Shown here: in pieces, positions 1 to 45,963 of the stretch
How the letters are laid out: each line of letters begins with the position of its first letter
Numbering within the stretch: position 1 is the first letter of the stretch
Virus record (IMG/VR): IMGVR_UViG_3300047170_000110
Strand: one strand, 5' to 3'
Source of the DNA: an uncultured virus (IMG/VR IMGVR_UViG_3300047170_000110)
Lineage: Duplodnaviria > Heunggongvirae > Uroviricota > Caudoviricetes
DNA length: 45,963 nt
Notes under the pieces: model-generated
Seen by the model: the letters and a program-made list of their open reading frames with translations, nothing else
What the model was told of the DNA's origin: nothing
Database searches by the model: none
Position numbers and translations under genes: made by a program

Positions 1-36
1 GCTCATCAAACGGCTACTACTCGGAGTCGCCTACTT

Positions 37-336
37 TTGAGAAGTTTTGGGAATAGTCCTGAGATGACTGCGCCCCACCCTATTGTTCTAGTCCTGGCGG
101 CGACAATGAAAGAGTTTGAACACCACGCAATGGTGAGGTTTGAGGAAGGCGCAGAAGGCGAGCTGAACAGATCGCGCGGGCGGGCGGTAATCGATGGGGT
201 TGAGTATCAGTGGATTAAGGATCGAAACACCGTCAGAGGTCGAAGCGGCTTTGAGTTTGAGCGGTGGGGCCGGAGCTGGCTTCACCCAGAAGCGGAAGAA
301 ATTGAACAAGAGATACGGGTTAGGCTTGGACGCTAG
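37..336 (+). CDS. hypothetical protein (true start uncertain, possibly ATG 64)
   Basis: 99-aa ORF, co-directional with downstream genes; no motif recognised. Confidence 0.5.
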   Translation: MRSFGNSPEMTAPHPIVLVLAATMKEFEHHAMVRFEEGAEGELNRSRGRAVIDGVEYQWIKDRNTVRGRSGFEFERWGRSWLHPEAEEIEQEIRVRLGR

Positions 337-359
337 CCCGTGCGTCCCGGGTCTAAACC

Positions 360-590
360 GTGACCAGTAAAGGGAAACTCATGTTGAATCAATACACGCA
401 CTTCGATATTTGCCAGAATGAAAACTGCGAGCGCAAGTGGTGTGTGGATCGCAGAAATGCGAAATGCATAAAAGAGGACGGTTGTGAGATTGAAGCAAAG
501 AGCAAAACCAATCGGTGCAAATGGTGCCACACTAAGTTTTTCTGCTCGGGTTACGGCGAGTGCCCTCTGCACGGGGACCATGGGCCATGA
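360..590 (+). CDS. small Cys-rich (Zn-finger-like) protein
   Basis: CQNENC, CKWC, CPLH motifs; stop overlaps next ATG (ATGA at 587-590). Confidence 0.55.
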   Translation: MTSKGKLMLNQYTHFDICQNENCERKWCVDRRNAKCIKEDGCEIEAKSKTNRCKWCHTKFFCSGYGECPLHGDHGP

Positions 591-1228
591 GTGATCTGAG
601 CCTAGCGGCAGAGCTTTTGACGGGGGAGGAGCAGGGGAACAACCTAAAGCTCTTTTACGCGAAATGGTACGACCAGTTCGATCCGTACACGCTACGCGTG
701 TTTTGCCACTACTACGCCCGCTACGGTATCCCGACGATCGAGTTGATCGATTGGCTGAAGGAACAGATCGCGGGCCGTAGTGCGATCGAGATCGGAGCGG
801 GATCCGGTGACTTAGGCTTCCACCTCAACATTCCGATGACGGACAACTACAATCAGGAAATGCCGGATGTAAAAAAATATTACGCGATCACCGGTCAACC
901 GACGATCCGGTACGGGAAGGACGTGGAGAAGCTCGACGCGCTGGAAGCTCAGGCGAAGTACAAACCCCAGGTCATCATCGGCTCCTGGGTCACTCAGTGG
1001 ATCGATCCCAATCTTCCCCCACCTCCGGGGGGAGGGAACATGTATGGGATCAAGGAGCCCGAGCTGTTGGAGCGGCTGCCTCCCGGCGGCAGTTATATCC
1101 ATATCGGCGCGCATGGGATTCACGATTTCAAGAAGATCTTGGCGCTCCCTCACGAGACGTATGAACTTCCGTTTCTCCGCAGCCGCCGACCGGACAACGT
1201 CGTTTACGTCTGGAACAAACCCCTTTGA
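587..1228 (+). CDS. class I SAM-dependent methyltransferase-like protein
   Basis: AIEIGAGSGDLG matches SAM-binding motif I; start MSDLSL coupled to upstream stop. Confidence 0.65.
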   Translation: MSDLSLAAELLTGEEQGNNLKLFYAKWYDQFDPYTLRVFCHYYARYGIPTIELIDWLKEQIAGRSAIEIGAGSGDLGFHLNIPMTDNYNQEMPDVKKYYAITGQPTIRYGKDVEKLDALEAQAKYKPQVIIGSWVTQWIDPNLPPPPGGGNMYGIKEPELLERLPPGGSYIHIGAHGIHDFKKILALPHETYELPFLRSRRPDNVVYVWNKPL

Positions 1229-1234
1229 TTCGAT

Positions 1235-1342
1235 GTGGTCGTTCGCCTAAAGGGTAAGGCACCTCCCGGCGGAGGAACGAGGGTGAAGTGGCGCTGAAGT
1301 AGCCCTCGTGGTGGAGAGTTCGAATCCCTCCCGATCACACCA
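1235..1342 (+). ncRNA. tRNA-like RNA with 4-nt loop in place of the anticodon loop and a long extra arm
   Basis: Acceptor GTGGTCG/CGATCAC + A-CCA; D arm GCCT-AAAGGGTA-AGGC; CCTCC-CGGC-GGAGG; ACGAGGG..CCCTCGT arm; T loop TTCGAAT. Confidence 0.75.
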
Positions 1343-1347
1343 AAAAC

Positions 1348-1371
1348 AAAGGGCCCCTTGCGGAGCCCTTT
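1348..1371. terminator. hairpin between convergent units
   Basis: AAAGGGC..GCCCTTT inverted repeat between tRNA-like RNA and tail tube 3' end. Confidence 0.5.
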
Positions 1372-1407
1372 GCCGAGGAGGTAAGTGGTGACAAAGCCGC
1401 TTACGCT

Positions 1408-1929
1408 TTACTGAACTCGAATGCGGGAGACGTAGGCCAGCTGACCGGTGATCTTGTGGATGTAGTTTCCATCCGCCGTCCACGCGTCGGGGTTCTTCGT
1501 CTTCAGCCAGCAACCCGAATATTGGTACACGCGGTACGGATCGGTGCCCTTGTACAGGAACTCTTGGATGACGAAAGGCCGCGTCTGGTCGGTCAGATCC
1601 TGGAACACGCTCGTGTAGCCGAGCGTGATTTCCAGCTCTTCATCCCACACTTCCGTGCGGGCGAAGCTGACCGTGAAGCCGGTGGCTTTGCCAGGGACGT
1701 AATCGACAGGCTTGCCGATGGTCACCTTGGACAATTCGTAAACGTGCTCGCCGTCCCGGTTGTAGGCGCCTTCCGGCTGCCAGGAGTTGATGCGGCCCAC
1801 GATATTCCCCGCCACGACCAGAGCGGCCCCGTGGTAGGTCATGGTCGTCGGGGCACCTGGATCGGTGAAATCCAGGGTGGCGCTTTGCACGCCGAAGGCA
1901 TTGGTGGCGAATGGACTTGGATTCGGCAT
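1408..1929 (-). CDS. tail tube protein
   Basis: 173 aa; 'VAGNIVGRINSW..YNRDGEHVYEL..VDYVPG..RTEVW..DQTRPFVIQE..YSGCW' resembles myophage tube proteins; AGGAGA RBS and late motif upstream. Confidence 0.8.
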   Translation of the reverse strand: MPNPSPFATNAFGVQSATLDFTDPGAPTTMTYHGAALVVAGNIVGRINSWQPEGAYNRDGEHVYELSKVTIGKPVDYVPGKATGFTVSFARTEVWDEELEITLGYTSVFQDLTDQTRPFVIQEFLYKGTDPYRVYQYSGCWLKTKNPDAWTADGNYIHKITGQLAYVSRIRVQ

Positions 1930-1955
1930 GGGGTGTCTCCTTGAACTCTCTGATT

Positions 1956-1965
1956 AAAAATAACC
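1956..1965 (-). promoter_or_regulatory. putative late promoter motif (GGTTATTTTT)
   Basis: Related motif recurs upstream of more than 12 genes in the window (see findings). Confidence 0.6.
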
Positions 1966-1977
1966 TGGGTTTACGAG

Positions 1978-2274
1978 CTAGGCGGCATTCCCTGACCCAC
2001 CCCGCCGGTAAGGCTGAAGCAGGTAGGGACCTTGGGACGTGAGGAAGAGGAAGTCGCCCGGACGGGCTTCGGGTGGGAACTGGATGCGGGATAGGGCAGG
2101 CAGTAGGGGACGGAGGCCTTCAGGAACTCGGTGGACCGAATCTACGCGAGCGATCAGGATGTCCCCGACCGTGGGGTTGCCATGGAGAACAAACGGCTGA
2201 CCGGCGGTCGGCGACTGCTGGTAGTAGCCTTCCACCTTGTGGCTGCCGAGCTTGGTCAAAGTTCCGTAGTTCAT
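1978..2274 (-). CDS. hypothetical protein (MNYGTLTKLG...)
   Basis: ATG overlaps GNAT-gene stop (TGATG); 98 aa. Confidence 0.55.
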   Translation of the reverse strand: MNYGTLTKLGSHKVEGYYQQSPTAGQPFVLHGNPTVGDILIARVDSVHRVPEGLRPLLPALSRIQFPPEARPGDFLFLTSQGPYLLQPYRRGGSGNAA

Positions 2275-3092
2275 CAGAGTACCCGGTACCGGTCTGGGGT
2301 TTTGGTCTTCTCGATCGACTTGCGGGCGATCAGGTACTGGATCGCCAGCCCGATCCGGTTCGCCTCCTTCGGGGTCATGTGGAGCATCTGGCAGAGGTCC
2401 TGAGGGGTCACGGCACTGCCCTTGGGGTGCTCCTTGCGGTGGAACTCCAGGTAGTGCTTCAGCTCGACTCCCAGACGCTTGCCCGGGCGGTCCTGGGTGC
2501 GGACGAAGTTGCGCTTCCAGAATTCCTCGTCCGTCAGATCCGGCAGAGGCGCGTCGGCCAGGACGGCGGAAGTAGTAGGGTACTGGGCCCATTCGTCTGC
2601 CTGGGCTTCCTCCCACCCGATCGAGTCTAATGGACGGGCATGGAAGCCAGCCGCGTCGATCATGCTCTTCAGCTTAGGCCATTCGTTAGCGGAGTAGAGG
2701 AGGGTGGGGTCGTCCAGCTCCGGATCGAAGAACTCATTCCGGTAGGTTTTCAACACCGCTTGAATAAGTTTTTCTCCCAGGCCCTGGCGTCTCTGAGAGT
2801 CCGCCACGAAAACGCCGATCACTGGAGCCCCGTTGCGCCCGCGCGTCCGCCCGATCCCGGACCATCCGACAGGGGTATCGCCCTGGTAGGCCACTTCCGC
2901 CCAGCTCGGTGAGTATTGGGCTTCCGGATCCGCCAGCCATTTGGTGAAGGCGGAAGTGCCCCCGTCGGGGCCTTTTTCGCTGAGCCGGAGATCCTTCAGC
3001 TGCGCGGCTAGTTCCGGAGTGAAGTCCAGCGACTTGATCTGGATTGCCTGCGCAATCACTTGCTGTAGGTGGGGAAACCGCGTGGAGGCCAT
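2274..3092 (-). CDS. GNAT acetyltransferase domain plus small C-terminal domain
   Basis: GVFVADSQRRQGLGEKLI = GNAT acetyl-CoA binding motif A; preceding 'VAYQGDTPVGW' strand. Confidence 0.75.
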   Translation of the reverse strand: MASTRFPHLQQVIAQAIQIKSLDFTPELAAQLKDLRLSEKGPDGGTSAFTKWLADPEAQYSPSWAEVAYQGDTPVGWSGIGRTRGRNGAPVIGVFVADSQRRQGLGEKLIQAVLKTYRNEFFDPELDDPTLLYSANEWPKLKSMIDAAGFHARPLDSIGWEEAQADEWAQYPTTSAVLADAPLPDLTDEEFWKRNFVRTQDRPGKRLGVELKHYLEFHRKEHPKGSAVTPQDLCQMLHMTPKEANRIGLAIQYLIARKSIEKTKTPDRYRVL

Positions 3093-3124
3093 ACCCTTAA
3101 ATTAATCCATGTTATTCTTGAAGG

Positions 3125-3415
3125 GTGAGGCACCAAGGATGGAACCTCTTGCTGTTGGCGGCAGTAGCCTGTTTGACGCAAAAAGATTTGTGGGATGTGG
3201 CGTGCGCGACGGGTTGCAAAAAGGACGGGCATGATGGCGGACATGCCGCGATCGTGAACAAGAAAGCCATGTGCGTCTGTGAACGGATTTACGAGTTCGA
3301 ATATACGACCGGAAAGCGCTTGAGAATTCCAAGCTACTCGCGCCAGCCTTCAGGCGACAACGCCGTGGACATGAACTTCAACCCGAGTCGTTGGCAGGAA
3401 CCCAAGGACAACTGA
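3125..3415 (+). CDS. secreted or lipid-anchored Cys-rich small protein
   Basis: Hydrophobic N-terminus LLLLAAVAC; CxxxC...GG...CxC; late motif 13 nt before GTG. Confidence 0.55.
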   Translation: MRHQGWNLLLLAAVACLTQKDLWDVACATGCKKDGHDGGHAAIVNKKAMCVCERIYEFEYTTGKRLRIPSYSRQPSGDNAVDMNFNPSRWQEPKDN

Positions 3416-3416
3416 C

Positions 3417-5693
3417 TTAGGGAAGGATCGACGGAGCGGGAGCGAGCCCGCCTTGGTACGGCGTCGATTGTCCGGCCGCGTAGTAGTTGATCCAGAAGTT
3501 GAGGAGCGCGCACGCCGCACCCCAAGCCGATTGCGGCGCCGGGGCGAGATCCTGGAGCGCGCTAAGCTGATTGAAGTATTCGTACACGGACATGGAAAAA
3601 CCGTAGAGCGCGACCGCAACGGCCGGTAACGTGGCGTCGTTCGAATTCAGAAGGGTCAGATTCGTGACCGTTCCGGCATCGTCGAAGCAGCTCTGGGTCG
3701 TGACCGTGTTCCCGCTTTGCGCGAGATTGACCGTCATGATCTGGATGCTGGTGTTGGCGCGCAGGAACGTTGCTGCAATCGCCGTGTTGGCCGGGATTCC
3801 GACCGAGCAGACGTTCGAACCCCAAGCGAAGCTGAGGGTATTGGTGCTTGCGGGGATCCAGATCCGGACTCCCGTCGTGCCCGTGTACCCGGCGTCGAAC
3901 AGCACTTGATCCGTATCCGCAGGCGTGTAGGCGAAAACCAAGCCCATCAGGAAGCCGTTGCCCGAGGAGATTTCGGACGGGACCGTGAAGGAGTCGGAGC
4001 CGCCGCATTGGACGTACGGGTTCGGCAGGCCATTGCTGCCTGCACCGGTCAGGATGATGCTGCCGTTCGAAGGGTTGGTTCTCTCGCCCACACCCGTCCA
4101 GTCAAGCAGACCGATGTCTTGTCCCATCGAGGGGGCGTTCGCGAAGTTCTGAAAAACGTCCGATGCGTTCAGGAAGGTGATGAAGCCCGGCACGTCCCAC
4201 ACGAGATTGGCGGGAGGGGTGACCGTCACGTTTGCTCCCCCGTTCGGGCCATAAGCGGTCGAACCCACGGTGAGTGCGGCCGAGGATACGAGAGTCAGGC
4301 CATCGATGACCGCGTCCTGGTTGCCCAGGTAAAGTACGGCGAACAGGATGTGCGTGACGATCCCATAGGTCTCGTATGCCTGCATGTCCTGGAAGGCCAC
4401 GAAATGGAAATTCACGTCGGCGTTGTTCGGATTCACATCCGAAGTGTCCATCGCGAAGTTCGAGATGATCCAGCCCTTCAGGTGTCCCAAATAAGGCACG
4501 AGTTCCGCGTAAGAAGTTCCGGCAGGGGTACCGAAGTCGAAACGATTCGCGGGGGCAGGGGCCGGGCCGTAATGCGTCACCCAGCCCTGGGATTGCCAGT
4601 AGGCGTCCGAGCAGCTCACCCCGTTGACCGTCAGGTCGTCGGGAAGGAGCCCAAAATCTCCGCCAGTGATCGCTTCGCTGGGCTCGAATTCCAGGGCGGT
4701 CAAAGCAAGCCCGTAGGTCGGTTGATCGAAGTAACCGGTGCGGACGAAAGTGGAATCGATCCCGCCCGTCATGAACGAACCGCCCTCAGTGGCGGTTCCG
4801 GAGGGATTCAGCTTGCTTCCAGCCTGTCCGGCGACCGAAGGACTCGCGTAGCTGTAAGCGAACGTGTCGCCAGGAAGAATGGGGTTCGTGACCGGCGCTG
4901 TGAGAACCCAGGCGCTCGTTCCGTCGTAAGACTCGACGGTCGAAGTCGTTCCGGCGTTCGCACTGCCGGGAAGCCAGTAGATGACCCAGTTGTTATCGCC
5001 GCTGCCCAGCGAGACAGGCGCGATGAAATGCGTGCTGTCGGCCGAAGACGTGACGGTAGGGGCAGGATTCGGGTAGTACCAGAAGGTGTCGCCAGGAGAA
5101 ATGGGGCTCGACGTTGGGGCACTGAGCACCCAGGTCCCGCTGTTGAAATCGGCGATCGTGGAGGTCGATCCGGTGTTGGCACCAGAAGCCCAATAGATGT
5201 TCCAGCCTACAGCCGCGCCGGGAGGAGAGGCGCCGCCCGGAATAAAAGCATGACTGCCGTCACCGACCGTGCCGACGAGCGCCGAATTTCCTATCGTGCC
5301 GACAAGCATCGATCCGGCTTGCAGGACGAAGTTCGAACCGCCCGCGTACCCGACCACAGTATAGAGCGTGGAGATCGGGGGGTTGTTCGGGAAGCCTGGG
5401 ATCGGTTGCGAGCCGAAAGCCGAGACGAGATTGGCGACGATCTGCGCGGCGCTTCCGGATGAGATGTCGATCGAGATCTGACCGGTAACGGTATCGCCCG
5501 TGGCCGTGAACAAGAAGGTGATGTTGGGGAGGTTTTGCTGCCCCAACGTCGCCTGGAGAGTCCACGTATCCCCTTCCACGAGATTCGGAACGTCCTCGAT
5601 GTTCGTGATCGTGACGGTCGAGGTCGCCTGGACAAGTGCTTGCGATTGAACGAAAGCCGAAGCTTCCAATGACTTAAAGCGAACACTCGCCAT
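3417..5693 (-). CDS. virion structural protein, tail fiber/receptor-binding-like
   Basis: 758 aa, acidic, G/S/T-rich, beta-strand-like; internal duplication (W.IYW..G..AG.TST..WVL.AP...PI.PGDTF.Y); LamG-like C-terminus; AAGGAG RBS. Confidence 0.6.
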   Translation of the reverse strand: MASVRFKSLEASAFVQSQALVQATSTVTITNIEDVPNLVEGDTWTLQATLGQQNLPNITFLFTATGDTVTGQISIDISSGSAAQIVANLVSAFGSQPIPGFPNNPPISTLYTVVGYAGGSNFVLQAGSMLVGTIGNSALVGTVGDGSHAFIPGGASPPGAAVGWNIYWASGANTGSTSTIADFNSGTWVLSAPTSSPISPGDTFWYYPNPAPTVTSSADSTHFIAPVSLGSGDNNWVIYWLPGSANAGTTSTVESYDGTSAWVLTAPVTNPILPGDTFAYSYASPSVAGQAGSKLNPSGTATEGGSFMTGGIDSTFVRTGYFDQPTYGLALTALEFEPSEAITGGDFGLLPDDLTVNGVSCSDAYWQSQGWVTHYGPAPAPANRFDFGTPAGTSYAELVPYLGHLKGWIISNFAMDTSDVNPNNADVNFHFVAFQDMQAYETYGIVTHILFAVLYLGNQDAVIDGLTLVSSAALTVGSTAYGPNGGANVTVTPPANLVWDVPGFITFLNASDVFQNFANAPSMGQDIGLLDWTGVGERTNPSNGSIILTGAGSNGLPNPYVQCGGSDSFTVPSEISSGNGFLMGLVFAYTPADTDQVLFDAGYTGTTGVRIWIPASTNTLSFAWGSNVCSVGIPANTAIAATFLRANTSIQIMTVNLAQSGNTVTTQSCFDDAGTVTNLTLLNSNDATLPAVAVALYGFSMSVYEYFNQLSALQDLAPAPQSAWGAACALLNFWINYYAAGQSTPYQGGLAPAPSILP

Positions 5694-5730
5694 GGTGATT
5701 CTCCTTAGGGGCTACAGGGGAAGGATCGAA

Positions 5731-6495
5731 TTACTTTTTGACGAGTTGCTGTGCGTATTTCTTGTCACCGTAAGCTTCTTCGAAATACTTCGCGAGCTTT
5801 GCGGACTCGTTCGGGGTCTTCTCAGCGTTTTGCGCCTGAAGATCGAGAACGCCTTCCTTCGCGATCACGGCTTCTTTGCCCGCCAAGGTCTTGGCCTTGT
5901 AGCCACCCTTGATTGCGGCGGTGATCTCCAGGGCCTGGATCTCGCCACGATAGAACGACTTCACGATGTCGCCCGGAACCAGCAACTCTTTCGCGGCGGC
6001 CACGGAGGCCAAGCTCACGGACGGAGTCTCGGTGACGAACATGCGGTTCCGGCGCATCGCGATGATCTGCTCGATGTTGTCTTCGGAATTCTTGGCGAGG
6101 ATTTTCTTCCCGTCCTGATCCTTGACTTCCCAGTGGTCGCGCAGCTCGTTGTCCAAGTAGAGGTTGCCGACGATGACCGGAGTCATCTTCGCCTTGTCTT
6201 TGGTGTCTTCGAAATCGCGAGTCGGGATGTCCTGCTTCGCGACGATCGAAATTGCCCGGCCCTTGATCGCGCAAGACGCCATCACGGGGAGGATCTTGCC
6301 TTCGAAGGTCTTACGGAAGTAGTGTTCGATTTCGTTGCCCGTCGGCTTCCCGTGCTTCGGCTCGTATTCGAGCAGAACGTGGGCGGAGACAGAATCCAAT
6401 TTCTGGAAATCCGCGATGGACAGATCCCCGCGCACGCCAGTAGCCAAGTTCGCTGTCACTTTTTTAATCAGGCGATCGTAGTTCATTTTTTCCAT
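5731..6495 (-). CDS. putative virion/head-associated protein
   Basis: 254 aa, strong RBS, late motif at 6528-6539. Confidence 0.55.
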   Translation of the reverse strand: MEKMNYDRLIKKVTANLATGVRGDLSIADFQKLDSVSAHVLLEYEPKHGKPTGNEIEHYFRKTFEGKILPVMASCAIKGRAISIVAKQDIPTRDFEDTKDKAKMTPVIVGNLYLDNELRDHWEVKDQDGKKILAKNSEDNIEQIIAMRRNRMFVTETPSVSLASVAAAKELLVPGDIVKSFYRGEIQALEITAAIKGGYKAKTLAGKEAVIAKEGVLDLQAQNAEKTPNESAKLAKYFEEAYGDKKYAQQLVKK

Positions 6496-6545
6496 CTCTC
6501 CTTAGGCAGAGGCAAAGTTTCTACTTGAAATAATAACCCAGCTTT

Positions 6546-9317
6546 TCAACTCCCGAAGGGAGCCCCCGCTCCGTATCGATTTTTCATCGCATCCCGGTTG
6601 TTCAAAGCGGGGGTCAAATTGATCGTCGTGTGGAGAAGGACATCCCCTTGGGAGTTCGAAGTCGCCATGCCCGAGAGGGTCGGAACCGAGCCTCCCCCGG
6701 CTTGCGAAGCCCCACCCCCACCCGCCGCGCCTCCCGCCTGCGCGTACTGTGGAACGCTGGAAACCGGGGTGTTCTCGATCTCATTGTTGCTCCCCGCTAC
6801 CCCCGCCATCTTTTCGGCACCCTCGTCTCCCGGGGCCTTCTCTCCGGCCGCCCCCGGCTCGGTGAGCCCGAACATGTCGGCAAGCTTCCCGCCCAGCCAG
6901 TCACCCGCATAGGATCCCGCCATTCCGCCCGCCGCCGTACCGACGCCCGGCAGAAGCGCCGTCCCTCCGATCCCTCCGAGCACACCCCCCACCCCGGATC
7001 CGACGGCCTTCAGGGCGCTCCGTCCGACCCCCTCGCCCGAAGCGACGTTTAAACCAAAGTCCACGAGGCCCGAGATCGGGCCTGCGAGCTTCCCGACCGC
7101 ATGACTGATCCCCTTCAAGCCGCTCATGCCGCCCTTCAAGCCGCTCAGCGTTCCCTTGAGGAGACGGCTCGAAGCCTTCAGGCCTCCGCGCAACCCCCCG
7201 CCTTTGATCGCTTGAACGACTCTCTTAGCGCCGCCCGCTCCCTTGAAGGCTTTCCAAAGGCCCGTACCGGTGCCGCCACTTCCACCAAACGTATCCCCGT
7301 TGGTCTTAGCTAGGATCTCCCGGATGTGGCGCAGTTCGCTGTACTGCTTGTAATTCGCAAGCAGGATCAACCCGAGCGACGCGATTCCCGTGACGATCTT
7401 GCCTACGCCCGATTGGAGCGCTTGCATGACCCCTTGGAAGTCCCCACCCGTCATGAAGTTGGCCGCAGCGCGCTTCTTCTCTTCCGCCTTCGCGGCAGCC
7501 TTGAGCTTCTCCCCATTGCCTTGGAGGTCCGACAGATCCCCGCGCAGGAGGTTGGCTTTCGCCGTCTGGCCTTTCTTCTCGGCCTCGGCGATGGCGGCTT
7601 GAAGCGCGTCAATGCGGTCTTTCTTCTTGGCTTCGATCTGATCGTTGGAGATCCCAAGCTGCTTCTTGTGCTCCTCGGTGATGCTCTTTTCGATCATCTC
7701 CTTGAGCTTCGCGTGATTCGCCTCGTCCTTGTAATAGTCCGCCGCGTCTTCGGTCAGGCCGTACTGATCTTTGAGCTGCTGGGCGGTGAGAGTCTTGAAC
7801 TTCTCGGCGCGCTCTTCCGCCTGCTGGCCCATCTTGGCCTGGTCGATCATTTGGTTCTGGAGGATCGGATCGGAGATCCCGTAAACGGATTGGATGACCT
7901 GCGCGGCCTGCTCGCCGCCTTGGGAGATGAGCTTGTTCAGCTGCTTTTCCATCGCCGACAGGCCCACGCTCGTGTCCTGAAGAAGCCCCTGCACCAAACG
8001 CTCCTTGGTGTACTGGCTCTTCGAAGTGTCTTTCATGATCGCCTGGACCTGCGCGGTCAGCCCCGGCTTCGCCTTCTCCAGCTGCGCGGACAGAGCGCCG
8101 CCGATACCGCCGTTCGAATCGGTCGCCTTTTTGATCGTCTGGAACAGGTCGCGACCCGCCAGGATCCGAGTCCAATCGGGCGCTTCGGTCGTGAGTTTCT
8201 TCACGTAGGTGCTTGCGCCCTTCAATGCCTGCTCGTAGTTGGCCCCCTGGGACTGGAGTGCGACCAGGTTCTTGGTAATCATCTTGGCCATCAACTCTTG
8301 GTCTTGCGCGCCCGACTGGCTCTCGCGAGTGATGTCGAACAAGACCTTCGTCACGTCGCGCCCACGGACGATCGTCGTGGCCATGCCGGAATTCATCTTC
8401 TCGGTCTGATCCCGGATGCTTTGCATGACCTGGGCGGACTGGGCTCCGGAGCGGCCGAACTTGAGCTGGGATTCGACGACGTAATCGGTCGCATCCCCGA
8501 GCGAGACGTTCAAGGCCTTTGACAGGTAGCCGGTGGCGACTGTCAGGTCTTTCATCTGATCGGCTTGCTTGGCCAACCCGTCCTTCATGGAGGTGATCTG
8601 GGAGAATTCCTTGAACGCGGCCGAGCCTTCCTCGGTCGAGATCCCGAGCTTGCCCATCTCGAACGCCACCTTGGTCAGGTTCGTCCCGTACGCGACGGCC
8701 GCTTTGCCAAGCGTTGCGAAGTCCTTGTCGAAGTTCCCGCTCATCCCCAGGAAGGATCCGGAGGTGACGGAGATGTCCACGACATCCTGGACGCTCTTGC
8801 CCATCGCCTTGAGTCCTGAAATCAACCGCTCGGTCGTGAATAGGTAGGCGGCGGCTTTGGTGATCGACGAATCGAACATCTTGCCGATCGAGGAGGTGGA
8901 GGACTGGATCTCTTTCAGGTAGTCTTTCTGCGCGGTGATCTGCTTCTGGGATTGGTCGAGCGACTTGCCCTTCAGCTTCACTTCCTCGTTCAAGGATTCG
9001 AGAGCTTTCTCCTTGAGCGCGAGCTGGGCTTTGTCCATCGTCGCGTCGGACTTCTTGAGCTTCTCGATCTCTTCGAGGATCTTCTTGCGCTTCTTGTCCA
9101 GCTCCTGGAGGTTCGTCTGGGTTTCCAGGACCTGGGAGGTATTTTTGGCGATCGACTCGTAGATCTTGGAGAGGCCTTGGAGTTGCTGGGCGGATTTGCC
9201 CGTCGCTTCGGCCGCTTTCGCGGCGAAGATGTCGGCCATCTCCTGGGCTTTCTGGAGATTGGATTGCAGCCCCTTGGTCGCGGCGGCTAATTTATCAATA
9301 TCCTGTTCGTTTGCCAC
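6546..9317 (-). CDS. tape measure protein
   Basis: 923 aa helical/coiled-coil A/K/Q-rich; Gly-rich 'GGVLGGIGG..PGVGTAAGGMAGSYAG' C-terminal segment; downstream of G/GT chaperone. Confidence 0.75.
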   Translation of the reverse strand: MANEQDIDKLAAATKGLQSNLQKAQEMADIFAAKAAEATGKSAQQLQGLSKIYESIAKNTSQVLETQTNLQELDKKRKKILEEIEKLKKSDATMDKAQLALKEKALESLNEEVKLKGKSLDQSQKQITAQKDYLKEIQSSTSSIGKMFDSSITKAAAYLFTTERLISGLKAMGKSVQDVVDISVTSGSFLGMSGNFDKDFATLGKAAVAYGTNLTKVAFEMGKLGISTEEGSAAFKEFSQITSMKDGLAKQADQMKDLTVATGYLSKALNVSLGDATDYVVESQLKFGRSGAQSAQVMQSIRDQTEKMNSGMATTIVRGRDVTKVLFDITRESQSGAQDQELMAKMITKNLVALQSQGANYEQALKGASTYVKKLTTEAPDWTRILAGRDLFQTIKKATDSNGGIGGALSAQLEKAKPGLTAQVQAIMKDTSKSQYTKERLVQGLLQDTSVGLSAMEKQLNKLISQGGEQAAQVIQSVYGISDPILQNQMIDQAKMGQQAEERAEKFKTLTAQQLKDQYGLTEDAADYYKDEANHAKLKEMIEKSITEEHKKQLGISNDQIEAKKKDRIDALQAAIAEAEKKGQTAKANLLRGDLSDLQGNGEKLKAAAKAEEKKRAAANFMTGGDFQGVMQALQSGVGKIVTGIASLGLILLANYKQYSELRHIREILAKTNGDTFGGSGGTGTGLWKAFKGAGGAKRVVQAIKGGGLRGGLKASSRLLKGTLSGLKGGMSGLKGISHAVGKLAGPISGLVDFGLNVASGEGVGRSALKAVGSGVGGVLGGIGGTALLPGVGTAAGGMAGSYAGDWLGGKLADMFGLTEPGAAGEKAPGDEGAEKMAGVAGSNNEIENTPVSSVPQYAQAGGAAGGGGASQAGGGSVPTLSGMATSNSQGDVLLHTTINLTPALNNRDAMKNRYGAGAPFGS

Positions 9318-9326
9318 GGGTGCCCT

Positions 9327-10136
9327 TTATTTTTGGATCTTGAATTCCGAAAGCCGCTTGAGGATCCGATCCATCTGCATTTGGTTGAGACCCAGTCCCC
9401 GCGTGGAGAGGAGAGTCTCCAACAGATTCTCCGTCCCGGTGAAGAGCAGCGCGTCCTTCGCTTCGTTCAGGTGCGCGGTCTTGCCCGTGAGGTTCTTGGT
9501 CGCAAGCCAGGCGGCGAGCGCTTGGTTCGTTTCGTCCGCGTCCATTCCGAGTTCCACAAGGGGGAGCGAAATGGAGAGCCGGGCTTTTTCGATCTTCGGT
9601 TCGTACTTCCCGCGCAGCACGTCTTTGACGACATCCGGCTTCACGGCGAGCTTCTTCATCAGCTCTTGGGCAAGACGCTTCAGGCCTTCGAAGTGGAGCG
9701 TATTGGTCTCTCGGTCGTATTCGATCTGCTTTTGGGAATCGAAGAAAGATTTGTTGGCCTGCCAGAGGAGCGCGACTTGCTTTTCGACCACGTCGGGGAT
9801 GAGAGCATGCTCGACCGCGTTGTTGTCGAGCTTCAGATCGAAAGCAATCTGTTCGCTGGGGTCGCGTTCAACCTTCGTCAGGCGCTCCAGCTCGGTCGGA
9901 TCCAGGTCCAGGGGGCTCTTCGGGCGCGGGCCCGCGATCTTCTCGGCGGTTTTATCCCAGAAGGAGGGGTTATTCTTGAACTTTTCCTGTTTCTGTTCGT
10001 GCATGTCCAGATTTTTGATGAGCTTCTTGAGCAGGTTGTCCTTCTGGTCGCCTGCCAGAATGCGCTGAAATTCAGCGGTGCTTTCTGGGCTGGCGGTACC
10101 GAGGAGGAAATGGAAGAAGGTGTTACGGGGAGCCAT
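9327..10136 (-). CDS. hypothetical late protein between chaperone and tape measure
   Basis: 269-aa ORF; GATTAGTTT motif 12 nt before ATG. Confidence 0.6.
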   Translation of the reverse strand: MAPRNTFFHFLLGTASPESTAEFQRILAGDQKDNLLKKLIKNLDMHEQKQEKFKNNPSFWDKTAEKIAGPRPKSPLDLDPTELERLTKVERDPSEQIAFDLKLDNNAVEHALIPDVVEKQVALLWQANKSFFDSQKQIEYDRETNTLHFEGLKRLAQELMKKLAVKPDVVKDVLRGKYEPKIEKARLSISLPLVELGMDADETNQALAAWLATKNLTGKTAHLNEAKDALLFTGTENLLETLLSTRGLGLNQMQMDRILKRLSEFKIQK

Positions 10137-10144
10137 AGCTTAAA

Positions 10145-10624
10145 CTAATCCCTACTCTCGGGCTCGGGCTGACGCAGCTCAGGCAGGATCTTTTTGGTCA
10201 GGAAGTCCTTGAACTCCTGAGGGCTGACCTTGCTCAAGTCCACGACCATCTCGTTTTTCTGGCGCTTGTAGTCGCTAGGTAGCATCATCCCGTCGCTACC
10301 CACGAGCTTGATGAGGCTTTCCCGCAGCTCGGGACGGATCCCGAAGGAGAGGGGCACGAGAACCTTGTCGCTGTTCTTGTAATCGGGAGGCGAGCCGCCC
10401 TTGGCCGCCCACGAACGGATCTCGCCCGCGCGGAAGCTCGTCCCGAGCAACCTTCCGAGCTGGGACATCTGTTCGTTTTCCACTTCTTTGAGCCAGAAAT
10501 AGGCAAACGCCCGTTCCTCGGGGCTCATCAAAGCGATTTCGTCGAAGCTGCGTTTCCCGGCGGCCCAAATGTAACCGACCACGGAGAGTTCCGGATCGTC
10601 TCGGGTCGCCTTTACTGCAAAGGG
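10145..10624 (-). CDS. tail assembly chaperone GT extension (-1 frameshift product)
   Basis: Frame is open back to slippery C-CCT-TTG at 10624-10618 in the end of the upstream gene; no clear RBS for GTG 10582. Confidence 0.7.
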   Translation of the reverse strand, partial: PFAVKATRDDPELSVVGYIWAAGKRSFDEIALMSPEERAFAYFWLKEVENEQMSQLGRLLGTSFRAGEIRSWAAKGGSPPDYKNSDKVLVPLSFGIRPELRESLIKLVGSDGMMLPSDYKRQKNEMVVDLSKVSPQEFKDFLTKKILPELRQPEPESRD

Positions 10625-11916
10625 AGGGCTTTGGCCTCAGTCGAAAGGCCGCGATCGTCCATCGGGACTCCGTGGACTGGGCAGAAGACGTTGGCGCCCT
10701 TCGCGACCGGACGATCCGCCGTTTCCTGGCAATCCGGCACCGGGCACGTGAAGTGCCGAAGCTTCGGGTCCAGGGACGATTTGAGTTCGATGTTCTTGAA
10801 GGCAGCTTCGAAGGCCAGGTACAGCTTCTGAGCCATGTCCGGGTTGAAGGGGAAGAGCCCTTCGATCGAGGGGTCTCCGGCCATCATCTCCAGGAGCGTC
10901 TGGGCGGTCAGGATCCGAAGCTCCAGGGGAGGGTTGAGGGGGGTCTTGACCGTACCTTCCGGCACGAGACCTAAGACTTCCGCCACCGGCTGACCTTCGA
11001 TCAGCACGATTCCCAGCGCGGCCGTGCAGCTCTTGAGCATCAGCTTGATGGCGTCTTCACCGTCTTGCTGGACGCTCGTGAGTTTTTCCAGGGCCCAGCT
11101 GTAGGTGGAGGAGGGGGGAGGAAGGAGGGAAAACTTGATGTCCTCGATTTCAACCGTCTCGGGCTTGATCCGTTCCATCGACAGACGCTCGCGCATCTTC
11201 CGGATGACTGGGTTGTCCAGGGGCTTGAGCTTCCGCTCGTCTTGGGGAGCGGGCCGTTGGGCATGTTGGATTTGCGCTTCGGTCGGCATGACCGGTGCGC
11301 CCGACTGGAGCCTACGGCGTTTGAGTTCCAGTTGCTTGCGTTGCAGCTCCAGCTCCTCCAGCTCCAATTGGTAGGCGGCATCCGGCGCGGTTTCGTTCGC
11401 GGGCGCCGCGTAGGCTTCCGGGGTTTCGAATGAGGACGGGGGGCGTTGCTGTTCTTTGTGCGCGGCTTCGAGCAGTTTTTTGGCGTCGGCCGCAGACATC
11501 GCTTGTTCGGTTGGGTTCAAGGGTTCCACCTTTCGTTCGAGTTTCTTTCCTTCGGTCTTGAGTAGTTCCTCGACCGTGATCCCGCGTTCTTTGGCGATCT
11601 CCTGGAGCGCGAATTCGTTCAGCTCGGGGTCGAACTTTCCTGCCTTGTCGCCCGCGAAAGGGAGAGGGGGCTCTTCCTTGAAAACGGGCGCATGCCGGGG
11701 ATCGATGATTGCGAAGGGAGTCGGAGTTCCCCGGCGCGGCTGGGCAGCCGGATTGGGAGTCCCGGCCGCTTTCGGACGCTCGGGCATCTTCGCTTTAGGC
11801 GGCTGGTACGCGGAGGTTGGGGAGGGCTTCGAGAGAGGGACCTGCTTGACCGTCTCACCTCGTTTGCCCAGAAGATGCTGGACGTTCTTCAGATCGTCGT
11901 TTTCGTCGTTTGCCAT
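10612..11916 (-). CDS. tail assembly chaperone G with long Pro-rich N-terminus and C-terminal Zn ribbon
   Basis: Upstream of tape measure; slippery heptamer before stop; CPVPDC..CPVH. Confidence 0.65.
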   Translation of the reverse strand: MANDENDDLKNVQHLLGKRGETVKQVPLSKPSPTSAYQPPKAKMPERPKAAGTPNPAAQPRRGTPTPFAIIDPRHAPVFKEEPPLPFAGDKAGKFDPELNEFALQEIAKERGITVEELLKTEGKKLERKVEPLNPTEQAMSAADAKKLLEAAHKEQQRPPSSFETPEAYAAPANETAPDAAYQLELEELELQRKQLELKRRRLQSGAPVMPTEAQIQHAQRPAPQDERKLKPLDNPVIRKMRERLSMERIKPETVEIEDIKFSLLPPPSSTYSWALEKLTSVQQDGEDAIKLMLKSCTAALGIVLIEGQPVAEVLGLVPEGTVKTPLNPPLELRILTAQTLLEMMAGDPSIEGLFPFNPDMAQKLYLAFEAAFKNIELKSSLDPKLRHFTCPVPDCQETADRPVAKGANVFCPVHGVPMDDRGLSTEAKALPLQ

Positions 11917-12278
11917 TCAAGGATCTCCCAGTCCAAAACAATGAGTTTGTAAATTAATGCGAAGCGGCAGGGGTAGGTGAGGTGGCATCGGAGTTGCCCC
12001 CAATCCTTCGGGGGGCCGAAGATACCGTAGAGTTCGCGCTCTTTTTCGCCCTGGTGAATCAGCAGCTTGGTTCCAATGAATCCGTCGCGGTGAAGAAGCT
12101 CTTGCGAGTAGGCCAAAATAGGGGCCACGAACTCGGCTTTTAACCACAGAGTTCCAAGGGAATCGGTCCACTTTTTATGAGAGGGGATGTCGAGCGCTTT
12201 CAGGTGATCGGTACTTTGAACACTGAAGGTCGAGTTAATTTTCGCTAATTGGATCGCCGCGATTGGGGTATGGATCAC
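11889..12278 (-). CDS. hypothetical protein
   Basis: 129-aa ORF behind TTAGTAAAA motif (12286-12294, minus). Confidence 0.45.
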   Translation of the reverse strand: MIHTPIAAIQLAKINSTFSVQSTDHLKALDIPSHKKWTDSLGTLWLKAEFVAPILAYSQELLHRDGFIGTKLLIHQGEKERELYGIFGPPKDWGQLRCHLTYPCRFALIYKLIVLDWEILEWQTTKTTI

Positions 12279-12343
12279 GGAGATCTTTTACTAAGACTAA
12301 CTCCATTTTAGTAAAAGGCTGAGACAACCAAAGGACGCGCAAC

Positions 12344-12592
12344 ATGCCGGTAGCTGGAAAATTGGAATTAGGAAAAACATACAAGACCCTGAAGGGAGGA
12401 CTCGTGCGGATCGTACAAGAGAAACTCCAGGGTCGAAAACTCTTCGTCGGGGAGTTGGAAGACGGGACCCAAGTGGGGTACTTCCGCAACGGCCGTTTCT
12501 CCAATGCATCGGAGCGAAAGGGCGGCCACCGCCTGGACATCCTGCGCGAGTACAAACCTCGCAAAACGGCGAGTAAACGCCCGGTTACTTAA
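12344..12592 (+). CDS. hypothetical basic protein
   Basis: 82 aa, AAGGA RBS, TTAGTAAAA at 12308-12316. Confidence 0.6.
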   Translation: MPVAGKLELGKTYKTLKGGLVRIVQEKLQGRKLFVGELEDGTQVGYFRNGRFSNASERKGGHRLDILREYKPRKTASKRPVT

Positions 12593-12703
12593 TGGTTGGC
12601 CCGAGCTATTAAACTCCCACCGTTTACCGCTTTTACTTTGTATTCAGTGCATATTGATTTAATTCGTTGCAAATTAACATGACACAGTGTACTGCGCTCG
12701 GCT

Positions 12704-13036
12704 ATGAAGCCTAAACGCCGCGAGGAATTGATTAAACAGTACGACCGTATCTTGGAAGAGCGGAAACTGGCACCCTCTACTAGCCGTACCTACAGTTGGC
12801 AAGTAGGGACATTTATTGACTTTTGTAATAAAGACCCGGAGCACATCCCGGCGACGAAAATCGAGGACTATCTCCGGGGGCTCCTCAAGCGCCGGGTCTC
12901 CCGACCCTTCTTCCTTCAGGCCTGCGCGGCCATCGATTTGCTGTACCGCCAGCTGTATAACAGCAACAAGGTGAGAAATATTCTTCCGACCGTTCAGGAG
13001 AAAACACGAACAGATTCAAGAGCCCCGTCGAAGTAG
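12704..13036 (+). CDS. stand-alone tyrosine-recombinase N-terminal (SAM-like) domain protein
   Basis: 'LAPSTSRTYSWQV..F..F....P......IEDYL..L.....VS.....QACAAIDLLY' resembles IntI/Xer core-binding domain; no catalytic domain follows. Confidence 0.7.
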   Translation: MKPKRREELIKQYDRILEERKLAPSTSRTYSWQVGTFIDFCNKDPEHIPATKIEDYLRGLLKRRVSRPFFLQACAAIDLLYRQLYNSNKVRNILPTVQEKTRTDSRAPSK

Positions 13037-13174
13037 CTTTCGATTGCCGCGCCACACACAAAAATTTCCGATTGTGCCAATGAAAAACTCGGGATATTCC
13101 GAGCCCTCGTGTGAATTGCAACTAGTTAACGTCCTTCGGTTGAAGGCGTTGCGCGTGTACCTGAAGGGGGAAAA

Positions 13175-13552
13175 ATGTTCGAACAGAAGTCCAAGAAAGA
13201 CGCCAGCGCGTCCCCATTCCAAGCTTTACTGACGCGGGCCGGTAAGGCCGCCAAAAAGAATTTCTCTGATTACAGCCAAGGGGTTTTCGTCCACGCTGCC
13301 GAGGAGACTCAAGCTGCGGGTGTCGAAGCGTTCGTCGAGACGTTGACCCGCTGCTACATGCTCGAAGCCCAGACTTTCCTGTTCGCCGCCAAGCTGCTCG
13401 GAATCGGCGCGGAGGATGTCCCCGAATTCCGGCAGCTCGTCATGGAATCGGTCATCGAGCAGCTCTCCCAGAGAGAGGGTGCCCTTTTGGATCAGTTGAC
13501 GGGCGAGGTCGAAATCCCCGAAGCTTCCCAGCTCACCCAGATCCTCCATTGA
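13175..13552 (+). CDS. hypothetical protein
   Basis: 125 aa, AAGGGG RBS. Confidence 0.6.
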   Translation: MFEQKSKKDASASPFQALLTRAGKAAKKNFSDYSQGVFVHAAEETQAAGVEAFVETLTRCYMLEAQTFLFAAKLLGIGAEDVPEFRQLVMESVIEQLSQREGALLDQLTGEVEIPEASQLTQILH

Positions 13553-13574
13553 ATGAATTGAAAGGTCCGAAACC

Positions 13575-13907
13575 GTGAAGTTCTACTCCGTCGTCTCCTC
13601 GAATGTCCTGGCCGTCGGTTACAACGAGAAGGTCCAAATGTTGGGCGTCCTCTTTCCAGTCAGGGGGAAAGAGGACGAGTCGGGGATGAAGAGCGTGTCG
13701 CTCTACTGCTACACGGAGGTTCCTCCCCAGATCTGGGAGGGGCTCAAAGCTCCCGGCGTTTCGATCGGCAGCTACTTGAGTGAGCACGTCAAGAAGACCA
13801 AGCAGTACATCCACGTGAAGGGGTTCCAGTTCCGCGATCTCGCGGACATCGCACCCGAGCCCCTGATTCCAAATCCACTGGCGCCCGCTCCCTCAGAGGC
13901 TGGATAA
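13575..13907 (+). CDS. KTSC domain protein
   Basis: VVSSNVLAVGYN..LGVLF..YCYTEVPPQIWEGL...SIGSYL..HVK fits the KTSC pattern. Confidence 0.85.
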   Translation: MKFYSVVSSNVLAVGYNEKVQMLGVLFPVRGKEDESGMKSVSLYCYTEVPPQIWEGLKAPGVSIGSYLSEHVKKTKQYIHVKGFQFRDLADIAPEPLIPNPLAPAPSEAG

Positions 13908-15287
13908 AAGGCTGTCGATCGTACCCGACTCGTGGGCTTTCGAGAGAAGCTTCAGGAACTCGCAGTACCCTGCCTGGTCCAGATACTTCCAGGTGACTTC
14001 GGCAGGCTGAAACCGCTCGAAGCGTTTCACGTCTTTGTTCAGGACGTATTTCTGCCGGAGCGCATCGTGCATCTGCTTGCGGGCTTTCCAGACCTCGACG
14101 AACTCGGCCACGAGCTTGTCCACGGCTTGTTTGACCATGAGCTTCTGCACTTCGATCCGTTCGTCCACGATCTCCGGATCCCGGGGGCCTTCCTTCTGGG
14201 CTTCTAGGGCCTTCTTCAAAATTGCCCATTGCCGGGAGACCTGGCCCATCAGGAGGTCGATCTCTTCGGCCTTCTGCTCGGCCATCTCGATCATCGGCTT
14301 GAAGTAGATCTCCGGATCGAAGTCCTTGGGTAGGATCAGGGGCGGGAGCTTCCAGCGATCGTGGAGCACGTCGTAGACCGCGTCGGCCACTTCGACCTGC
14401 TCTTGCTGGCTCTCGGGTTTGACGAATAGGTGGAGGACGTACCCGTCCCAGGGGATCTCAACGGATTTGAAAGCTTCTTGAAGCATCTCCTCGTCGCCAT
14501 CGAACGAATCCCAGTCGATGTAGAGGGAGCAGTCGATATCCGCGCCTCGGTGGTACTGGTAGGTCGCAGCGCCTCCGTAAAGCATCGAGCCCTTGAGCTT
14601 CGCTCCGAACTGCGCGAGCCGGTAGCGCGCCTCCTTGAGAATCTCCGCTCGAAGTTTGGGTTGGAGCCTGGGAAGAGCCCGGTTATCTTCGTACAGCCAG
14701 ATCTCCGGGGGGAGTTTCACCCGAGGAAAATCGAGCATTCCGGCCGTGACGGCTTCTGCTTGGGAGCATGCGGAGCATTTCTCGATGTACCAGGGCCCGT
14801 GGGTTTCTGGAGTCGGATGGGCACAACGGCAAGTCGTCAGCTGTCGATCGCAGTTCCGGCACCTAACGGTACCGTGACCTTCGGGGCTGTGTCTGTTACG
14901 GACCTCCATGGCTTCCTGGACATCCCAAGGTAGAGAACTGCTCACGTTGGCCGCCATGTGCTTTTGCGGCCCCCAAATCGAGGAGGGCGCGGGCACGTGT
15001 TTCAACTGTTCGGCGGAAAGCAGGCCGAAGAGTTTCTGGTAAATCGGGTCGCGCTTCCATTTGTCCATCAGCGGGATGCGCTGGAGGAAATGCAGGGCTT
15101 CATCGCCGTTTTTAGGGAGGTTTTCGCCTCGTTTGAAATCCTCTTCGATCTCGCGCGGGAGGGAGATCTTATCCAGACCCCCGACTTCCATGGCGGTTTT
15201 AAAAGCCTCTTTCCAGGCCTTGTCGTCCTTGAGCTGGTAGGTCAGCTCCAGGAATTTCTGCCGTATTTTCGGATCGTTCGCCGCCAT
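13893..15287 (-). CDS. multidomain protein with Zn finger and Pol-beta-superfamily nucleotidyltransferase domain
   Basis: LYGGAATYQYHRGADIDCSLYID fits hG[GS]x(9-13)DhD; distal 'AVYDVLHDRW'; CRNC/CRCAH/CSAC cluster. Confidence 0.7.
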   Translation of the reverse strand: MAANDPKIRQKFLELTYQLKDDKAWKEAFKTAMEVGGLDKISLPREIEEDFKRGENLPKNGDEALHFLQRIPLMDKWKRDPIYQKLFGLLSAEQLKHVPAPSSIWGPQKHMAANVSSSLPWDVQEAMEVRNRHSPEGHGTVRCRNCDRQLTTCRCAHPTPETHGPWYIEKCSACSQAEAVTAGMLDFPRVKLPPEIWLYEDNRALPRLQPKLRAEILKEARYRLAQFGAKLKGSMLYGGAATYQYHRGADIDCSLYIDWDSFDGDEEMLQEAFKSVEIPWDGYVLHLFVKPESQQEQVEVADAVYDVLHDRWKLPPLILPKDFDPEIYFKPMIEMAEQKAEEIDLLMGQVSRQWAILKKALEAQKEGPRDPEIVDERIEVQKLMVKQAVDKLVAEFVEVWKARKQMHDALRQKYVLNKDVKRFERFQPAEVTWKYLDQAGYCEFLKLLSKAHESGTIDSLLSSL

Positions 15288-15322
15288 GCTTAACAATAAG
15301 CTGGGGTTGCGCTTTCAAATAG

Positions 15323-15358
15323 TTGACTTTATCTATCAAGTACCAATATACTGATAAC
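15323..15358 (+). promoter_or_regulatory. sigma70-like promoter containing CAATATACTGATAAC box
   Basis: TTGACT-N18-TATACT; 15-mer identical at 15730-15744 (+) and 31043-31057 (-). Confidence 0.65.
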
Positions 15359-15359
15359 C

Positions 15360-15668
15360 ATGAGAACGATCCGTTGGAAAAATTTCATGAGCTTCACGGT
15401 AGAAGGGAAACCCACGAAAATCAGTGCGGATGTCTACGACCACCATGGCGTGGGGTTTCTCCAACAGATCCAGGCGATGCCGCGCAAGCGCGCTTTGGCC
15501 TGGGAAGCTGCCGTCGTTCTGTACGCGCATACCGTTTTCCAGTTGATGATGGATACCTCCGGCTATGTCGCGGCCGATTGGATCAACGAAAAGGGCGGGT
15601 TTTTAGGCTGTATTAGCGATCTCGGCTATCACATCACCTTACGCGGTGACGAATACGAGTTGAAATAG
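15360..15668 (+). CDS. hypothetical protein
   Basis: 102 aa; ATG 7 nt after TATACT (possibly leaderless). Confidence 0.55.
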   Translation: MRTIRWKNFMSFTVEGKPTKISADVYDHHGVGFLQQIQAMPRKRALAWEAAVVLYAHTVFQLMMDTSGYVAADWINEKGGFLGCISDLGYHITLRGDEYELK

Positions 15669-15758
15669 TCCACCATTCCAAGGGGGTCAATTGTGTCCCA
15701 AAAGACACATTCCGGACCCCTCAAGTTTTCAATATACTGATAACAAGAGGACCGAAAA

Positions 15759-17876
15759 ATGAACATGAACAAGAAGTTCCAAACCCTGAGTCTCCTGGCC
15801 TTCACCGCAGCCCTTTCCGCTTGCCAAGGCGCCGTGGACGTGGCGGTCAGCACGACCGGCACCGCGACGACGACCCCTTCCGGTAGCGGCACCGGCAACA
15901 CGGGCGGCACGATCTCGTTGGTTCTCTCGGGAGTCAGCCCTTCGAGCGGCCCCCTCACGGGCGGCACGACCCTGACCCTGACGGGCACGGGCCTGGCTTC
16001 GGGCCTGACCGTTCAGATCGCGGGCTCGACCTGCTTAAATCTGACCATCCTTTCTTCGACCCGGGCGACCTGCCAAGTTCCCGCCGGATCCACCGCTGGC
16101 GCGCAAGCCGTGCAGGCGGCGCTCAGCGGCCAGACCGCGCAGCTCTCTTCCGCTTACACTTACGTGGCGGCTCCGACCGTCACTTCGGTCACCCCTAACC
16201 AGGGAGTCCTTGCTGGAGGTACGGCGATCCAGATCTTCGGAACGGGCTTCAAGTCCGGCGCGACGGTCCTGGTCGGCGCCTCGGCCTGCACCTCGGTGAA
16301 CTTCGTGAGCGCGACGGAGATCGATTGCACGACTCCTTCCGGCACAGGCGCGCAGGCGATCCAGGTGACGAACCCGGACAGCCAGCTCGGTTCCTTGGCT
16401 TCCGCCTTCACCTTCCAGTCCTCCGTGTTCATCAGCAGCATCAGCCCGACTTCGGGTGCTCCAGCTGGCGGCACGACCCTGACCCTCCATGGGGGCGGTT
16501 TCGTTGCGGGCGCGCTCATCAAGGTCAACGGCGCTTCCTGCACGACGACTCTCGACTCGGGGATCCAGGCCCATTGCACGACTCCGGCCGCTTCCGCCGG
16601 ATCTTATAACGTGACGATCACGACGGCGGGCCAGACGGTAACCGCTTCGCAGAACTTCCATTACGCATTGGCGACGGCGATCGTTGCGGACGCGGATAAC
16701 GGAGCACGGGCTTGCGCGATCCTTTCGGATACGAGCGTGAACTGCTGGGGCATCGGGCCGTCCGAAATTCTCCCGAACACGGGCAATCAGTCCGCCAGCA
16801 CGGGCAACACTCCCATCGCGATTCCAGGCATTTCGGGCACGGGCCTGCTGACTGGTGTATCCAAACTCTCGGTCAGCTCCGAAGTAGCTTGCGCCGTCCT
16901 GACGAGCGGTCAAGCAGTTTGCTGGGGTGACAACACCTACGGACAGCTCGGGACCGGCGATGCCAATCCTCATGCCTACCCGGTAACGGTCATGAATGGC
17001 GGTTCCCCGATGACGGGCGTGACCAAGATCGTGACGAATGGCGCGGCGACTTGCGCGTTGCTCTCGAACCAGCAAGCTTACTGTTGGGGCCAGTATGAAA
17101 ACGCGATGGGCGTAGGCTCGATGGGAGGCATGACCCTGGGGACCGTGATCCTGACCCCCCAAGTGGTTTTGAATTCCATTCAATCCGCTGCGCTCACCTC
17201 CATCACGGATTTGGCGATGGGAGGCAACACCGGTTGCTACGTGGTCTCTTCCTCGACGGTTTACTGCGCGGGCTACGCGAATGGCGGAGCTTCCCCGACC
17301 AGTTACGTCCGGACAATCTCCAATACCGGCAACGTGACCTCGATCTCCGTTTCCCTGACTTCCGGTTGCATCACGACCGCGACGAACTCGAACGTGATGT
17401 GCTGGTCCCCGATGTCCTCGAACAACTACGCCACCTATCCGAATGGCTTGCCGACCGGCCAGGTGTTTAACTTCGGAGCCATCGGCCTCTCGGTTTCGGC
17501 CGCGACCAGCACGAGCTACAACACGATCACGTACGGCAGCAACCCTGCGGCGACCCAGATCTCCAACACGACCGATTCCGCCTGCGCGGTGTTCAGTGAC
17601 GGATCCGCCCGCTGCATCGGTGTTTCGGGCTACGGCGAGTTCGGAAACAACGTGACTCCGAACTACTCCTCCGTATCCAGCACCTTCACGAACGTGCTGA
17701 ATCCTGCCGGTAGCGCCAACATGACGAACGTCTCGGCCGTAGCCGGTCATTGCGCTCTGAACAGCAGCGGCGCGGTGTACTGCTGGGGCGTGGACGTTCA
17801 GTCGGGTACCATCAATGGCGCAGGAAATGGCGTGGCGGGAACCCTTCTCCTTCCCCAGCAGATCTCCTGGCAGTAA
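15759..17876 (+). CDS. surface lipoprotein with three IPT/TIG domains and RCC1/BLIP-II-like repeats
   Basis: Lipobox LSAC; three 'SP.SG...GGT.L.L.G.G' repeats; repeated 'CA(I/V)L.....CWG.N.YGQLG'. Confidence 0.85.
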   Translation: MNMNKKFQTLSLLAFTAALSACQGAVDVAVSTTGTATTTPSGSGTGNTGGTISLVLSGVSPSSGPLTGGTTLTLTGTGLASGLTVQIAGSTCLNLTILSSTRATCQVPAGSTAGAQAVQAALSGQTAQLSSAYTYVAAPTVTSVTPNQGVLAGGTAIQIFGTGFKSGATVLVGASACTSVNFVSATEIDCTTPSGTGAQAIQVTNPDSQLGSLASAFTFQSSVFISSISPTSGAPAGGTTLTLHGGGFVAGALIKVNGASCTTTLDSGIQAHCTTPAASAGSYNVTITTAGQTVTASQNFHYALATAIVADADNGARACAILSDTSVNCWGIGPSEILPNTGNQSASTGNTPIAIPGISGTGLLTGVSKLSVSSEVACAVLTSGQAVCWGDNTYGQLGTGDANPHAYPVTVMNGGSPMTGVTKIVTNGAATCALLSNQQAYCWGQYENAMGVGSMGGMTLGTVILTPQVVLNSIQSAALTSITDLAMGGNTGCYVVSSSTVYCAGYANGGASPTSYVRTISNTGNVTSISVSLTSGCITTATNSNVMCWSPMSSNNYATYPNGLPTGQVFNFGAIGLSVSAATSTSYNTITYGSNPAATQISNTTDSACAVFSDGSARCIGVSGYGEFGNNVTPNYSSVSSTFTNVLNPAGSANMTNVSAVAGHCALNSSGAVYCWGVDVQSGTINGAGNGVAGTLLLPQQISWQ

Positions 17877-17893
17877 GAGGTTAGTTTCTGAGT

Positions 17894-18148
17894 ATGGAAT
17901 ACACGGAACTCAAAAAAGTCCTAGCCGCCGATGCTCCTGCCGTTGCAGCCCCGCAAGGACTTTCCCCGGCGCAGGAGCGCGAGCTGGAGCGGATGATCGA
18001 TTCGACCAGCTTGACTCATGTTCTGATGTCGCTCACCAAGGTTTGCCAGTTGAAGGCGCAGAGCGATCCTGAGACCGCTCTCGTCTGGGAGCAATCCGGC
18101 GCGGCGATCAACCGGGCTTCGGACGAAACGGACCAGCTCGGGACTTAA
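17894..18148 (+). CDS. small late protein
   Basis: 84 aa; GGTTAGTTT motif 13 nt before ATG. Confidence 0.6.
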   Translation: MEYTELKKVLAADAPAVAAPQGLSPAQERELERMIDSTSLTHVLMSLTKVCQLKAQSDPETALVWEQSGAAINRASDETDQLGT

Positions 18149-18651
18149 TCGAGCGAGCGTTGTAAGTAGGTCAAGGCTCTCTGGACGCCCTGGACCGTAT
18201 CTCCCAATTGCCCTATGGCGCGGTTACAGGGGGAGCAGAGGAGCCCTCTAACTTTCTTAGTTTCATGGCAATGATCTACGCAAAAACGTATCTTCACTCT
18301 TTTTTGGTGCCGTCTACAAATTGGGCAGCGACTTTTTTGCTTGCGTAGAAGGTTGAAATATTCAGCCGGTGTGAGGTCAAAATTTCTTTTGAGGGTATTT
18401 TCCCACATCCTAACCAGGAATTCTTTTTTGTTTTTAAGGTACCAATCCTTACTCTGTGCATGGCATTTGGCTTTATTTTTTAGGTAGTGCCTGGCGCGTG
18501 CAGCTTTGTACTTCTCTGCGTTCGCTTGGTAGTGCTGCGCCACATATTTTTGTTGGTAGCACTTATGGCATAGGCCCTTAGCTTGATGCTTTTCGGCCGG
18601 GTGACAAGTTGGGATTGTTCGGGCTTTAATCGTCGAAGGAGATCCAGCCAT
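18145..18651 (-). CDS. Endonuclease VII-family (homing-type) endonuclease
   Basis: QKSRCPIC..FCVDHCHETKKVRGLLCSPCNRAIG; AT-rich relative to flanks. Confidence 0.9.
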   Translation of the reverse strand: MAGSPSTIKARTIPTCHPAEKHQAKGLCHKCYQQKYVAQHYQANAEKYKAARARHYLKNKAKCHAQSKDWYLKNKKEFLVRMWENTLKRNFDLTPAEYFNLLRKQKSRCPICRRHQKRVKIRFCVDHCHETKKVRGLLCSPCNRAIGQLGDTVQGVQRALTYLQRSLD

Positions 18652-18949
18652 TTAATAAAAGAATCCTCAGTAAAGGTTTTTCAAGTTTATGAATTAACTG
18701 ATGGGGAATCGGGAGTTTGTATTCGTATTCCACTGCGTGCAGCAATTCATGCAGCAGCGTTTCTACTAAAGCTCTTTTACTAAGATCATTCCGAATTACG
18801 ATTTGCCGGATGTTTCCTTCATAGCTGTTCTTCCCGAGCGTGCGGCGGCACTCCCCCATTTGGTTGGGGTCATCAAATCGATCCACGTAAACGATCTCGT
18901 ACGCGATCCGAGGCTTAATCCAAAGCTTGTGGGGTAGCGTGAACGCCAT
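18626..18949 (-). CDS. HExxH metallopeptidase-like small protein
   Basis: ETLLHELLHA motif preceded by 'GEC...I.I'. Confidence 0.65.
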   Translation of the reverse strand: MAFTLPHKLWIKPRIAYEIVYVDRFDDPNQMGECRRTLGKNSYEGNIRQIVIRNDLSKRALVETLLHELLHAVEYEYKLPIPHQLIHKLEKPLLRILLLNGWISFDD

Positions 18950-19061
18950 GCATTAAAACTAGCCTTGCTTCGGTCTTTGGATTCTCCGACCCGGAGGGTC
19001 CGCCGACCCATCCGGTCGAAAATTAATAGGTCCAGTAAACTGGGATTACCTCTCAGTAGAC

Positions 19062-21278
19062 ATGGAACGTAAAGACCTGATGCAGAAGATCACGGCGAAG
19101 ATTCAAACGGAGGGGCGTAGCTCCAGCTACAACCCGCTCGTTCAAAAGCCGATCTCCTTGAACCCCATTGGGCCGGGGAATTACGCGGACGGCTTTGGCG
19201 GCTATGCCTACATCGGGCCTCCCCCGGATTTCGGCGGGACCTACGGCGCCTATACGGACAGCCAGGGTCGCAAGCAGATCGGGATCAAGGCCAACAAAAT
19301 GTTCAGCATGGTGGATGGGTCCCCCATGCAGCTCACCTCCGAGCTTTCACCGCAGGAGCGCACAGCGCTTCTGTCGCAGATGGAAGACGCGAATGAGTCT
19401 TACAAGTGCCCCCACTGCCGTTCCGAGCTTTGCATTTCGGTAGCCAGTGCGATCGAGGCCGAACAACTGCATTGCCCGCACTGTGCCACCGCGATGGAAG
19501 GTGCCATGGACAAGGCAAAATCTTGTTTTTCAAAGTTACAGGAGAAAAAGAACATGGCTACTACCGTTAAGGCAAGTGAAGGCGCTGCAAAGGCCGGAGA
19601 AATTCTCAACGTCGGCGCCCAGGGCAAGGACCTCGCGAAAGAAGCGATGAAGGTCGAAACGCCCCAAGAAGCCAATCCGCACGAGAAGGCCGAAAAGGCC
19701 ACTCCTCTCGAAGTTTCTCCCAAGGGCGTCTCCGAAATCAAGCCTATGGACGAGCTTGCAAAAGATCTCGTGAAGGCCGGAGAATCTTCCGCCGAAGAAA
19801 AGGCGAAGAAAGAAGCCGAGGAAAAGGCCGCGAAGGAAAAGGAAAAGGAACTCGAAGCTTCCATCCGAGCCAAAGTCGAAGCTGAATTCACGGCCAAGGC
19901 CGACGCTCAGAAGAAAGCGCAGCTCACGGCCGCCAAGGAAAAGTTCAAGGCCCGCCAACGCGCCAAGACCGCTGCCGCTACGGCGCGCGGATCTTTCGAT
20001 GCCAAGACCCTGACGAACTTGAAGCGCGAGCTTCGCGTCATGGCGACGCTCGACGCGAAGAAATTCGCCGAAGTGAAGAAGAACGCCAAGCTCTCGGTTC
20101 TTTGCGCCGAAGTGGAAAAAACCCTTCATCCGAAGGCTTTCCGTGCCCAGGTCCGCGCCGAGCTGAAAGCTCTCGCAGCCGAAGACATGGAAGCGGCGGA
20201 AGAAGCCAAGAAGGAGCTGGAATTCGTGGCTCCGGAAATCCTCATGGAGGAACCCGTGGAACTCAAGCCTAAGGATCCAATGGCTCAAAGCGGCGCCGAA
20301 GGGGCCCCTGCTGCTTCCGCTCCCGCGAAAGCCGAAGGCGAAGACATGGGGGGCATGGGTGGAGCCGAAGGCGGAGACGCCGAAGCTGCCGCCAAGGCCG
20401 CCAAGGAGAAGGAAGAAAAAGAAAAAGCTGACGCGGCTGCCGCAGCTGCGGGTGTAGCTCCGGCTTCCGAAGGCGCCCCTGCCGAAGCGATGCAGACCGA
20501 GTGGCTCGCTTCGCTCGAAACCCTCAAGGGCGAGCGCATCGAGATGAGCCTCTACGACGAGACGGCGGAAAATCCGTACTGGAACGTCGTGGTGGACAGC
20601 GAGCCGGTGGCCCGCATCTTCTTGGGCGACCAGGAAGACGCCCAGGCGATCCGCGCGAGCTTCGTGACCGAAGCGTACGCGAACAACCTCGGTGATCTGA
20701 TCGGCCGCATGGGCGTCCAGAAGATCCTTCCGATGGTGAAGGCCCGTTTGTTCGCCCACAAGGTGGACGAGAAGGAAGTCACCGCTCGAATTCGCGAAAA
20801 GGCGAAGCTCGAAGCGAAGGCCGAATTCGACGGCAAGATCGACACTCTCCGCCAGGATTTCCTCCGCGCGGTCAGCACGGTCTTGGTCGCTGCCGACAAG
20901 AACTTCTACCAGGAAGAAGGCAGACACGCTCTCAAGAGTGGTCTGTTCAATTCCTTGCTCCAGGCCGGTCTGAACGAACAGAACGCGGTTTGGGCGGTGG
21001 AAGCGGGCTTCGAAGACGCTCCTGCTTTCTTCGAGTTCATCACGGCCAAGGCCATCGAAATGATGGACATGCCGAAGGAAGCTCGTGAGTCGGTCGAACG
21101 TACGGTCAAAGCCTCGGGCAAGATCACGATCGAAACGGCCGAGCAGCCGCAGGAAGACAATATCGTTGACCGGCTCGTCAAGAGTTCGGTGAATGCCATC
21201 GCAATGGGTGGAAACGTGAGCGGGGAGAATCTTGGAAGCATCCGTTCAAAGATCGGCTTGAAGGCCACCAGACGCTAA
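19062..21278 (+). CDS. putative capsid scaffold/prohead core protein
   Basis: 738 aa, A/E/K-rich coiled coil, N-terminal CPHC..CPHC; lies upstream of decoration-like and capsid genes. Confidence 0.55.
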   Translation: MERKDLMQKITAKIQTEGRSSSYNPLVQKPISLNPIGPGNYADGFGGYAYIGPPPDFGGTYGAYTDSQGRKQIGIKANKMFSMVDGSPMQLTSELSPQERTALLSQMEDANESYKCPHCRSELCISVASAIEAEQLHCPHCATAMEGAMDKAKSCFSKLQEKKNMATTVKASEGAAKAGEILNVGAQGKDLAKEAMKVETPQEANPHEKAEKATPLEVSPKGVSEIKPMDELAKDLVKAGESSAEEKAKKEAEEKAAKEKEKELEASIRAKVEAEFTAKADAQKKAQLTAAKEKFKARQRAKTAAATARGSFDAKTLTNLKRELRVMATLDAKKFAEVKKNAKLSVLCAEVEKTLHPKAFRAQVRAELKALAAEDMEAAEEAKKELEFVAPEILMEEPVELKPKDPMAQSGAEGAPAASAPAKAEGEDMGGMGGAEGGDAEAAAKAAKEKEEKEKADAAAAAAGVAPASEGAPAEAMQTEWLASLETLKGERIEMSLYDETAENPYWNVVVDSEPVARIFLGDQEDAQAIRASFVTEAYANNLGDLIGRMGVQKILPMVKARLFAHKVDEKEVTARIREKAKLEAKAEFDGKIDTLRQDFLRAVSTVLVAADKNFYQEEGRHALKSGLFNSLLQAGLNEQNAVWAVEAGFEDAPAFFEFITAKAIEMMDMPKEARESVERTVKASGKITIETAEQPQEDNIVDRLVKSSVNAIAMGGNVSGENLGSIRSKIGLKATRR

Positions 21279-21336
21279 TCGAAACCATCCAATTCGTAAG
21301 GAAAAGAATTGGTTCTAAACCAGGAGAAATACTCAG

Positions 21337-22074
21337 ATGATCGACCGTAAACAGATTCGTATCGGTGAACAAGTGGAGCGTCCTGTGGCGATTGGAGCAA
21401 CCATCGCCACTGAAGGGATGGTACTCGTGGAATCCATCCAGAACGGCGTCAGCGTCGTTTCCATCCAGTCCGTCGTGACTGGCTCGGAGAAGATCGCCGG
21501 ATTCTCGATCTTGCCCTTCGTCATGCCGATGTCGGCAGTTGACCAGGAGCAGTTCGTGGTTCCCTCTTCGGGAAGCCTGATCTTCAACCTTCGCTTCCAG
21601 AACTTGGTCGCCGGTCAAGACCGCGCGATCGTTCCGGGTGCTTCGGACCTGACGATCGACGAGACCAACTTCTCCGCCACGCCTCCGACGGGCACGGTGA
21701 AGGTTGACCTCGCGGGTGGCCGCCTGAAGTTCGCTGCGGGCAACGCCGGGATCACGGTGAACTTCCTCTACGCTCACGCGTTGACGGTTCAGCAATCCCA
21801 GCAGCGCTACCAGCAGCGTTCGATCAACAACACCAATCTCGTGGGCGACCTCGGCCTCGTGGGCTTGGCGAAGGGTTACGTGGAACTCGCCACGGACCAG
21901 TTCGACGTGTCCCAGGACTACTCGCAAGGCGCGGCTCTCACGCTCGGCGACAATGGCCAGATCACGATCGGCGGTTCCGGCCCCGTGATCCCGCAAGCCA
22001 AGGTCCTCGCGCTTCCTGACCTCACCGGAAGCCAGCAAGGCCCCATGCTCCGCATCTCGGCCTTCATCGGATAA
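21337..22074 (+). CDS. putative capsid decoration/minor head protein
   Basis: 245 aa beta-rich, strong RBS, between scaffold and MCP, followed by terminator. Confidence 0.5.
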   Translation: MIDRKQIRIGEQVERPVAIGATIATEGMVLVESIQNGVSVVSIQSVVTGSEKIAGFSILPFVMPMSAVDQEQFVVPSSGSLIFNLRFQNLVAGQDRAIVPGASDLTIDETNFSATPPTGTVKVDLAGGRLKFAAGNAGITVNFLYAHALTVQQSQQRYQQRSINNTNLVGDLGLVGLAKGYVELATDQFDVSQDYSQGAALTLGDNGQITIGGSGPVIPQAKVLALPDLTGSQQGPMLRISAFIG

Positions 22075-22106
22075 TTCCGGTAGGCCGCGCGGAGTAGCAA
22101 AAGAAC

Positions 22107-22140
22107 AAGGGGTCAGCTCCGCTGGGGCTGACCCCTTTTT
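22107..22140 (+). terminator. intrinsic terminator
   Basis: AAGGGGTCAGCTCC..GGGGCTGACCCCTTTTT. Confidence 0.85.
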
Positions 22141-22205
22141 AATTCGAGCCCGTCGTTCAGGTTATTTTAAAACTAGCTTCAATCAAATTCGAAAGGGACC
22201 CTTAC

Positions 22206-22634
22206 ATGGTTAGCTCAAAAACAACGACCCTCTTGCAAACCGCGCTTCAAAGTGACGAGGCGGCTGCGGAGCTGCTCGGCGCGATCGAAAGCGTCGATGG
22301 ACCTACGGGCGCCGCTGGCGCAACGGGAGCGGCCGGATCTACCGGAGCAGCCGGTGCAACCGGTTCGACCGGCGCTTCTGGAGCCACGGGAGCTGCGGGC
22401 GCAACGGGGGCTTCCGGAGCGACCGGAGCTTCTGGGCCTACCGGAGCGGCTGGCGCAACGGGCGCTTCCGGAGCGACGGGGGCATCGGGAGCCACCGGCG
22501 CGGCCGGGAACGCTTCCGCCGAAGTCTATACGGCCGGGACGCCCGGGAACTGGACCGCTCCTTCTCCAACCACGACTGCCGCCGCGCTGGATCGCCTCGC
22601 CGCTGCCGTCAAGCTCGCAGGCCAAACGCCTTAA
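22206..22634 (+). CDS. collagen-like (G-X-Y) virion protein
   Basis: More than 20 GAT/GAA/GAS triplets; late motif at 22162-22168. Confidence 0.85.
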
Positions 22635-22657
22635 TTCCAACCGACCTCAATGCAGTT

Positions 22658-22694
22658 GGGCCGACCTCTACTGGGGGTCGGCCCTTTGTTTTTC
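22658..22694 (+). terminator. intrinsic terminator
   Basis: GGGCCGACCTC..GGGGTCGGCCC followed by TTTGTTTTT. Confidence 0.8.
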
Positions 22695-22744
22695 CGAAGT
22701 CAAAAAACCAGGCAACTTAGTAAAACACCCCTAAGGAGACTTAT

Positions 22745-23134
22745 ATGAAAATCCGTTCCCTCGCTCTCATCATGACCCTCGTTTCGCTCGTTTCGTTCGC
22801 AGGCTGTACGAAGAACCAGGTCGGCTGCGCCGTCCAGGACTCGGCCGTCGCGGTTCTCACTCCCGTGATCGCTTCGGGCCTCCAATGCTCGAATCCTACT
22901 GCGATCACCGCTACCCTCAATCAACTGGGCTCCCAGGCGGGTCTCTGCACGCAAGCGCAGTCCCTGGCAAAGGGTCAACAGTCGATCGGAGGCAGCGCCT
23001 GCACGATCGTGGCCGGTTTGCTCATCAGCTCGCTCGCTGGCTCCGCCATCCCGGCTACGTGGGGTTGCTCGGCCGCTAACGCCCAAGCAACGCTCAACTC
23101 GCTGGTCAACCAGGCCTGCGCGAAGATTCCCTGA
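22745..23134 (+). CDS. Cys-rich lipoprotein
   Basis: Signal peptide with FAGC lipobox; six further Cys; AAGGAG RBS. Confidence 0.7.
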   Translation: MKIRSLALIMTLVSLVSFAGCTKNQVGCAVQDSAVAVLTPVIASGLQCSNPTAITATLNQLGSQAGLCTQAQSLAKGQQSIGGSACTIVAGLLISSLAGSAIPATWGCSAANAQATLNSLVNQACAKIP

Positions 23135-23159
23135 ACTGTCCCGCCACAACTACTTGGAG

Positions 23160-23196
23160 AGGGCTCGGGTCTTCGGACCCGGGCCCTTTTCATTTT
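23160..23196 (+). terminator. intrinsic terminator
   Basis: AGGGCTCGGGTC-TTCG-GACCCGGGCCCT followed by T-run. Confidence 0.85.
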
Positions 23197-23361
23197 AGGG
23201 GGTCGGACCCAGAAATTAACAACCTTGCAAAACCAAGCTTACTTTCTCTGTATCGGGCCAAAGGCTGCCTATCAGGAGAGCAGCCCAGTATAAAAAAAAC
23301 CACGGCTCACCTGAACAAGAAAAATTCAAATCGTTTGAACAATTCTAGGAGAGCACTTTCA

Positions 23362-24474
23362 ATGGCCATCAATCCTTATTCCAAGAAAACGGTCGTCGTG
23401 ACCAAGACTGGGAACGAACTCAGCGAATCCCGCACGGCGCTCAACATCAACCCCAAGAACGGCAAGCTCGAAGCTGGCGCAGGCGCCTTCGAAGACAAGC
23501 ACGGCGAAATCAACGCCGGTTCGAAGAAAGAAGTCATGCAGCGCATCGGCGCTCTCGCTCTCGCCGCCTCCCAAGGCGACGTTCAAGAGCAGCATGAATT
23601 CGCCAACCAGCGCGCGGAACTCGTCGAAGCGGCCATGGCCGACAAGTCGGGCGAGACCTGGAGGGTCGTCGGTGAAGTCCTCGGCGATGAGATTTTAGAG
23701 ACGATGGGCCGTGACGGATTCCTCCGCAAGGTCATGATGCGCAAGGATCTGAAGAAGGGCGAGATCGGCCGTCTGCGCGTCCGTAAGAAGGACGTGATGG
23801 CGTTCTACGCCACCACGGACTCCACGGGCGTCACCAGCCAGATCAATCAGTTCTATCTGTTCCCTGACGAGTTTTACGTCAAGGCGCACATCCTGATCGA
23901 AGACCGCGAACTCGAACAGGCTCCCGGCGACTTGCTCGATGACAAATACATCGACGGCCTGGAACAGATGATGGTGAAAGAAGACCAAGTCCTCAAAGGC
24001 TTGCTCGATGTCGCCGCCACGTCCTACAACGACCCGGTCGGCTTCACGACCTTCTCGCCTTCCGTGTTCGCCCAGTCGCGCACGCAGATCCAACAGTGGG
24101 GCAATCCTTGCGCCACCGGCATCATCGCCATGGATTTGTGGAATGACATTTTGAGCGATCCAGAATTCGCGACGTATTTCGATCCCGTCACGAAGCGCGA
24201 AGTCATCATGTCCGGATCCCTCGGATCCTTCTACGGCGTCAACCTCATCACGGACGGGTTCCGTTATGACACGTTGCAAGTTCTTCAGCCTGGGGAGTTT
24301 TACTTCCTCTCGGCTCCGAACGTGCTCGGCGCCCAGACGGTCCGAAAGGACGTGACGACCGCCCCGATCAACATGTACCTCATCGGCAAGCCTGAAAGAG
24401 GCTGGTATATGCAAAAAATCATGGGCCTCTCGGTCGCCAACGGCCGCGCTGTCGTTCACGGAGTGCGGACGTAA
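23362..24474 (+). CDS. major capsid protein (HK97-fold, probable)
   Basis: 370 aa; own RBS, late motif and terminator; 'GLEQMMVKEDQVL..LL', 'GSLGSFYGVNLITD', 'PGEFYFL..P..LG' resemble large-myophage MCPs. Confidence 0.8.
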   Translation: MAINPYSKKTVVVTKTGNELSESRTALNINPKNGKLEAGAGAFEDKHGEINAGSKKEVMQRIGALALAASQGDVQEQHEFANQRAELVEAAMADKSGETWRVVGEVLGDEILETMGRDGFLRKVMMRKDLKKGEIGRLRVRKKDVMAFYATTDSTGVTSQINQFYLFPDEFYVKAHILIEDRELEQAPGDLLDDKYIDGLEQMMVKEDQVLKGLLDVAATSYNDPVGFTTFSPSVFAQSRTQIQQWGNPCATGIIAMDLWNDILSDPEFATYFDPVTKREVIMSGSLGSFYGVNLITDGFRYDTLQVLQPGEFYFLSAPNVLGAQTVRKDVTTAPINMYLIGKPERGWYMQKIMGLSVANGRAVVHGVRT

Positions 24475-24499
24475 GTCCTCCTTCCGAGTCCAAAAATTT

Positions 24500-24533
24500 A
24501 AAACGGGGGAGGCACTGCTTCCCCCGTTTTTTT
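24500..24533. terminator. bidirectional terminator
   Basis: AAAACGGGGGAGGC..GCTTCCCCCGTTTTTTT between convergent genes. Confidence 0.85.
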
Positions 24534-25030
24534 TATTTTAAGTAGGACCAGCTTCGGCCGCGTTTGATGTCCGAGATGAGATAACGGTTCACTCCAAATC
24601 GTTTCGCAATCGCCACGGTTGTGTAACCTGCCGCCAAAAGTTCCCGGATGTCCCGCACCTGCTCTTCAGTCACGATCGCCTTCGGATGATTTTCCCCCTG
24701 TGGGGAGGTCCCATGCCGTCTGCGATCCAGCTGGTTCTCGCTGGCCGTCCCCCAGATCACGTTCTCCAATCGGCAGTCCTCATTCCGGCCGTTCAAATGC
24801 CGGACCTCGTATTCCGATGAAGGGCGTGGCCCTCGGAAGGTCGTGCAGACGAGGATATGGACCAGCTGGGTGGGATACTTCCCGTCCCGGGCCAGCCGGA
24901 CAACGAGGTAGCCGTTATCCGATCTGCCGGGCTTGAGCTTCTTCTCGCGGCCATTGGCGAACCCCACGCTCCAAATAGAGCCATCCTCGTCCGCCTCGTA
25001 GCCTGGAAACCCCGGGATTGCCTTGCGCAT
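24533..25030 (-). CDS. NUMOD4-HNH homing endonuclease with C-terminal HTH
   Basis: IPGFPGYEA...G.IWS; LVHILVC..F.GPRP; VRHLNG...DCRLENVIWGT.SEN. Confidence 0.9.
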   Translation of the reverse strand: MRKAIPGFPGYEADEDGSIWSVGFANGREKKLKPGRSDNGYLVVRLARDGKYPTQLVHILVCTTFRGPRPSSEYEVRHLNGRNEDCRLENVIWGTASENQLDRRRHGTSPQGENHPKAIVTEEQVRDIRELLAAGYTTVAIAKRFGVNRYLISDIKRGRSWSYLK

Positions 25031-25111
25031 GGGGCCCTTTATCCAAATACATCCGGTTTGAATAGCCCCGCGAGAATTTCGCTGACCATTCTCGCTTATT
25101 TTTAGTTAAAT

Positions 25112-25477
25112 ATGCGTGAGGACCCCATGAAGTCAAACTCCACCCCTAAAAGCCACCGGCTGCTTCAGATCGCCCGCGCGACGCTTGATCGGGGCGGGGC
25201 GGAGAACGAAGTCGTGGCTCGCGAGATGGCCGTACTGGCCCTCAGATCGGAAGACGCCATGGATGCCCTGGACAAGCTCCTACCCAAAGTCCCCGAGCCT
25301 GAGATGCGGGAAGAGGACTTCGAAGAAAACCTCGAAGAAACCCAGGTCGCCCAGATCCGCGCGATGGCCAATGAGCTGGTCGCACGGAAGAAGGATTGGA
25401 TCGCCAAATCCATTCTCGCCCGCTTGGACCAAATCGACGAGGCGAAGAAGCGCCGCCGGGCCAAGACCCAGAAGTAA
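25112..25477 (+). CDS. hypothetical late protein (start may be ATG 25127)
   Basis: Helical, charged; CTTATTTTT motif at about 25095. Confidence 0.6.
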   Translation: MREDPMKSNSTPKSHRLLQIARATLDRGGAENEVVAREMAVLALRSEDAMDALDKLLPKVPEPEMREEDFEENLEETQVAQIRAMANELVARKKDWIAKSILARLDQIDEAKKRRRAKTQK

Positions 25478-25538
25478 GTTCGGCATCATCGCCCTGGATG
25501 TCCGGAAAGATGTGCTGGAATCCAGGTTATTTTCAGGT

Positions 25539-25766
25539 ATGGATCTGAAGACCAAGTATCCAGCGCTCGCAGCCGTCGTACCGAAAGGTGCGGGCCCTTG
25601 CTGCATGTGTCATCAGCGTATGTCCGATCAGGACGGCTTTCAGCTGTGTCCGGACTGCCAGGAGAGCATCAACAACTCTACCGGCCTGGGGCTTGACTAC
25701 GCGTCGGTCGCGAGTGTAATCGAAGATTCGAAGTACCCCACCGTGGCCGAAATCTCCGGCCACTAG
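25539..25766 (+). CDS. small Zn-finger late protein (MDLKTKYPAL...)
   Basis: CCMC..CPDC; GGTTATTTT motif 12 nt before ATG. Confidence 0.6.
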   Translation: MDLKTKYPALAAVVPKGAGPCCMCHQRMSDQDGFQLCPDCQESINNSTGLGLDYASVASVIEDSKYPTVAEISGH

Positions 25767-25767
25767 G

Positions 25768-25795
25768 TTGACCTCCTCCCAACCCTCCACATAAT
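25768..25795 (+). promoter_or_regulatory. sigma70-like promoter of the amber operon
   Basis: TTGACC-N16-CATAAT. Confidence 0.6.
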
Positions 25796-25856
25796 AGTTT
25801 CAAGCAAGCCTGCCTCGCGGGCTCGCCGCGTTTCACCCTCATTCCAGGAGGCTCCC

Positions 25857-25886
25857 GTGTTCTACTAGGTGCTGCACCCTCCCTAA
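25857..25886 (+). CDS. leader peptide with internal amber codon (M-F-Y-TAG-V-L-H-P-P-TAA)
   Basis: AGGAGG at 25846-25851, 5-nt spacer, GTG TTC TAC TAG GTG CTG CAC CCT CCC TAA. Confidence 0.65.
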
Positions 25887-25945
25887 AGCTCTCCAAGATC
25901 CAGCGTTCGCCCGTTTAACCCGAACCCTAATTTTTGGAGACTTTA
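25884..25945 (+). promoter_or_regulatory. RBS-sequestering helix (putative translational attenuator)
   Basis: TAAAG-c-TCTCCAAGA (25884-25898) pairs with TTTTGGAGACTTTA (25932-25945), covering GGAG and the A of ATG; inner GTTCG/CGAAC hairpin. Confidence 0.65.
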
Positions 25946-26301
25946 TGAAATCCGTCGTCCTTTCTGAAATGAAGACCGAACTGAAATCCATGGCCGCGCA
26001 GATCCGGACCAACCGGCCGCTCGCGCGGGCCGCCGAATCCAACCAAGCCCGCAACCTCCCCTTCGAATACCCCACCCCCAATCCGTACGCTTTGTCCGAG
26101 CAATTCCGTTTCCTTCACATCGTCTACTGCCTGATGCGTGGGAGGACGATGGAGCAGATCGAACAGAAGCGCCGGTACACGCCCTACGCATTCCAGGCGC
26201 GCATCGATCGCCTTCGGGGGATCTACCAGCCCCGTCTGGATGCCGAACGCGCTCAGGCTGCCCAGGAAGCCGCTCCGGAGGCCGTGCATGACGTAGGGTG
26301 A
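25945..26301 (+). CDS. small helical phage protein (gene A of amber operon)
   Basis: 118 aa; FRFLHIVYCLMRGRTMEQIE motif; GGAG RBS. Confidence 0.8.
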   Translation: MKSVVLSEMKTELKSMAAQIRTNRPLARAAESNQARNLPFEYPTPNPYALSEQFRFLHIVYCLMRGRTMEQIEQKRRYTPYAFQARIDRLRGIYQPRLDAERAQAAQEAAPEAVHDVG

Positions 26302-26575
26302 GAAGCTCTACGTCTTGGTAGAAGCGAGCCTCTCGTCTTCCCAGCGAGCCGTGCAGGCCGCGCATGGGGTTGCCCAGTATTGCCTGGACCACCCCGATAC
26401 GCCCTGGCGGAACGGAACGATCGTCCTGCTGGTGGTCGAAGGGCTCGAAGCCTACATCCAAGGGCACGACCTAGGGCGTCATTCGGTGTTCCGAGAACCG
26501 GACGCTGGGGATCTGCTGACGGCCGTAGTGGGCTTGGATTTTAAAAGAATTACGAAGAGGTTGCCTATGTTGTAA
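26288..26575 (+). CDS. Pth2-like peptidyl-tRNA hydrolase with in-frame TAG at codon 3
   Basis: GGAGG-6nt-ATG ACG TAG GGT GAG AAG CTC TAC GTC TTG; KLYVLV...L..SQ.AVQAAH, W.NGTIVLL and FREPD....LTAV resemble the Pth2 fold. Confidence 0.75.
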
Positions 26576-26654
26576 ACCGGCAAAAGATCGGCCCTCTCCA
26601 GTAGGTTAGAACCTAGCTTACTTATTGGAGAGGATCGGTAAAAGCACATCAAAT

Positions 26655-26731
26655 GGACCCGTAGCTCAGTTGGGTAGAGCGGCCGATTCTAAATCGGCAG
26701 GTCGTGGGTTCGAACCCCACCGGGTCCTCCA
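26655..26731 (+). tRNA. amber suppressor tRNA, anticodon CUA
   Basis: Cloverleaf: GGACCCG/CGGGTCC-T-CCA; D stem GCTC/GAGC; GCCGA-TT[CTA]AA-TCGGC (anticodon 26689-26691); GTGGG-TTCGAAC-CCCAC. Confidence 0.95.
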
Positions 26732-26843
26732 AAATAAGCGCCACATGCTCGCCAAGGGGAGGGAACGCCCTGAGGCTGGACGACGATTGCACGGGAGCGT
26801 CGAAGTTGTGGGACACCGGATCCAGGGGCGCTAACCCTTGGGG

Positions 26844-27689
26844 CTAGGGGGAGAGAGCGCCCTCATTTTTTTCTGTAGGACCAGGAAGTAGTTTTGTTCC
26901 CGACTTGATCGCCAGCAACACGCGCTCTTTGTCTTTAAAGAAAGAATCGATCCGATCCGCGAGCGCGCAGATCCCGATCATCACCTCGTAAAAGAATTTC
27001 GCCGCCTCTTCGGTGTAGGGCATCTCTTTGAGTCCCTCGGGCAACTCGTAGCCGTCCTCCCGGGACCCTTCGTCAAAGAACCAAATGCCGGTAAAGCCAT
27101 TCAGCTTGGCTCTCCAGGAAACATCCGATCCGTGATGGTTCTCCAGGCCGTCTTCCGGGGTGTACCGGATCTTGGTGCCGGAAGATCGGGTGAAGGTTTG
27201 CTTGGTAATGACTCGGGCCATGAAGCCGACCTGAAAGAAGTCGGACTGCTTCATGTGTCCGTCCAGGTTTCCGAACCAATCCCCCTGGCCTTTACCATAC
27301 ACGGGTGCGTATCCCCCGTTGGGGTAAATCGTGCCGTCCTTCCCCTTGTAGAACGAGACTCGGTTGTCCGTGCCGTATACGAGGATCAGCTCTTCCGTAA
27401 CCGTGCAGGCAACGTGATCTTCGGCTGCCTTCTGGCTAAAGTCCTCCAGAAGCCGGAGTGTCTTGGCCGCGAGACGGGTCTTCCCCCGGTGGTAGTCGAT
27501 CCCTACGTCTTCCCACTCAGGTTTGGCGGAGTTCCGATCCACTCGTTTGAGTCGCTCCGCCGATTCCAGAAGTTCCTCGGGCACGGTTGTCCGGAAAATT
27601 CCGGTCGAATCCACCGTCACGTCCAGGTCCTTAGAGAACTTTTGGACAGGGGATTTGGCGATCACTCGGATCGTGCTAATTTTAGCCAT
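26844..27689 (-). CDS. hypothetical protein (MAKISTIRV...), paralog of 28499-29134
   Basis: GAAGGA RBS before ATG 27689; C-terminal EMPYTEEAAKFF motif. Confidence 0.7.
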   Translation of the reverse strand: MAKISTIRVIAKSPVQKFSKDLDVTVDSTGIFRTTVPEELLESAERLKRVDRNSAKPEWEDVGIDYHRGKTRLAAKTLRLLEDFSQKAAEDHVACTVTEELILVYGTDNRVSFYKGKDGTIYPNGGYAPVYGKGQGDWFGNLDGHMKQSDFFQVGFMARVITKQTFTRSSGTKIRYTPEDGLENHHGSDVSWRAKLNGFTGIWFFDEGSREDGYELPEGLKEMPYTEEAAKFFYEVMIGICALADRIDSFFKDKERVLLAIKSGTKLLPGPTEKNEGALSP

Positions 27690-27942
27690 CGGTAGGGGTT
27701 CCTTCTTTTTTAGAATTCCTAAATGTAATTCCGTTCTCTTTCGCAAAGGCAAGTGCGCGTTGGTGGGCTTCTTCCTGTGTGGCATAATAACCCAAGGAAA
27801 TATTACCCTTGTAACGGACCTTGCTCTGCCAGGGGAGACGCCTGCCATCTTTAAAGGATGTGCCCCATGTTTTTGTGTAAGTCCTAACAAAGCTATCCCC
27901 CCGAGGGGCATGGGATAGGGCTCTTTCTAACGTCCAACCCAA
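27682..27942 (-). pseudogene. AP2-domain remnant of an HNH-AP2 homing endonuclease
   Basis: LGWTLERAL followed by 'WQSKVRYKG.ISLGYYATQEEAH' AP2-like motif; no nuclease domain, poor start, AT-rich. Confidence 0.5.
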
Positions 27943-27984
27943 GTCGAGTCCTGCCCCCGACTTTTGAGTCCGTTCCCCTTGATC

Positions 27985-28329
27985 TTAGCCATAGCGCAAA
28001 ATCTCCAACACTTGAGCCCAGGCGCTTGTCGTGTAGAGCTTCATGAGATTGGTGGTAGGGGAGGTAGAGAAGGACGGATACCGGGCGCCGTTCAGCGCGT
28101 ACCGGCAAGCTTCCTCCTGTATCTTCTCCACCGGGACCGGCTCCCCCTCCCCTTCAGGGCTGAGCCATTTCACCACCCGATCAAAGACAGCCGAATAGGC
28201 TGCGGCCTGAAAAGTCGTGTAGGAGCCTTCCAGAGCGCGGACGGGATCCATCTCCATGCGTCTTTGGAATTCTGCCAATTCTTTTTTATACAAATCAGAT
28301 TTAGTCTTGAACGTGTCTATCAGGTGCAT
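27985..28329 (-). CDS. hypothetical protein
   Basis: 114 aa, abuts upstream stop. Confidence 0.6.
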   Translation of the reverse strand: MHLIDTFKTKSDLYKKELAEFQRRMEMDPVRALEGSYTTFQAAAYSAVFDRVVKWLSPEGEGEPVPVEKIQEEACRYALNGARYPSFSTSPTTNLMKLYTTSAWAQVLEILRYG

Positions 28330-28512
28330 TTATTTTCCCTTTTGCGCCGGTTTCTTTGGGACCGCTCGTTTTAGGATCGCTACTATTTCTTTGTAGGTGG
28401 GAGACGAGGTTCTCACGTCCAGCTTGCCCCATTGCTCGCCGTGAGCTTTGATGGCGAAAAGAAAGGCAATTGCTTCGCGTGCCGACCTTTGACTGATCCT
28501 AACTTGTGCCAT
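28330..28512 (-). CDS. small hypothetical protein (MAQVRIS...)
   Basis: GGAGG RBS before ATG 28512; fills operon gap. Confidence 0.5.
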   Translation of the reverse strand: MAQVRISQRSAREAIAFLFAIKAHGEQWGKLDVRTSSPTYKEIVAILKRAVPKKPAQKGK

Positions 28513-29134
28513 TAGTCTTTTCCTCCGGGGTTCTGAGATCGGGGAGCGCATGCTTGCCGTCGATCGCGGCCAACAGGGCGGTTTTCTTTTGTTTGTCGAA
28601 GAACAGGTGCAGCTTCATAATCATCGCGTTCAGGCTGGCTTCCATGGTGGCGAAGAACGCTTCTCGCTCGGGGGTCCAGGGCATCTCCTGGTAGTCGTTA
28701 TCCACGTACTGGTCTTGGCCCTTTTCGGTACGCCAGATCGTTTCCCCCCGGTGGGAGTGCTTTATCATTACCTCGTATTTGAGCGAGATTCCAGTTCCGT
28801 CCCGGGAGGTTTTCCCGAGGTAGAGGGACTTCTTTCGACCCGTTTTGGTGTCTTTGTACTCGAAGCCGCAATCCAAGGTCACCTTGTAGAGGATGACCTT
28901 CTCTTTTTTGTCATCCAAGACGAGCTTCTGATACGTCTGGACCTTTTCGCGGACGTAGTCTTTCAGCTTCTCGAAATTAGAGTCCGAGTAGCAGTGCGTG
29001 GTCTCATCACCCAGGATCTCTTTGCAGACATCCTCCGGGAGCGTCAAGGTGAACTGGTTACTAGAGGGGTGGAAAAAGATCGGGACCGTTACGGGCTTGT
29101 CGAATACGCGGAAAGTGAAGTTCTCAATTTTCAT
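28499..29134 (-). CDS. hypothetical protein (MKIENFTF...), paralog of 26844-27689
   Basis: GAAGGA RBS; EMPWTPEREAFF motif. Confidence 0.7.
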   Translation of the reverse strand: MKIENFTFRVFDKPVTVPIFFHPSSNQFTLTLPEDVCKEILGDETTHCYSDSNFEKLKDYVREKVQTYQKLVLDDKKEKVILYKVTLDCGFEYKDTKTGRKKSLYLGKTSRDGTGISLKYEVMIKHSHRGETIWRTEKGQDQYVDNDYQEMPWTPEREAFFATMEASLNAMIMKLHLFFDKQKKTALLAAIDGKHALPDLRTPEEKTNGTS

Positions 29135-29309
29135 GAATTTCCTTCTCCGCTTCAGTGGCTGTCGGGAGTTCGGTCTCGCTGACCTTGATTTTGATGACCG
29201 CATGGGGATTCAACTCCTGGAGCTGACCCCGTTCGATGTCCGCTTCCCGGGCCGTATCAAAGGGGATCGGATGCCTGTCTCCATCCACGCTCAGGTAGTA
29301 TTTGGCCAT
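29124..29309 (-). CDS. small hypothetical protein
   Basis: 61 aa, overlaps both neighbours in operon. Confidence 0.5.
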   Translation of the reverse strand: MAKYYLSVDGDRHPIPFDTAREADIERGQLQELNPHAVIKIKVSETELPTATEAEKEIHEN

Positions 29310-29572
29310 ATGACTCGCCCCCCTAACAGGACAACAGCCGATTCAGCCTGCATTTGTTCGTCACTCCGTTTAAACCGAGGCGATCCGGCTGCGGCATCCC
29401 GGGCGTCCATGCAGCTCTCATGAACCCAGCAGTCATGGGAAGGCCAAGGTGTCGGCCGGATGTAGATCTTTTCTGAGCTATTCGAGGGGATCGTTTTCTC
29501 GCACATCCAGCAGATCGATTCGTGAGGCCGCGAGCAGCGGAAACATTTCATTTTGGGATCACATAGAGCCAT
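29291..29572 (-). CDS. Cys/His-rich Zn-finger-like protein
   Basis: CFRC, CWMC, HESC motifs; GAGGG RBS. Confidence 0.5.
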   Translation of the reverse strand: MALCDPKMKCFRCSRPHESICWMCEKTIPSNSSEKIYIRPTPWPSHDCWVHESCMDARDAAAGSPRFKRSDEQMQAESAVVLLGGRVIWPNTT

Positions 29573-29574
29573 CG

Positions 29575-31041
29575 TCACGCCCTCTTTCGTTTGGTCTTGG
29601 CCTTTTCATCAGCCGCCACCATCTTCACCATCTCGCGAACCGTCTGGATCTCCCCAAGCGAGTTCACGACCGCGATTTCATCGCAGAAAGCTTCCAGGTC
29701 ATCCCCATCCGTCCCGTCCCCGTTGATGTGATCGTTGATCGCCACTCCGAAGATGCGGACCGAGGTTTCCTCCTTGAGCCGGAGGATCTCCTTCAGCTGC
29801 GCGTCCGAGAACCGGTACTCGCCGTCCGTGATGAGCACGATGTCGGCGGGCTTCAAATCCTTGTCCTTCTGGCGCATCTCAAAAGCGGCCTTGAGGGGCT
29901 TGTAGAAATCCGTACCGCCATCCACATCAAGGGAGGCGATTGCAATCTTGTCCTGGATCGGAACGGACATCCCGCGAGCGAAAAATCTCCGGTACTTCAC
30001 TTCCGCGTTGAAGGCCGAGTAGCCAAAAGCCCGCTTCTGTTTTTCCGCGAGATGCATCATGGCGATCGAGACGGCTTTCGCCCACTCGCTCCGGGCTCCC
30101 TTCATAGAATAGGAATGATCTTCGAGGAGGATCAACGGGCCACGACCCAGGTTGTCCACGCCGCGCAAGTTGTACACGAGGCACTTCCCCTCCAGGAGAT
30201 CGCGGTAAAAAGATTTAGGGCTGCGCTTGAGCTTAATCATCTCGGTCGGCAGCATATGCTCCAGGTTCCGGCCCGGACCTACGTCCACCAGCTCGTCGTT
30301 CCCATGGCGCGGGATGATCGCCTTGGCCGCGTTCACCACGTTCTTGAAGCGACCCACCAGCTCGGCGACCGAGGCGAGTTTCGGAGTCTTGAGGAGCTTT
30401 TCGGCCAGCTCCATGCGTTGCTTGAAAGGGACCTGTTTGAGTTCGGCCGGATCCGCGCCCCAGCTCCCACGGGCGTTCTCCCATTGGTCCACCGCACCCT
30501 GCGCGTCTTTGATCCCCTGGCGGAGACCGTTACGGAGATCCGAAAGCTCTTCGTCGGACAGGATGTCGGACAACTGGACTTCGCCGTTCGGGCCGGAACC
30601 TTCACCGGGCTTAGGGGGTTCGCGATCTTCCTCTTCGAGTTTCTCCTCGATCTCTTCGAGCTTCTCCAGGAGCGCGGGAGCCAGCTGGAGGGTCCCGAAC
30701 GCGGAAGCGATCTCATCGAGCTTGGCGCTCGCGTGCAGCTGCTTGTATTCGGGGAGCGCCATCAACTGCTCGGCCAGGCCCTTCTGGACCATCGGAGCGG
30801 TCTCTTTGACCTTGGGCGAGAGCTTGTAAAGGGAGCTGAAAACGTCCTGCACGAGCGCCTCCGAAGCGGGGCTATCGTCGATCAGGTCTCCGACCTTCGT
30901 CTGGGCCATCTCCTTGAAGATCAGCTGGTCCATCGAGTCCACGTGGATCGCAGCCAGGTCTGCCGCTTCGGCCGAAGCCAAGGCGCGATCGTAGGGAGGT
31001 TTCTTCGAAGCTTTTTTAGGCGCGGCCGTTTGGGTTTTCAT
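29575..31041 (-). CDS. ViaA/CoxE-like VWA-domain protein
   Basis: MIDAS LEDHSYSM, GGTDF..PL, ADIVLITDGE; 'GRNLEHMLPTE' ViaA-like segment. Confidence 0.9.
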   Translation of the reverse strand: MKTQTAAPKKASKKPPYDRALASAEAADLAAIHVDSMDQLIFKEMAQTKVGDLIDDSPASEALVQDVFSSLYKLSPKVKETAPMVQKGLAEQLMALPEYKQLHASAKLDEIASAFGTLQLAPALLEKLEEIEEKLEEEDREPPKPGEGSGPNGEVQLSDILSDEELSDLRNGLRQGIKDAQGAVDQWENARGSWGADPAELKQVPFKQRMELAEKLLKTPKLASVAELVGRFKNVVNAAKAIIPRHGNDELVDVGPGRNLEHMLPTEMIKLKRSPKSFYRDLLEGKCLVYNLRGVDNLGRGPLILLEDHSYSMKGARSEWAKAVSIAMMHLAEKQKRAFGYSAFNAEVKYRRFFARGMSVPIQDKIAIASLDVDGGTDFYKPLKAAFEMRQKDKDLKPADIVLITDGEYRFSDAQLKEILRLKEETSVRIFGVAINDHINGDGTDGDDLEAFCDEIAVVNSLGEIQTVREMVKMVAADEKAKTKRKRA

Positions 31042-31093
31042 AGTTATCAGTATATTGGCTTTATCAGTACATTGCTAGTGTGTCAATCGAGAC

Positions 31094-31120
31094 AGGGGTC
31101 CTGGACAGCGCCCAGGACCC
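31094..31120 (-). terminator. GC hairpin between DUF6744-like and VWA genes
   Basis: GGGGTCCTGG..CCAGGACCCC; weak U-tract. Confidence 0.5.
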
Positions 31121-31135
31121 CTTGAATCTAAAGGA

Positions 31136-32080
31136 TTAAACGAGGTGTTGTTTCAGGAGCGCGGAAAGGGAGGACAATTCCGTCTTCAGGCTGCTGGCCG
31201 TACCGGTCAGGAGGGTCTCGTACATTTCGACCTTGCTCTGAAGGGACTTGAAAACCTTCAGGCGAGCTTCGATACCGCGATCGGTGGTAGGGGGATTCGT
31301 CTGGAGCTTTTCCTTCTCGCTTGCGAGCTGCGCTTCGATTTCACCCACGAGGGACTTCCACATGCTCTTCTTAGCTTGGGCGGTATCGATCACGGGGATG
31401 ATTCCGAGCGAGCACTGGGGGAAGAAGGCGAAAAACTTCTGGAGCTTCTGGAATTCGGCACTATAGGTCGAAGGGACGAAGTACACGCCGCCGTTGTCGC
31501 GAACGGAGATCGCCATGCACTCCTGCCGGAGGTACCGAAGGATCGCTTCGCGGGCGTTGTCCACGTTGTAGAAGCCCTGCTCGGCTTTGTAGCCGTCATG
31601 GACGGCCTGAGCGTTGTGACCATCGACCTTGATCTGCGAAGTCTTCTTGTCGAAGATGATCTGCGTGTCGGTCTGGAAATCGACCTTGTTGGCCGTGCTG
31701 GCATCGAGCCGCTGAGCGACGATCACAAACAGCGTGTGGGCCGGGGATTCGATCGTGCGGTAGAATGAATTCTTACGGGTCGCGGTTTCCTTCTGAATCG
31801 CGCGGACCAGGGCGGATTTGCTGCGCACTTCGCCCGCGATCTCCGGAGAGATGCCCGCTTCCTGGAGCTTTGCCACGAATTCGGAGAACACCATATTGAT
31901 GTTCGTCAGGGACCAGTAGGCGCACTCGCCCAGGAGCGGGTAACCTTCAGCGGAGCTTGCAATCAGACTCCGGGTGACCTGCTTGACGGGCTTCGGAGCG
32001 GCGGCAGCGGCCGGAGCGACGGTCTTCATGGGCGGGAGCTTCTTGGACTTTTTGGCGGAGGGGGTAGTTTGGGTTTTCAT
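31136..32080 (-). CDS. MoxR-associated conserved protein (DUF6744-like)
   Basis: 'LLG...YWSL', 'AISVRDNGGVYFVP', C-terminal coiled coil; lies between MoxR and VWA genes. Confidence 0.65.
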   Translation of the reverse strand: MKTQTTPSAKKSKKLPPMKTVAPAAAAAPKPVKQVTRSLIASSAEGYPLLGECAYWSLTNINMVFSEFVAKLQEAGISPEIAGEVRSKSALVRAIQKETATRKNSFYRTIESPAHTLFVIVAQRLDASTANKVDFQTDTQIIFDKKTSQIKVDGHNAQAVHDGYKAEQGFYNVDNAREAILRYLRQECMAISVRDNGGVYFVPSTYSAEFQKLQKFFAFFPQCSLGIIPVIDTAQAKKSMWKSLVGEIEAQLASEKEKLQTNPPTTDRGIEARLKVFKSLQSKVEMYETLLTGTASSLKTELSSLSALLKQHLV

Positions 32081-32109
32081 ATCGGTTCCTTTCGTTTGAG
32101 GGTTTGGGA

Positions 32110-33249
32110 TTATTCGACGCCGAGTTCGTCTCGGACGAATTTCTGATTGGTCGCATCGACCTGGGCGATGGCCTTATCGAGCTTCGTGTTGTTCATGCCG
32201 GGCTTGCGGAGGTTCTTGAGGGTATCGAGGGACTTCTTGAGCTTCTTCTGGACTTCGAAGGCTTCCAGGCCTTGCTCCCGCTTCCGCCAGCGACCGAGGA
32301 CATCCTGGACCGCATCGGTCTGCGCGGTGATCGCTTCTCCGAGCGGGTTGGAGACTTTCGCGACCATCTGGCGGACCTTCTTGATTTCTTCGGGCGAGGA
32401 CCAGAGCATCGCTTCCAGGATTTCGAGATCGTCCGCTTCCACTTCCGAGTGGCCGTTCAAGTAGGCCTGGGCCTTGATGATGTTGAGGGTCTGGGTCCAG
32501 CGACGGTCGGAGATCTCCATGCCCGAATTTTTCACTTCGGTGCGGAGTTCGAGGATCAGGTCCAGGATCTTTTCCGAGACCGGGAGGGCCATCGCGGCGG
32601 CTTGCTCTTGCTTGATCTTTTCCAGCGGGACGTGCGGGAGTTCCGGACCCTTGCCGGACTGGAGATCAAGCTTGAGCTTCAGGAGAGATTTCATGTTCGC
32701 GTCGTCCTGGATCGCCGCGACCTCAAACCGAACCACCATGCGGTCCCAGAAAGCTTCCAGACCTTCCGCGTCGGGGATGGAATTGGCGGCCGAGTAGAAG
32801 GCTTCGAGAGGGCATTGCACGACCGTGTCGCCGCCGTTTTGGTAGATGCGCTCGTTGATGACCGGCAAGAAGGTGTCGAGGATCGAGGGGCTTCCGCGAG
32901 GGGCTTCGTCGATAAAGGCGATATGGCAGTCGGGGAGCTTGCCACGGATGACGCGCTCGTGAACGTCGTTCTCCATGGACTTGAAGCTCACAGGTCCAAA
33001 GAGTTCTTCGGGGGTGGTGAACTTGTTCATGGTTTTTTCGAAGTACCGGCCGCCGAGCATGCGGGTCAGCACGCGGTAGAGTTCGGACTTGCCCGTGCCC
33101 GGAGGCCCGAGAAGAAACATCGCCTGGCGAGCTAGGAGCGTGACGATCGTTCCGTCGATCACGCTGTCACGTTCTTTGAAAAGTTCTTTCAGGGTGGTCC
33201 GAAGGGTCTGGACCGAAGCTTCAGCGGGGGCTTTCTTATTAGTAGACAT
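32110..33249 (-). CDS. MoxR/RavA-like AAA+ ATPase
   Basis: Walker A GPPGTGKS, TTPEELFGP, Walker B AFIDE, AFWDR, ISDRRW. Confidence 0.92.
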   Translation of the reverse strand: MSTNKKAPAEASVQTLRTTLKELFKERDSVIDGTIVTLLARQAMFLLGPPGTGKSELYRVLTRMLGGRYFEKTMNKFTTPEELFGPVSFKSMENDVHERVIRGKLPDCHIAFIDEAPRGSPSILDTFLPVINERIYQNGGDTVVQCPLEAFYSAANSIPDAEGLEAFWDRMVVRFEVAAIQDDANMKSLLKLKLDLQSGKGPELPHVPLEKIKQEQAAAMALPVSEKILDLILELRTEVKNSGMEISDRRWTQTLNIIKAQAYLNGHSEVEADDLEILEAMLWSSPEEIKKVRQMVAKVSNPLGEAITAQTDAVQDVLGRWRKREQGLEAFEVQKKLKKSLDTLKNLRKPGMNNTKLDKAIAQVDATNQKFVRDELGVE

Positions 33250-33490
33250 AAACACTCAACCTCTCTTCTTCTCTCAATTTACTTTATGCGGGCCGTCATG
33301 TCTACAATTATGTCTAGCGTATCCCCGATTTAGCTAGTACCTTAATAATATTAAGTATTTAGTTATTCAGGGGAGGCTGGATAGACCTCCGACAGGTGCT
33401 TGATCCGAGAGGTAGGGCATGAGATTGCGGGCGTGCGGACGCCCGGCGCGAGATCGCGCGAACGCGGGGGAGGGGGATGGAGGGGTGGGG

Positions 33491-33688
33491 TTACGGCTTT
33501 TGACGCTTCAGGTATTCAACCACGTGGACCCCGTGGCCGGAGAAGATCATCTGGAGCGGGATTTGGTCATGAAAGTGGGGATTGGGCGTATTGAACCACT
33601 GGTTCAACGCGAAGGGGGTTTTAAGTCCCAGCCGCGAGGCGGAGGCCAAGTCCCGAGCTTCCTGAATCTGGGTTTCCAAACTGCTCAT
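33491..33688 (-). CDS. Xre/MbcA/ParS antitoxin C-terminal-like domain protein
   Basis: QWFNTPNPHF..QIPLQMI..G....V..YL fits the W..PN..L....Pl pattern. Confidence 0.6.
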   Translation of the reverse strand: MSSLETQIQEARDLASASRLGLKTPFALNQWFNTPNPHFHDQIPLQMIFSGHGVHVVEYLKRQKP

Positions 33689-34205
33689 ACCCTTGAAGAT
33701 AAACCCGCCAGCGCTCCCGCTTCAACAACACGTCGCGTCCGTACTCCCGGACGGAAGCCATCCGGCAGGTCGCGGGGCGTTTCTGCTTCACATAAAATCC
33801 CGCCTGGTAGCAGCAGGAGAGATCCGCGAGCGAGGAGCCCACTTCGGCATAGCAGCGTTGAATGTAGGCGAGTCCGAGCTGGATGTTGGTCTCCGGATCG
33901 TACATCTGGAAAGCGGACCCGACATACTCCAGCTCCTGGCGGGCGGTGGTGAGGAGAATCTGGAAGAGACCTAAAGACGCGGTCTTGAGTTTCTTCTCCC
34001 AGCGGCGAGCCTTGGGGTTGAATGAAGACTCCTTTTCGGCGACTGCCAGAGCGGTAGCGGGGTCGAGCTGCCGTTCACGGGCGGCGACGATGATCCGGGT
34101 GATGATCTGTTCCCGAGAGAGGATTTCCGCGTCCTGAGCGAGCGCGGCCAAAGGCATACACACGACCGCGAGCGCGATCCCAAAAGCCAGGGTGATCGAT
34201 TTCAT
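33621..34205 (-). CDS. exported lytic transglycosylase (SLT domain)
   Basis: Signal peptide; AVAEKESSFNPKA, GLFQI, DPETNIQLG..YI, YQAG motifs. Confidence 0.9.
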   Translation of the reverse strand: MKSITLAFGIALAVVCMPLAALAQDAEILSREQIITRIIVAARERQLDPATALAVAEKESSFNPKARRWEKKLKTASLGLFQILLTTARQELEYVGSAFQMYDPETNIQLGLAYIQRCYAEVGSSLADLSCCYQAGFYVKQKRPATCRMASVREYGRDVLLKRERWRVYLQGYEQFGNPDSGSSGLGLRLAAGT

Positions 34206-34263
34206 AGAATCCTCAGCCCTAGCACAGCGAGCAGCCAAGGGCCAAGACTAGATGCGTTATAAG

Positions 34264-34524
34264 TTACTGCTCGGTGAGGGGTCCGTGGAGGACCCAAACC
34301 AGTTCCAATCCCATGCGTTCGAAGTCGCGGGAATCCAAAAAGGTGCTGGGGAAGATCCCTTGTTTCACGAGATCCGGATCGATCGTGAAAATGAGCGCGC
34401 TTTCCGAAGAGTCTTCCAACTCCACGTAATAGCAGGTGCCCTCGTGGTCCCGGAGCATACACGCCAGAACGGTGCTGTCGTCCCTGAGTTTGGATGTCAT
34501 GCCTTCTTCCGTTTCGTAATCCAT
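34264..34524 (-). CDS. acidic hypothetical protein
   Basis: AAGGAAGG RBS before ATG 34524. Confidence 0.5.
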   Translation of the reverse strand: MDYETEEGMTSKLRDDSTVLACMLRDHEGTCYYVELEDSSESALIFTIDPDLVKQGIFPSTFLDSRDFERMGLELVWVLHGPLTEQ

Positions 34525-34607
34525 CCGGCACCTTCCTTGGTGGCCTATTGAAAAAATAAGAGACCTTCGCCTCCATGGGAGTTTGAGAGGTTTAGTAAAA
34601 TCCTGAG

Positions 34608-34859
34608 GTGGGTAACCATTTTCCAAACCGAGTTGAAAAAACCTTCGAAACCGACGGCAAGACGACGCACCTGACCCTTTTCGGGCCGGGCAACCATGTC
34701 GAGCGGGAGGTGGAAAACTACTTTCGCGAGTACCCCTGGATCCGCTTCGAGACGAAAATAGTCCAGCGCACCCAGCTGGACAACGGGTGGGTGGCGGTCG
34801 GGGTCTGGCGCCGGGGGACGACCTCCTCCCAGCACGGTTACAACCGAGGGATCGACTAG
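34608..34859 (+). CDS. hypothetical protein
   Basis: 83 aa behind TTAGTAAAA at 34592-34600. Confidence 0.55.
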   Translation: MGNHFPNRVEKTFETDGKTTHLTLFGPGNHVEREVENYFREYPWIRFETKIVQRTQLDNGWVAVGVWRRGTTSSQHGYNRGID

Positions 34860-34885
34860 GACGAATCTGGGGTTATTTTCAAAAC

Positions 34886-35227
34886 ATGAGTCTGTTACTC
34901 GATCGCAACCCCGAAGACGGCCAGTACGAACTCAAGCACCTGGGCATCACACTCGCCCGGTACGAATTCCTGACCGATGGCTACGAAAACGCCCTACGCT
35001 CCGCGAAAAATACGCGGCAGAAACTCTTCGTTTCCGCCGCCTGTATCTCGGATTGGTACGTAGGTTTCCCAAAAGACGCGACCGCCATGCCCGAAGTTTT
35101 TGAAGAACGCGACCCCAAAGTGGTCGAAGCGAAGCTGCAAGATTACCGGTTCGTCGAGGGCCCCTTCGATTCTTCCGATACCGCGAAACGCGCAGCACTG
35201 CTGATTTCCGGGCACTCGGTCCCTTAA
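34886..35227 (+). CDS. hypothetical late protein (MSLLLDRN...)
   Basis: GGTTATTTT motif 13 nt before ATG. Confidence 0.6.
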   Translation: MSLLLDRNPEDGQYELKHLGITLARYEFLTDGYENALRSAKNTRQKLFVSAACISDWYVGFPKDATAMPEVFEERDPKVVEAKLQDYRFVEGPFDSSDTAKRAALLISGHSVP

Positions 35228-35251
35228 CTGGAAGAAGGGATCACGTGACGT

Positions 35252-35599
35252 ATGCCGATCAGCGACGAGCAGTTCCTCAAGATCCAAGAACAACTCGCCC
35301 GAGTGGATGAGCGAACCATCTACACCGGTCGGGATATTTCCGATTTCAAGGTCATGCTGGAGCGCCACCGGTCCGAGTCGAAGGAAAGCTCGGCCGAGAT
35401 CAAGGTCATTTTAAACAGCCATCTTCAAGCCCAGGCGGCTCGCGAGTCCGAGCAGGACAAGAAAATCAGCGATAATCTCGTGGCCATCGCGGAAGTCCGG
35501 GTCGAAAAGAAGCGGGACAACATCTGGATGTACGGGATCTTCTTGGCCGTATGGAGCGGGTTGGTCGCATGGATCAAATACAGACCACCCGGCAGCTGA
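35252..35599 (+). CDS. coiled-coil protein with C-terminal TM helix (holin/XhlA-like)
   Basis: 'EQLARVDERT' coiled coil; IWMYGIFLAVWSGLVAWI hydrophobic segment. Confidence 0.55.
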   Translation: MPISDEQFLKIQEQLARVDERTIYTGRDISDFKVMLERHRSESKESSAEIKVILNSHLQAQAARESEQDKKISDNLVAIAEVRVEKKRDNIWMYGIFLAVWSGLVAWIKYRPPGS

Positions 35600-36051
35600 G
35601 CTGTCGGCCCTATTTTTATGCCCAGGTCTCGGCCGCGATCGACGCCCAGTTCCTGGAAGCGGGCGATCTTCCCCGCGCCCACCTTCAGGCAATCCGATCC
35701 ACCCTGGATCCGGAGCTGGCCAAGCGGACTCCCCTGATCGCGGGCACCCAGCCGCTCAACCGGTATTCGATCCTGCCGGGCAAGACGTTCGCGGCTTCGC
35801 CCAAATCGAAGGAAAAGTACAAGATCCTCCGCCTCGTCGCGAACGACGTGATTGTGCAGAATTTGAAGACCCAAAAGGTCCAGACCGTCCAAATCGACGT
35901 GCTCCTCAAGGAGTGGGCAAGCCAGGGATTCCAGGAAATCAGCCTCCTCGGAGACATCATCGACACGATCAAAAGTGTCTTGGGGCCCGTTTTGGGGGTC
36001 TTCCTGACAGCCGCTTTGATCTCCTGGATCACAGAAAAACTGGGCCGATGA
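35569..36051 (+). CDS. membrane-anchored hypothetical protein (start uncertain)
   Basis: C-terminal hydrophobic VLGPVLGVFLTAALISWI. Confidence 0.5.
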   Translation: MDQIQTTRQLSCRPYFYAQVSAAIDAQFLEAGDLPRAHLQAIRSTLDPELAKRTPLIAGTQPLNRYSILPGKTFAASPKSKEKYKILRLVANDVIVQNLKTQKVQTVQIDVLLKEWASQGFQEISLLGDIIDTIKSVLGPVLGVFLTAALISWITEKLGR

Positions 36052-36136
36052 GCGCCCGATACGGGCCGGTCTTAAAGCAGCATTATTTTAAGAGAGTGAA
36101 AGTTATTTCTTTCAAACGCTTTGAGGGAGAGACCCA

Positions 36137-39130
36137 ATGACCCAGCCTTTAACATTAGCTACGTCCCGCTATACGCAGCCGGGAAACTACCTCGGGGAGA
36201 TCATCAATCCGGCGAGTTCCAATCTTTCTGCGAATGCGCGCATCCCCGCCATCATCGCGAAGGGTTCCCCGTACGCGGTTGCGACGGACGTGCCGATTCT
36301 TCGCAGCTTCGTCCCCGGACAGACGCTGAACTTTTCGAACACCCCTCCCTTCATCGCTCCTCTCCTTTACCAAGCGAGCGGAAGCCAGCAGCTCCCTAAC
36401 CGGATCTACCTCCAGGACGGAACGCAGCTGCGTCCCGACCAGTGGCAGTATCTGGCGGACGAAAACGGCGATTTCTTCTCCGTGCAGATCACCGATCAGG
36501 TGTTCGATTCGCTCGCGACGTACTCGATGGACTACCAGTCGGTTGATCGCAACGTGCTCGATCAGATCCCCGTCGCCGACATCCGCCAGATCCGCGCGGT
36601 GGGCGACACGGTCGGCCGCGCTCAGTACAAGGAGTACCAGAGCTTCTACGTTCCGATGAGCTTCACGGCCGTCCAGGCGAACGCCCACAACGAGAACGTA
36701 GCCGCGTTCTTCGGTCCGGTTGTTCCCTCGCTTCAGCCCGGTTCTACCGGCGGGATGACGCTGGATGCGGATGCGGAGTTCACCGGCCTCTATTCCCGCG
36801 CCTACACGCTGACCTGCACGAGCGTCAGCGGAAGCGTGGGTTCCCGCATCGCCACCTTCAAGTGGACGGCCTCAAACCTTTCGGGCGGCAACAACCAGCT
36901 TCCTCCCGTCCCGCTCCACTCGACCGACACGGCTCCGACCTTCACGGTCAACGAAACGATCGTCGGCTCCCTGACCCAGACGTTGGAGCTGGGGGTGATC
37001 CTCGACATGAACTTCGGCGGGACGAACTTCGTCGCGGGCGATATGTTCTCGGTCGTGGCGAATGGCGCGAGCCTCGTGGAAGTGGATGCCCGCTATGGCA
37101 ATCCGCAGTACGCGACGATCCAGGCTCCGAACCTGGTCTCCGGGACGCCCAACAATCTGGGCATCACGATCGCTCCGTCGGCGGCTTACACGCATGCGCG
37201 CAACAACCGCTACCGTCTGAAGCTGCTTAGCATCTCGGGCTCTTCCCCGAACCGCGTCCTCAACTTCGTCTGGGCCCGCTACGGCGATGTCCTGGGCAAA
37301 GACGGAGCTTTCACGGTTCAGGAAAACACCCCCTCCACCCTGGTCGCCACCCTGATCGACGGCGTCTCCCTCAACTTTGTGATCGGCACGACGAGCCCGG
37401 TCGCAGGAGCGGAGTGGGACATCATCGCGCAGTCGCCCCGGTTCTACTACGCGGCGAAGGATTCTCGTCAGTACACGTTGACCCTGGCCGCCCCTACGAC
37501 TGCCGGATCGATCACGACTCTTTCGGGAAGCTTCACGACCAACACGACCGAAGGACGTTTCGGCGTCTTCCAGGCCCTCTCGGATTCGTCCGGGGCGGTC
37601 GTGGCGGATGACGGCTACTCGCTGCTCGCGGACAACATCTCGTTCGCCTTCCGCAACGTACCGAGCTTCGCCGCTCTCGATGTCTTCACCTTCGGGGTGC
37701 TCGACAGCGATCTGATCGACTGGTCGCTCGACGTGAATGTCCAGGACCTCCGGGAGATCACGGAGTTCCAGACGGACATGAACGGCCAAATCACCGGAAC
37801 GGCCGGACAAGCCTACGTGACGCTGTCCAACCTTCCTGCCGATCCTTCGGAAGTCCAGGTCCTCAACGCCAACACGCAGGAGCCCCTCTCTTTCAACTTG
37901 GTGCTGAATTCGCCGTACCTGTACTTCACGACGAATCCGAACGTGCCGATCACGATCAACTACACCGCGCAGGCTCCGGCTCCGGATCCCGGCTCGACGT
38001 ACTACATGACGATGCTGTTCCTGCGGCCGTTGGCTACCTACAACGTCCCGTTCCTCGTGCTGTCGCTCACGGCAGGTCGGAGCTTCGCAGCTCCATCCAC
38101 GATCTTGAACGACCTTTACATCGGGGACGAGATCTTGTGGGCCAACAACGCAGTCGGCGCCTACTTGGTCCAGCCGCTCAACGTGGACGGATCGGGTAAC
38201 TACTCGGTCAACGACTACACGACGGCGATCCAAGCCTGCCGGTCCTACCCGCGCATCACGGATCTCTGCCTGCTCAACTTCCCGGGCGCGTTGCCGGTCG
38301 TTCTCGAAGAGAATGTCCTGGCCAACGATCCGTTCGAGAAGCGTCCTAACATCGTCTGGTTCGGACCGGCGATCGGGACTCCGATCGGGGACGTGAACAC
38401 GGAAGGCTCGATGGTCGCGTACGCGCAAAGCACGCTCCAGGTGGCGGGCGCTTCGCCTGCGCACGGAACTCGCGTGATGGTGGGCGCTACCCAAGCCACC
38501 GTCTCGCTGGTGCTCGACACGGGCCAGACGGTCACGGTCACGGTGGACGGCTCCTTCGTCGCGCTCGCGGCGGCGGCCTTGGTGGCAAGCTTCACGGATC
38601 CGGCCACGGACATCCTGAAGCTCCCGGTCAACGGCTTCGCATCCATCCAGGTGTATGGCAACGACCAGATCAGCCTGCTCGGCAACGCGCAGATCCTGTA
38701 CGTCAAGGGCGATGCGACGAACGGCTACACATGGGGAGAAGACTACACGGTCGATCCGACCACGGGCTTCAACCGGATCCAGCTGATGACTCAGCGCATG
38801 TACGTCACCCAAGTCGTGAACAACGACATGGAAGTCCTGATCGGGATCACCCCGGTTTCGGGCTCGGCGGGCCAGGCGCTCATCGCAGGGAACCTGGGAA
38901 CGATTCTCCGGGGCCTCCTGAGCGATGGTCTGATCGGCCAGTACCAGGACGCCAACGGCAACGACCGTCCGTTCGATCCTTCCAAGGATCTGCTGGTCTT
39001 CCAGGATACCGAAGACGACACGCTGTATTACTACAGCTTCGCTTGGTACTCGCGCAACGTCATCAAGCGGCTGTTCGGTCTCTACGCCCTGAACAACAAC
39101 GACTTCTCGACAGGAGTCGCCAGCACCTAA
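36137..39130 (+). CDS. tail sheath protein
   Basis: 997 aa; N-terminal YTQPGNYL; C-terminal 'VDGSFVALAAAALV..F.DPA', 'WGEDYT.D', 'Y.FAWYSRN.IK.L' sheath-like features. Confidence 0.85.
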   Translation: MTQPLTLATSRYTQPGNYLGEIINPASSNLSANARIPAIIAKGSPYAVATDVPILRSFVPGQTLNFSNTPPFIAPLLYQASGSQQLPNRIYLQDGTQLRPDQWQYLADENGDFFSVQITDQVFDSLATYSMDYQSVDRNVLDQIPVADIRQIRAVGDTVGRAQYKEYQSFYVPMSFTAVQANAHNENVAAFFGPVVPSLQPGSTGGMTLDADAEFTGLYSRAYTLTCTSVSGSVGSRIATFKWTASNLSGGNNQLPPVPLHSTDTAPTFTVNETIVGSLTQTLELGVILDMNFGGTNFVAGDMFSVVANGASLVEVDARYGNPQYATIQAPNLVSGTPNNLGITIAPSAAYTHARNNRYRLKLLSISGSSPNRVLNFVWARYGDVLGKDGAFTVQENTPSTLVATLIDGVSLNFVIGTTSPVAGAEWDIIAQSPRFYYAAKDSRQYTLTLAAPTTAGSITTLSGSFTTNTTEGRFGVFQALSDSSGAVVADDGYSLLADNISFAFRNVPSFAALDVFTFGVLDSDLIDWSLDVNVQDLREITEFQTDMNGQITGTAGQAYVTLSNLPADPSEVQVLNANTQEPLSFNLVLNSPYLYFTTNPNVPITINYTAQAPAPDPGSTYYMTMLFLRPLATYNVPFLVLSLTAGRSFAAPSTILNDLYIGDEILWANNAVGAYLVQPLNVDGSGNYSVNDYTTAIQACRSYPRITDLCLLNFPGALPVVLEENVLANDPFEKRPNIVWFGPAIGTPIGDVNTEGSMVAYAQSTLQVAGASPAHGTRVMVGATQATVSLVLDTGQTVTVTVDGSFVALAAAALVASFTDPATDILKLPVNGFASIQVYGNDQISLLGNAQILYVKGDATNGYTWGEDYTVDPTTGFNRIQLMTQRMYVTQVVNNDMEVLIGITPVSGSAGQALIAGNLGTILRGLLSDGLIGQYQDANGNDRPFDPSKDLLVFQDTEDDTLYYYSFAWYSRNVIKRLFGLYALNNNDFSTGVAST

Positions 39131-39137
39131 CGGCTTA

Positions 39138-39182
39138 GCTCGGGGTGGGACATTCCGGTAACGGACCCCACCCCGGCTCTTC
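39138..39182 (+). terminator. hairpin after sheath gene
   Basis: CGGGGTGGG..CCCACCCCG followed by CTCTT. Confidence 0.55.
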
Positions 39183-39191
39183 AACCCAAGG

Positions 39192-39497
39192 ATGGGTGTA
39201 GTCCCCATGAAGCTCCTCGAAGAAGGAGATCTGGTCGAAGTTACAGCTTCCAAATCGGGATATCGCGGCCCAGGACAGCTAATCGGAATCGCATACGGGA
39301 CCCACTGGTTAGTGAAAGTCCCCCGGGACGACGGACGCAACACCGTCATCACGGTCAATGCGATGCACTTGAACAAAACATCATCCGCTTCGGTCAAAGA
39401 TCCGAAAAAGAAAAACCCCCACTACGATCCGAAGGAAGCTTTCGACGAAACCGAAGAAATGCTCCCGCAGAAGCGCGGCAAGGGACGACGCGGCTAG
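39192..39497 (+). CDS. SH3/KOW-like small protein
   Basis: EEGDLVEVT..GYRGPG.LIG...HWLVKV pattern. Confidence 0.5.
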   Translation: MGVVPMKLLEEGDLVEVTASKSGYRGPGQLIGIAYGTHWLVKVPRDDGRNTVITVNAMHLNKTSSASVKDPKKKNPHYDPKEAFDETEEMLPQKRGKGRRG

Positions 39498-39694
39498 TAG
39501 CCTGCGGCTTTGAGGTCGGCGATCAACTGGGCGTCGATTTCCTCCGCCCGGCGCTTCAAATAGGCTTCCGACTCAATCCGAAAAATTTCATCCAAAAGAT
39601 CGCCCGGCGGGAGATCCTCCAGGTCAGCATCCGTGACCGGAATGCCATTGATTGGGACTTGAAGCGGGACTTTGAAGTAAATTTCTTCGGCCAT
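39494..39694 (-). CDS. small acidic hypothetical protein
   Basis: AAGGA RBS; convergent TAG/TAG overlap. Confidence 0.55.
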   Translation of the reverse strand: MAEEIYFKVPLQVPINGIPVTDADLEDLPPGDLLDEIFRIESEAYLKRRAEEIDAQLIADLKAAGY

Positions 39695-39806
39695 ACGGTT
39701 CCTTTACCAGAGCCTTTCAGAGACCTCACACAAACTTAGTGTAACTGCCTGGAATAAAAGCGCTCCTATTTGTGTCACGTCTTGTATCAGGTGCCGCCCG
39801 TTTGTG

Positions 39807-40352
39807 TCACGGGAGGAAGAAGTGATTGTGCCCGGGGAGGACGGGGGCGCAATCCAAGTGGATCCAGTCGCTCCCAGGCCGGTTCTCCATGCGGAGCCCT
39901 CGGGCGGGAAGCTCGGGCACCAAGCGGGCCCGGATCTTATCACATCCTGCGCCGCCTTCGAATCCCACGACCTCGAAGTCCATCGCCGCGACCATCGCCT
40001 CGGGAGCGAGAGGCATGCCGGATGCGTCCACGAGCGCCATGTGCGAGGAGTTCCGCGCACCGCCGACGAGCGCATTGTACCCGCGCGGGCGCCAACAGAC
40101 GTGACGGGGAACCACGCAGATCGCGCCGTAATCGTCTCGGATCACGTCCATCTTCTCGCGAAGGAACCAACCCACGCGCGCCAGCACCGTGAGCGTTAAG
40201 CCGTCCTGTGGACCGGCCATCCTCCCCCAGGAGGGGAGGTAAAGCGCCTCACGAAACGAAAAGTGCCGTGAAATCATCCATGTAGGATCTATTTTCGTCA
40301 GATCGACGGTGGAAAGATCCATGAGAGGCGGGACGGGGGCGAGGATGGTCAT
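39807..40352 (-). CDS. peptidase M15-family endolysin-like protein
   Basis: SRHFSFRE, WRP..YNALVGGARNSSHM, AMDF, WIHLD; late motif at about 40378-40387. Confidence 0.85.
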   Translation of the reverse strand: MTILAPVPPLMDLSTVDLTKIDPTWMISRHFSFREALYLPSWGRMAGPQDGLTLTVLARVGWFLREKMDVIRDDYGAICVVPRHVCWRPRGYNALVGGARNSSHMALVDASGMPLAPEAMVAAMDFEVVGFEGGAGCDKIRARLVPELPARGLRMENRPGSDWIHLDCAPVLPGHNHFFLP

Positions 40353-40445
40353 GAATGCAGCTCCCTTCGGTTGATTCAAAAATAACGCGAATTAGTAAAA
40401 ATCCTAGGTCAACCAAAGTTCAAAAATTTTAAGGGAGCCAATTTC

Positions 40446-41117
40446 ATGAGTAAGCTCAGTCTCGATACGCTGTTGGATAACAACCAACCGATCTACGTTC
40501 AAAACAACGCGCTCAAGGCGCAACTTCTTCTGATTATCCAGATGAAGGACAAGCACGGAAAGAACGACTCGCTCAAACTTCCTCCCGTGGATCTTCCGGT
40601 CAACATCTCCGAACAATTCTCCCGCGACTCGATCCGCGAGAGCACGGATTTGAAAAAAGTCCTCCACAACGGCACCGTCATTCTAGTCGATCCGGTAGTG
40701 GCCGCGAAGCGTCTGGCCACCAAGGAAGCTCGCGAGCAGCAGAAAGCCCTCTCGCTTTCCGTGTACGCGGACGCGGCCCCGAGCAACACGGTTCGCGACA
40801 CGATGGAGCGCTTGACGAAAAAGAACTCCAACTCGACCGTCGTCAATTCGGCCGACGTGCTGAAGAAGGGCACGCTCCCGAACGATCAGGTCAGCCTGAA
40901 GATCCGTGGCGTGATTGCTTCGTTCGAGTCCAAGGAGAAGACCTCCAAGGATACGCTCGCCAAGCTGAAGCAGATGAAGCCCGCGTTGACGGAAGCGGAT
41001 CTGACTTTCGTGATCGGCCAGTGCCGTTCGGAAGTGACGATTCGCGAGTTCGCCGAACAAGCGCTCGCCGAATTGCAGGCGAAACCCGAAGCTCCCTTCG
41101 AAGAAGAAAACGCCTAA
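40446..41117 (+). CDS. hypothetical late/virion protein
   Basis: 223 aa, AAGGGAG RBS, TTAGTAAAA at 40392-40400. Confidence 0.65.
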   Translation: MSKLSLDTLLDNNQPIYVQNNALKAQLLLIIQMKDKHGKNDSLKLPPVDLPVNISEQFSRDSIRESTDLKKVLHNGTVILVDPVVAAKRLATKEAREQQKALSLSVYADAAPSNTVRDTMERLTKKNSNSTVVNSADVLKKGTLPNDQVSLKIRGVIASFESKEKTSKDTLAKLKQMKPALTEADLTFVIGQCRSEVTIREFAEQALAELQAKPEAPFEEENA

Positions 41118-41213
41118 GCGGCCAAACCGGGGTTAATTTTAAGGTGGGGGGAAGTCAAGGATTCGACGCCCGGTCCCAAGGAAGGGACACCCATCTAACC
41201 CCCGATTTCCCAT

Positions 41214-42803
41214 ATGTCGAACGAAACCCCGATCCAACAAGCCAGCCGAGAAGCACGCCTGGCGTATCAGGATCGACAGGGTAAGACCGGTGCGTTCGAA
41301 GCGTCGGTCGTTTCGGTCCAAGGCTCCAACGACTCGATGAGCCTGGCCTTCGGGCCCACTCCTTCCCGTTCCATGCCTATCCAGCATCCCTTCACCGGGA
41401 CGACGAGCTGGATCCGGTCGGTCCCCGAGACCGGCAGCAAATACCTTCTCCAAAACCGATTCGATACCGGCCAGCCCGAAGCGCTCAAGACCCTCCCGGT
41501 CATCCCCGGGCAGCGTTCCCAGGACTACCTGTCGGGTTTCAATCTCTACCGGACCCTGGACGCGGGCGAGCACGACATGGTCTCCTCGGGCGCGGCGGCG
41601 GCCTTCTGGGGCAAACGCGGCCATCTGGATCTGCGCTCCGGCGCCAACATCAAAGCCCAGCTCTCGCGCGACGGTCAGCACTCCCTCTTGGCCGCGCCCA
41701 CCCACAAGCGCCACCTGCTCTCTCAGACCGTAGGCACGATGGGAGACGAAGAGCGTCTGGGGATCGTCAAACGGTGGACGACCGCCGTCGATGAAGTCTA
41801 TCCGCAGGACGCTAATCAGAAATTCCAAGCGGAACACTACCTTCAGCTCGTCAATCCGGCCGGATCCGCCCCCGCCGTTCTCTTGCGGCACGTGGACGGA
41901 CAAGTCTATGGCGACGACGGGACGCTCAGCAAGCACTTCACTACCGCCCTCCCGCTCCGCTCGCAACGCTTCTGGTATACGACGACGGACGATTTCGTCC
42001 GCCAGGAGATCGACGAAAACGGAAACATGCTGACGATCCTCCCCACGACCGCAACGGTCGGGCACGAGCTGATGATCCCGCAAGGGAACTTCCGCCTCGA
42101 TGTCGGAGTGGATCGAGACGTGACGATCGGAGGCGACGACAAAGCGAACATCTCAGGCAACCTGGCCTCAACCGTCCAGGGCACGATGAGCTATACGGTT
42201 ACGGAAAGTGTCAACGTGACGGCGGGCGGGAACGCGCTCACAATGGACGTGACGGAGGGCCAGGAGACGGTCGGGTTGGTCAATGCCCAGCTCTTGGGCT
42301 TCCAAGCGGAGAACACGTCGGACGGCGGCCTCACGACCATCTTCGGGCCATCCAATTCCGGAATCTACCTGAACGGCAAAGGCTACATCCAAGTTTCGGA
42401 CGGAGCGGGGGGTGGCGCGACCTACACGGGTGATGCGGTCACCCAGTTCACGAGCGGCGGGGCGTTGCTGGCGCTAGGGGATACGACGCTCCTCTCGGGT
42501 ACTTCCGGAGCCGACTACGTTTCGATCGAAGACCAATTGGTTCAGATCTGCTCGGGCAACACGATCACCATGACCGCTCAGGTTTTCAACGTGAATGGCG
42601 GGACGATCTTCTTGGGTGCAAACGCCATCCAACCGGCGGTCCTGGGATTGACCGCGATGGCCTGGCTCGACACCCATGTGCATTCCATCACCACGCCGGT
42701 GCCGGGAAGCCCTACGACTCCGCCCCTCATCCCTACGGCGACTTTCATCGGAACCCCCGCGAGCCTCTACTCGCTCGCTGCCTTCTTCGCTCCGAACATA
42801 TGA
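41214..42803 (+). CDS. baseplate central spike (gp5/gpV-like)
   Basis: N-terminal OB-like 'WIRSVPETGS'; beta-helix 'V.IGGD....ISGN....V.G'; apex motif WLDTHVH..PGSPTTPP. Confidence 0.8.
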   Translation: MSNETPIQQASREARLAYQDRQGKTGAFEASVVSVQGSNDSMSLAFGPTPSRSMPIQHPFTGTTSWIRSVPETGSKYLLQNRFDTGQPEALKTLPVIPGQRSQDYLSGFNLYRTLDAGEHDMVSSGAAAAFWGKRGHLDLRSGANIKAQLSRDGQHSLLAAPTHKRHLLSQTVGTMGDEERLGIVKRWTTAVDEVYPQDANQKFQAEHYLQLVNPAGSAPAVLLRHVDGQVYGDDGTLSKHFTTALPLRSQRFWYTTTDDFVRQEIDENGNMLTILPTTATVGHELMIPQGNFRLDVGVDRDVTIGGDDKANISGNLASTVQGTMSYTVTESVNVTAGGNALTMDVTEGQETVGLVNAQLLGFQAENTSDGGLTTIFGPSNSGIYLNGKGYIQVSDGAGGGATYTGDAVTQFTSGGALLALGDTTLLSGTSGADYVSIEDQLVQICSGNTITMTAQVFNVNGGTIFLGANAIQPAVLGLTAMAWLDTHVHSITTPVPGSPTTPPLIPTATFIGTPASLYSLAAFFAPNI

Positions 42804-42816
42804 TTATTTTTAAGAT

Positions 42817-43233
42817 ATGAAACGCTACCCGGCCCTCTCGCAGGTCCTCGGTTCGAATTGGAAGTCCGACTGGAAGGGCAACTACAATTACATGAACCAT
42901 TTGGAGCGCCAGCTGAGTCAAGTGCATGCGCTCATCAAGGCGATCTATCCGGAAGCGGTTTGCGGGAAGGAATCCGTTTCCTTGGGCTCCATCCACTTCA
43001 AGCCCATGGAAGAACGCTTTTCTCACGGTCTAGTCGGCATCCAAGTCCAGCTGCCCGGCTCAACGACCAGCAAAACGCTACTGCGCAAGATCAAGCTCCT
43101 TCAAGGCAAGATCGACGAGGCCATGCTGAAAGCCAAGGTCGAGGAACTGAAAAGTTTAGGCGAGATGCAGGCCCTTATGGATTCCCCAGCTGAGCCTCCC
43201 GTTCCACCGCCCGCTGGAGGGACTCCGCGCTAA
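42817..43233 (+). CDS. hypothetical late protein (MKRYPALSQVLG...)
   Basis: GATTATTTTT motif 13 nt before ATG. Confidence 0.65.
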   Translation: MKRYPALSQVLGSNWKSDWKGNYNYMNHLERQLSQVHALIKAIYPEAVCGKESVSLGSIHFKPMEERFSHGLVGIQVQLPGSTTSKTLLRKIKLLQGKIDEAMLKAKVEELKSLGEMQALMDSPAEPPVPPPAGGTPR

Positions 43234-43475
43234 CCGTGCTTCGCCGTCCCATGCATCTCTAGCGGGTGTTCGATTTCAACCTTTCGCATCTCATGCGCAA
43301 GGATGCTTACGTGAAGCTTCTCCGTCGGGTTGACTGCGACCTTCAAAGAGATTTTGCTGGAGAGTTCCAGAACCAGCGTGCTGCCCTTCAGCGTGACCTG
43401 CTGGATCGTCCTCCCTTGTAAATCCGAGAATCCCCATTTCTCGTTCTCCCCCTTATTGATGACCTTCTTGCCCAT
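43230..43475 (-). CDS. hypothetical protein
   Basis: GGGGGA RBS before ATG 43475. Confidence 0.55.
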   Translation of the reverse strand: MGKKVINKGENEKWGFSDLQGRTIQQVTLKGSTLVLELSSKISLKVAVNPTEKLHVSILAHEMRKVEIEHPLEMHGTAKHG

Positions 43476-43538
43476 GTGCTTTCCCCCGTTTGTTAATTTG
43501 GATGAATCGCATGTAGCTAAAAAGGATTCTGAACGCAA

Positions 43539-43567
43539 TTGACTTTATGCGGGGCCTCAAATAAAAG
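43539..43567 (+). promoter_or_regulatory. sigma70-like promoter
   Basis: TTGACT-N17-TAAAAG upstream of right-end gene run. Confidence 0.45.
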
Positions 43568-43624
43568 GATCGCACTCTCAATAGAGTAAAACCAAACCGG
43601 GTGCCATACCCTTTAGGAGTCCCC

Positions 43625-44026
43625 ATGTCACAGATCCCTCCAGCCCTCCCCAATGCTAGTCTTGATGTCCGTTGTGAGGACGCGGCCCTTTACAACCAAG
43701 CCCATGAACTGGAGGGTTGCGTGAAAGTCACGATTCACTTGCTTCGCGTCTCCACGCGCATGAAGCAGGAAGGGACCGTGCGGCTTCAATGGAAAGATGT
43801 TTTCGGTACGATCCATCGGCCGGAAAAAGAGGCCCACTTCGATTACCTAGACCAGATCCCCTATAAAGTCCGCGATCTGCTGAAAGAGACTGGGCTCAAG
43901 TACGACATCACTCCGGAGCCCGAGACCCCCTCCGTGCTGGTCAGTACCGGGTTCAAGAGGAGCAAAGCTTTTTACGGCCGTCTGATTGAAAACCTCAAGG
44001 GCTACGGGATCCCCTCGCAGCCCTAA
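43625..44026 (+). CDS. hypothetical protein
   Basis: AGGAG RBS before ATG 43625. Confidence 0.6.
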   Translation: MSQIPPALPNASLDVRCEDAALYNQAHELEGCVKVTIHLLRVSTRMKQEGTVRLQWKDVFGTIHRPEKEAHFDYLDQIPYKVRDLLKETGLKYDITPEPETPSVLVSTGFKRSKAFYGRLIENLKGYGIPSQP

Positions 44027-44036
44027 GAAAGAACCC

Positions 44037-44459
44037 ATGGAACAAGAAGAAAAAACTACCCCAGAGCGCCCGGCCTTGAACATCGTCCCGCTGAAAGCGG
44101 AGGATCAGCAAAAATTTCCCCAGCACGATCTTCAGCTGATGGGTAAGCGGCTGCAACTCGACGTGAGCGCGCTGATCGACGGCTATCATATCCAGTATTA
44201 CTCGGAGGTGGAGATCGAGATGCCTCCGGAGATCCAGGCTTTGACTGGACGTAAGGGAGCGAAGAAGGTCAATAGCGTGGTCTCAAGCCGACTCGTCTTC
44301 GGTCGTTGGTATGACCCGTTTATCGGGATGACCCTGGATAAGCGTTTGGTCTTGGGGATTGAGAAAATGAAACAGGACTTGAGGCAGGTGGAGGCGAACC
44401 ATAACCGCCTGTGCGAGACTCTGAAGATCTCCTCGAAAGAGCCCACCCCACCCGCATGA
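44037..44459 (+). CDS. hypothetical protein
   Basis: ATG 44037 just after upstream stop. Confidence 0.6.
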   Translation: MEQEEKTTPERPALNIVPLKAEDQQKFPQHDLQLMGKRLQLDVSALIDGYHIQYYSEVEIEMPPEIQALTGRKGAKKVNSVVSSRLVFGRWYDPFIGMTLDKRLVLGIEKMKQDLRQVEANHNRLCETLKISSKEPTPPA

Positions 44460-44526
44460 GTAAAAAGAACCTCCAGATAGTCCGCGTAACCCAAACGGTC
44501 GATTACGTTCTTGCCGAGTCAACGGC

Positions 44527-44877
44527 ATGATTGAGCCAAGCGTTTACCCTTTTGGGGCACCCTATAAGCTTGAGGGCGAACAGTGGGAGTCGTGGAGTCG
44601 AATTCGAGGTGTTCGCAAGGATGGGTTTCGATGTCAGTTGTGTCAGCACGAATTCAAAGAGGGTGATTTTATGACGGCAACATTTTCAAACGTATCGCCT
44701 CATCGTGGCGGAAATCCTCTTACGTGCGGAAGCTGCGCGACCATTTCTTACGAGGACAGATTGCGCATTTGGGATCGGCTGGGCGAGCCGAGAACAATTG
44801 AAAGCGTTTGCTTAGAGCTGGGTATTGAACACATGCCGACACAGACCACGAGTCAGGGGAGTAAAGATGTCGATTGA
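44527..44877 (+). CDS. Zn-finger hypothetical protein
   Basis: CQLC..CGSC. Confidence 0.55.
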   Translation: MIEPSVYPFGAPYKLEGEQWESWSRIRGVRKDGFRCQLCQHEFKEGDFMTATFSNVSPHRGGNPLTCGSCATISYEDRLRIWDRLGEPRTIESVCLELGIEHMPTQTTSQGSKDVD

Positions 44878-45247
44878 AACGCATGACCATTTTCGAGTGA
44901 TAGAAAAGCGAATCAATGAGGTCATGTCCACGCGGGCTGAGCATGTTGAAAAGTTTTGCGCGGCATTTTTCAAGCAGGTTGGAAGCCATGAAGCGAGCCA
45001 GTATGCCCTAGTTGAGCGGCACGAAAAGACATTCGACGGGTTCAAATTCACATGGACATTCGAGAAGCGCACTCCTGAAGAGACTGCGCCATTAAAACGC
45101 CCCAGCGGATGCTCTTGCGCGAAATGCGGCGCTTACATCCCAGACGGCTCCACGTTTTCAAAAGATGAGTTCGGAAGCCCGGTCCATACCGGGTGCAGGC
45201 CCGTAAAGTATGAGCGCGAAAAGGGCGTTGATGACCCACGCAAATAG
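44867..45247 (+). CDS. Zn-finger hypothetical protein
   Basis: GGGGAG RBS; CAKC..HTGC. Confidence 0.55.
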   Translation: MSIETHDHFRVIEKRINEVMSTRAEHVEKFCAAFFKQVGSHEASQYALVERHEKTFDGFKFTWTFEKRTPEETAPLKRPSGCSCAKCGAYIPDGSTFSKDEFGSPVHTGCRPVKYEREKGVDDPRK

Positions 45248-45264
45248 ACCATAAGGACGAAACT

Positions 45265-45510
45265 ATGATCGTTGTAAAAGGTCCGAAATCCACGGCGACG
45301 CAATCGAAGCATAAGCCGTCACGGCCACAATTGCGGGCATGTCCATTTTGCGGAAAGACTCCAAAATGGGTAAGTCACTTCGAGTCTAGTTTTTGGGTGG
45401 AGTGCCAGACTTTTGAATGTTGGATTGTCGGCCCACACGCGCCCGATAGCAACGGAGCAATCCAACGATGGAACCGGCGACCGATTGAAAAATCGCCAGC
45501 CTATGGGTAG
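45265..45510 (+). CDS. Lar-like restriction-alleviation family protein
   Basis: LRACPFCG..VECQTFEC...GP....AIQRWNRR signature. Confidence 0.8.
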   Translation: MIVVKGPKSTATQSKHKPSRPQLRACPFCGKTPKWVSHFESSFWVECQTFECWIVGPHAPDSNGAIQRWNRRPIEKSPAYG

Positions 45511-45524
45511 GAGGGAGTGCAAAG

Positions 45525-45713
45525 ATGGATAGCCCACCAATCAATAGCTACCCGGATGAGGTCACACGCAAGTGGAAAGAGGAACGCGACCGATATAAGG
45601 CGGCGCTGGAAAATATCATTCGTCGCGACGGAGATTTTCCCTACGCAAGAGATGTGAAACAGTTGGCACGCGAAGCGTTGCGATCAGGAGAGGCACACGC
45701 CAAACAAAGATGA
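45525..45713 (+). CDS. small hypothetical protein
   Basis: GGAGGGAG RBS; 'ERDRYKAALENI..AREAL'. Confidence 0.55.
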   Translation: MDSPPINSYPDEVTRKWKEERDRYKAALENIIRRDGDFPYARDVKQLAREALRSGEAHAKQR

Positions 45714-45719
45714 TGCGAA

Positions 45720-45947
45720 ATGACTAAACTAGAGATTGCCATCGAGGCTTTGCGATTTTTGCGCGACGACTACCCGTCCAGTACGCATGTGTGGCAAATT
45801 TGCAACGATGCCTTGGCTAAGATGGAGAAGATGCCCGACGACATTGCGATGGACCCGTTTGAGCGGGATGAACTATCGATTCGCTTATGCCCGCATGGTA
45901 AGGGTGGCGGATTGAACTGCGCAGAATGCAAACCCCAAGGAAAGTAA
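45720..45947 (+). CDS. small hypothetical protein
   Basis: 75 aa; CPHG..CAEC. Confidence 0.55.
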   Translation: MTKLEIAIEALRFLRDDYPSSTHVWQICNDALAKMEKMPDDIAMDPFERDELSIRLCPHGKGGGLNCAECKPQGK

Positions 45948-45963
45948 ACAGTCATGGTTAACA

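What the first reader, a model, noticed from the sequence alone, without database searches (positions are those of the whole stretch)
1235..1342. tRNA-like RNA without a usable anticodon loop
Seen: intact acceptor stem with A-CCA, D arm with GG and TTCGAAT T loop. The anticodon position is a 5-bp stem closed by only 4 nt (CGGC), followed by a roughly 33-nt extra arm. Acceptor plus T stems total 13 bp rather than 12. All stems are retained, which argues against random decay. Inference: a non-decoding tRNA mimic, e.g. a decoy for anticodon nucleases, RelA, EF-Tu or a synthetase, or an aminoacyl donor. It directly follows a methyltransferase-like gene.
Basis: partly seen in the sequence, partly recalled or inferred. 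Interest (0 to 1): 0.72.

Follow-up and report, generated by a model that had tools for sequence, protein, structure and literature searches.

The report
Anticodon-less tRNA look-alike in a phage
An uncultured soil or moss phage carries a 108-base gene shaped like a tRNA, with an intact upper half and CCA tail but no loop that could read a codon; it is either a working tRNA mimic of a poorly understood phage kind or a freshly disabled tRNA gene.

Summary
Window 1235-1342 (+) has a 7-bp acceptor stem, A-CCA, a canonical D arm and a UUCGAAU T loop. A 5-bp stem capped by CGGC sits where the anticodon arm should be, followed by a 33-nt extra arm. A T-arm-plus-acceptor descriptor finds only this site and the window's one true tRNA; 2 of 200 shuffled windows gave a hit with NCCA. 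ARAGORN and Rfam do not call it a tRNA, tRNA-Sec or tmRNA, and no credible intron rescues it. A second metagenome sample carries the identical sequence, so it is not an assembly error. The window is a fragment of an uncultured large phage. The element lies 6 nt after a gene with a methyltransferase fold and just before a terminator hairpin. I found no homologue in 160 loci of methyltransferase relatives, and the nearest accessible relative phage lacks both gene and element. There is therefore no covariation and no expression evidence. Best reading (about 0.5): a non-decoding, tRNA-derived RNA cut out by tRNA-processing enzymes, with the acceptor/T/elbow half as the working part. Main rival (about 0.35): a recent tRNA relic. 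It resembles the unexplained tRNA-like stable RNAs of T4 and T5.

The parts
1235..1342 (+). Whole tRNA-shaped element, 108 nt, ending in genomically encoded ACCA
   Evidence: Sequence. The MFE fold is a five-arm cloverleaf. It is one of only 2 descriptor hits in the window. The sequence is identical in run X3.
1235..1241 (+). Acceptor stem, 5' strand. Pairs 7 of 7 with 1332-1338. U at -1 (1234).
1242..1260 (+). 3-nt linker UUC (one more than the canonical two) plus the D arm: GCCU/AGGC stem with loop AAAGGGUA. With the one extra linker base, the canonical A14, R15, G18, G19, A21 and G10-C25 are all in place.
   Evidence: Read. The numbering argument is inference from standard tRNA numbering.
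1262..1275 (+). Hairpin at the anticodon-arm position: CCUCC/GGAGG closed by the 4-nt loop CGGC
   Evidence: The motif is not over-represented in the window: 5 matches against 3.6 expected.
1277..1309 (+). 33-nt extra arm with a 7-8 bp stem and a 17-nt loop. The loop and 3' strand hold an 11-nt tandem direct repeat, 1284-1294 and 1295-1305, 9 of 11 identical, each copy starting UGAAGU.
   Evidence: The repeat was read from the sequence.
1309..1312 (+). UGGU linker before the T arm. It resembles the class I variable loop UGGUC of phage tRNA-Phe.
   Evidence: comparison with the tRNA-Phe of Erwinia phage Kaldavass and Pectobacterium phage CBB
1313..1331 (+). T arm with a 6-position stem (5 standard pairs plus an A.C mismatch) and loop UUCGAAU
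1332..1342 (+). Acceptor stem 3' strand, discriminator A, and CCA
560..1228 (+). Upstream gene of 222 aa with a SAM-methyltransferase-like Rossmann fold. Its stop codon lies 6 nt before the element. It is the presumed source of the element's transcript.
   Evidence: Motif IEIGAGSGDLG and 228 homologues. AF2 pLDDT 94 and Foldseek PDB hits to methyltransferases at E from 4.5e-5. PDB profile hit 7oas_A at E 0.006. No Pfam, PHROG or NCBIfam match.
1345..1374 (-). Terminator hairpin, 13 pairs followed by a T run on the minus strand, for the convergent gene 1408-1929. On the plus strand the same hairpin follows the element by 3-4 nt but has no U tract.
   Evidence: weak BjrC68-type and ctRNA terminator matches
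1408..1929 (-). Convergent 173-aa virion structural protein gene
   Evidence: phrog_985, E 1.7e-5; 88% identical homologue in relative G006

Best explanation
A phage gene for a non-decoding, tRNA-derived RNA.

Inferred steps:
- It is transcribed as the tail of the methyltransferase-like gene's message.
- Host RNase P cuts before G1235, where U stands at -1.
- The 3' end is trimmed to the encoded CCA at 1342, giving a stable L-shaped RNA of about 108 nt.

Shown: the parts that tRNA-handling enzymes use without reading an anticodon are all kept. These are the acceptor stem, the A73-CCA end, the T arm and the D-loop/T-loop elbow. The decoding end is sealed by a 4-nt loop, and a 33-nt arm is added.

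Inferred: the working part is the upper half. The RNA acts as a tRNA mimic for a protein that recognises the tRNA body and CCA end rather than the anticodon, such as a processing enzyme, an anticodon-blind synthetase, or a defence effector that attacks the acceptor end. The extra stacked position in the acceptor/T helix and the A.C mismatch would disfavour EF-Tu and ribosomal use (inference from what is known of tRNA-Sec, recalled).
For: - Specific tRNA signature beyond chance. It is one of 2 descriptor hits in the window, the other being the real tRNA. Hits with NCCA occurred 2 times in 200 shuffled windows.
- My covariance model of the element picks out true tRNAs as its next-best matches: the window's tRNA(CUA) at 20 bits and a relative's tRNA-Asn at 29.4 bits. 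The frame is therefore tRNA-like.
- All universal core positions outside the anticodon loop are present: U8, A14, R15, G18, G19, A21, G10-C25, U48, G53, T54, Psi55, C56, A58, C61 (read). Of about 29-30 modelled pairs, one is a mismatch.
- The departures from a canonical tRNA are length changes in the linker, the loops and the stem stack: a shorter anticodon loop, an 11-nt tandem repeat, one extra linker base and one extra stacked pair, G1313-C1331. That last change needs matched bases on both strands. The only lesion inside a stem is the single A.C mismatch.
- Tidy placement: 6 nt after a stop codon and 3-4 nt before a hairpin. It has the same kind of context as the window's real tRNA, with U at -1 and encoded CCA followed by an A-rich trailer.
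- The sequence is identical in a second sample.
- Precedent: T4 rnaC and rnaD and T5 RNA1 are annotated stable, tRNA-like RNAs of unknown function. Earlier notes of this scan report several anticodon-less phage tRNA look-alikes. Those notes are leads only.
Against: - No homologue was found anywhere, so there is no covariation and no evidence of purifying selection. Searched without result: 160 loci (153 unique) of methyltransferase relatives by blastn-short and by covariance model; 5 whole viral records; and four viral contigs pattern scans (and 13 for the protein).
- The nearest accessible relative, G006 (major head protein 88% identical), lacks both the methyltransferase gene and the element. 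The element is therefore dispensable for this phage group.
- Fold energy is not better than shuffles (z = -1.1).
- There is no own promoter match. The single sigma-70-like site in 1-2200 is at 825-853, with 0.9 expected by chance.
- The 11-nt tandem repeat and the shortened loop are also what replication slippage in a dying gene would leave.
Confidence: 0.5

Rival explanations
1. A recently disabled tRNA gene, a relic. An ordinary phage tRNA travelled with the methyltransferase gene. It lost 3 nt of its anticodon loop and gained an 11-nt slippage duplication. It has not yet had time to decay further or be deleted, and it has no function.
For: - Relatives of the methyltransferase gene often sit beside tRNA clusters: 27 of 153 unique loci have a tRNA within 1.5 kb, and 43 of those 60 tRNAs are Ser or Leu.
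- The element is a singleton and is absent from the nearest relative.
- The tandem 11-nt repeat (9 of 11 identical) is a typical slippage product.
- There is an A.C mismatch in the T stem.
- Fold z is only -1.1.
- Relatives also hold tRNA-like stretches that ARAGORN misses. One example is L098/L100 1469-1541(-), at the place where sister loci have a tRNA-Leu.
Against: - At least four separate length changes coexist with no substitution at any universal core position.
- The extra pair G1313-C1331 needs two matched changes.
- Phage genomes purge dead DNA quickly (general knowledge).
- The first copy of the repeat has diverged in just the two bases that would otherwise compete for pairing with the arm's 5' strand. 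That looks like tidying, not decay (inference).
Confidence: 0.35
2. A cis-acting processing signal. The tRNA shape is kept only so that RNase P, and possibly RNase Z, cuts the methyltransferase message a few bases after its stop codon. This sets the mRNA's 3' end and lifetime. The released RNA has no job of its own. This is a special case of the best explanation, so the two confidences overlap and are not additive.
For: - The position is exactly at the end of the ORF, 6 nt after the stop, and ahead of a hairpin that lacks a U tract on this strand.
- The retained features (acceptor, RCCA, elbow) are those RNase P needs (recalled; see PMC4919913, of which I saw only the search listing and the start of its abstract).
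- Earlier scan notes propose the same role for other anticodon-less phage folds (unchecked).
- The plant mitochondrial t-element paper (PMC1920247) appeared in the listing; I saw only the listing and the start of its abstract.
Against: - RNase P needs only an acceptor/T minihelix. It does not explain keeping a 5-bp anticodon-position stem and a 33-nt arm.
- No second cistron follows that would need separating.
- The methyltransferase relatives in 153 unique loci show no such element downstream.
Confidence: 0.2
3. An odd but working decoder. The large loop of the extra arm carries UGAAG twice, resembling U33-GAA-R37 of tRNA-Phe. The arm sits just before a class I-like UGGU variable loop. The extra arm could therefore be the true anticodon arm and the CGGC hairpin an insertion.
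For: - The 3' part of the element gives BLAST hits to annotated phage tRNA-Phe genes: 84-85% over 38-39 nt, E 0.1-0.4.
- The element has UGGU(G) where those tRNA-Phe genes have the variable loop UGGUC.
Against: - The loop is 17-21 nt, not 7.
- The best 7-nt reading, CUGAAGU, is closed by only 3 of 5 pairs and competes with the 7-8 bp stem (read).
- ARAGORN and Rfam find no such tRNA.
- The BLAST E-values are not significant.
Confidence: 0.03

Closest known systems
Phage T4 species 1 and 2 RNAs (rnaC, rnaD) and phage T5 RNA1, annotated as small stable or tRNA-like RNAs of unknown function (NC_000866 and NC_005859)
   Same: Phage-encoded RNA of about 105-145 nt. T4 rnaC and T5 RNA1 carry a recognisable T arm but no usable anticodon loop, and they have extra structured inserts (sequences and folds). 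Function unknown.
   Different: - No sequence or model similarity. My model R1 hits only the ordinary tRNAs of those loci, not rnaC, rnaD or RNA1.
- Those RNAs lie inside tRNA gene clusters. This element stands alone behind a protein gene.
- Their stability was shown experimentally according to the record annotation. Nothing is known of this one's expression.
Canonical bacterial or phage tRNA (Rfam RF00005), class II type with a long variable arm
   Same: 7-bp acceptor stem, discriminator plus CCA, D arm with G18 G19, T loop UUCGAAU, a 5-bp stem at the anticodon position, and a long arm at the variable position.
   Different: - 4-nt loop instead of a 7-nt anticodon loop.
- 33-nt arm with a 17-nt loop.
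- 3-nt rather than 2-nt linker after the acceptor stem.
- 6-position T stem.
- A class I-type 4-bp D stem.
- No Rfam hit even at E <= 10.
tRNA-Sec and allo-tRNAs, non-canonical cloverleaves (features recalled; Rfam tRNA-Sec model tested)
   Same: More than 12 stacked positions in the acceptor/T helix, and a long extra arm.
   Different: The split is 7/6, not 8/5 or 9/4. There is no UCA or any other anticodon, no 6-bp D stem, and no Rfam tRNA-Sec match.
tRNA-like processing elements: plant mitochondrial t-elements (PMC1920247; listing and start of abstract seen) and mascRNA (recalled)
   Same: A tRNA-shaped fold at the end of an mRNA that could direct RNase P or RNase Z cleavage without decoding.
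   Different: Those are eukaryotic or organellar. No cleavage has been shown here. This element also keeps an encoded CCA and two further arms that a processing signal does not need.

Membership tests
Canonical tRNA (RF00005 / ARAGORN) | 7-bp acceptor stem, discriminator base, CCA end | tested here: met
   7 of 7 pairs, then A-CCA
Canonical tRNA (RF00005 / ARAGORN) | D loop with G18 G19 and T loop T-Psi-C-R-A forming the elbow | tested here: met
   AAAGGGUA and UUCGAAU read. Pairing in three dimensions is not testable here.
Canonical tRNA (RF00005 / ARAGORN) | 7-nt anticodon loop with U33 and a purine at 37 | tested here: not met
   The loop is CGGC. The relaxed ARAGORN call with an intron gives only a stem with two mismatches.
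Canonical tRNA (RF00005 / ARAGORN) | Reaches the detector's threshold (Rfam gathering score 29 bits; ARAGORN default) | tested here: not met
   No tRNA-clan hit at E <= 10 in 1150-1450. ARAGORN finds only the tRNA at 26655.
tRNA-Sec (RF01852) | 8/5 or 9/4 acceptor/T helix, UCA anticodon, long D stem, Rfam score | tested here: not met
   7/6 with a mismatch, no anticodon, 4-bp D stem. No Rfam hit.
tmRNA | tRNA-like domain plus tag reading frame | tested here: not met
   ARAGORN tmRNA mode at an 80% threshold finds none. No Rfam hit.
Y RNA / YrlA with Ro (TROVE) partner | tRNA-like domain joined to a Ro-binding stem, with a Ro gene nearby | tested here: not met
   No Rfam hit. No TROVE domain in the 34 window ORFs scanned with Pfam. 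The rest of the phage genome was not seen.
IMES-2 RNA motif (RF02035) | Rfam gathering score 54.7 bits | tested here: not met
   14.1 bits, E 0.21, with many non-standard pairs. Only the loop AAGU.GCGCU.AA looks alike.
Phage tRNA-like stable RNAs (T4 rnaC/rnaD, T5 RNA1) | Sequence or structure homology to a described member | tested here: not met
   R1 search of the T4 and T5 loci hits only their ordinary tRNAs.
Phage tRNA-like stable RNAs (T4 rnaC/rnaD, T5 RNA1) | Lies within a phage tRNA gene cluster and is co-processed with tRNAs | tested here: inconclusive
   No other tRNA lies within 25 kb in the window. However, the window starts 560 nt upstream of the methyltransferase gene, and relatives have their tRNA clusters on that side.
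Phage tRNA-like stable RNAs (T4 rnaC/rnaD, T5 RNA1) | Accumulates as a stable small RNA in infected cells | not testable with these tools
   No RNA run holds the stretch.

The most novel reading that the evidence does not exclude
The element and the methyltransferase-like gene form a two-part module. The methyltransferase family, which has no named relatives, sits next to Ser/Leu tRNA clusters in 27 of 153 unique loci and acts on long-armed tRNAs. The element is a dedicated non-ribosomal tRNA. Its 13-position acceptor/T stack keeps it off EF-Tu. Its sealed anticodon stem makes it immune to anticodon nucleases. Its A73-CCA end lets an anticodon-blind synthetase charge it, or lets it soak up a defence enzyme that attacks tRNA acceptor ends. 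That would be a new RNA-based counter-defence or aminoacyl-carrier system in large soil phages.
Probability: 0.08. Interest if true: 0.8.

Novelty: new variant of a known kind. Interest (0 to 1): 0.4.

Why it matters
Phages have been known since the 1970s to make stable tRNA-like RNAs whose function is still unknown. T4 species 1 and 2 and T5 RNA1 are the examples I fetched. Recent work shows that phage tRNAs can defeat tRNA-targeting defences: PMC10264068, PMC11464382 and PMC11555353, of which I saw only the listings and abstract starts.

This element is a compact, cleanly bounded example. It keeps only the anticodon-independent half of a tRNA and rides with an unnamed methyltransferase family. 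It would make a convenient test object for what such look-alikes do.

If it is merely a relic, it still shows how tRNA finders miss tRNA-derived sequence in phage genomes. The evidence so far is one sequence without relatives, so the value is that of a lead, not a discovery.

Tried and rejected
- **Whole genome.** None is held for this window.
- **Homologue hunts that found nothing:**
  - blastn against GenBank phages gave only T-arm hits to tRNA-Phe at E 0.1-0.4.
  - Exact and IUPAC patterns in viral contigs gave no match.
  - The single-protein locus search found nothing.
  - blastn-short and model R1 over 80 viral and 80 metagenome loci of methyltransferase relatives hit only ordinary tRNAs at 23 bits or less.
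  - Among 5 whole viral records there was one hit, 75 nt long at 27 bits.
  - The metagenome records could not be searched whole.
- **Synteny.** None of six neighbouring window proteins occurs in the 160 loci.
- **Parent tRNA in 185,579 species genomes.** The strict pattern gave 0 hits. The relaxed pattern gave 5 hits, of which 1 lies in an ARAGORN-called tRNA (a tRNA-Gly of an Acidimicrobiia MAG). By reading, the other 4 show no flanking T stem and look like chance matches. No parent was identified.
- **Cultured phages.** The methyltransferase has no tblastn match.
- **Repeated-element idea for the CGGC hairpin.** Rejected: 5 matches against 3.6 expected. The 11-nt identity with 1079-1089 is one of 17 such short repeat families in 3 kb.
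- **Origin from the tRNA-Ser(GCU) of relatives.** A 10-nt identity at the same tRNA positions has E 0.41 and is not significant.
- **Expression.** No RNA holder is listed for the stretch.
- **Stop-codon recoding.** Not supported. TAG ends 5 of 30 long ORFs.
- **Earlier scan notes by place and by sequence.** Nothing found.
- **Other tRNA-like elements in the window.** Model R1 with filters off finds nothing else above 11.2 bits.

Full report
**What the window is.** The long ORFs match phage families: tape measure, endonuclease VII, HNH endonuclease, virion proteins and a major head protein. By tblastn, the head protein is 31-36% identical to those of PaBG, BcepSauron and other large phages. No whole genome is held. 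Runs that contain the stretch are moss metagenomes. The window therefore comes from an uncultured, G+C-rich, probably large phage.

**The observation.** The sequence at 1235-1342 reads in this order:
- a 7-bp acceptor stem (6 Watson-Crick pairs, 1 G-U);
- a UUC linker;
- a D arm, GCCU/AGGC with loop AAAGGGUA;
- a single A;
- a stem CCUCC/GGAGG closed by CGGC;
- AA;
- a 7-8 bp stem with a 17-nt loop (33 nt with its closing pair);
- UGGU;
- a T arm with six stacked positions, one of them A.C, and loop UUCGAAU;
- the acceptor 3' strand, then A and CCA.

RNAfold returns this five-arm cloverleaf as the minimum-energy fold. Its energy is unremarkable: z = -1.1, and 24 of 200 shuffles do as well.

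The tRNA signature is what stands out. A descriptor of T arm plus a fully paired acceptor stem finds two sites in the window, this one and the real tRNA(CUA) at 26655. In 200 shuffled windows it gave 94 hits, and only 2 were followed by NCCA.

If one base is counted as an insertion after position 9, every universal tRNA core position outside the anticodon loop is in place: U8, A14, R15, G18, G19, A21, G10-C25, U48, G53, T54, Psi55, C56, A58 and C61. That follows from reading the sequence against standard tRNA numbering.

**Not a canonical tRNA.**
- ARAGORN calls only the tRNA at 26655.
- Rfam at gathering thresholds finds only that tRNA.
- On 1150-1450 at E <= 10, no tRNA, tRNA-Sec or tmRNA model matches. 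The only hit covering the element is IMES-2 at 14.1 bits against a threshold of 54.7.
- With introns allowed ARAGORN still finds nothing. At an 80% threshold it offers a 'tRNA-Ala(GGC) with a 21-nt intron' whose anticodon stem has two mismatches, which I reject.

**Not an assembly error.** Contigs of run X3 come from another sample and study code, though from the same habitat and year. They cover 816-1325 and 1310-1960 with no difference inside the element. The only difference is T>G at 1224, in the last codon of the upstream gene. No single X3 contig spans the whole element.

**Context.** The element starts 6 nt after the TGA of ORF 560-1228 and ends 3-4 nt before a hairpin. That hairpin is a good terminator for the convergent virion-protein gene on the minus strand.

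The upstream protein has no Pfam, PHROG or NCBIfam match. It does have at least 228 metagenomic homologues and a motif I-like IEIGAGSGDLG. Its confident model (pLDDT 94) gives best PDB matches that are all SAM-dependent methyltransferases, with E from 4.5e-5 and TM about 0.4. There is also a weak profile hit to 7oas_A at E 0.006. 'Methyltransferase-like' is therefore fair, but the substrate is unknown.

**Search for relatives of the element.** I fetched 80 viral and 80 metagenome loci around relatives of the upstream gene, at most 59% identical.
- blastn-short found no homologue of the element in them.
- A covariance model built from the element and its fold (R1) found only ordinary tRNAs, at 23 bits or less.
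- None of six neighbouring window genes is present in those loci. The gene therefore sits in changing surroundings.
- The head protein led to one closer phage, G006, a 223-kb viral record with the head protein and the 173-aa virion protein both 88% identical. G006 has no match to the methyltransferase gene and none to R1. Beside its copy of the virion gene there is only a terminator hairpin.
- Four pattern or protein scans of the viral collection and two of the species genomes gave no homologue and no parent tRNA. The five relaxed hits were one tRNA-Gly and four that show no flanking T stem and look like chance matches.

The element is therefore a singleton.

**What the anatomy suggests.** The departures from a canonical tRNA are mostly length changes:
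- a 4-nt instead of a 7-nt loop;
- an 11-nt tandem repeat inside the extra arm (1284-1294 and 1295-1305, 9 of 11 identical, each starting UGAAGU);
- one extra linker base;
- one extra stacked pair, G1313-C1331, between the T and acceptor stems.

The only substitution-type lesion in a stem is the A.C mismatch.

Which hairpin is 'the' anticodon arm is ambiguous. By linker lengths the CGGC hairpin occupies the anticodon position. But the UGGU before the T arm looks like the class I variable loop UGGUC of phage tRNA-Phe, which would make the long arm the former anticodon arm and the CGGC hairpin an insertion. Under either assignment there is no usable anticodon loop. A weak 10-nt identity to the tRNA-Ser(GCU) of a relative at the same positions is not significant (E 0.41).

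**Mechanism.** Shown: the shape, the encoded CCA, the position in the transcription unit and the lack of a decoding loop.

Inferred: co-transcription with the upstream gene, 5' cleavage by RNase P (U at -1, as at the window's real tRNA), trimming to CCA, and action through the acceptor/T/elbow half.

I put about 0.5 on a functional non-decoding RNA. Within that, a trans-acting mimic for a protein that does not read the anticodon is somewhat more likely than a pure cis processing signal. RNase P would not need the two lower arms, and no cistron follows the element.

Decoy roles that need an anticodon loop or codon pairing (anticodon nucleases, RelA) are unlikely on first principles. I put about 0.35 on a recent relic and a few percent on an odd decoder or on chance.

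**Comparison with what is known.** T4 rnaC and rnaD and T5 RNA1 are annotated stable or tRNA-like RNAs of unknown function. By my reading of their sequences and folds, rnaC and RNA1 carry a recognisable T arm and no anticodon loop. R1 does not match them, and they lie inside tRNA clusters, so this is a resemblance of kind, not family membership.

Earlier notes of this scan describe several anticodon-less or oversized phage tRNA look-alikes. I used them only as leads. A 2023 survey reports many tRNA-like candidate structures in viral contigs (PMC10690425; passages read).

**Verdict.** It is a new variant of a known but unexplained kind. Interest is moderate, because the evidence is one sequence with no relatives and no expression data.

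Noticed in passing
window 26655-26731 (+): A canonical tRNA with anticodon CUA, an amber-suppressor type that ARAGORN labels 'Pyl'. Rfam scores it 71.6 bits and its CCA is encoded. TAG still ends 5 of 30 long ORFs, so I see no sign of recoding. Relatives also carry CUA (L055) and UCA (L019, L118) tRNAs.
   Followed up: partly
window 560-1228 (+); loci L001-L160: The upstream methyltransferase-fold protein belongs to a large unnamed family: 228 hits at E <= 0.001, with no Pfam, PHROG or NCBIfam match and no match in cultured phages. In 27 of 153 unique loci a tRNA lies within 1.5 kb. Of those 60 tRNAs, 56 are upstream of the gene, and 43 are tRNA-Ser or tRNA-Leu. The family may act on tRNA.
   Followed up: partly
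L082 1629-1704 (-), and the same gene in L084, L085, L088, L090, L091, L107, L108, L110: A 76-nt 'tRNA-Leu(UAG)' without the long variable arm that bacterial tRNA-Leu normally has. Its true identity may differ from the ARAGORN label.
   Followed up: no
L098 and L100, 1469-1541 (-): A 73-nt stretch with a good T arm, a 7-bp acceptor stem and ACCA but no recognisable D or anticodon arm. ARAGORN misses it. It lies beside tRNA-Ser, where sister loci have the tRNA-Leu(UAG). It may be another degenerate or non-decoding tRNA in this phage group.
   Followed up: partly
window 1079-1089 and 1262-1272; 1020-1035 and 1260-1275: Short direct repeats link the CGGC hairpin to two Pro-Gly-rich coding stretches of the upstream gene (11 of 11 and 14 of 16 identical). 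Repeats of this size are common in this G+C-rich DNA, with 17 such families in 3 kb, so this is probably chance.
   Followed up: yes
window 1271-1299 (+): The GGAGG of the hairpin lies 7 nt before a GTG that opens a 4-codon frame (GTG AAG TGG CGC TGA). This is probably coincidence.
   Followed up: no
window versus G006 (L171-L174): The nearest relative phage is a mosaic. Of the 32 window ORFs compared, 12 have a match in the 80 kb of G006 that I fetched, at 34-88% identity, and in a different order and orientation.
   Followed up: partly
window 24533-25030 (-): An HNH/NUMOD4 homing-type endonuclease gene lies directly after the major head protein gene, on the opposite strand.
   Followed up: no

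Follow-up and report, generated by a model that had tools for sequence, protein, structure and literature searches.

A putative translational switch sensing UAG suppression in a suppressor-tRNA unit of an uncultured tailed virus

Why should a virus that reads its long genes in the standard code place an amber codon within the first four codons of two short reading frames, next to a tRNA with the matching CUA anticodon? The question is raised by one locus of a 45,963-nucleotide sequence from an uncultured member of the Caudoviricetes (IMG/VR record IMGVR_UViG_3300047170_000110); this whole stretch is called here the window. A reading made from the sequence only had described the locus as an amber-readthrough-gated operon that senses the suppressor tRNA against release factor 1 (RF1), and the comparison with about 150 related loci supports this core. 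We propose that the unit is a translational attenuator, or switch, sensing UAG suppression by means of two gates, and we assign to this mechanism as a whole a probability of about 0.7. The two small proteins of the unit are probably made only once the suppressor tRNA works.

The locus forms a single promoter-to-terminator unit at 25768-26875, which includes a leader, a gene here called gene A, a gene with the Pth2 (peptidyl-tRNA hydrolase) fold, and the tRNA-CUA. Its features are as follows.

25768..25795, plus strand: promoter-like site TTGACC-16 nt-CATAAT with 10/12 consensus matches, a consensus match only
25846..25851, plus strand: Shine-Dalgarno (SD) sequence AGGAGG of the leader, 5 nt before GTG 25857, paired with CCUCC of the Pro-Pro codons in the minimum free energy (MFE) fold
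25857..25886, plus strand: leader mini-ORF M-F-Y-[UAG 25866-25868]-V-L-H-P-P-stop (TAA 25884-25886), a pattern kept at the homologous place in other loci
25890..25896, plus strand: anti-SD sequence UCUCCAA, starting 3-4 nt after the leader stop and pairing with 25934-25940
25934..25940, plus strand: ribosome binding site (RBS) UUGGAGA of gene A, sequestered in a predicted hairpin
25945..26301, plus strand: gene A (ATG 25945, TGA 26299-26301), 118 aa, helical, with the motif FRxxH-[IV]-x-Y-C-L-x-R-G-R
26277..26281, plus strand: SD sequence GGAGG of the Pth2-like gene, 6 nt before ATG 26288
26288..26578, plus strand: Pth2-like gene M-T-[UAG 26294-26296]-G-E-K-L-Y-V..., 95 codons, UAG as codon 3, TAA stop at 26576-26578
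26587..26639, plus strand: hairpin of very high stability (-29.1 kcal/mol, z -5.45), placed after the Pth2-like stop and before the tRNA
26655..26731, plus strand: tRNA with anticodon CUA and encoded CCA (ARAGORN; Rfam tRNA 71.6 bits)
26847..26875, plus strand: terminator-like hairpin and T-run (given also as 26847-26864), a consensus match only

This layout confirms the positions given by the sequence-only reading, which had put a CUA tRNA and two frames with strong RBSs and early TAGs (25866 and 26294) in one unit, and had noted that the terminal stops are all non-amber: in order, they are TAA (leader), TGA (gene A), and TAA (Pth2-like gene). Three promoter-like sites of the quality found here are present in 25000-27200, against 0.7 expected from shuffles. 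The stability of the hairpin at 26587..26639 was equalled by none of 200 shuffles, and this element may be a processing site or an mRNA end; the trailer between the tRNA and the terminator showed no unusual structure (z 0.32) and no Rfam match. A contig of the X3 run, which comes from a different study, is identical to 25750-25871, and an X4/X5 contig is identical to 26227-26450, with 0 differences in both cases. Both TAGs are thus present in contigs of other studies and are not the slip of one assembly.

The tRNA has the sequence features expected of a suppressor, with a canonical cloverleaf and a 7-nt anticodon loop, UUCUAAA, bearing U33 and a purine at 37. Of the 291 tRNAs of related loci, those closest to it are other module-linked CUA tRNAs, 81-84% identical. 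The sequence-only reading had proposed to look for a CUA tRNA adjoining homologs of the Pth2-like gene, and the linkage is indeed widespread: of 77 distinct viral loci, 69 have a suppressor tRNA beside this gene, on the same strand in 67; of 71 distinct metagenome loci, 51 have one, and so do 40 of the 45 metagenome loci with at least 900 nt downstream. In 48 viral loci the tRNA is placed 200-1000 nt downstream of the AVQ motif, while in 8 of the 77 none was found. A control set built on the HNH gene comprised 4 loci, too few for a baseline of linkage. In a close capsid relative (L090, 88% aa), the locus has no tRNA and the family profile finds no match in the whole 223-kb contig.

Comparison of the loci also shows that the putative gate codon follows the anticodon of the linked tRNA. 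One locus (L078) combines a tRNA-UCA with TGA gates, and another (Lak-B4, L089) combines a tRNA-UUA with a TAA-gated leader, its Pth2-like gene starting at an ATG of its own. Two of the five non-TAG viral leaders, one TGA and one TAA, adjoin the UCA and UUA tRNA.

The leader is the new element of the system. The sequence-only reading had treated it as a protein frame interrupted by TAG; the comparison indicates instead that it is a regulatory mini-ORF ending in Pro-Pro-stop. In the window it counts nine codons, with UAG as codon 4 (GTG 25857, TTC, TAC, TAG 25866-25868, GTG CTG CAC CCT CCC, TAA). The pattern that recurs among the loci is an SD sequence, a start, 1-7 codons, UAG, about five codons to Pro-Pro, and a stop. 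A strict TAG-gated leader was found in 40 of 79 viral upstream regions, together with three TAA gates, two TGA gates and no TAG gate on the reverse strand. The metagenome set replicated this result, with a TAG-gated leader in 20/58 regions, three TAA gates, and none with TGA or on the reverse strand. The strict leader is absent from the other 39 viral and 38 metagenome regions; looser versions occur in seven further viral loci. The upstream regions hold 0.63 leaders per kb, against 0.059 per kb elsewhere in the same loci. Within the window alone, a loose regular expression for the leader matches four distinct gate sites (five start variants) on both strands, which is not above chance; the window leader therefore carries weight by the conservation of the pattern at the homologous place in other loci, and not by the pattern itself.

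Among 57 distinct leaders, 50 end in Pro-Pro, encoded by 19 different codon pairs, and a purine directly follows the TAG in 54. The residue before the prolines is Lys or Arg in 35 (Lys 23, Arg 12), and Gly in three. A C-terminal proline slows termination (Hayes, Bose and Sauer 2002, as cited in PMC12856214), and Pro-Pro arrest peptides of the RAPP type are described in sections of PMC10951233 and PMC12992588. From the Pro-Pro-stop of the 50 leaders we infer a conditional ribosome stall at this site; the sign of the switch is likewise a proposal.

Such a stall would act on gene A through the RNA. The sequence-only reading had both proteins depend on UAG readthrough: this would hold directly for the Pth2-like gene, which carries a TAG, but gene A has none of its own, and we propose that it is gated indirectly, through the pairing of its RBS with the bases that immediately follow the leader stop. 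In the window, the duplex 25890-25896/25934-25940 is predicted at -11.5 kcal/mol, against -6.1 for shuffles, and the MFE fold of 25830-25960 (-30.2 kcal/mol, z -2.4) contains this helix. Over 40 loci, the pairing of the 24 nt after the leader stop with the SD of gene A had a mean z of -2.09; it was better than that of shuffles in 25 loci and not significant in 15. Cognate anti-SD/SD pairs had a mean of -9.90 kcal/mol and non-cognate pairs of -6.16, the observed mean being reached in 0 of 5000 permutations; the pairing energy declines as the segment compared is moved away from the leader stop. Of 41 loci, 32 have an MFE fold in which the SD core is paired with nucleotides 1-24 after this stop. 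When 43 spacers were aligned with MAFFT, RNAalifold predicted 0 pairs, which counts as a failed test; we think that it reflects a problem of alignment register. The locus thus has the anatomy of a leader attenuator: a short leader ORF with its own RBS lies 5' of a putative regulated gene, and a predicted hairpin hides the downstream SD, one of its strands lying where a ribosome stalled on the leader would have its footprint.

The Pth2-like gene, the start of which overlaps the end of gene A, has a direct gate. The only in-frame canonical start after its TAG is TTG 26315, and its use would delete most of the first beta-strand (model residues 3-9), where K3, L4 and Y5 are invariant or nearly so among relatives. 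A direct gate, scored only if no start codon lies between the stop and the first strand, was found among 144 evaluable loci as TAG in 16, TAA in one and TGA in none. In six of the 16 TAG-gated loci, the gate was scored as extending a long upstream ORF by readthrough; the window is among these six, but its upstream frame is artefactual. In loci such as L121, L130 and L146, the frames of gene A and of the Pth2-like gene are joined through an in-frame TAG. An ungated start is present in 91 of the 144 loci, and for a relative with 83% identity (P0002) the called product begins with an ordinary Met and has no gate; the direct gate is hence dispensable, an optional and labile feature. The early in-frame TAG that the sequence-only reading had proposed to look for in homologs is present in the Pth2-like gene in 16 of 144 loci and in the leader in 40/79 viral and 20/58 metagenome regions.

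According to the proposed mechanism, one promoter would yield a transcript with the leader, gene A, the Pth2-like gene and the tRNA-CUA, from which the tRNA would be excised and then charged by a host enzyme. When RF1 wins at the leader UAG (codon 4), the ribosome would leave after three residues, the hairpin would stay closed, and gene A would be off. When the suppressor tRNA wins, the ribosome would read five more codons and pause at Pro-Pro-stop; its footprint would cover the anti-SD strand, freeing the RBS, and gene A would be translated. For the Pth2-like gene, UAG would have to be read through once more, at codon 3 of this gene, and its output should therefore climb more steeply with suppression than that of gene A. 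A readthrough switch, one of the hypotheses of the sequence-only reading, fits this design. Another one, in which the tRNA and the Pth2-like protein act as a substitute route of UAG termination, does not, since the design needs UAG to be read as sense to switch the genes on. The remaining hypothesis, a sensor of host attack on RF1, drew no evidence from these comparisons.

Could the two TAGs be recoded codons, and not sensors? A virus that partially recodes late in infection would read TAG as an ordinary sense codon; suppressor tRNAs are indeed a hallmark of recoded phages in the available text of 10.1101/2021.08.26.457843, and the Pth2-like family is also present in Lak megaphages. We consider this unlikely, because no other supported gene of the window has an in-frame TAG, 15 of 62 greedy window ORFs terminate at TAG, and reading TAG as sense does not clearly improve the crude coding density of the ten 12-kb loci. 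Moreover, the position of the TAGs is stereotyped (codon 2-8 of either a mini-ORF or the N-terminal tail), and they are not scattered through genes. Throughout the 46-kb window, the long ORFs are intact in code 11, as the sequence-only reading had seen when it argued against global recoding, and so are the head, tail and lysis genes. The only extra long frame obtained with TAG read as Gln (45158-45961, minus strand, five TAGs) has a low-complexity translation and is not a gene. Quite improbable, in our view, is that the short ORFs work as minigenes like those of the bar loci of phage lambda, which are linked to Pth: they would shed peptidyl-tRNA and tie up host tRNA, and the Pth2-like enzyme would be the remedy of the phage. 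The shape fits, with a strong SD, two to four codons and a stop next to a peptidyl-tRNA hydrolase fold. However, this explanation accounts neither for TAG as the stop in 40 of the 45 pattern-fitting viral leaders, nor for the match between gate codon and anticodon, nor for the conserved frame that continues past the stop to Pro-Pro-stop, nor for the pairing of the following bases with the next SD.

If the TAGs were plain stops, the leader would be a meaningless upstream ORF and the Pth2-like gene would start at TTG 26315 or be decaying. The leader pattern alone has about chance frequency in the window and the called product of the closest relative, P0002, is ungated; nevertheless, the TTG start would remove most of strand 1 with its invariant or nearly invariant K3, L4 and Y5, the leader is conserved in two independent collections (viral and metagenome), and in 16 loci no start is possible after the TAG, all of which makes plain stops very improbable. 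A +1 shift at GGG-UGA (26296-26301), similar to that of RF2, would bypass the TAG and produce a fusion of gene A with the Pth2-like protein. Natural fusions of the two exist, and such a shift requires just the arrangement seen here, a zero-frame stop and the Pth2-like frame at +1. Yet no SD-like stimulator is found at the RF2 spacing (GGAGG is 15 nt upstream), re-pairing of the Gly tRNA from GGG to GGU would be imperfect, and relatives with joined frames, such as L121, L130 and L146, join them by an in-frame TAG instead; we give almost no credit to this route.

Which proteins would the switch control? The Pth2-like protein (about 92 aa) is modelled with a pLDDT of 97.3, and the best 12 Foldseek matches are all of the Pth2 family (3erj, 2zv3, 1q7s, 1wn2, 1xty and 1rlk; probability 1.00, TM by query 0.59-0.75). 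The family profile matches the Pth2 chain 2zv3 at E 2.6e-5, so that the label Pth2-like given by the sequence-only reading holds by both fold and profile. Pfam PF01981 is matched at E up to 1 by 54 of 84 relatives (best 6.8e-8), while the window protein stays below the Pfam gathering score, and raising the limit to E 10 gave it neither a Pfam nor a PHROG family. Archaeal and eukaryotic Pth2 (PF01981; 3erj, 2zv3, 1q7s, 1xty) can be aligned with the family by fold, by the Q-x-x-H-A helix and by an acidic residue in the D-A-G region. Unlike them, the family is shorter, has its own motifs W-x-N and F-x-E-P-D, and is linked to a suppressor tRNA and gene A. In the alignment to archaeal Pth2, a Gln stands at the second Lys of GKGK and the Glu of F-x-E-P-D at the Asp of D-A-G, positions that we take to be catalytic in Pth2; Q20 and H23 are invariant, and E67, P68 and T75 nearly so. 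Having Gln in place of the presumed catalytic Lys, the protein may be a binder rather than a hydrolase. This Pth2-fold branch includes at least 339 clusters. A metagenome scan with the window protein gave no match, and two single-protein scans of bacterial and archaeal genomes found no relative, although such scans reach close relatives only and do not imply absence.

Of 87 other loci, 39 have a gene A homolog directly 5' of the Pth2-like gene, and the two genes are fused as one ORF in 16 loci (36/144 by the frame test). Gene A has no Pfam family and no PDB sequence match. Its structure model (pLDDT 89.8) found no Foldseek match at E up to 0.001, and a wide structure search (VIA) returned generic helical matches only, with Z up to 6.0. 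Feature-based matches (Atlas) were to HTH and sigma-70 region 4 proteins, at scores of 0.81-0.84; being under the 0.9 bar, they are a lead only. The predicted complex of gene A with the Pth2-like protein scored 0.28, against a mark of 0.32.

Our best guess is that gene A and the Pth2-fold protein would act as one unit on ester-linked (aminoacyl or peptidyl) suppressor tRNA. They could be a brake or an editor of suppression, a role that we suggest tentatively; doubtful, but worth stating, is that they clear the peptidyl-tRNA made by suppression or by the arrested leader itself. More speculatively, the operon might be a self-contained governor of nonsense suppression, constructed in the manner of the monitoring-substrate systems discussed below. 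The leader would gauge UAG readthrough and arrest at Pro-Pro-stop, and the proteins would form a tRNA-specific ester hydrolase, with gene A as recognition arm and the Pth2 fold as catalytic head, stripping the suppressor tRNA or the arrested leader peptidyl-tRNA; this feedback would hold readthrough at a set level. Such a governor, if real, would be the first sensor of stop-codon readthrough in nature, and its enzyme the first of the Pth2 type to serve a single tRNA.

The proposed switch recalls several known systems. The leaders of ermC, cat and cmlA work by leader-peptide translational attenuation, and the likeness that we infer consists of a short leader ORF with its own SD, on which a held ribosome melts the hairpin hiding the next RBS. 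Here, in contrast, the input would be the leader stop read as sense and not a drug, and without readthrough the stall site would never be reached. In the trpL and hisL attenuators and in TnaC, the position of the ribosome on the leader senses charged tRNA or a Pro-stop stall, as would be the case here. However, trpL and hisL stall when charged tRNA is scarce, whereas the present system would proceed when charged suppressor tRNA is present, and its output, to judge from the anatomy, is translational. The autoregulation of RF2 (prfB) also gauges how an early in-frame stop is read, in that case a UGA escaped by a +1 frameshift. The factor sensed there is its own product, while here a co-transcribed tRNA would provide the escape by readthrough, and proteins other than the sensed factor are made.

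Monitoring substrates such as ApdA, ApdP, SecM and MifM, including arrest peptides of the RAPP/RGPP type, are treated in parts of PMC10951233, PMC7897499 and PMC12992588. By their residues, the leaders resemble these peptides without being members: they share a basic residue and Pro-Pro in a leader 5' of a regulated gene (Lys/Arg in 35/57 here), but they have about eight residues, the stop comes right after Pro-Pro, and the targets are not the protein-export machinery. The window leader itself ends in His-Pro-Pro and lacks the RAPP/RGPP (Arg-Ala/Gly-Pro-Pro) arrest motif. The 'code change module' of recoded phages, as described in the available text of 10.1101/2021.08.26.457843, consists of suppressor tRNA, tRNA synthetase and release factor; there too a phage suppressor tRNA is clustered with translation genes, and readthrough is proposed to time expression. 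The window, in contrast, has neither synthetase nor release factor and keeps its structural genes in the standard code, and in the same available text of that article 'hydrolase' and 'peptidyl' occur 0 times. Among open-access PMC and bioRxiv main texts, we found no paper in which suppressor tRNAs are linked to either a Pth2-like gene or a stop-gated leader.

Many standard-code phages carry suppressor tRNAs of unknown target, and the design proposed here supplies a concrete and conserved one, in which stop-codon readthrough would be used in nature as a regulatory signal. Two unstudied families, gene A and the Pth2-fold branch, travel with the suppressor tRNA. The module may mark an intermediate step from standard-code to recoded phages, and synthetic circuits designed for reporting or controlling suppression could use it as a compact part of natural origin.

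Lak megaphages read TAG as sense throughout, and their carrying the Pth2-like family sits awkwardly with a role as a brake on suppression.

The comparative evidence supported the interpretation of the unit as a UAG-readthrough-gated operon, as the sequence-only reading had proposed, and with it the putative regulatory logic of a readthrough-gated switch. The coordinates and stop codons of that reading were correct, and the unit includes the following features:

25768-25795, + strand, putative promoter (consensus match)
25857-25886, + strand, leader mini-ORF with a strong ribosome-binding site: GTG at 25857, two codons, TAG at 25866-25868, five codons ending in CCT CCC, TAA at 25884-25886
25945-26301, + strand, gene A, ending in TGA
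26288-26578, + strand, Pth2-like frame preceded by GGAGG: ATG at 26288, ACG, TAG at 26294-26296, then 92 open codons to TAA at 26576-26578
26655-26731, + strand, canonical tRNA with anticodon CUA
26847-26864, + strand, terminator-like hairpin with a T-run (consensus match)

The two TAGs are not errors of a single assembly, as both are unchanged in contigs of other studies. Between the Pth2-like stop and the tRNA lies a very stable hairpin (26587-26639; -29.1 kcal/mol, z -5.45, 0/200 shuffles as good) without a T-run behind it, which may serve in processing, or protect the mRNA end that remains once the tRNA is excised.

The window gives no sign of global recoding: under code 11 its long genes are whole, and 15/62 ORFs end in TAG. 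The single long frame open only with TAG as sense was discarded as junk, and a scan of the window for start-plus-early-stop frames returned no second convincing one. The leader shares its frame with the TAG stop of a small zinc-ribbon-like gene (25539-25766), so that a single frame spans 25185 to 25886 when TAG is read as Q; since the stretch between this gene and the leader holds the putative promoter and looks non-coding, we took this frame as a chance occurrence.

Viral-contig relatives and a replication set of metagenome contigs were scanned for tRNAs with ARAGORN. In the viral set, a suppressor tRNA was present in 69/77 distinct loci (on the same strand in 67, and downstream of the AVQ motif by 200-1000 nt in 48), the nearest one being CUA in 66, UUA in 2, and UCA in 1. 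The metagenome set gave 51/71 distinct loci, with CUA as the anticodon and the same strand throughout, and 40/45 when at least 900 nt were available downstream. The linked CUA tRNA predicted beside the homologs was thus found. The viral set comprises 75 distinct suppressor tRNA sequences, and the closest to the window's tRNA-CUA are other module tRNAs (81-84% identical). The module, tRNA included, is conserved. The window's suppressor tRNA has U as discriminator and an encoded CCA. Many look-alike tRNA contigs from the same moss metagenomes (sequencing runs X1, X3, X4, and X5) have T at 26691, which turns the anticodon (26689-26691) into CTT (Lys); the window's tRNA may descend from a Lys tRNA.

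The leader was surveyed in the 220 nt that precede gene A at each locus. Nearly all the inspected regions contain a mini-ORF composed of a Shine-Dalgarno (SD) sequence, a start, 1-7 codons, TAG, 2-8 codons ending in Pro-Pro, and a stop. In its strict form, the TAG-gated leader is present in 40/79 viral and 20/58 metagenome regions (0/79 and 0/58 on the reverse strand), while the gate is TAA in 3/79 and 3/58, and TGA in 2/79 and 0/58, respectively; looser versions add 7 further viral loci. The density of the pattern is 0.63 per kb in the upstream regions vs 0.059 per kb elsewhere in the same loci, about eleven times higher. Pro-Pro ends 50/57 distinct leaders and is spelt by 19 different codon pairs, which points to selection on the peptide and not on the RNA. 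Lys or Arg precedes the prolines in 35/57 leaders and a purine follows TAG in 54/57; the gate is the third codon in 25/42 leaders, and five codons follow it in 25/42. We regard the leader as the conserved, putative sensor of the unit. Among the rare non-TAG gates, two adjoin tRNAs of matching anticodon; in the viral locus L078, tRNA-UCA is accompanied by a TGA-gated leader-like ORF and by a Pth2-like gene with a TGA at its start, and Lak-B4 carries tRNA-UUA and a TAA-gated leader.

Three bases past the leader stop of the window, UCUCCAA (25890-25896) pairs with UUGGAGA (25934-25940), the ribosome-binding site of gene A, and the minimum-energy fold of the region (-30.2 kcal/mol, z -2.4) includes this helix. 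Across loci, the pairing between the 24 nt past the leader stop and the cognate SD region beats shuffles in 25/40 (mean z -2.09). Duplex energies average -9.90 kcal/mol for cognate vs -6.16 for non-cognate pairs (0/5000 permutations reach the observed mean), and the pairing weakens as the tested stretch is moved away from the leader stop. In folds of the individual loci, 32/41 pair the SD core to nt 1-24 past the leader stop. RNAalifold on a MAFFT alignment of 43 spacers predicted no pairs; we attribute this to a shifting register, but it counts as a failed test of the helix.

UAG is the codon read by RF1, and the ribosome footprint extends about 12-15 nt past the P-site codon. A ribosome whose A site holds UAG would cover the mRNA to about 25878, without reaching the anti-SD strand (the bases past the leader stop that pair with the gene A site); one holding CCC in its P site and TAA in its A site would cover up to about 25893-25896, over that strand. 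On these positions, opening of the hairpin would require a ribosome that has decoded UAG as an amino acid and then pauses at Pro-Pro-stop. Hayes, Bose and Sauer reportedly described, in 2002, slow termination after a C-terminal proline. Arrest peptides with Pro-Pro are known (PMC10951233, PMC12992588). We infer a stall of this kind at the Pro-Pro-stop of the leader.

The Pth2-like identity held as well. The window's protein matched no Pfam or PHROG model, and an exhaustive search returned relatives in 339 clusters (E <= 0.001), mostly of 90-105 residues with N-terminus M-x-K-L-Y. The 84-member family profile matches archaeal Pth2 (2zv3, E 2.6e-5), 54/84 members match PF01981 at a threshold of E <= 1, and the best 12 PDB matches of the AlphaFold model (pLDDT 97.3) are all Pth2-family entries; the third frame of the unit is thus a predicted Pth2-fold protein. 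The first strand is K-L-Y-V-L-V-E, with K, L, and Y invariant or nearly so across the family. As the sole canonical start after the TAG (TTG, 26315) falls inside this conserved strand, the protein needs ATG 26288 and UAG readthrough. In the profile alignment, the second Lys of the Pth2 GKGK stretch, which we take to be catalytic in Pth2, is replaced by Gln in the family; this tempers any conclusion on its chemistry.

The early in-frame TAG is conserved in the leader but labile in the Pth2-like gene. Among 144 evaluable loci, a gate just before the first strand, with no start between, is TAG in 16, TAA in 1, and TGA in 0, while 91 have a plain start; an 83% identical relative is also called with a plain Met start, on the protein record alone. 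In six of the 16 direct TAG gates, the scoring took the gene for the readthrough extension of a long ORF upstream; the window is one of the six, but its upstream frame is an artefact of the overlap with gene A. The window holds both the gated leader and the direct UAG gate. Two different devices acting with one sign argue for proteins whose production is meant to depend on working suppression.

In 39/87 other loci, a gene A homolog directly precedes the Pth2-like gene (tblastn). The two genes form a single ORF of about 185-190 residues in 16 loci, and the frame test counts 36/144 fused. The gene A model is helical (pLDDT 89.8), its motif is F-R-x-x-H-[IV]-x-Y-C-L-x-R-G-R, and searches by sequence and by structure matched it to no known family or fold. 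As a guess, the gene A/Pth2-like proteins are an enzyme or binder of the suppressor tRNA's acylated 3' end; this is suggested by the fold, a conserved polar pocket, the fusions with gene A, and the constant position next to the tRNA. If they acted as a brake on suppression, or as its editor, this would close a feedback loop, for which the tna operon and prfB offer analogies. A pure brake sits badly with the presence of the module in Lak megaphages, which are presumably TAG-recoded. A clearer of peptidyl-tRNA would fit the canonical Pth2 function and, by analogy with monitoring substrates, the proteins might release the arrested leader.

The proposed mechanism belongs to leader-peptide translational attenuation, as a variant whose leader has an ending of the arrest type. 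Its input, stop-codon readthrough by a co-transcribed suppressor tRNA, is new as far as we found. Among open-access papers, none was found to link suppressor tRNAs with a Pth2-like gene or with a stop-gated leader. The words "hydrolase" and "peptidyl" are absent from the text of a recoding preprint (10.1101/2021.08.26.457843), and jumbo-phage papers report both Pth and suppressor tRNAs with no link drawn between them.

The Pth2-like family extends to the Lak megaphages. It is also present in two cultured Stenotrophomonas jumbo phages, where the domain forms the C-terminal half of a 262-aa protein (in phage RAS14, locus L088, 2521-3306, WAX21615.1). The N-terminal half of this protein looks, from its motifs, like an HD domain. 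There is no tRNA within 3 kb, and a gene annotated as valyl-tRNA synthetase lies about 1 kb downstream.

One lineage of viral loci (L018, L024, L026, L028, L042, L047, L053-L056, L054, L068) has another tRNA-like element, 80-96 nt long, that precedes the leader by about 80-200 nt and stands just before it, behind a TGTGGTATAAT-type promoter; where called by ARAGORN, it has odd anticodons (taaa, aaa, gga, tga). For L053, the anticodon called in the downstream tRNA has four bases, ctaa. In the L024-L056 group and others, a phage lysozyme gene (PF00959) precedes the module by about 1 kb in 24 loci, a helicase lies further upstream in 25, and dUTPase and DNA methylase lie downstream in 23 each; this synteny belongs to one lineage and the window is without it.

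The phage-like content of the window includes a major head protein (phrog_2522, E 9e-55), a tape-measure-like protein, an HNH endonuclease, endonuclease VII, and an SLT lysozyme domain. An 88% identical relative of the head protein is encoded on a viral contig of 223,260 bases (L090), and the window may therefore come from a jumbo phage; the L090 locus has no tRNA, and the whole record has no match to the Pth2-like profile. A TAG-terminated 110-aa ORF (12704-13036) contains solely the N-terminal SAM-like domain of phage integrase (PF13495, E 4e-10), with no catalytic domain downstream, and is probably a remnant. A 705-aa protein with three TIG domains and RCC1 repeats (15759-17876), a collagen-repeat frame (22206-22634), and a MoxR-type AAA ATPase next to a DUF6744 protein (31136-33255) are unusual cargo in a phage structural region.

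What the first reader, a model, noticed from the sequence alone, without database searches (positions are those of the whole stretch)
25846..25947. Amber-containing leader peptide positioned to unmask the RBS of gene A
Seen: AGGAGG-N5-GTG TTC TAC TAG GTG CTG CAC CCT CCC TAA. The TAA and following bases (25884-25898) form a 14-bp helix with one bulged C against 25932-25945, which holds the GGAG SD and the start A of gene A. Inference: a ribosome stopping at TAG (25866-25868) barely reaches the helix, while one reading through to TAA must melt it and frees gene A for initiation. This would be a translational attenuator that senses stop-codon readthrough. The terminal Pro-Pro-stop could slow release and prolong opening.
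Basis: partly seen in the sequence, partly recalled or inferred. Interest (0 to 1): 0.88.

Follow-up and report, generated by a model that had tools for sequence, protein, structure and literature searches.

The report
Amber-gated leader senses suppressor tRNA
A ten-codon upstream reading frame with a built-in amber stop appears to let a phage switch on a downstream gene only when its own stop-codon-reading tRNA is working, which would make it a natural sensor of a genetic-code change.

Summary

It sits in a phage operon: promoter-like site, leader, gene A, a PTH2-fold gene B, an amber-suppressor tRNA (CUA, 26655-26731), then a terminator-like site.

Distant relatives of gene A (20-38% identity) keep the same layout. 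By hand, 20 of 21 lineages have a mini-ORF with an early in-frame stop. In 13 of those 20 the frame stays open to Pro-Pro-stop beside the arm that pairs with gene A's SD. An automated pattern was met in 16-18 of 21, against 1.5-3.4 in shuffles; TGA or TAA versions stayed at chance.

A DNA-pattern scan that used no protein found 18 stretches, 11 with a tRNA-CUA within 1.5 kb. TGA and TAA control patterns gave 2 and 9 stretches, none with a tRNA.

With a modelled ribosome, opening gene A's RBS costs 15.4 kcal/mol at TAG and 4.9 at TAA. All 29 loci fall the same way.

No description was found in print. Gene A's function is unknown.

The parts
25768..25795 (+). sigma-70-like promoter TTGACC-16-CATAAT, just after the upstream ORF's TAG
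   Evidence: 10 of 12 matches. 3 promoter-like sites found in 25000-27000 against a mean of 0.7 in shuffles. A consensus match only.
25804..25826 (+). 5' hairpin at the predicted start of the transcript
   Evidence: MFE and centroid structure. Function not tested.
25846..25851 (+). Shine-Dalgarno AGGAGG of the leader, 5 nt before GTG. In the MFE it pairs with the CCUCC of the Pro-Pro codons.
25857..25886 (+). leader ORF: GTG TTC TAC TAG GTG CTG CAC CCT CCC TAA
   Evidence: Counterparts found by hand in 20 of 21 related lineages.
25866..25868 (+). in-frame amber codon (codon 4), followed by a purine
   Evidence: The first internal stop is followed by A or G in 20 of 20 leaders (read).
25878..25886 (+). 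Pro-Pro-TAA end of the leader, the proposed stall site
   Evidence: 13 of 20 leaders end Pro-Pro-stop, using seven different codon pairs.
25884..25898 (+). 5' arm of the masking helix. It starts at the leader's TAA; the anti-SD CUCC is at 25891-94.
   Evidence: SD partners lie at +7..+10 from the TAA
25932..25945 (+). 3' arm of the masking helix, holding GGAG (25936-39) and the A of gene A's ATG
25945..26301 (+). gene A, 118 aa, all-helical, function unknown. Invariant residues R55, H58, G66-R67-T68-M69, Q71-I72-E73.
   Evidence: 1504 cluster representatives at E<=1e-3
26276..26280 (+). GGAGG, 7 nt before ATG 26288, the probable start of gene B
26288..26575 (+). gene B, PTH2-fold. Probably starts ATG ACG TAG GGT..., so it has an amber at codon 3 (26294-96). 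The alternative start, TTG 26315, would cut the conserved first strand.
26655..26731 (+). amber-suppressor tRNA, anticodon CUA, with 3' CCA encoded
   Evidence: Rfam tRNA 71.6 bits; sequence
26847..26874 (+). terminator-like hairpin plus T run, the likely end of the unit
   Evidence: A consensus match only.

Best explanation
The leader is a translated mini-ORF that acts as a translational attenuator and reports whether UAG is being read as sense.

Without an active suppressor tRNA, or with RF1 winning, ribosomes start at GTG 25857 and release at UAG after three codons. Their front edge stays short of 25884, so the helix 25884-98/25932-45 keeps gene A's SD and AUG closed.

When the phage's own tRNA-CUA decodes UAG, the ribosome goes five codons further and stops at Pro-Pro-UAA. 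That is a C-terminus known to slow release. It then sits on the 5' arm of the helix, which frees gene A's RBS.

Gene A is therefore made only once amber suppression works. Gene B is gated more simply, by an amber at its third codon. The tRNA lies in the same unit.

Shown here: the sequence features, their conservation, their link with suppressor tRNAs, and the modelled energetics. Inferred: that the leader is translated, that the ribosome stalls at Pro-Pro-stop, the ON/OFF direction in vivo, and any role of gene A.
For: (1) An amber-suppressor tRNA lies downstream on the same strand. 19 of the 31 places examined (the window plus L002-L031) carry a suppressor tRNA, 17 of them CUA. Many of the rest are short contigs.

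(2) By hand, 20 of 21 lineages with at least 160 nt upstream have a mini-ORF with an early in-frame stop and a frame open beyond it. The automated pattern (start, at most 7 codons, TAG, at least 4 codons, then TAA or TGA 15-95 nt before gene A) was met in 16 of 21 with ATG starts, or 18 of 21 with ATG/GTG/TTG starts. Shuffles gave means of 1.5 and 3.4, with maxima of 6 and 10 in 300. With TGA as the internal stop it was 1-2 of 21, and with TAA 2-5 of 21, which is chance level.

(3) The spacing between TAG and the final stop varies from 18 to 63 nt, yet the frame is kept.

(4) 13 of 20 leaders end Pro-Pro-stop, using seven different codon pairs. These include CCC CCA, CCA CCC and CCG CCT, which are not anti-SD-like.

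(5) The most probable partners of gene A's SD lie within -20..+15 of the final stop in 19 of 20 loci.

(6) With a modelled footprint, the cost of opening the RBS in the window is 15.3 kcal/mol free, 15.4 at TAG and 4.9 at TAA. The means over 29 loci are 9.4 free, 10.0 at the internal stop and 3.6 at the final stop. All 29 are lower at the final stop (Wilcoxon p = 3.7e-9), and 22-23 of 29 drop by 3 kcal/mol or more. A codon-by-codon scan of the window gives 15.8 at TAG and 5.1 at TAA, with a minimum of 4.7 one codon later.

(7) A pattern-only scan of IMG/VR found 18 stretches. 13 were in frame and 11 had a tRNA-CUA within 1.5 kb. The TGA version found 2 and the TAA version 9, with no tRNA near any of those 11.

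(8) The one locus with an ochre tRNA (UUA, L020) has TAA, not TAG, as the internal stop of the homologous leader.

(9) Gene B carries in-frame TAG in L005, L007, L009, L013, L024, L026, L030 and L068, so these phages do read TAG as sense.

(10) Passages of PMC6412442 state that poly-Pro C-termini lower termination efficiency most, that the base after UAG affects RF1 recognition, and that multiple UAGs cut leak.
Against: There are no expression, ribosome-footprint or reporter data. No RNA run holds the sequence.

In the window no long gene has a convincing in-frame TAG. By my reading of the ORF table, about 8 of about 46 likely genes still end in TAG, so how strongly this phage suppresses amber is unknown.

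The simple measure P(SD paired) separates real from shuffled leaders only weakly: mean 0.87 against 0.69.

There are exceptions. L019 has no leader. L012, L015 and L024 have the Pro-Pro inside the ORF, and L029 has no terminal proline. L018's helix is not in the MFE.

Six lineages have no suppressor tRNA in the DNA held. L009 has a TAG leader but only a UCA tRNA nearby.

The ochre covariation rests on one locus, whose leader AUG lacks a clear SD.

The footprint limits are assumed and the energies are equilibrium values. The window's leader is the only one that starts with GTG.
Confidence: 0.72

Rival explanations
1. Constitutive uORF. In a phage where TAG is simply a sense codon, the leader is an ordinary upstream ORF whose translation always opens gene A's RBS. 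The amber then has no sensing role.
For: Gene B of several relatives contains TAG as a sense codon. The structural part of the model would work the same way.
Against: TAG occurs at most once per roughly 100 codons in gene B. Yet 19 of 20 leaders of 9-25 codons have one or two, always near the 5' end and always followed by a purine. Gene A itself has no TAG in any of the 24 aligned sequences. These phages infect cells whose release factor presumably reads UAG, so an early UAG acts as a gate.
Confidence: 0.1
2. Transcriptional polarity. Readthrough of the leader mainly protects the transcript from Rho-dependent or other premature termination. It would then control transcription of gene A, gene B and the tRNA rather than initiation at gene A.
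For: The engineered analogue works this way: a TAG placed in trp or tna leaders unmasks a rut site (passages of PMC6412442). The tRNA lies downstream in the same unit.
Against: No terminator-like site was found between 25800 and 25960. The conserved pairing partner is specifically the SD of gene A. The two mechanisms could coexist.
Confidence: 0.07
3. Minigene. The functional unit is the two-to-four-codon ORF ending at UAG. It would act through peptidyl-tRNA drop-off, like the bar minigenes of phage lambda (recalled), and the PTH2-like gene B would deal with the product.
For: A strong SD and a very short ORF. A peptidyl-tRNA-hydrolase fold is encoded in the same operon.
Against: This does not explain the frame kept open beyond UAG, the Pro-Pro-stop, or the placing of the final stop on the masking helix.
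Confidence: 0.04
4. C-terminal extension. The frame is the readthrough tail of the upstream protein (25539-25766, ending in TAG), and the leader start is not used.
For: The leader is in frame with that ORF, with no TAA or TGA between them. In L011, L015 and L029 the leader's TAG ends a longer upstream ORF.
Against: A promoter-like site and a hairpin lie between the ORF and the leader in the window. Most relatives have a separate SD and ATG with no long upstream ORF. Being in frame and free of stops over 30 codons is not unlikely by chance (my rough estimate, about 0.2). Ribosomes arriving this way would open the helix just as well.
Confidence: 0.03
5. Chance. The small ORF is accidental and the helix is ordinary 5' UTR structure.
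For: In the window alone the fold is only modestly better than shuffles (z = -2.81). SD-start-TAG strings are no more common in the window than the TAA or TGA versions (17, 14 and 11).
Against: Recurrence in 20 of 21 lineages and in the pattern-only scan with its controls.
Confidence: 0.02

Closest known systems
ermC / cat-type leader-peptide translational attenuation (recalled, not from a call)
   Same: A short translated leader. A ribosome held at a defined leader codon melts a hairpin that hides the SD of the next gene. The output is translation initiation.
   Different: In ermC and cat the stall is induced by an antibiotic bound to the ribosome. Here, whether the ribosome reaches the stall site at all depends on decoding an in-frame stop codon.
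trp / his / leu / pheA leader-peptide attenuators (recalled)
   Same: The leader measures the supply of one charged tRNA through how far the ribosome gets over diagnostic codons. Some leaders here have two diagnostic codons.
   Different: Those act on an intrinsic terminator. No terminator-like site was found here. The tRNA sensed here is a suppressor competing with a release factor, and the tRNA gene itself lies in the regulated unit.
prfB (RF2) autoregulatory in-frame UGA (recalled)
   Same: An early in-frame stop codon serves as a gauge of termination efficiency.
   Different: prfB escapes by a +1 frameshift within one ORF. Here there is in-frame readthrough by a dedicated tRNA, and the output is on a separate gene through RNA structure.
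tnaC (cited through references listed in PMC6412442; details recalled)
   Same: The nascent peptide ends in Pro-stop and release is slow, so the stalled ribosome controls downstream expression.
   Different: TnaC senses free tryptophan and acts on Rho termination. No TnaC-like residues are present.
Engineered amber-in-leader switches (PMC6412442, section 6 and Figure 8 legend, passages seen)
   Same: A TAG placed in a leader peptide makes downstream expression depend on a suppressor tRNA.
   Different: Those are man-made, transcriptional, and based on trp or tna leaders. This one is natural, conserved and SD-masking.
'Code change module' of recoded phages (bioRxiv 10.1101/2021.08.26.457843, passages seen)
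   Same: A cluster of genes around a suppressor tRNA in phages that read a stop codon as sense.
   Different: [quoted passage not shown] The main text holds no 'peptidyl' and the passages shown name no leader. Here the partners are gene A and a PTH2-fold protein, behind an amber-gated leader.

Membership tests
Leader-peptide translational attenuator (erm/cat type) | Short upstream ORF with its own SD that is really translated | tested here: inconclusive
   The SD and start are present. ORF continuity across the internal stop is conserved far above shuffles and above the TGA and TAA versions. Translation itself was not observed.
Leader-peptide translational attenuator (erm/cat type) | SD of the regulated gene held in a hairpin whose 5' arm lies in or next to the leader ORF | tested here: met
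   The helix is in the MFE. SD partners lie within -20..+15 of the final stop in 19 of 20 loci.
Leader-peptide translational attenuator (erm/cat type) | A ribosome at the regulatory leader codon opens the RBS, while a ribosome elsewhere does not | tested here: met
   In silico only. Window: 15.4 kcal/mol at TAG against 4.9 at TAA. All 29 loci are lower at the final stop.
Leader-peptide translational attenuator (erm/cat type) | Stalling induced by a ribosome-bound antibiotic | not testable with these tools
   Nothing in the sequence suggests it. The proposed input is amber suppression.
Amino-acid operon transcription attenuators (trp type) | Alternative terminator and antiterminator hairpins with a U run before the first gene | tested here: not met
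   No terminator-like site was found in 25800-25960. The 3' arm is followed by the AUG of gene A.
prfB-type programmed frameshift | Slippery CUU-UGA-C-type site with an internal SD, and the product continued in the +1 frame | tested here: not met
   The frame after TAG is the 0 frame and ends after five codons. The site details are recalled.
Rfam cis-regulatory families, including HDV-like ribozymes near phage tRNAs | Match to a curated covariance model | tested here: not met
   In 25400-27100 at E<=5, only tRNA reaches its gathering score. The other three matches (E 1.1e-05 to 3.6) fall below theirs, one of them antisense to the tRNA gene.
PTH2 peptidyl-tRNA hydrolase (gene B) | Match to Pfam PF01981 | tested here: inconclusive
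   6 of 8 members match at E<=1, best 3.5e-05. The window's own copy does not match.
PTH2 peptidyl-tRNA hydrolase (gene B) | PTH2 fold | tested here: met
   Model pLDDT 89. Seven of the 12 best Foldseek rows are titled peptidyl-tRNA hydrolase or Bit1 (3erj, 1xty, 1q7s); the rest are untitled archaeal proteins that I recall as the same family. Best E 7.4e-05, probability 1.00, TM 0.58-0.74. Catalysis was not tested.
Sigma-70 region 4 / HTH regulators (gene A) | Sequence or fold match to an HTH family | tested here: inconclusive
   The Atlas gives feature hits of 0.81-0.84 only, below the level it calls a lead. There is no Pfam, NCBIfam or PDB sequence match. Fold searches give only generic helical hairpins, Z<=6.4.

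The most novel reading that the evidence does not exclude
This is a natural genetic-code checkpoint. A module widespread in large phages (amber-gated stalling leader, gene A, PTH2-fold protein, suppressor tRNA) tests on the ribosome that UAG is now read as sense. Only then does it make gene A, a small regulator or translation factor that commits the infected cell to the recoded programme. This would be the missing trigger or timer of the phage code switch, and the first natural leader peptide that senses a suppressor tRNA.
Probability: 0.35. Interest if true: 0.95.

Novelty: new variant of a known kind. Interest (0 to 1): 0.88.

Why it matters
How phages that read a stop codon as sense coordinate the change of code with their gene-expression programme is an open question. 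Passages of PMC10879173 say that what triggers the switch is poorly understood. A cis-acting sensor of readthrough next to the suppressor tRNA makes that question directly testable with reporters.

It also adds a new input, stop-codon decoding, to leader-peptide attenuation. It defines a large unannotated protein family, with 1504 cluster representatives at E<=1e-3, tied to recoding. And it offers a compact natural part for circuits that report amber suppression.

Tried and rejected
- **Whole genome:** none is held for the window.
- **Close relatives in public phage records:** none; only tRNA matches.
- **Gene A as a single query in IMG/VR:** found nothing.
- **Capsid relative L001/G001:** 88% identical capsid, but different DNA after the capsid gene. 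No match to gene A or to the tRNA. The record is 81% complete, so this shows nothing.
- **Motif scan of genome contigs:** 25 stretches, none a family member; mostly one repeated bacterial protein and a few unrelated ones.
- **Motif scan of IMG/VR:** only 4 loci, all already known.
- **RNA evidence:** no RNA holder is listed.
- **Laid DNA contigs:** the same phage, nearly identical, in 5 runs of 4 studies. There is no variation in the leader, so this gives no covariation evidence.
- **Gene A with gene B complex job:** no verdict.
- **Gene A function:** no Pfam, PHROG, NCBIfam, PDB sequence or fold match. The Atlas lead to HTH proteins is too weak to use.
- **In-frame TAG in long genes of the window:** only antisense mirror frames looked coding-like.
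- **Other SD-start-TAG strings in the window:** 17, against 14 for TAA and 11 for TGA. Only the leader and the start of gene B lie where a gene starts.
- **P(SD paired) against shuffles:** a weak discriminator. I replaced it with partner position and RBS opening energy.
- **Literature:** full-text searches for a natural amber-containing leader found none.
Full report
**Observation.** AGGAGG lies at 25846-51, then five bases, then GTG 25857, TTC, TAC, TAG 25866-68, GTG, CTG, CAC, CCT CCC 25878-83 and TAA 25884-86. Positions 25884-98 pair with 25932-45 as 5 pairs, a bulged C (25889) and 9 pairs, one of them G-U. The 3' arm holds GGAG (25936-39) and the A of gene A's ATG (25945). RNAfold of 25800-25960 places this helix in the minimum-energy and centroid structures: -46.3 kcal/mol, z = -2.81, with 2 of 200 shuffles as good. 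Taken alone, that is only modestly unusual.

**Setting.** The window is phage DNA. It holds a major head protein (23335-24474, phrog_2522, E 9e-55), a tape measure protein, endonuclease VII, an HNH endonuclease and an SLT lysozyme. Its own contig is about 170 kb.

The unit reads as follows:
- promoter-like TTGACC-16-CATAAT (25768-95);
- a 5' hairpin;
- the leader;
- gene A (25945-26301);
- gene B (to 26575);
- the tRNA;
- a terminator-like site at 26847-74.

**Relatives.** Gene A has no Pfam or PHROG match. It does belong to a large family: 1504 cluster representatives at E<=1e-3 and 802 at E<=1e-10, among 1.84 billion proteins. The alignment of 24 sequences has nine invariant residues (R55, H58, G66-R67-T68-M69, Q71-I72-E73), which form the core of the motif.

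Thirty loci with relatives of 20-38% identity were fetched. Some are duplicates: L018 = L031, L002 = L003 = L004, L006 = L007 in gene A, L012 and L014 nearly alike, L022 and L023 nearly alike, and L024, L025 and L026 nearly alike.

Of the 31 places (the window plus 30 loci), 19 hold a suppressor tRNA:
- 17 have anticodon CUA;
- L020 has UUA;
- L009 has UCA, upstream of gene A.

Where gene B is present, the tRNA usually lies 12-80 nt after it. Most of the places without one are contigs of 1-2 kb. The tRNAs themselves are diverse, at 42-81% pairwise identity.

**The leader recurs.** Reading the 160-260 nt before gene A, I find by hand a mini-ORF with an early in-frame stop in 20 of 21 lineages.

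| Locus | Leader peptide (* = stop) |
|---|---|
| window | VFY*VLHPP* |
| L002 | MR*IYKTEYG*EKFKPP* |
| L008 | ML*TCFIYKPP* |
| L010 | MR*IKEQPP* |
| L016 | ML*IYARSPP* |
| L018 | MKIEFS*IQRAPP* |
| L022 | MT*VSFNPATAFQ*VRPFKPP* |
| L027 | MTYH*VSLDKPP* |
| L028 | MKLTS*IHTNNDP* |

The variants and exceptions are these:
- L019 has no leader.
- L012 has eight codons before the TAG.
- L009 runs on in frame into gene A through a second TAG.
- L029 has no terminal proline.
- L020, the locus with the ochre tRNA, has TAA as its internal stop: ATG AAG AAG CGT TAA ATT ... CCT CCT TAA. Its AUG lacks a clear SD, and another short frame exists nearby.

Other regularities across the 20 leaders:
- Thirteen end Pro-Pro-stop, with seven different codon pairs. 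Some of these are not anti-SD-like (CCC CCA, CCA CCC, CCG CCT), so the peptide, and not only the RNA, seems to be selected.
- All 20 first internal stops are followed by a purine.
- At least five leaders carry two TAGs.
- The last internal stop lies 18-63 nt before the final stop. The frame is therefore kept despite many insertions and deletions.

**Controls.** An automated pattern was defined as: start codon, at most 7 codons, TAG, at least 4 codons, then TAA or TGA ending 15-95 nt before gene A. One search gave the following.

| Internal stop | ATG starts only | ATG/GTG/TTG starts | Shuffle mean (maximum of 300) |
|---|---|---|---|
| TAG | 16 of 21 | 18 of 21 | 1.5 (6) and 3.4 (10) |
| TGA | 1 of 21 | 2 of 21 | 1.6 and 3.2 |
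| TAA | 2 of 21 | 5 of 21 | 2.7 and 5.5 |

One of the 18 TAG hits, in L009, is a different TTG frame from my hand-picked leader.

**Search without protein information.** I scanned IMG/VR with GGAG-N4-10-ATG NNN TAG RTT-N6-36-CCTCCNTRA.
- It gave 18 stretches, 13 of them distinct.
- 13 of 18 had the final stop in frame.
- 11 of 18 had a tRNA-CUA within 1.5 kb.
- One downstream gene is a clear gene A member (L070, E 4e-18).
- Three are weak profile matches at the same motif (L069, L072, L062).
- Five share a similar motif by eye only.
- A PTH2-like gene follows in L068, L069, L070, L072 and L074.
- The same pattern with TGA gave 2 stretches and with TAA gave 9. None of these 11 had any tRNA nearby, and 5 of the 9 TAA hits had further stops inside.

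**Structure and ribosome position.** In 19 of 20 loci the most probable partners of gene A's SD lie within -20..+15 nt of the first base of the leader's final stop. Two layouts occur. In one, the Pro-Pro codons themselves (CCUCC) are the anti-SD; this is seen in L002, L006, L013, L022 and L020. In the other, a second pyrimidine stretch a few bases after the stop does the pairing; this is seen in the window, L008, L017 and L027.

I modelled a ribosome as an unpaired stretch from 15 nt before to 11 nt after the first base of the A-site codon. These limits are my assumption. I then computed the free energy needed to open the RBS, taken as -15..+6.

| State | Window (kcal/mol) | Mean of 29 loci (kcal/mol) |
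|---|---|---|
| No ribosome | 15.3 | 9.4 |
| Ribosome at first internal stop | 15.4 | 10.0 |
| Ribosome at last internal stop | 15.4 | 10.0 |
| Ribosome at final stop | 4.9 | 3.6 |

All 29 loci are lower at the final stop (Wilcoxon p = 3.7e-9), and 22-23 of 29 drop by at least 3 kcal/mol. Moving the ribosome codon by codon along the window's leader gives 15.8 at TAG, 8.6 at the second Pro codon and 5.1 at TAA, with the minimum of 4.7 one codon later. The TAA is therefore placed almost optimally, and the TAG is placed where a ribosome has no effect.

A cruder measure, the probability that the SD is paired, separates real from shuffled leaders only weakly: 0.87 against 0.69.

**Mechanism.** The best reading is a translational attenuator gated by amber suppression. 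Release at UAG leaves gene A closed. Decoding of UAG by the phage tRNA carries the ribosome to Pro-Pro-stop on the masking helix and opens gene A.

Three further features fit a device tuned for a sharp response: slow release after a Pro-Pro C-terminus, the purine after UAG, and doubled UAGs. Passages of PMC6412442 state that poly-Pro C-termini lower termination efficiency most, that the base after UAG affects RF1 recognition, and that multiple UAGs reduce leak. The classical work on these effects I only recall.

Shown here are the sequence features, their conservation and the modelled energetics. Translation of the leader, the stall, and the direction of the switch in vivo are inferred.

**What is controlled.** Gene A models as four helices (pLDDT 89). 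It has no informative fold or sequence match. A language-model lead to sigma-70 region 4 or HTH proteins scores only 0.81-0.84.

Gene B has the PTH2 peptidyl-tRNA hydrolase fold. Pfam PF01981 matches 6 of 8 members weakly. Seven of the 12 best Foldseek rows are titled peptidyl-tRNA hydrolase or Bit1, with best E 7.4e-05; the other five are untitled archaeal proteins that I recall as the same family.

Genes A and B overlap, and in L008 they are fused into one frame.

Gene A has no TAG in any of the 24 aligned sequences. Gene B has an in-frame TAG in L005, L007, L009, L013, L024, L026, L030 and L068. In the window, the only SD-preceded start of gene B is GGAGG-N7-ATG ACG TAG GGT GAG AAG CTC TAC... 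This puts an amber at codon 3, just before the conserved first strand KLYVLV. Both proteins would then depend on suppression, one through the leader and one directly.

**Is this phage recoded?** Within the window I found no long gene with a convincing in-frame TAG. By my reading of the ORF table, about 8 of about 46 likely genes end in TAG. The other 124 kb of the contig was not available. The strength of suppression in this phage is therefore unknown, and this is the main weakness for the window's own copy.

**Known or new?** Rfam has nothing here except the tRNA. Five full-text searches found no natural amber-containing leader.
- In the recoding survey (bioRxiv 10.1101/2021.08.26.457843, passages only), the 'code change module' is a tRNA, a synthetase and a release factor. 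The word 'peptidyl' does not occur in its main text. Its supplementary Table S2 could not be read.
- The theta-ribozyme paper (PMC10879173, passages only) says that what triggers the switch is poorly understood. It does not contain the words 'leader' or 'upstream'.
- An engineered counterpart exists: a TAG placed in trp or tna leaders (PMC6412442, passages).
It is an unchecked lead suggesting that amber-gated starts may be used more widely.

I file this as a new variant of leader-peptide attenuation, with a new input.

**Limits.**
- All evidence is comparative or modelled.
- The lineages are not fully independent.
- The ochre case is a single locus.
- No close relatives with alignable leaders were obtainable. 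The other runs that hold this phage are nearly identical, so base-pair covariation in the window's own helix could not be tested.

Noticed in passing
window 26276-26305: Gene B (PTH2-fold) seems to begin GGAGG-N7-ATG ACG TAG GGT GAG AAG..., which puts an amber at codon 3, right before the conserved first strand. The next in-frame start (TTG 26315) would cut that strand.
   Followed up: partly
window 25539-25886: The upstream ORF ends at TAG 25764-66. Its frame runs on, without TAA or TGA, through the promoter-like site into the leader and its second TAG, ending at TAA 25884. In L011, L015 and L029 the leader's TAG is the stop codon of a longer upstream ORF.
   Followed up: partly
L008 682-1242: Gene A and the PTH2-like gene B are fused in one open frame. 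In the related locus L017 they are two overlapping genes.
   Followed up: partly
L007 272-1338: An ORF that begins like gene B (MKKLYVLIR...) continues as an HNH-like, cysteine-rich protein. A complete gene B follows at 1036-1338. This looks like a homing-endonuclease insertion with duplication of the gene's start.
   Followed up: no
window 26655-26731, position 26691: The suppressor tRNA is most similar to phage tRNA-Lys genes. Other tRNAs in the same metagenomes that lie on it differ at the third anticodon base, giving CTT (Lys). It encodes its CCA end and has a U before it. Suppressor tRNAs next to gene A relatives are only 42-81% alike.
   Followed up: partly
L022 about 300-350 and L023: By eye, TTGACA-17-CATAGT lies so close to the leader's ATG that the leader could be translated from a leaderless transcript.
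   Followed up: no
window 26585-26640: Between gene B and the tRNA there is an 8-bp inverted repeat (CCTCTCCA / TGGAGAGG) around a smaller hairpin. It contains TAGGTT, the same words as follow many leader ambers. Seen by eye only.
   Followed up: no
window 25847-25883: In the MFE the leader's own SD (GGAGG) pairs with the CCUCC of its Pro-Pro codons, and the TAG lies in the loop. L073, L011 and L024 show the same. This could make leader translation self-reinforcing.
   Followed up: no
L009 960-1240: This contig has a TAG leader and a TAG inside gene B. The only suppressor-like tRNA on it has anticodon UCA and lies upstream, beside a tRNA-Met.
   Followed up: no
window 24533-25030 and L001 7226-8983: Different homing-type endonuclease genes sit just after the major head gene in the window (HNH/NUMOD4) and in its 88%-identical capsid relative. 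Synteny ends there.
   Followed up: no
window 29575-33255 (- strand): A MoxR-type AAA ATPase (bpMoxR, E 4e-44), DUF6744 and a vWA protein form a cluster inside the phage.
   Followed up: no

Follow-up and report, generated by a model that had tools for sequence, protein, structure and literature searches.

An early in-frame amber codon and a neighbouring suppressor tRNA gene at a predicted Pth2-type hydrolase gene of an uncultured phage

In a 45,963-nucleotide stretch of DNA from an uncultured virus of the Caudoviricetes (IMG/VR record IMGVR_UViG_3300047170_000110, hereafter the window), we identified a gene for a predicted Pth2-fold hydrolase that carries an in-frame amber codon at its third position and is followed by a gene for a tRNA with the anticodon CUA. 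We consider it likely that expression of the hydrolase is gated by suppression at this TAG, and that the enzyme works with a partner protein, X, in the service of the suppressor tRNA. The early-stop layout and an adjoining suppressor tRNA are common to dozens of distantly related phages, and the enzyme is therefore probably made only when the tRNA works.

The beginning of the gene can be read directly from the window (Table 1). The Shine-Dalgarno motif GGAGG (26277-26281) is followed by the 6-nt spacer CCGTGC and by ATG (26288-90), ACG (26291-93), and TAG (26294-96), after which the codons GGT GAG AAG CTC TAC GTC encode GEKLYV and lead through TTG (26315-17) into a frame that stays open as far as TAA (26573-75). 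This reading confirms an earlier note on the same DNA, which had described the motif, its 6-nt spacing, and an ATG-ACG-TAG run in frame with the ORF ending at 26575, with GEKLYV encoded directly after the TAG. Read-through of the TAG yields a 95-residue product from ATG 26288. A check of canonical starts found no in-frame ATG, GTG, or TTG codon between the TAG and TTG 26315, and without read-through the annotated-type ORF in the ORF list is 26315..26575. The database copy of the gene (P0003) was called at 68 aa, even shorter than the form starting at TTG. A slip in the assembly of a single sample does not seem to account for the TAG: over the region around it (26227-26450), sequencing runs X4/X5 and X1 yielded contigs with no differences from the window, where X4 and X5 look like one data set filed twice and X1 is a possible source run of the window. 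The contigs of run X3 do not cover the TAG position, and no RNA run is listed among the sequencing runs matching the locus.

The bare pattern of a start, an early stop, and an open frame is common. A six-frame scan for ATG, up to 9 codons, a stop, and at least 70 open codons returned 5 TAG, 9 TAA, and 7 TGA cases in this window of 58% G+C. Comparison of coordinates with those of the crude genes put the remaining four TAG cases opposite, or out of frame to, higher-scoring ORFs. The case at 26288 is more than chance because the six codons that follow its TAG are the conserved first strand of the protein family and because the same layout recurs in relatives. Judged from their arrangement, the genes for X, the Pth2-fold protein, and tRNA(CUA) look like one rightward unit, plausibly a single transcription unit, and are flanked by the candidate signals listed in Table 1. 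The hairpin between the hydrolase ORF and the tRNA, matched in folding by none of 200 shuffles, may serve in processing or in protection of the mRNA 3' end.

Table 1. Features of the putative three-part unit, in window coordinates.
Feature	Position	Strand	Basis and remarks
Sigma-70-like promoter candidate	25768..25795	+	TTGACC, 16 nt, CATAAT; 10/12 consensus matches only; upstream of the three-part unit
Partner protein X, 118 aa	25945..26301	+	ORF; all-helical; motif FRxxHIxYCLxRGRTxEQIE
Shine-Dalgarno GGAGG	26277..26281	+	6 nt 5' of ATG 26288
Leader ATG ACG (Met-Thr)	26288..26293	+	Sequence
Putative gating amber codon TAG, next base G	26294..26296	+	Sequence; codon 3
Predicted Pth2-fold protein body, 92 aa + TAA	26297..26575	+	beta1 = LYVLVE at 26306-26323
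TTG, rival start	26315..26317	+	Sole canonical start after the TAG; inside beta1
Strong hairpin between ORF and tRNA, no T-run after it	26587..26638	+	-29.1 kcal/mol, z -3.25
Amber-suppressor tRNA, anticodon CUA	26655..26731	+	ARAGORN; Rfam tRNA 71.6 bits
Terminator-like stem and T-run after the tRNA	26847..26874	+	Consensus match only; weak, 2 found vs 2.1 expected in shuffles

The protein encoded after the TAG was modelled with AlphaFold2 on an alignment, A1, composed of the window protein, its relative P0002, and those 83 of 150 listed relatives that are of similar length. The model of the read-through body reached a pLDDT of 97.2, and Foldseek placed nothing but Pth2 or Bit1-type structures at ranks 1-12 (prob 1.00, TMq 0.58-0.76). 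The best match to the profile built from A1 was M. jannaschii Pth2 (PDB 2zv3), over nearly the whole length and with E 1.2e-5; the next three were likewise Pth2 or Bit1 chains. Single sequences lie further from the characterised enzymes. The Pfam family PF01981 was touched at E<=1 by 54 of 85 family members (best 6.8e-8), its curated threshold was not reached by the family, and the NCBIfam model PRK04322 (Pth2) was touched by 13 of the 85; the window protein itself gave no Pfam match at E<=1 and weak PHROG matches only. By profile and predicted structure, the window protein is a divergent, remote relative with a Pth2 fold and not a scored member of PF01981, so that the earlier proposal of a Pth2-like protein is upheld by both kinds of comparison. 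An exhaustive HMMER search placed 339 clusters (50% identity) in its family at E<=0.001.

Comparison with Pth2 (PF01981; PDB 2zv3, 3erj, 1xty, and the Bit1 chain 1q7s) suggests which parts of the enzyme are shared. Both have the alpha/beta fold, an N-terminal DL...Q..HA, and, in the C-terminal half, an acidic residue and T.A. Within A1 there is no variation at Q20 or H23. The phage proteins differ in being shorter (92-115 aa) and at two positions of the Pth2 active site. The GKGK loop pairs with s-k-s-q (S-S-S-Q in the window protein), so that the loop lysine is aligned to Q or Y in the family, and DAGxT is replaced by EPD, with the aspartate of DAG paired with the nearly invariant glutamate. 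The absence of the loop lysine had gone unremarked in the earlier note. The lysine of the GKGK loop and the aspartate of DAGxT have catalytic roles in Pth2, which work on the S. solfataricus enzyme by Fromant and colleagues in 2005 is said to have assigned. Given these substitutions, the chemistry may differ from that of Pth2. The protein is nonetheless predicted to be a divergent enzyme of the Pth2 type that would hydrolyse the ester bond at the tRNA 3' end, with peptidyl- or aminoacyl-tRNA as substrate, and its most likely role would be to serve the suppressor, by recycling peptidyl-tRNA or by editing the charge of the suppressor.

The structural model also bears on where translation can begin. 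In the predicted body of 92 aa, beta1 comprises residues 4-9 (LYVLVE), in a block modelled at pLDDT >=95. TTG 26315 corresponds to residue 7, and a start there would cut the strand, as the earlier note had anticipated; relatives begin 1-7 codons ahead of it. Most of the 150 matches listed align from their own residue 2-3. P0002, which is 82% identical over 100% of its length, begins MSSKLYVLV and has no TAG. The residues between the start and beta1 are not conserved in the family.

To place the early stop in a family context, a pattern back-translated from the protein motif was used for a scan that returned 120 loci, 95 of which belonged to the family by hmmsearch; the 25 non-family loci serve as controls. 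The 95 family loci and the window formed 83 clusters at 90% identity, of which 78 could be classified. An ordinary start 1-7 codons before beta1 was found in 45 clusters. Another 32 have a start, 0-7 codons, an in-frame TAG, 1-7 codons, and then beta1, with no other canonical start, and one further cluster has the same layout with TGA in place of TAG; no cluster had neither a start nor an early-stop leader. The early-stop layout is thus present in 33 of 78 classifiable clusters, at a start-to-stop distance of 1-8 codons, which makes the stop codon 2-9 of the gene, and in some relatives the leader is ATG-TAG directly. Several relatives have GGAG or AGGAG before the leader ATG and none after the stop, as seen in the printed sequences (uncounted). 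TAG codons are concentrated in the leader, with 32 in about 678 leader codons compared to 7 in 7,330 body codons (odds ratio 52; p = 2e-28, a nominal value given that the clusters are phylogenetically related), and a further TAG in the body occurs in only 2 of the 32 early-TAG clusters. The base following the early stop is A in 17 clusters, G in 15, C in 1, and T in none, a purine in 32 of 33. A purine after UAG favours suppression in E. coli.

On a quick tree of 103 columns, the early-stop label requires at least 4 changes and 9 by parsimony. The window falls in a starred clade in which 29 of 31 rows have an ordinary start and 2 an early TAG, and on this tree its putative gate is of separate origin from those of the main early-stop clades. 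The layout extends to other sources. The motif pattern retrieved about 1,700 stored metagenome stretches, of which 29 of 120 sampled belonged to the family, and this sample adds 4 new early-TAG cases, one TGA case (L177), and one TAA case (L223), all with flanks too short to show tRNAs. A protein-seeded metagenome scan found no relative, and a scan of genome contigs gave two short, weak matches. Among named phages, the 462-kb uncultured phage LR756500 has ATG AAG TAG with a tRNA(CUA) about 0.8 kb downstream, and Lak phages and the Stenotrophomonas phages RAS14 and CM1 have hydrolase forms that lack the early stop.

The tRNA(CUA) of the window lies 80 nt downstream of the hydrolase ORF on the same strand. 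It has the anticodon loop UU-CUA-AA, an encoded CCA, and the discriminator U. Among annotated tRNAs it is closest to tRNA-Lys(ctt) of Ruegeria phage RpAliso; the two are 85% identical and agree in T-arm, variable loop, and U-CCA end. By this likeness it resembles a phage tRNA of the Lys(CUU) type whose anticodon was changed to CUA. An exact 32-nt stretch of the tRNA had no matches in viral contigs. A similar tRNA(CUA) is present in Sinorhizobium phage Phosso, where the adjoining ORFs are not members of the hydrolase family.

Suppressor tRNAs accompany the hydrolase family well beyond the window. All 10 loci from a protein-seeded IMG/VR scan have one (8 CUA, 2 UUA), as do 36 of the 48 full-flank clusters (those with at least 2 kb on both sides) within 3 kb of the gene (32 CUA, 3 UUA, 1 UCA); the remaining 12 have no suppressor within that distance, among them 4 of the 18 early-TAG full-flank clusters. 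The suppressor lies on the strand of the hydrolase gene in 51 of 51 cases, in 33 of 43 clusters the nearest one follows the gene within 700 nt, and suppressors account for 51 of the 108 tRNAs in family loci. In the control loci returned by the motif pattern there were none, either in 25 loci (111.5 kb) or in 91 (294.6 kb). Moreover, the type of stop agrees with the type of suppressor in 16 of 16 informative clusters. These include one switch of both partners, seen at a single locus with tRNA information: L050 combines an early TGA with two tRNA(UCA) genes and is nested in a starred, well-supported clade of 8 early-TAG rows. The idea that the full 95-aa enzyme needs amber suppression, which had been advanced from the window alone, thus finds support in comparison, with the tRNA(CUA) 80 nt away, 32 TAG clusters and one TGA cluster, and the complete stop match.

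The gene upstream of the hydrolase encodes X, whose TGA stop (26299-26301) overlaps the hydrolase leader. By phmmer, X has relatives at 24 other loci. At 17 of these the relative lies immediately before the hydrolase gene and at 1 after it; at the remaining 6 the two are fused within a single reading frame. By these neighbourhoods X is a conserved putative partner of the hydrolase, sometimes fused to it, a relation that the earlier note had not remarked on. It is more frequent beside ordinary starts: among the full-flank clusters, 22 of 29 with a normal start have it, compared to 3 of 19 with an early stop, and in the DNA fetched it was not detected in 30 of the 33 early-stop clusters. The AlphaFold2 model of X is helical (pLDDT 90.6), and its conserved motif can also be given as FRHxHIAYCLxRGRTxEQIE. 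Searches of Pfam, PDB sequences, and Foldseek gave no match for X; Atlas returned weak leads to sigma-70 region 4 and HTH proteins, scoring at most 0.84 and below its own bar. A predicted complex of X with the hydrolase scored 0.27 against a mark of 0.32. In the clade marked by YLY(A/T)ISRRD, a conserved ORF of about 200 aa with no Pfam match lies downstream of the hydrolase.

Outside the hydrolase gene, the window follows the standard code over the length available. Its phage genes include those for a major head protein, a virion protein, a collagen-like tail fibre, a tape measure, and an endolysin-like protein, and when they are read in code 11 all of these are intact. TAG ends 7 of 45 crude genes, no TAG-split ORF with coding signal on both sides was found in the 46 kb, and over that length no gene other than the hydrolase requires read-through of TAG. 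Of the traits of phages recoded at TAG (code 15), the window therefore has the suppressor tRNA(CUA), but in its 46 kb it has neither many in-frame TAGs nor a loss of TAG as terminator. Six of the 7 terminator TAGs are followed by a pyrimidine, compared to the G after the putative gating TAG. The major head protein shares 31-36% identity with its counterparts in jumbo phages of 200-310 kb, and the window is probably a fragment of a jumbo-phage genome, itself probably larger than 200 kb, so that the counts on recoding cover 46 kb of it. In the 6-kb loci of relatives, six-frame ORF density did not separate codes 11 and 15, as removing any stop raises it about equally. The endolysin-like gene (33621-34238) was considered as a second gene of this kind and rejected, since the TAG found 3 codons ahead of its TTG start is not preceded by an ATG leader.

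We hypothesize that ribosomes would start at AUG 26288 behind the GGAGG, read ACG, and meet UAG as the third codon. There, release factor 1 would compete with the phage tRNA. Where release factor 1 won, only Met-Thr would be made; where the phage suppressor tRNA decoded UAG, the full 95-aa protein would follow, with beta1 intact. We infer that the tRNA(CUA) is charged and decodes TAG 26294-96, and that the putative gate is selected rather than tolerated. The enzyme level would follow suppressor activity because only suppression would yield the full enzyme, and its amount could in this way report the efficiency of amber suppression in the infected cell. The enzyme would probably act together with X, in service of the suppressor tRNA. 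A further step, which we offer as a rather doubtful extension, is a suppression homeostat, in which the Pth2-fold enzyme and X would deacylate or recycle the very suppressor needed to make the enzyme, whereby a standard-code phage could hold UAG read-through at a set level. If true, such a homeostat would be the tRNA-side counterpart of RF2 autoregulation and would account for the retention of suppressor tRNAs by phages in which TAG still serves as a terminator.

Several other readings of the locus have to be weighed against gating by suppression. The phage tRNA might read the TAG, but the codon might be a recent neutral change in an unconstrained N-terminal tail, a tolerated nonsense codon with no part in control. 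The predominance of ordinary starts in the window's own clade (29 against 2), the stop-free MSSKLYV beginning of so close a relative as P0002, and the poor conservation between start and beta1 all suit this reading. It appears unlikely in view of a stop at the same position in 33 of 78 clusters across deep branches, of the rarity of further TAGs in the bodies of early-TAG genes, and of the purine after the stop and the joint switch to TGA and UCA, both of which look selected. It is less probable still, and in our judgement quite improbable, that translation simply begins at TTG 26315, to give an 86-aa protein with half of beta1 missing, or that the gene is dead, and that ATG-ACG-TAG is a chance run. 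TTG is a legal start, the bare pattern with TAG occurs 5 times in the six frames of the window, and gene callers have missed the long form, as the 68 aa of P0003 attest. Yet the strand that a TTG start would halve is confidently modelled and conserved in the family, 45 of 45 normal-start clusters begin upstream of it, the GGAGG is placed for ATG 26288 and not for the TTG, and the body is otherwise intact, retaining its 82% identity to the whole of P0002.

Two further readings dispense with read-through at the UAG. In one, termination after Met-Thr, or drop-off of the peptidyl-tRNA there, would make the leader a minigene or attenuator that controls ribosome entry to the hydrolase gene, much as the earlier note had proposed as its alternative. 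The extreme shortness of the leaders, with 1-8 codons from start to stop and ATG-TAG in some, is in keeping with this, as is the fact that Pth enzymes act on dropped-off peptidyl-tRNA. Against it, all 33 of the genes without their own canonical start, among the 78 clusters, have a leader start that is in frame and at most 8 codons from the stop, and no start codon for re-initiation precedes beta1. The stop type also tracks the suppressor anticodon, which a sensor of drop-off would not require, and nothing found in the analysis speaks for Met-Thr drop-off, leaving this account very improbable. In the other, a +1 slip at GGG-TGA (26296-26301) would carry ribosomes from X into the frame of the hydrolase. 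Natural fusions of the two proteins exist in six clusters, the stop of X comes 3 nt after the TAG, and such a slip at GGG_U would join the two frames. In prfB, the Shine-Dalgarno sequence lies about 3 nt before the frameshift slip codon, whereas here the GGAGG is 14 nt before it; the 30 of 33 early-stop clusters without a detected X gene imply a leader design independent of X, and slippage has no other support, so that we give this reading hardly any weight. Gating by suppression is the reading that we carry forward.

Under gating by suppression, the hydrolase would be a concrete, conserved target for the suppressor tRNAs of otherwise standard-code phages, and the long-standing question of their purpose would become testable. 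The proposed cassette is small, consisting of a promoter, X, the gated hydrolase, and the tRNA. More broadly, the family links a widespread type of phage translation-related protein to suppressor tRNAs, and the previously uncharacterised X travels with it. Gene callers truncate genes of this type, as in the 68-aa database copy, and the design is for that reason systematically invisible in annotations. A natural switch in which stop and anticodon are matched, and of which TAG, TGA, and TAA versions have evolved, might be of use as a part for genetic-code engineering. In searches of openly available full texts, we found no paper connecting a Pth2-type gene with either a suppressor tRNA or an early stop.

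The locus can be set beside several known systems. The minigenes of the lambda bar regions consist of a two-codon ORF behind a Shine-Dalgarno sequence and are linked to the biology of Pth. The Met-Thr leader likewise joins a Shine-Dalgarno sequence to a two-codon ORF; unlike the bar minigenes, its stop is followed in frame by a conserved protein without its own start, a continuation that favours read-through. Unlike Pth2 genes, the phage gene of the window adjoins a suppressor tRNA gene. Iyer et al. 2021 (PMC7824862) described PTH2 genes in jumbo phages and proposed a function in ribosome rescue after tRNA cleavage. Those genes and the window share a Pth2-type gene in a large phage, the window's head protein being jumbo-phage-like, and the main text of that paper does not contain the word 'suppressor' or mention an early stop, a tRNA linkage, or a counterpart of X. 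The preprint of Borges et al. 2021 (10.1101/2021.08.26.457843) reported stop-codon recoding in phages and a 'code change module' of tRNA, aminoacyl-tRNA synthetase, and release factor that is itself written in the standard code. It proposed that in-frame stops delay the translation of certain genes until the tRNA is made, the recoded targets being late and lysis genes. Those phages and the window phage both have a phage suppressor tRNA. Here, however, one stop at codon 2-9 would gate a gene of the tRNA's own unit, in a 46-kb fragment that otherwise stops at TAG, and the word 'peptidyl' does not occur in the main text of Borges et al. By analogy, the nearest logical analogue of the putatively gated hydrolase is prfB, the RF2 gene, for which autoregulation by a premature in-frame UGA is described (PMC12421855). 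Both are genes related to termination or translation that carry an early in-frame stop, and in both the output would sense how that stop is read. They differ in that the stop of prfB is passed by a +1 frameshift and the gene senses what it itself encodes, whereas the stop of the hydrolase is in frame with its body and what it is proposed to sense is a tRNA.

The early in-frame stop that lies between the leader start and the beta1 strand of the hydrolase is not confined to TAG among related loci. On a 342.6-kb IMG/VR contig (L050) this stop is TGA, with the leader at approximately 2950-2970, and two nearby tRNAs at 1667 and 1803 (all in gene orientation) bear the anticodon UCA; the other eight rows of the clade containing this contig have an early TAG with CUA tRNAs. 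Early stops other than TAG also precede family members in two metagenome loci: a TAA in L223 (ATG CAA CCG TTT TCG TAA ...) and a TGA in L177 (ATG ATC ATG TTG TGA ...). In both loci the flanks are too short for tRNAs to show. Ochre-type suppressors with UUA anticodons adjoin family members in three further loci (L033, L048, and L063); these tRNAs are 91-92 nt long with the long variable arm of class II, and the adjoining hydrolase genes have ordinary ATG starts.

Within the window, the base following the gating TAG of the hydrolase is G, in contrast to most terminator TAGs: of the seven TAG-terminated crude genes, three have T at this position, three have C, and one has G. Read-through of these terminators would add 0-88 codons. 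The publicly called copy of the window's hydrolase gene (P0003) is only 68 aa long and begins at a Val within helix 1, and members with an early stop are therefore truncated in protein databases.

Features of the window discussed here
Feature	Position	Strand	Details
HNH homing-type endonuclease	24533-25030	-	HNH_3 + NUMOD4 + HTH
Alternative-frame coding stretch	25539-25766	+	~75 aa, CCxC...CxxC; gap between called genes
Protein X	25945-26301	+	118 aa, helical, motif FRHxHIAYCLxRGRTxEQIE
Strong hairpin	26587-26638	+	-29.1 kcal/mol, z -3.25; between hydrolase stop and tRNA
TAG-terminated crude genes (examples)	28499-29203, 26844-27911, 10145-10582	-	

Protein X is a conserved upstream neighbor of the hydrolase, and six clusters (L025, L043, L045, L062, L082, and L111) carry the two as a fusion. 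Searches of Pfam, PDB sequences, and Foldseek returned no match to any known family or fold. On the other side of the hydrolase, the hairpin preceding the suppressor tRNA is not followed by a T-run and may act in processing an mRNA-tRNA co-transcript or in protecting its 3' end.

Other neighboring genes were also observed. In the window, the endonuclease gene is placed between the module (protein X, hydrolase, and tRNA) and the major head gene. The cysteine motif of the alternative-frame stretch is zinc-ribbon-like and its frame terminates 2 nt ahead of the promoter-like site. In six related loci (L014, L019, L023, L049, L050, and L070), the hydrolase is closely followed by a conserved ORF of ~200 aa, and the two genes share 19 nt in two loci; a Pfam search with this ORF gave no match. 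In Stenotrophomonas phage RAS14 (L133), a related record, a valyl-tRNA synthetase gene is found ~1 kb further downstream.
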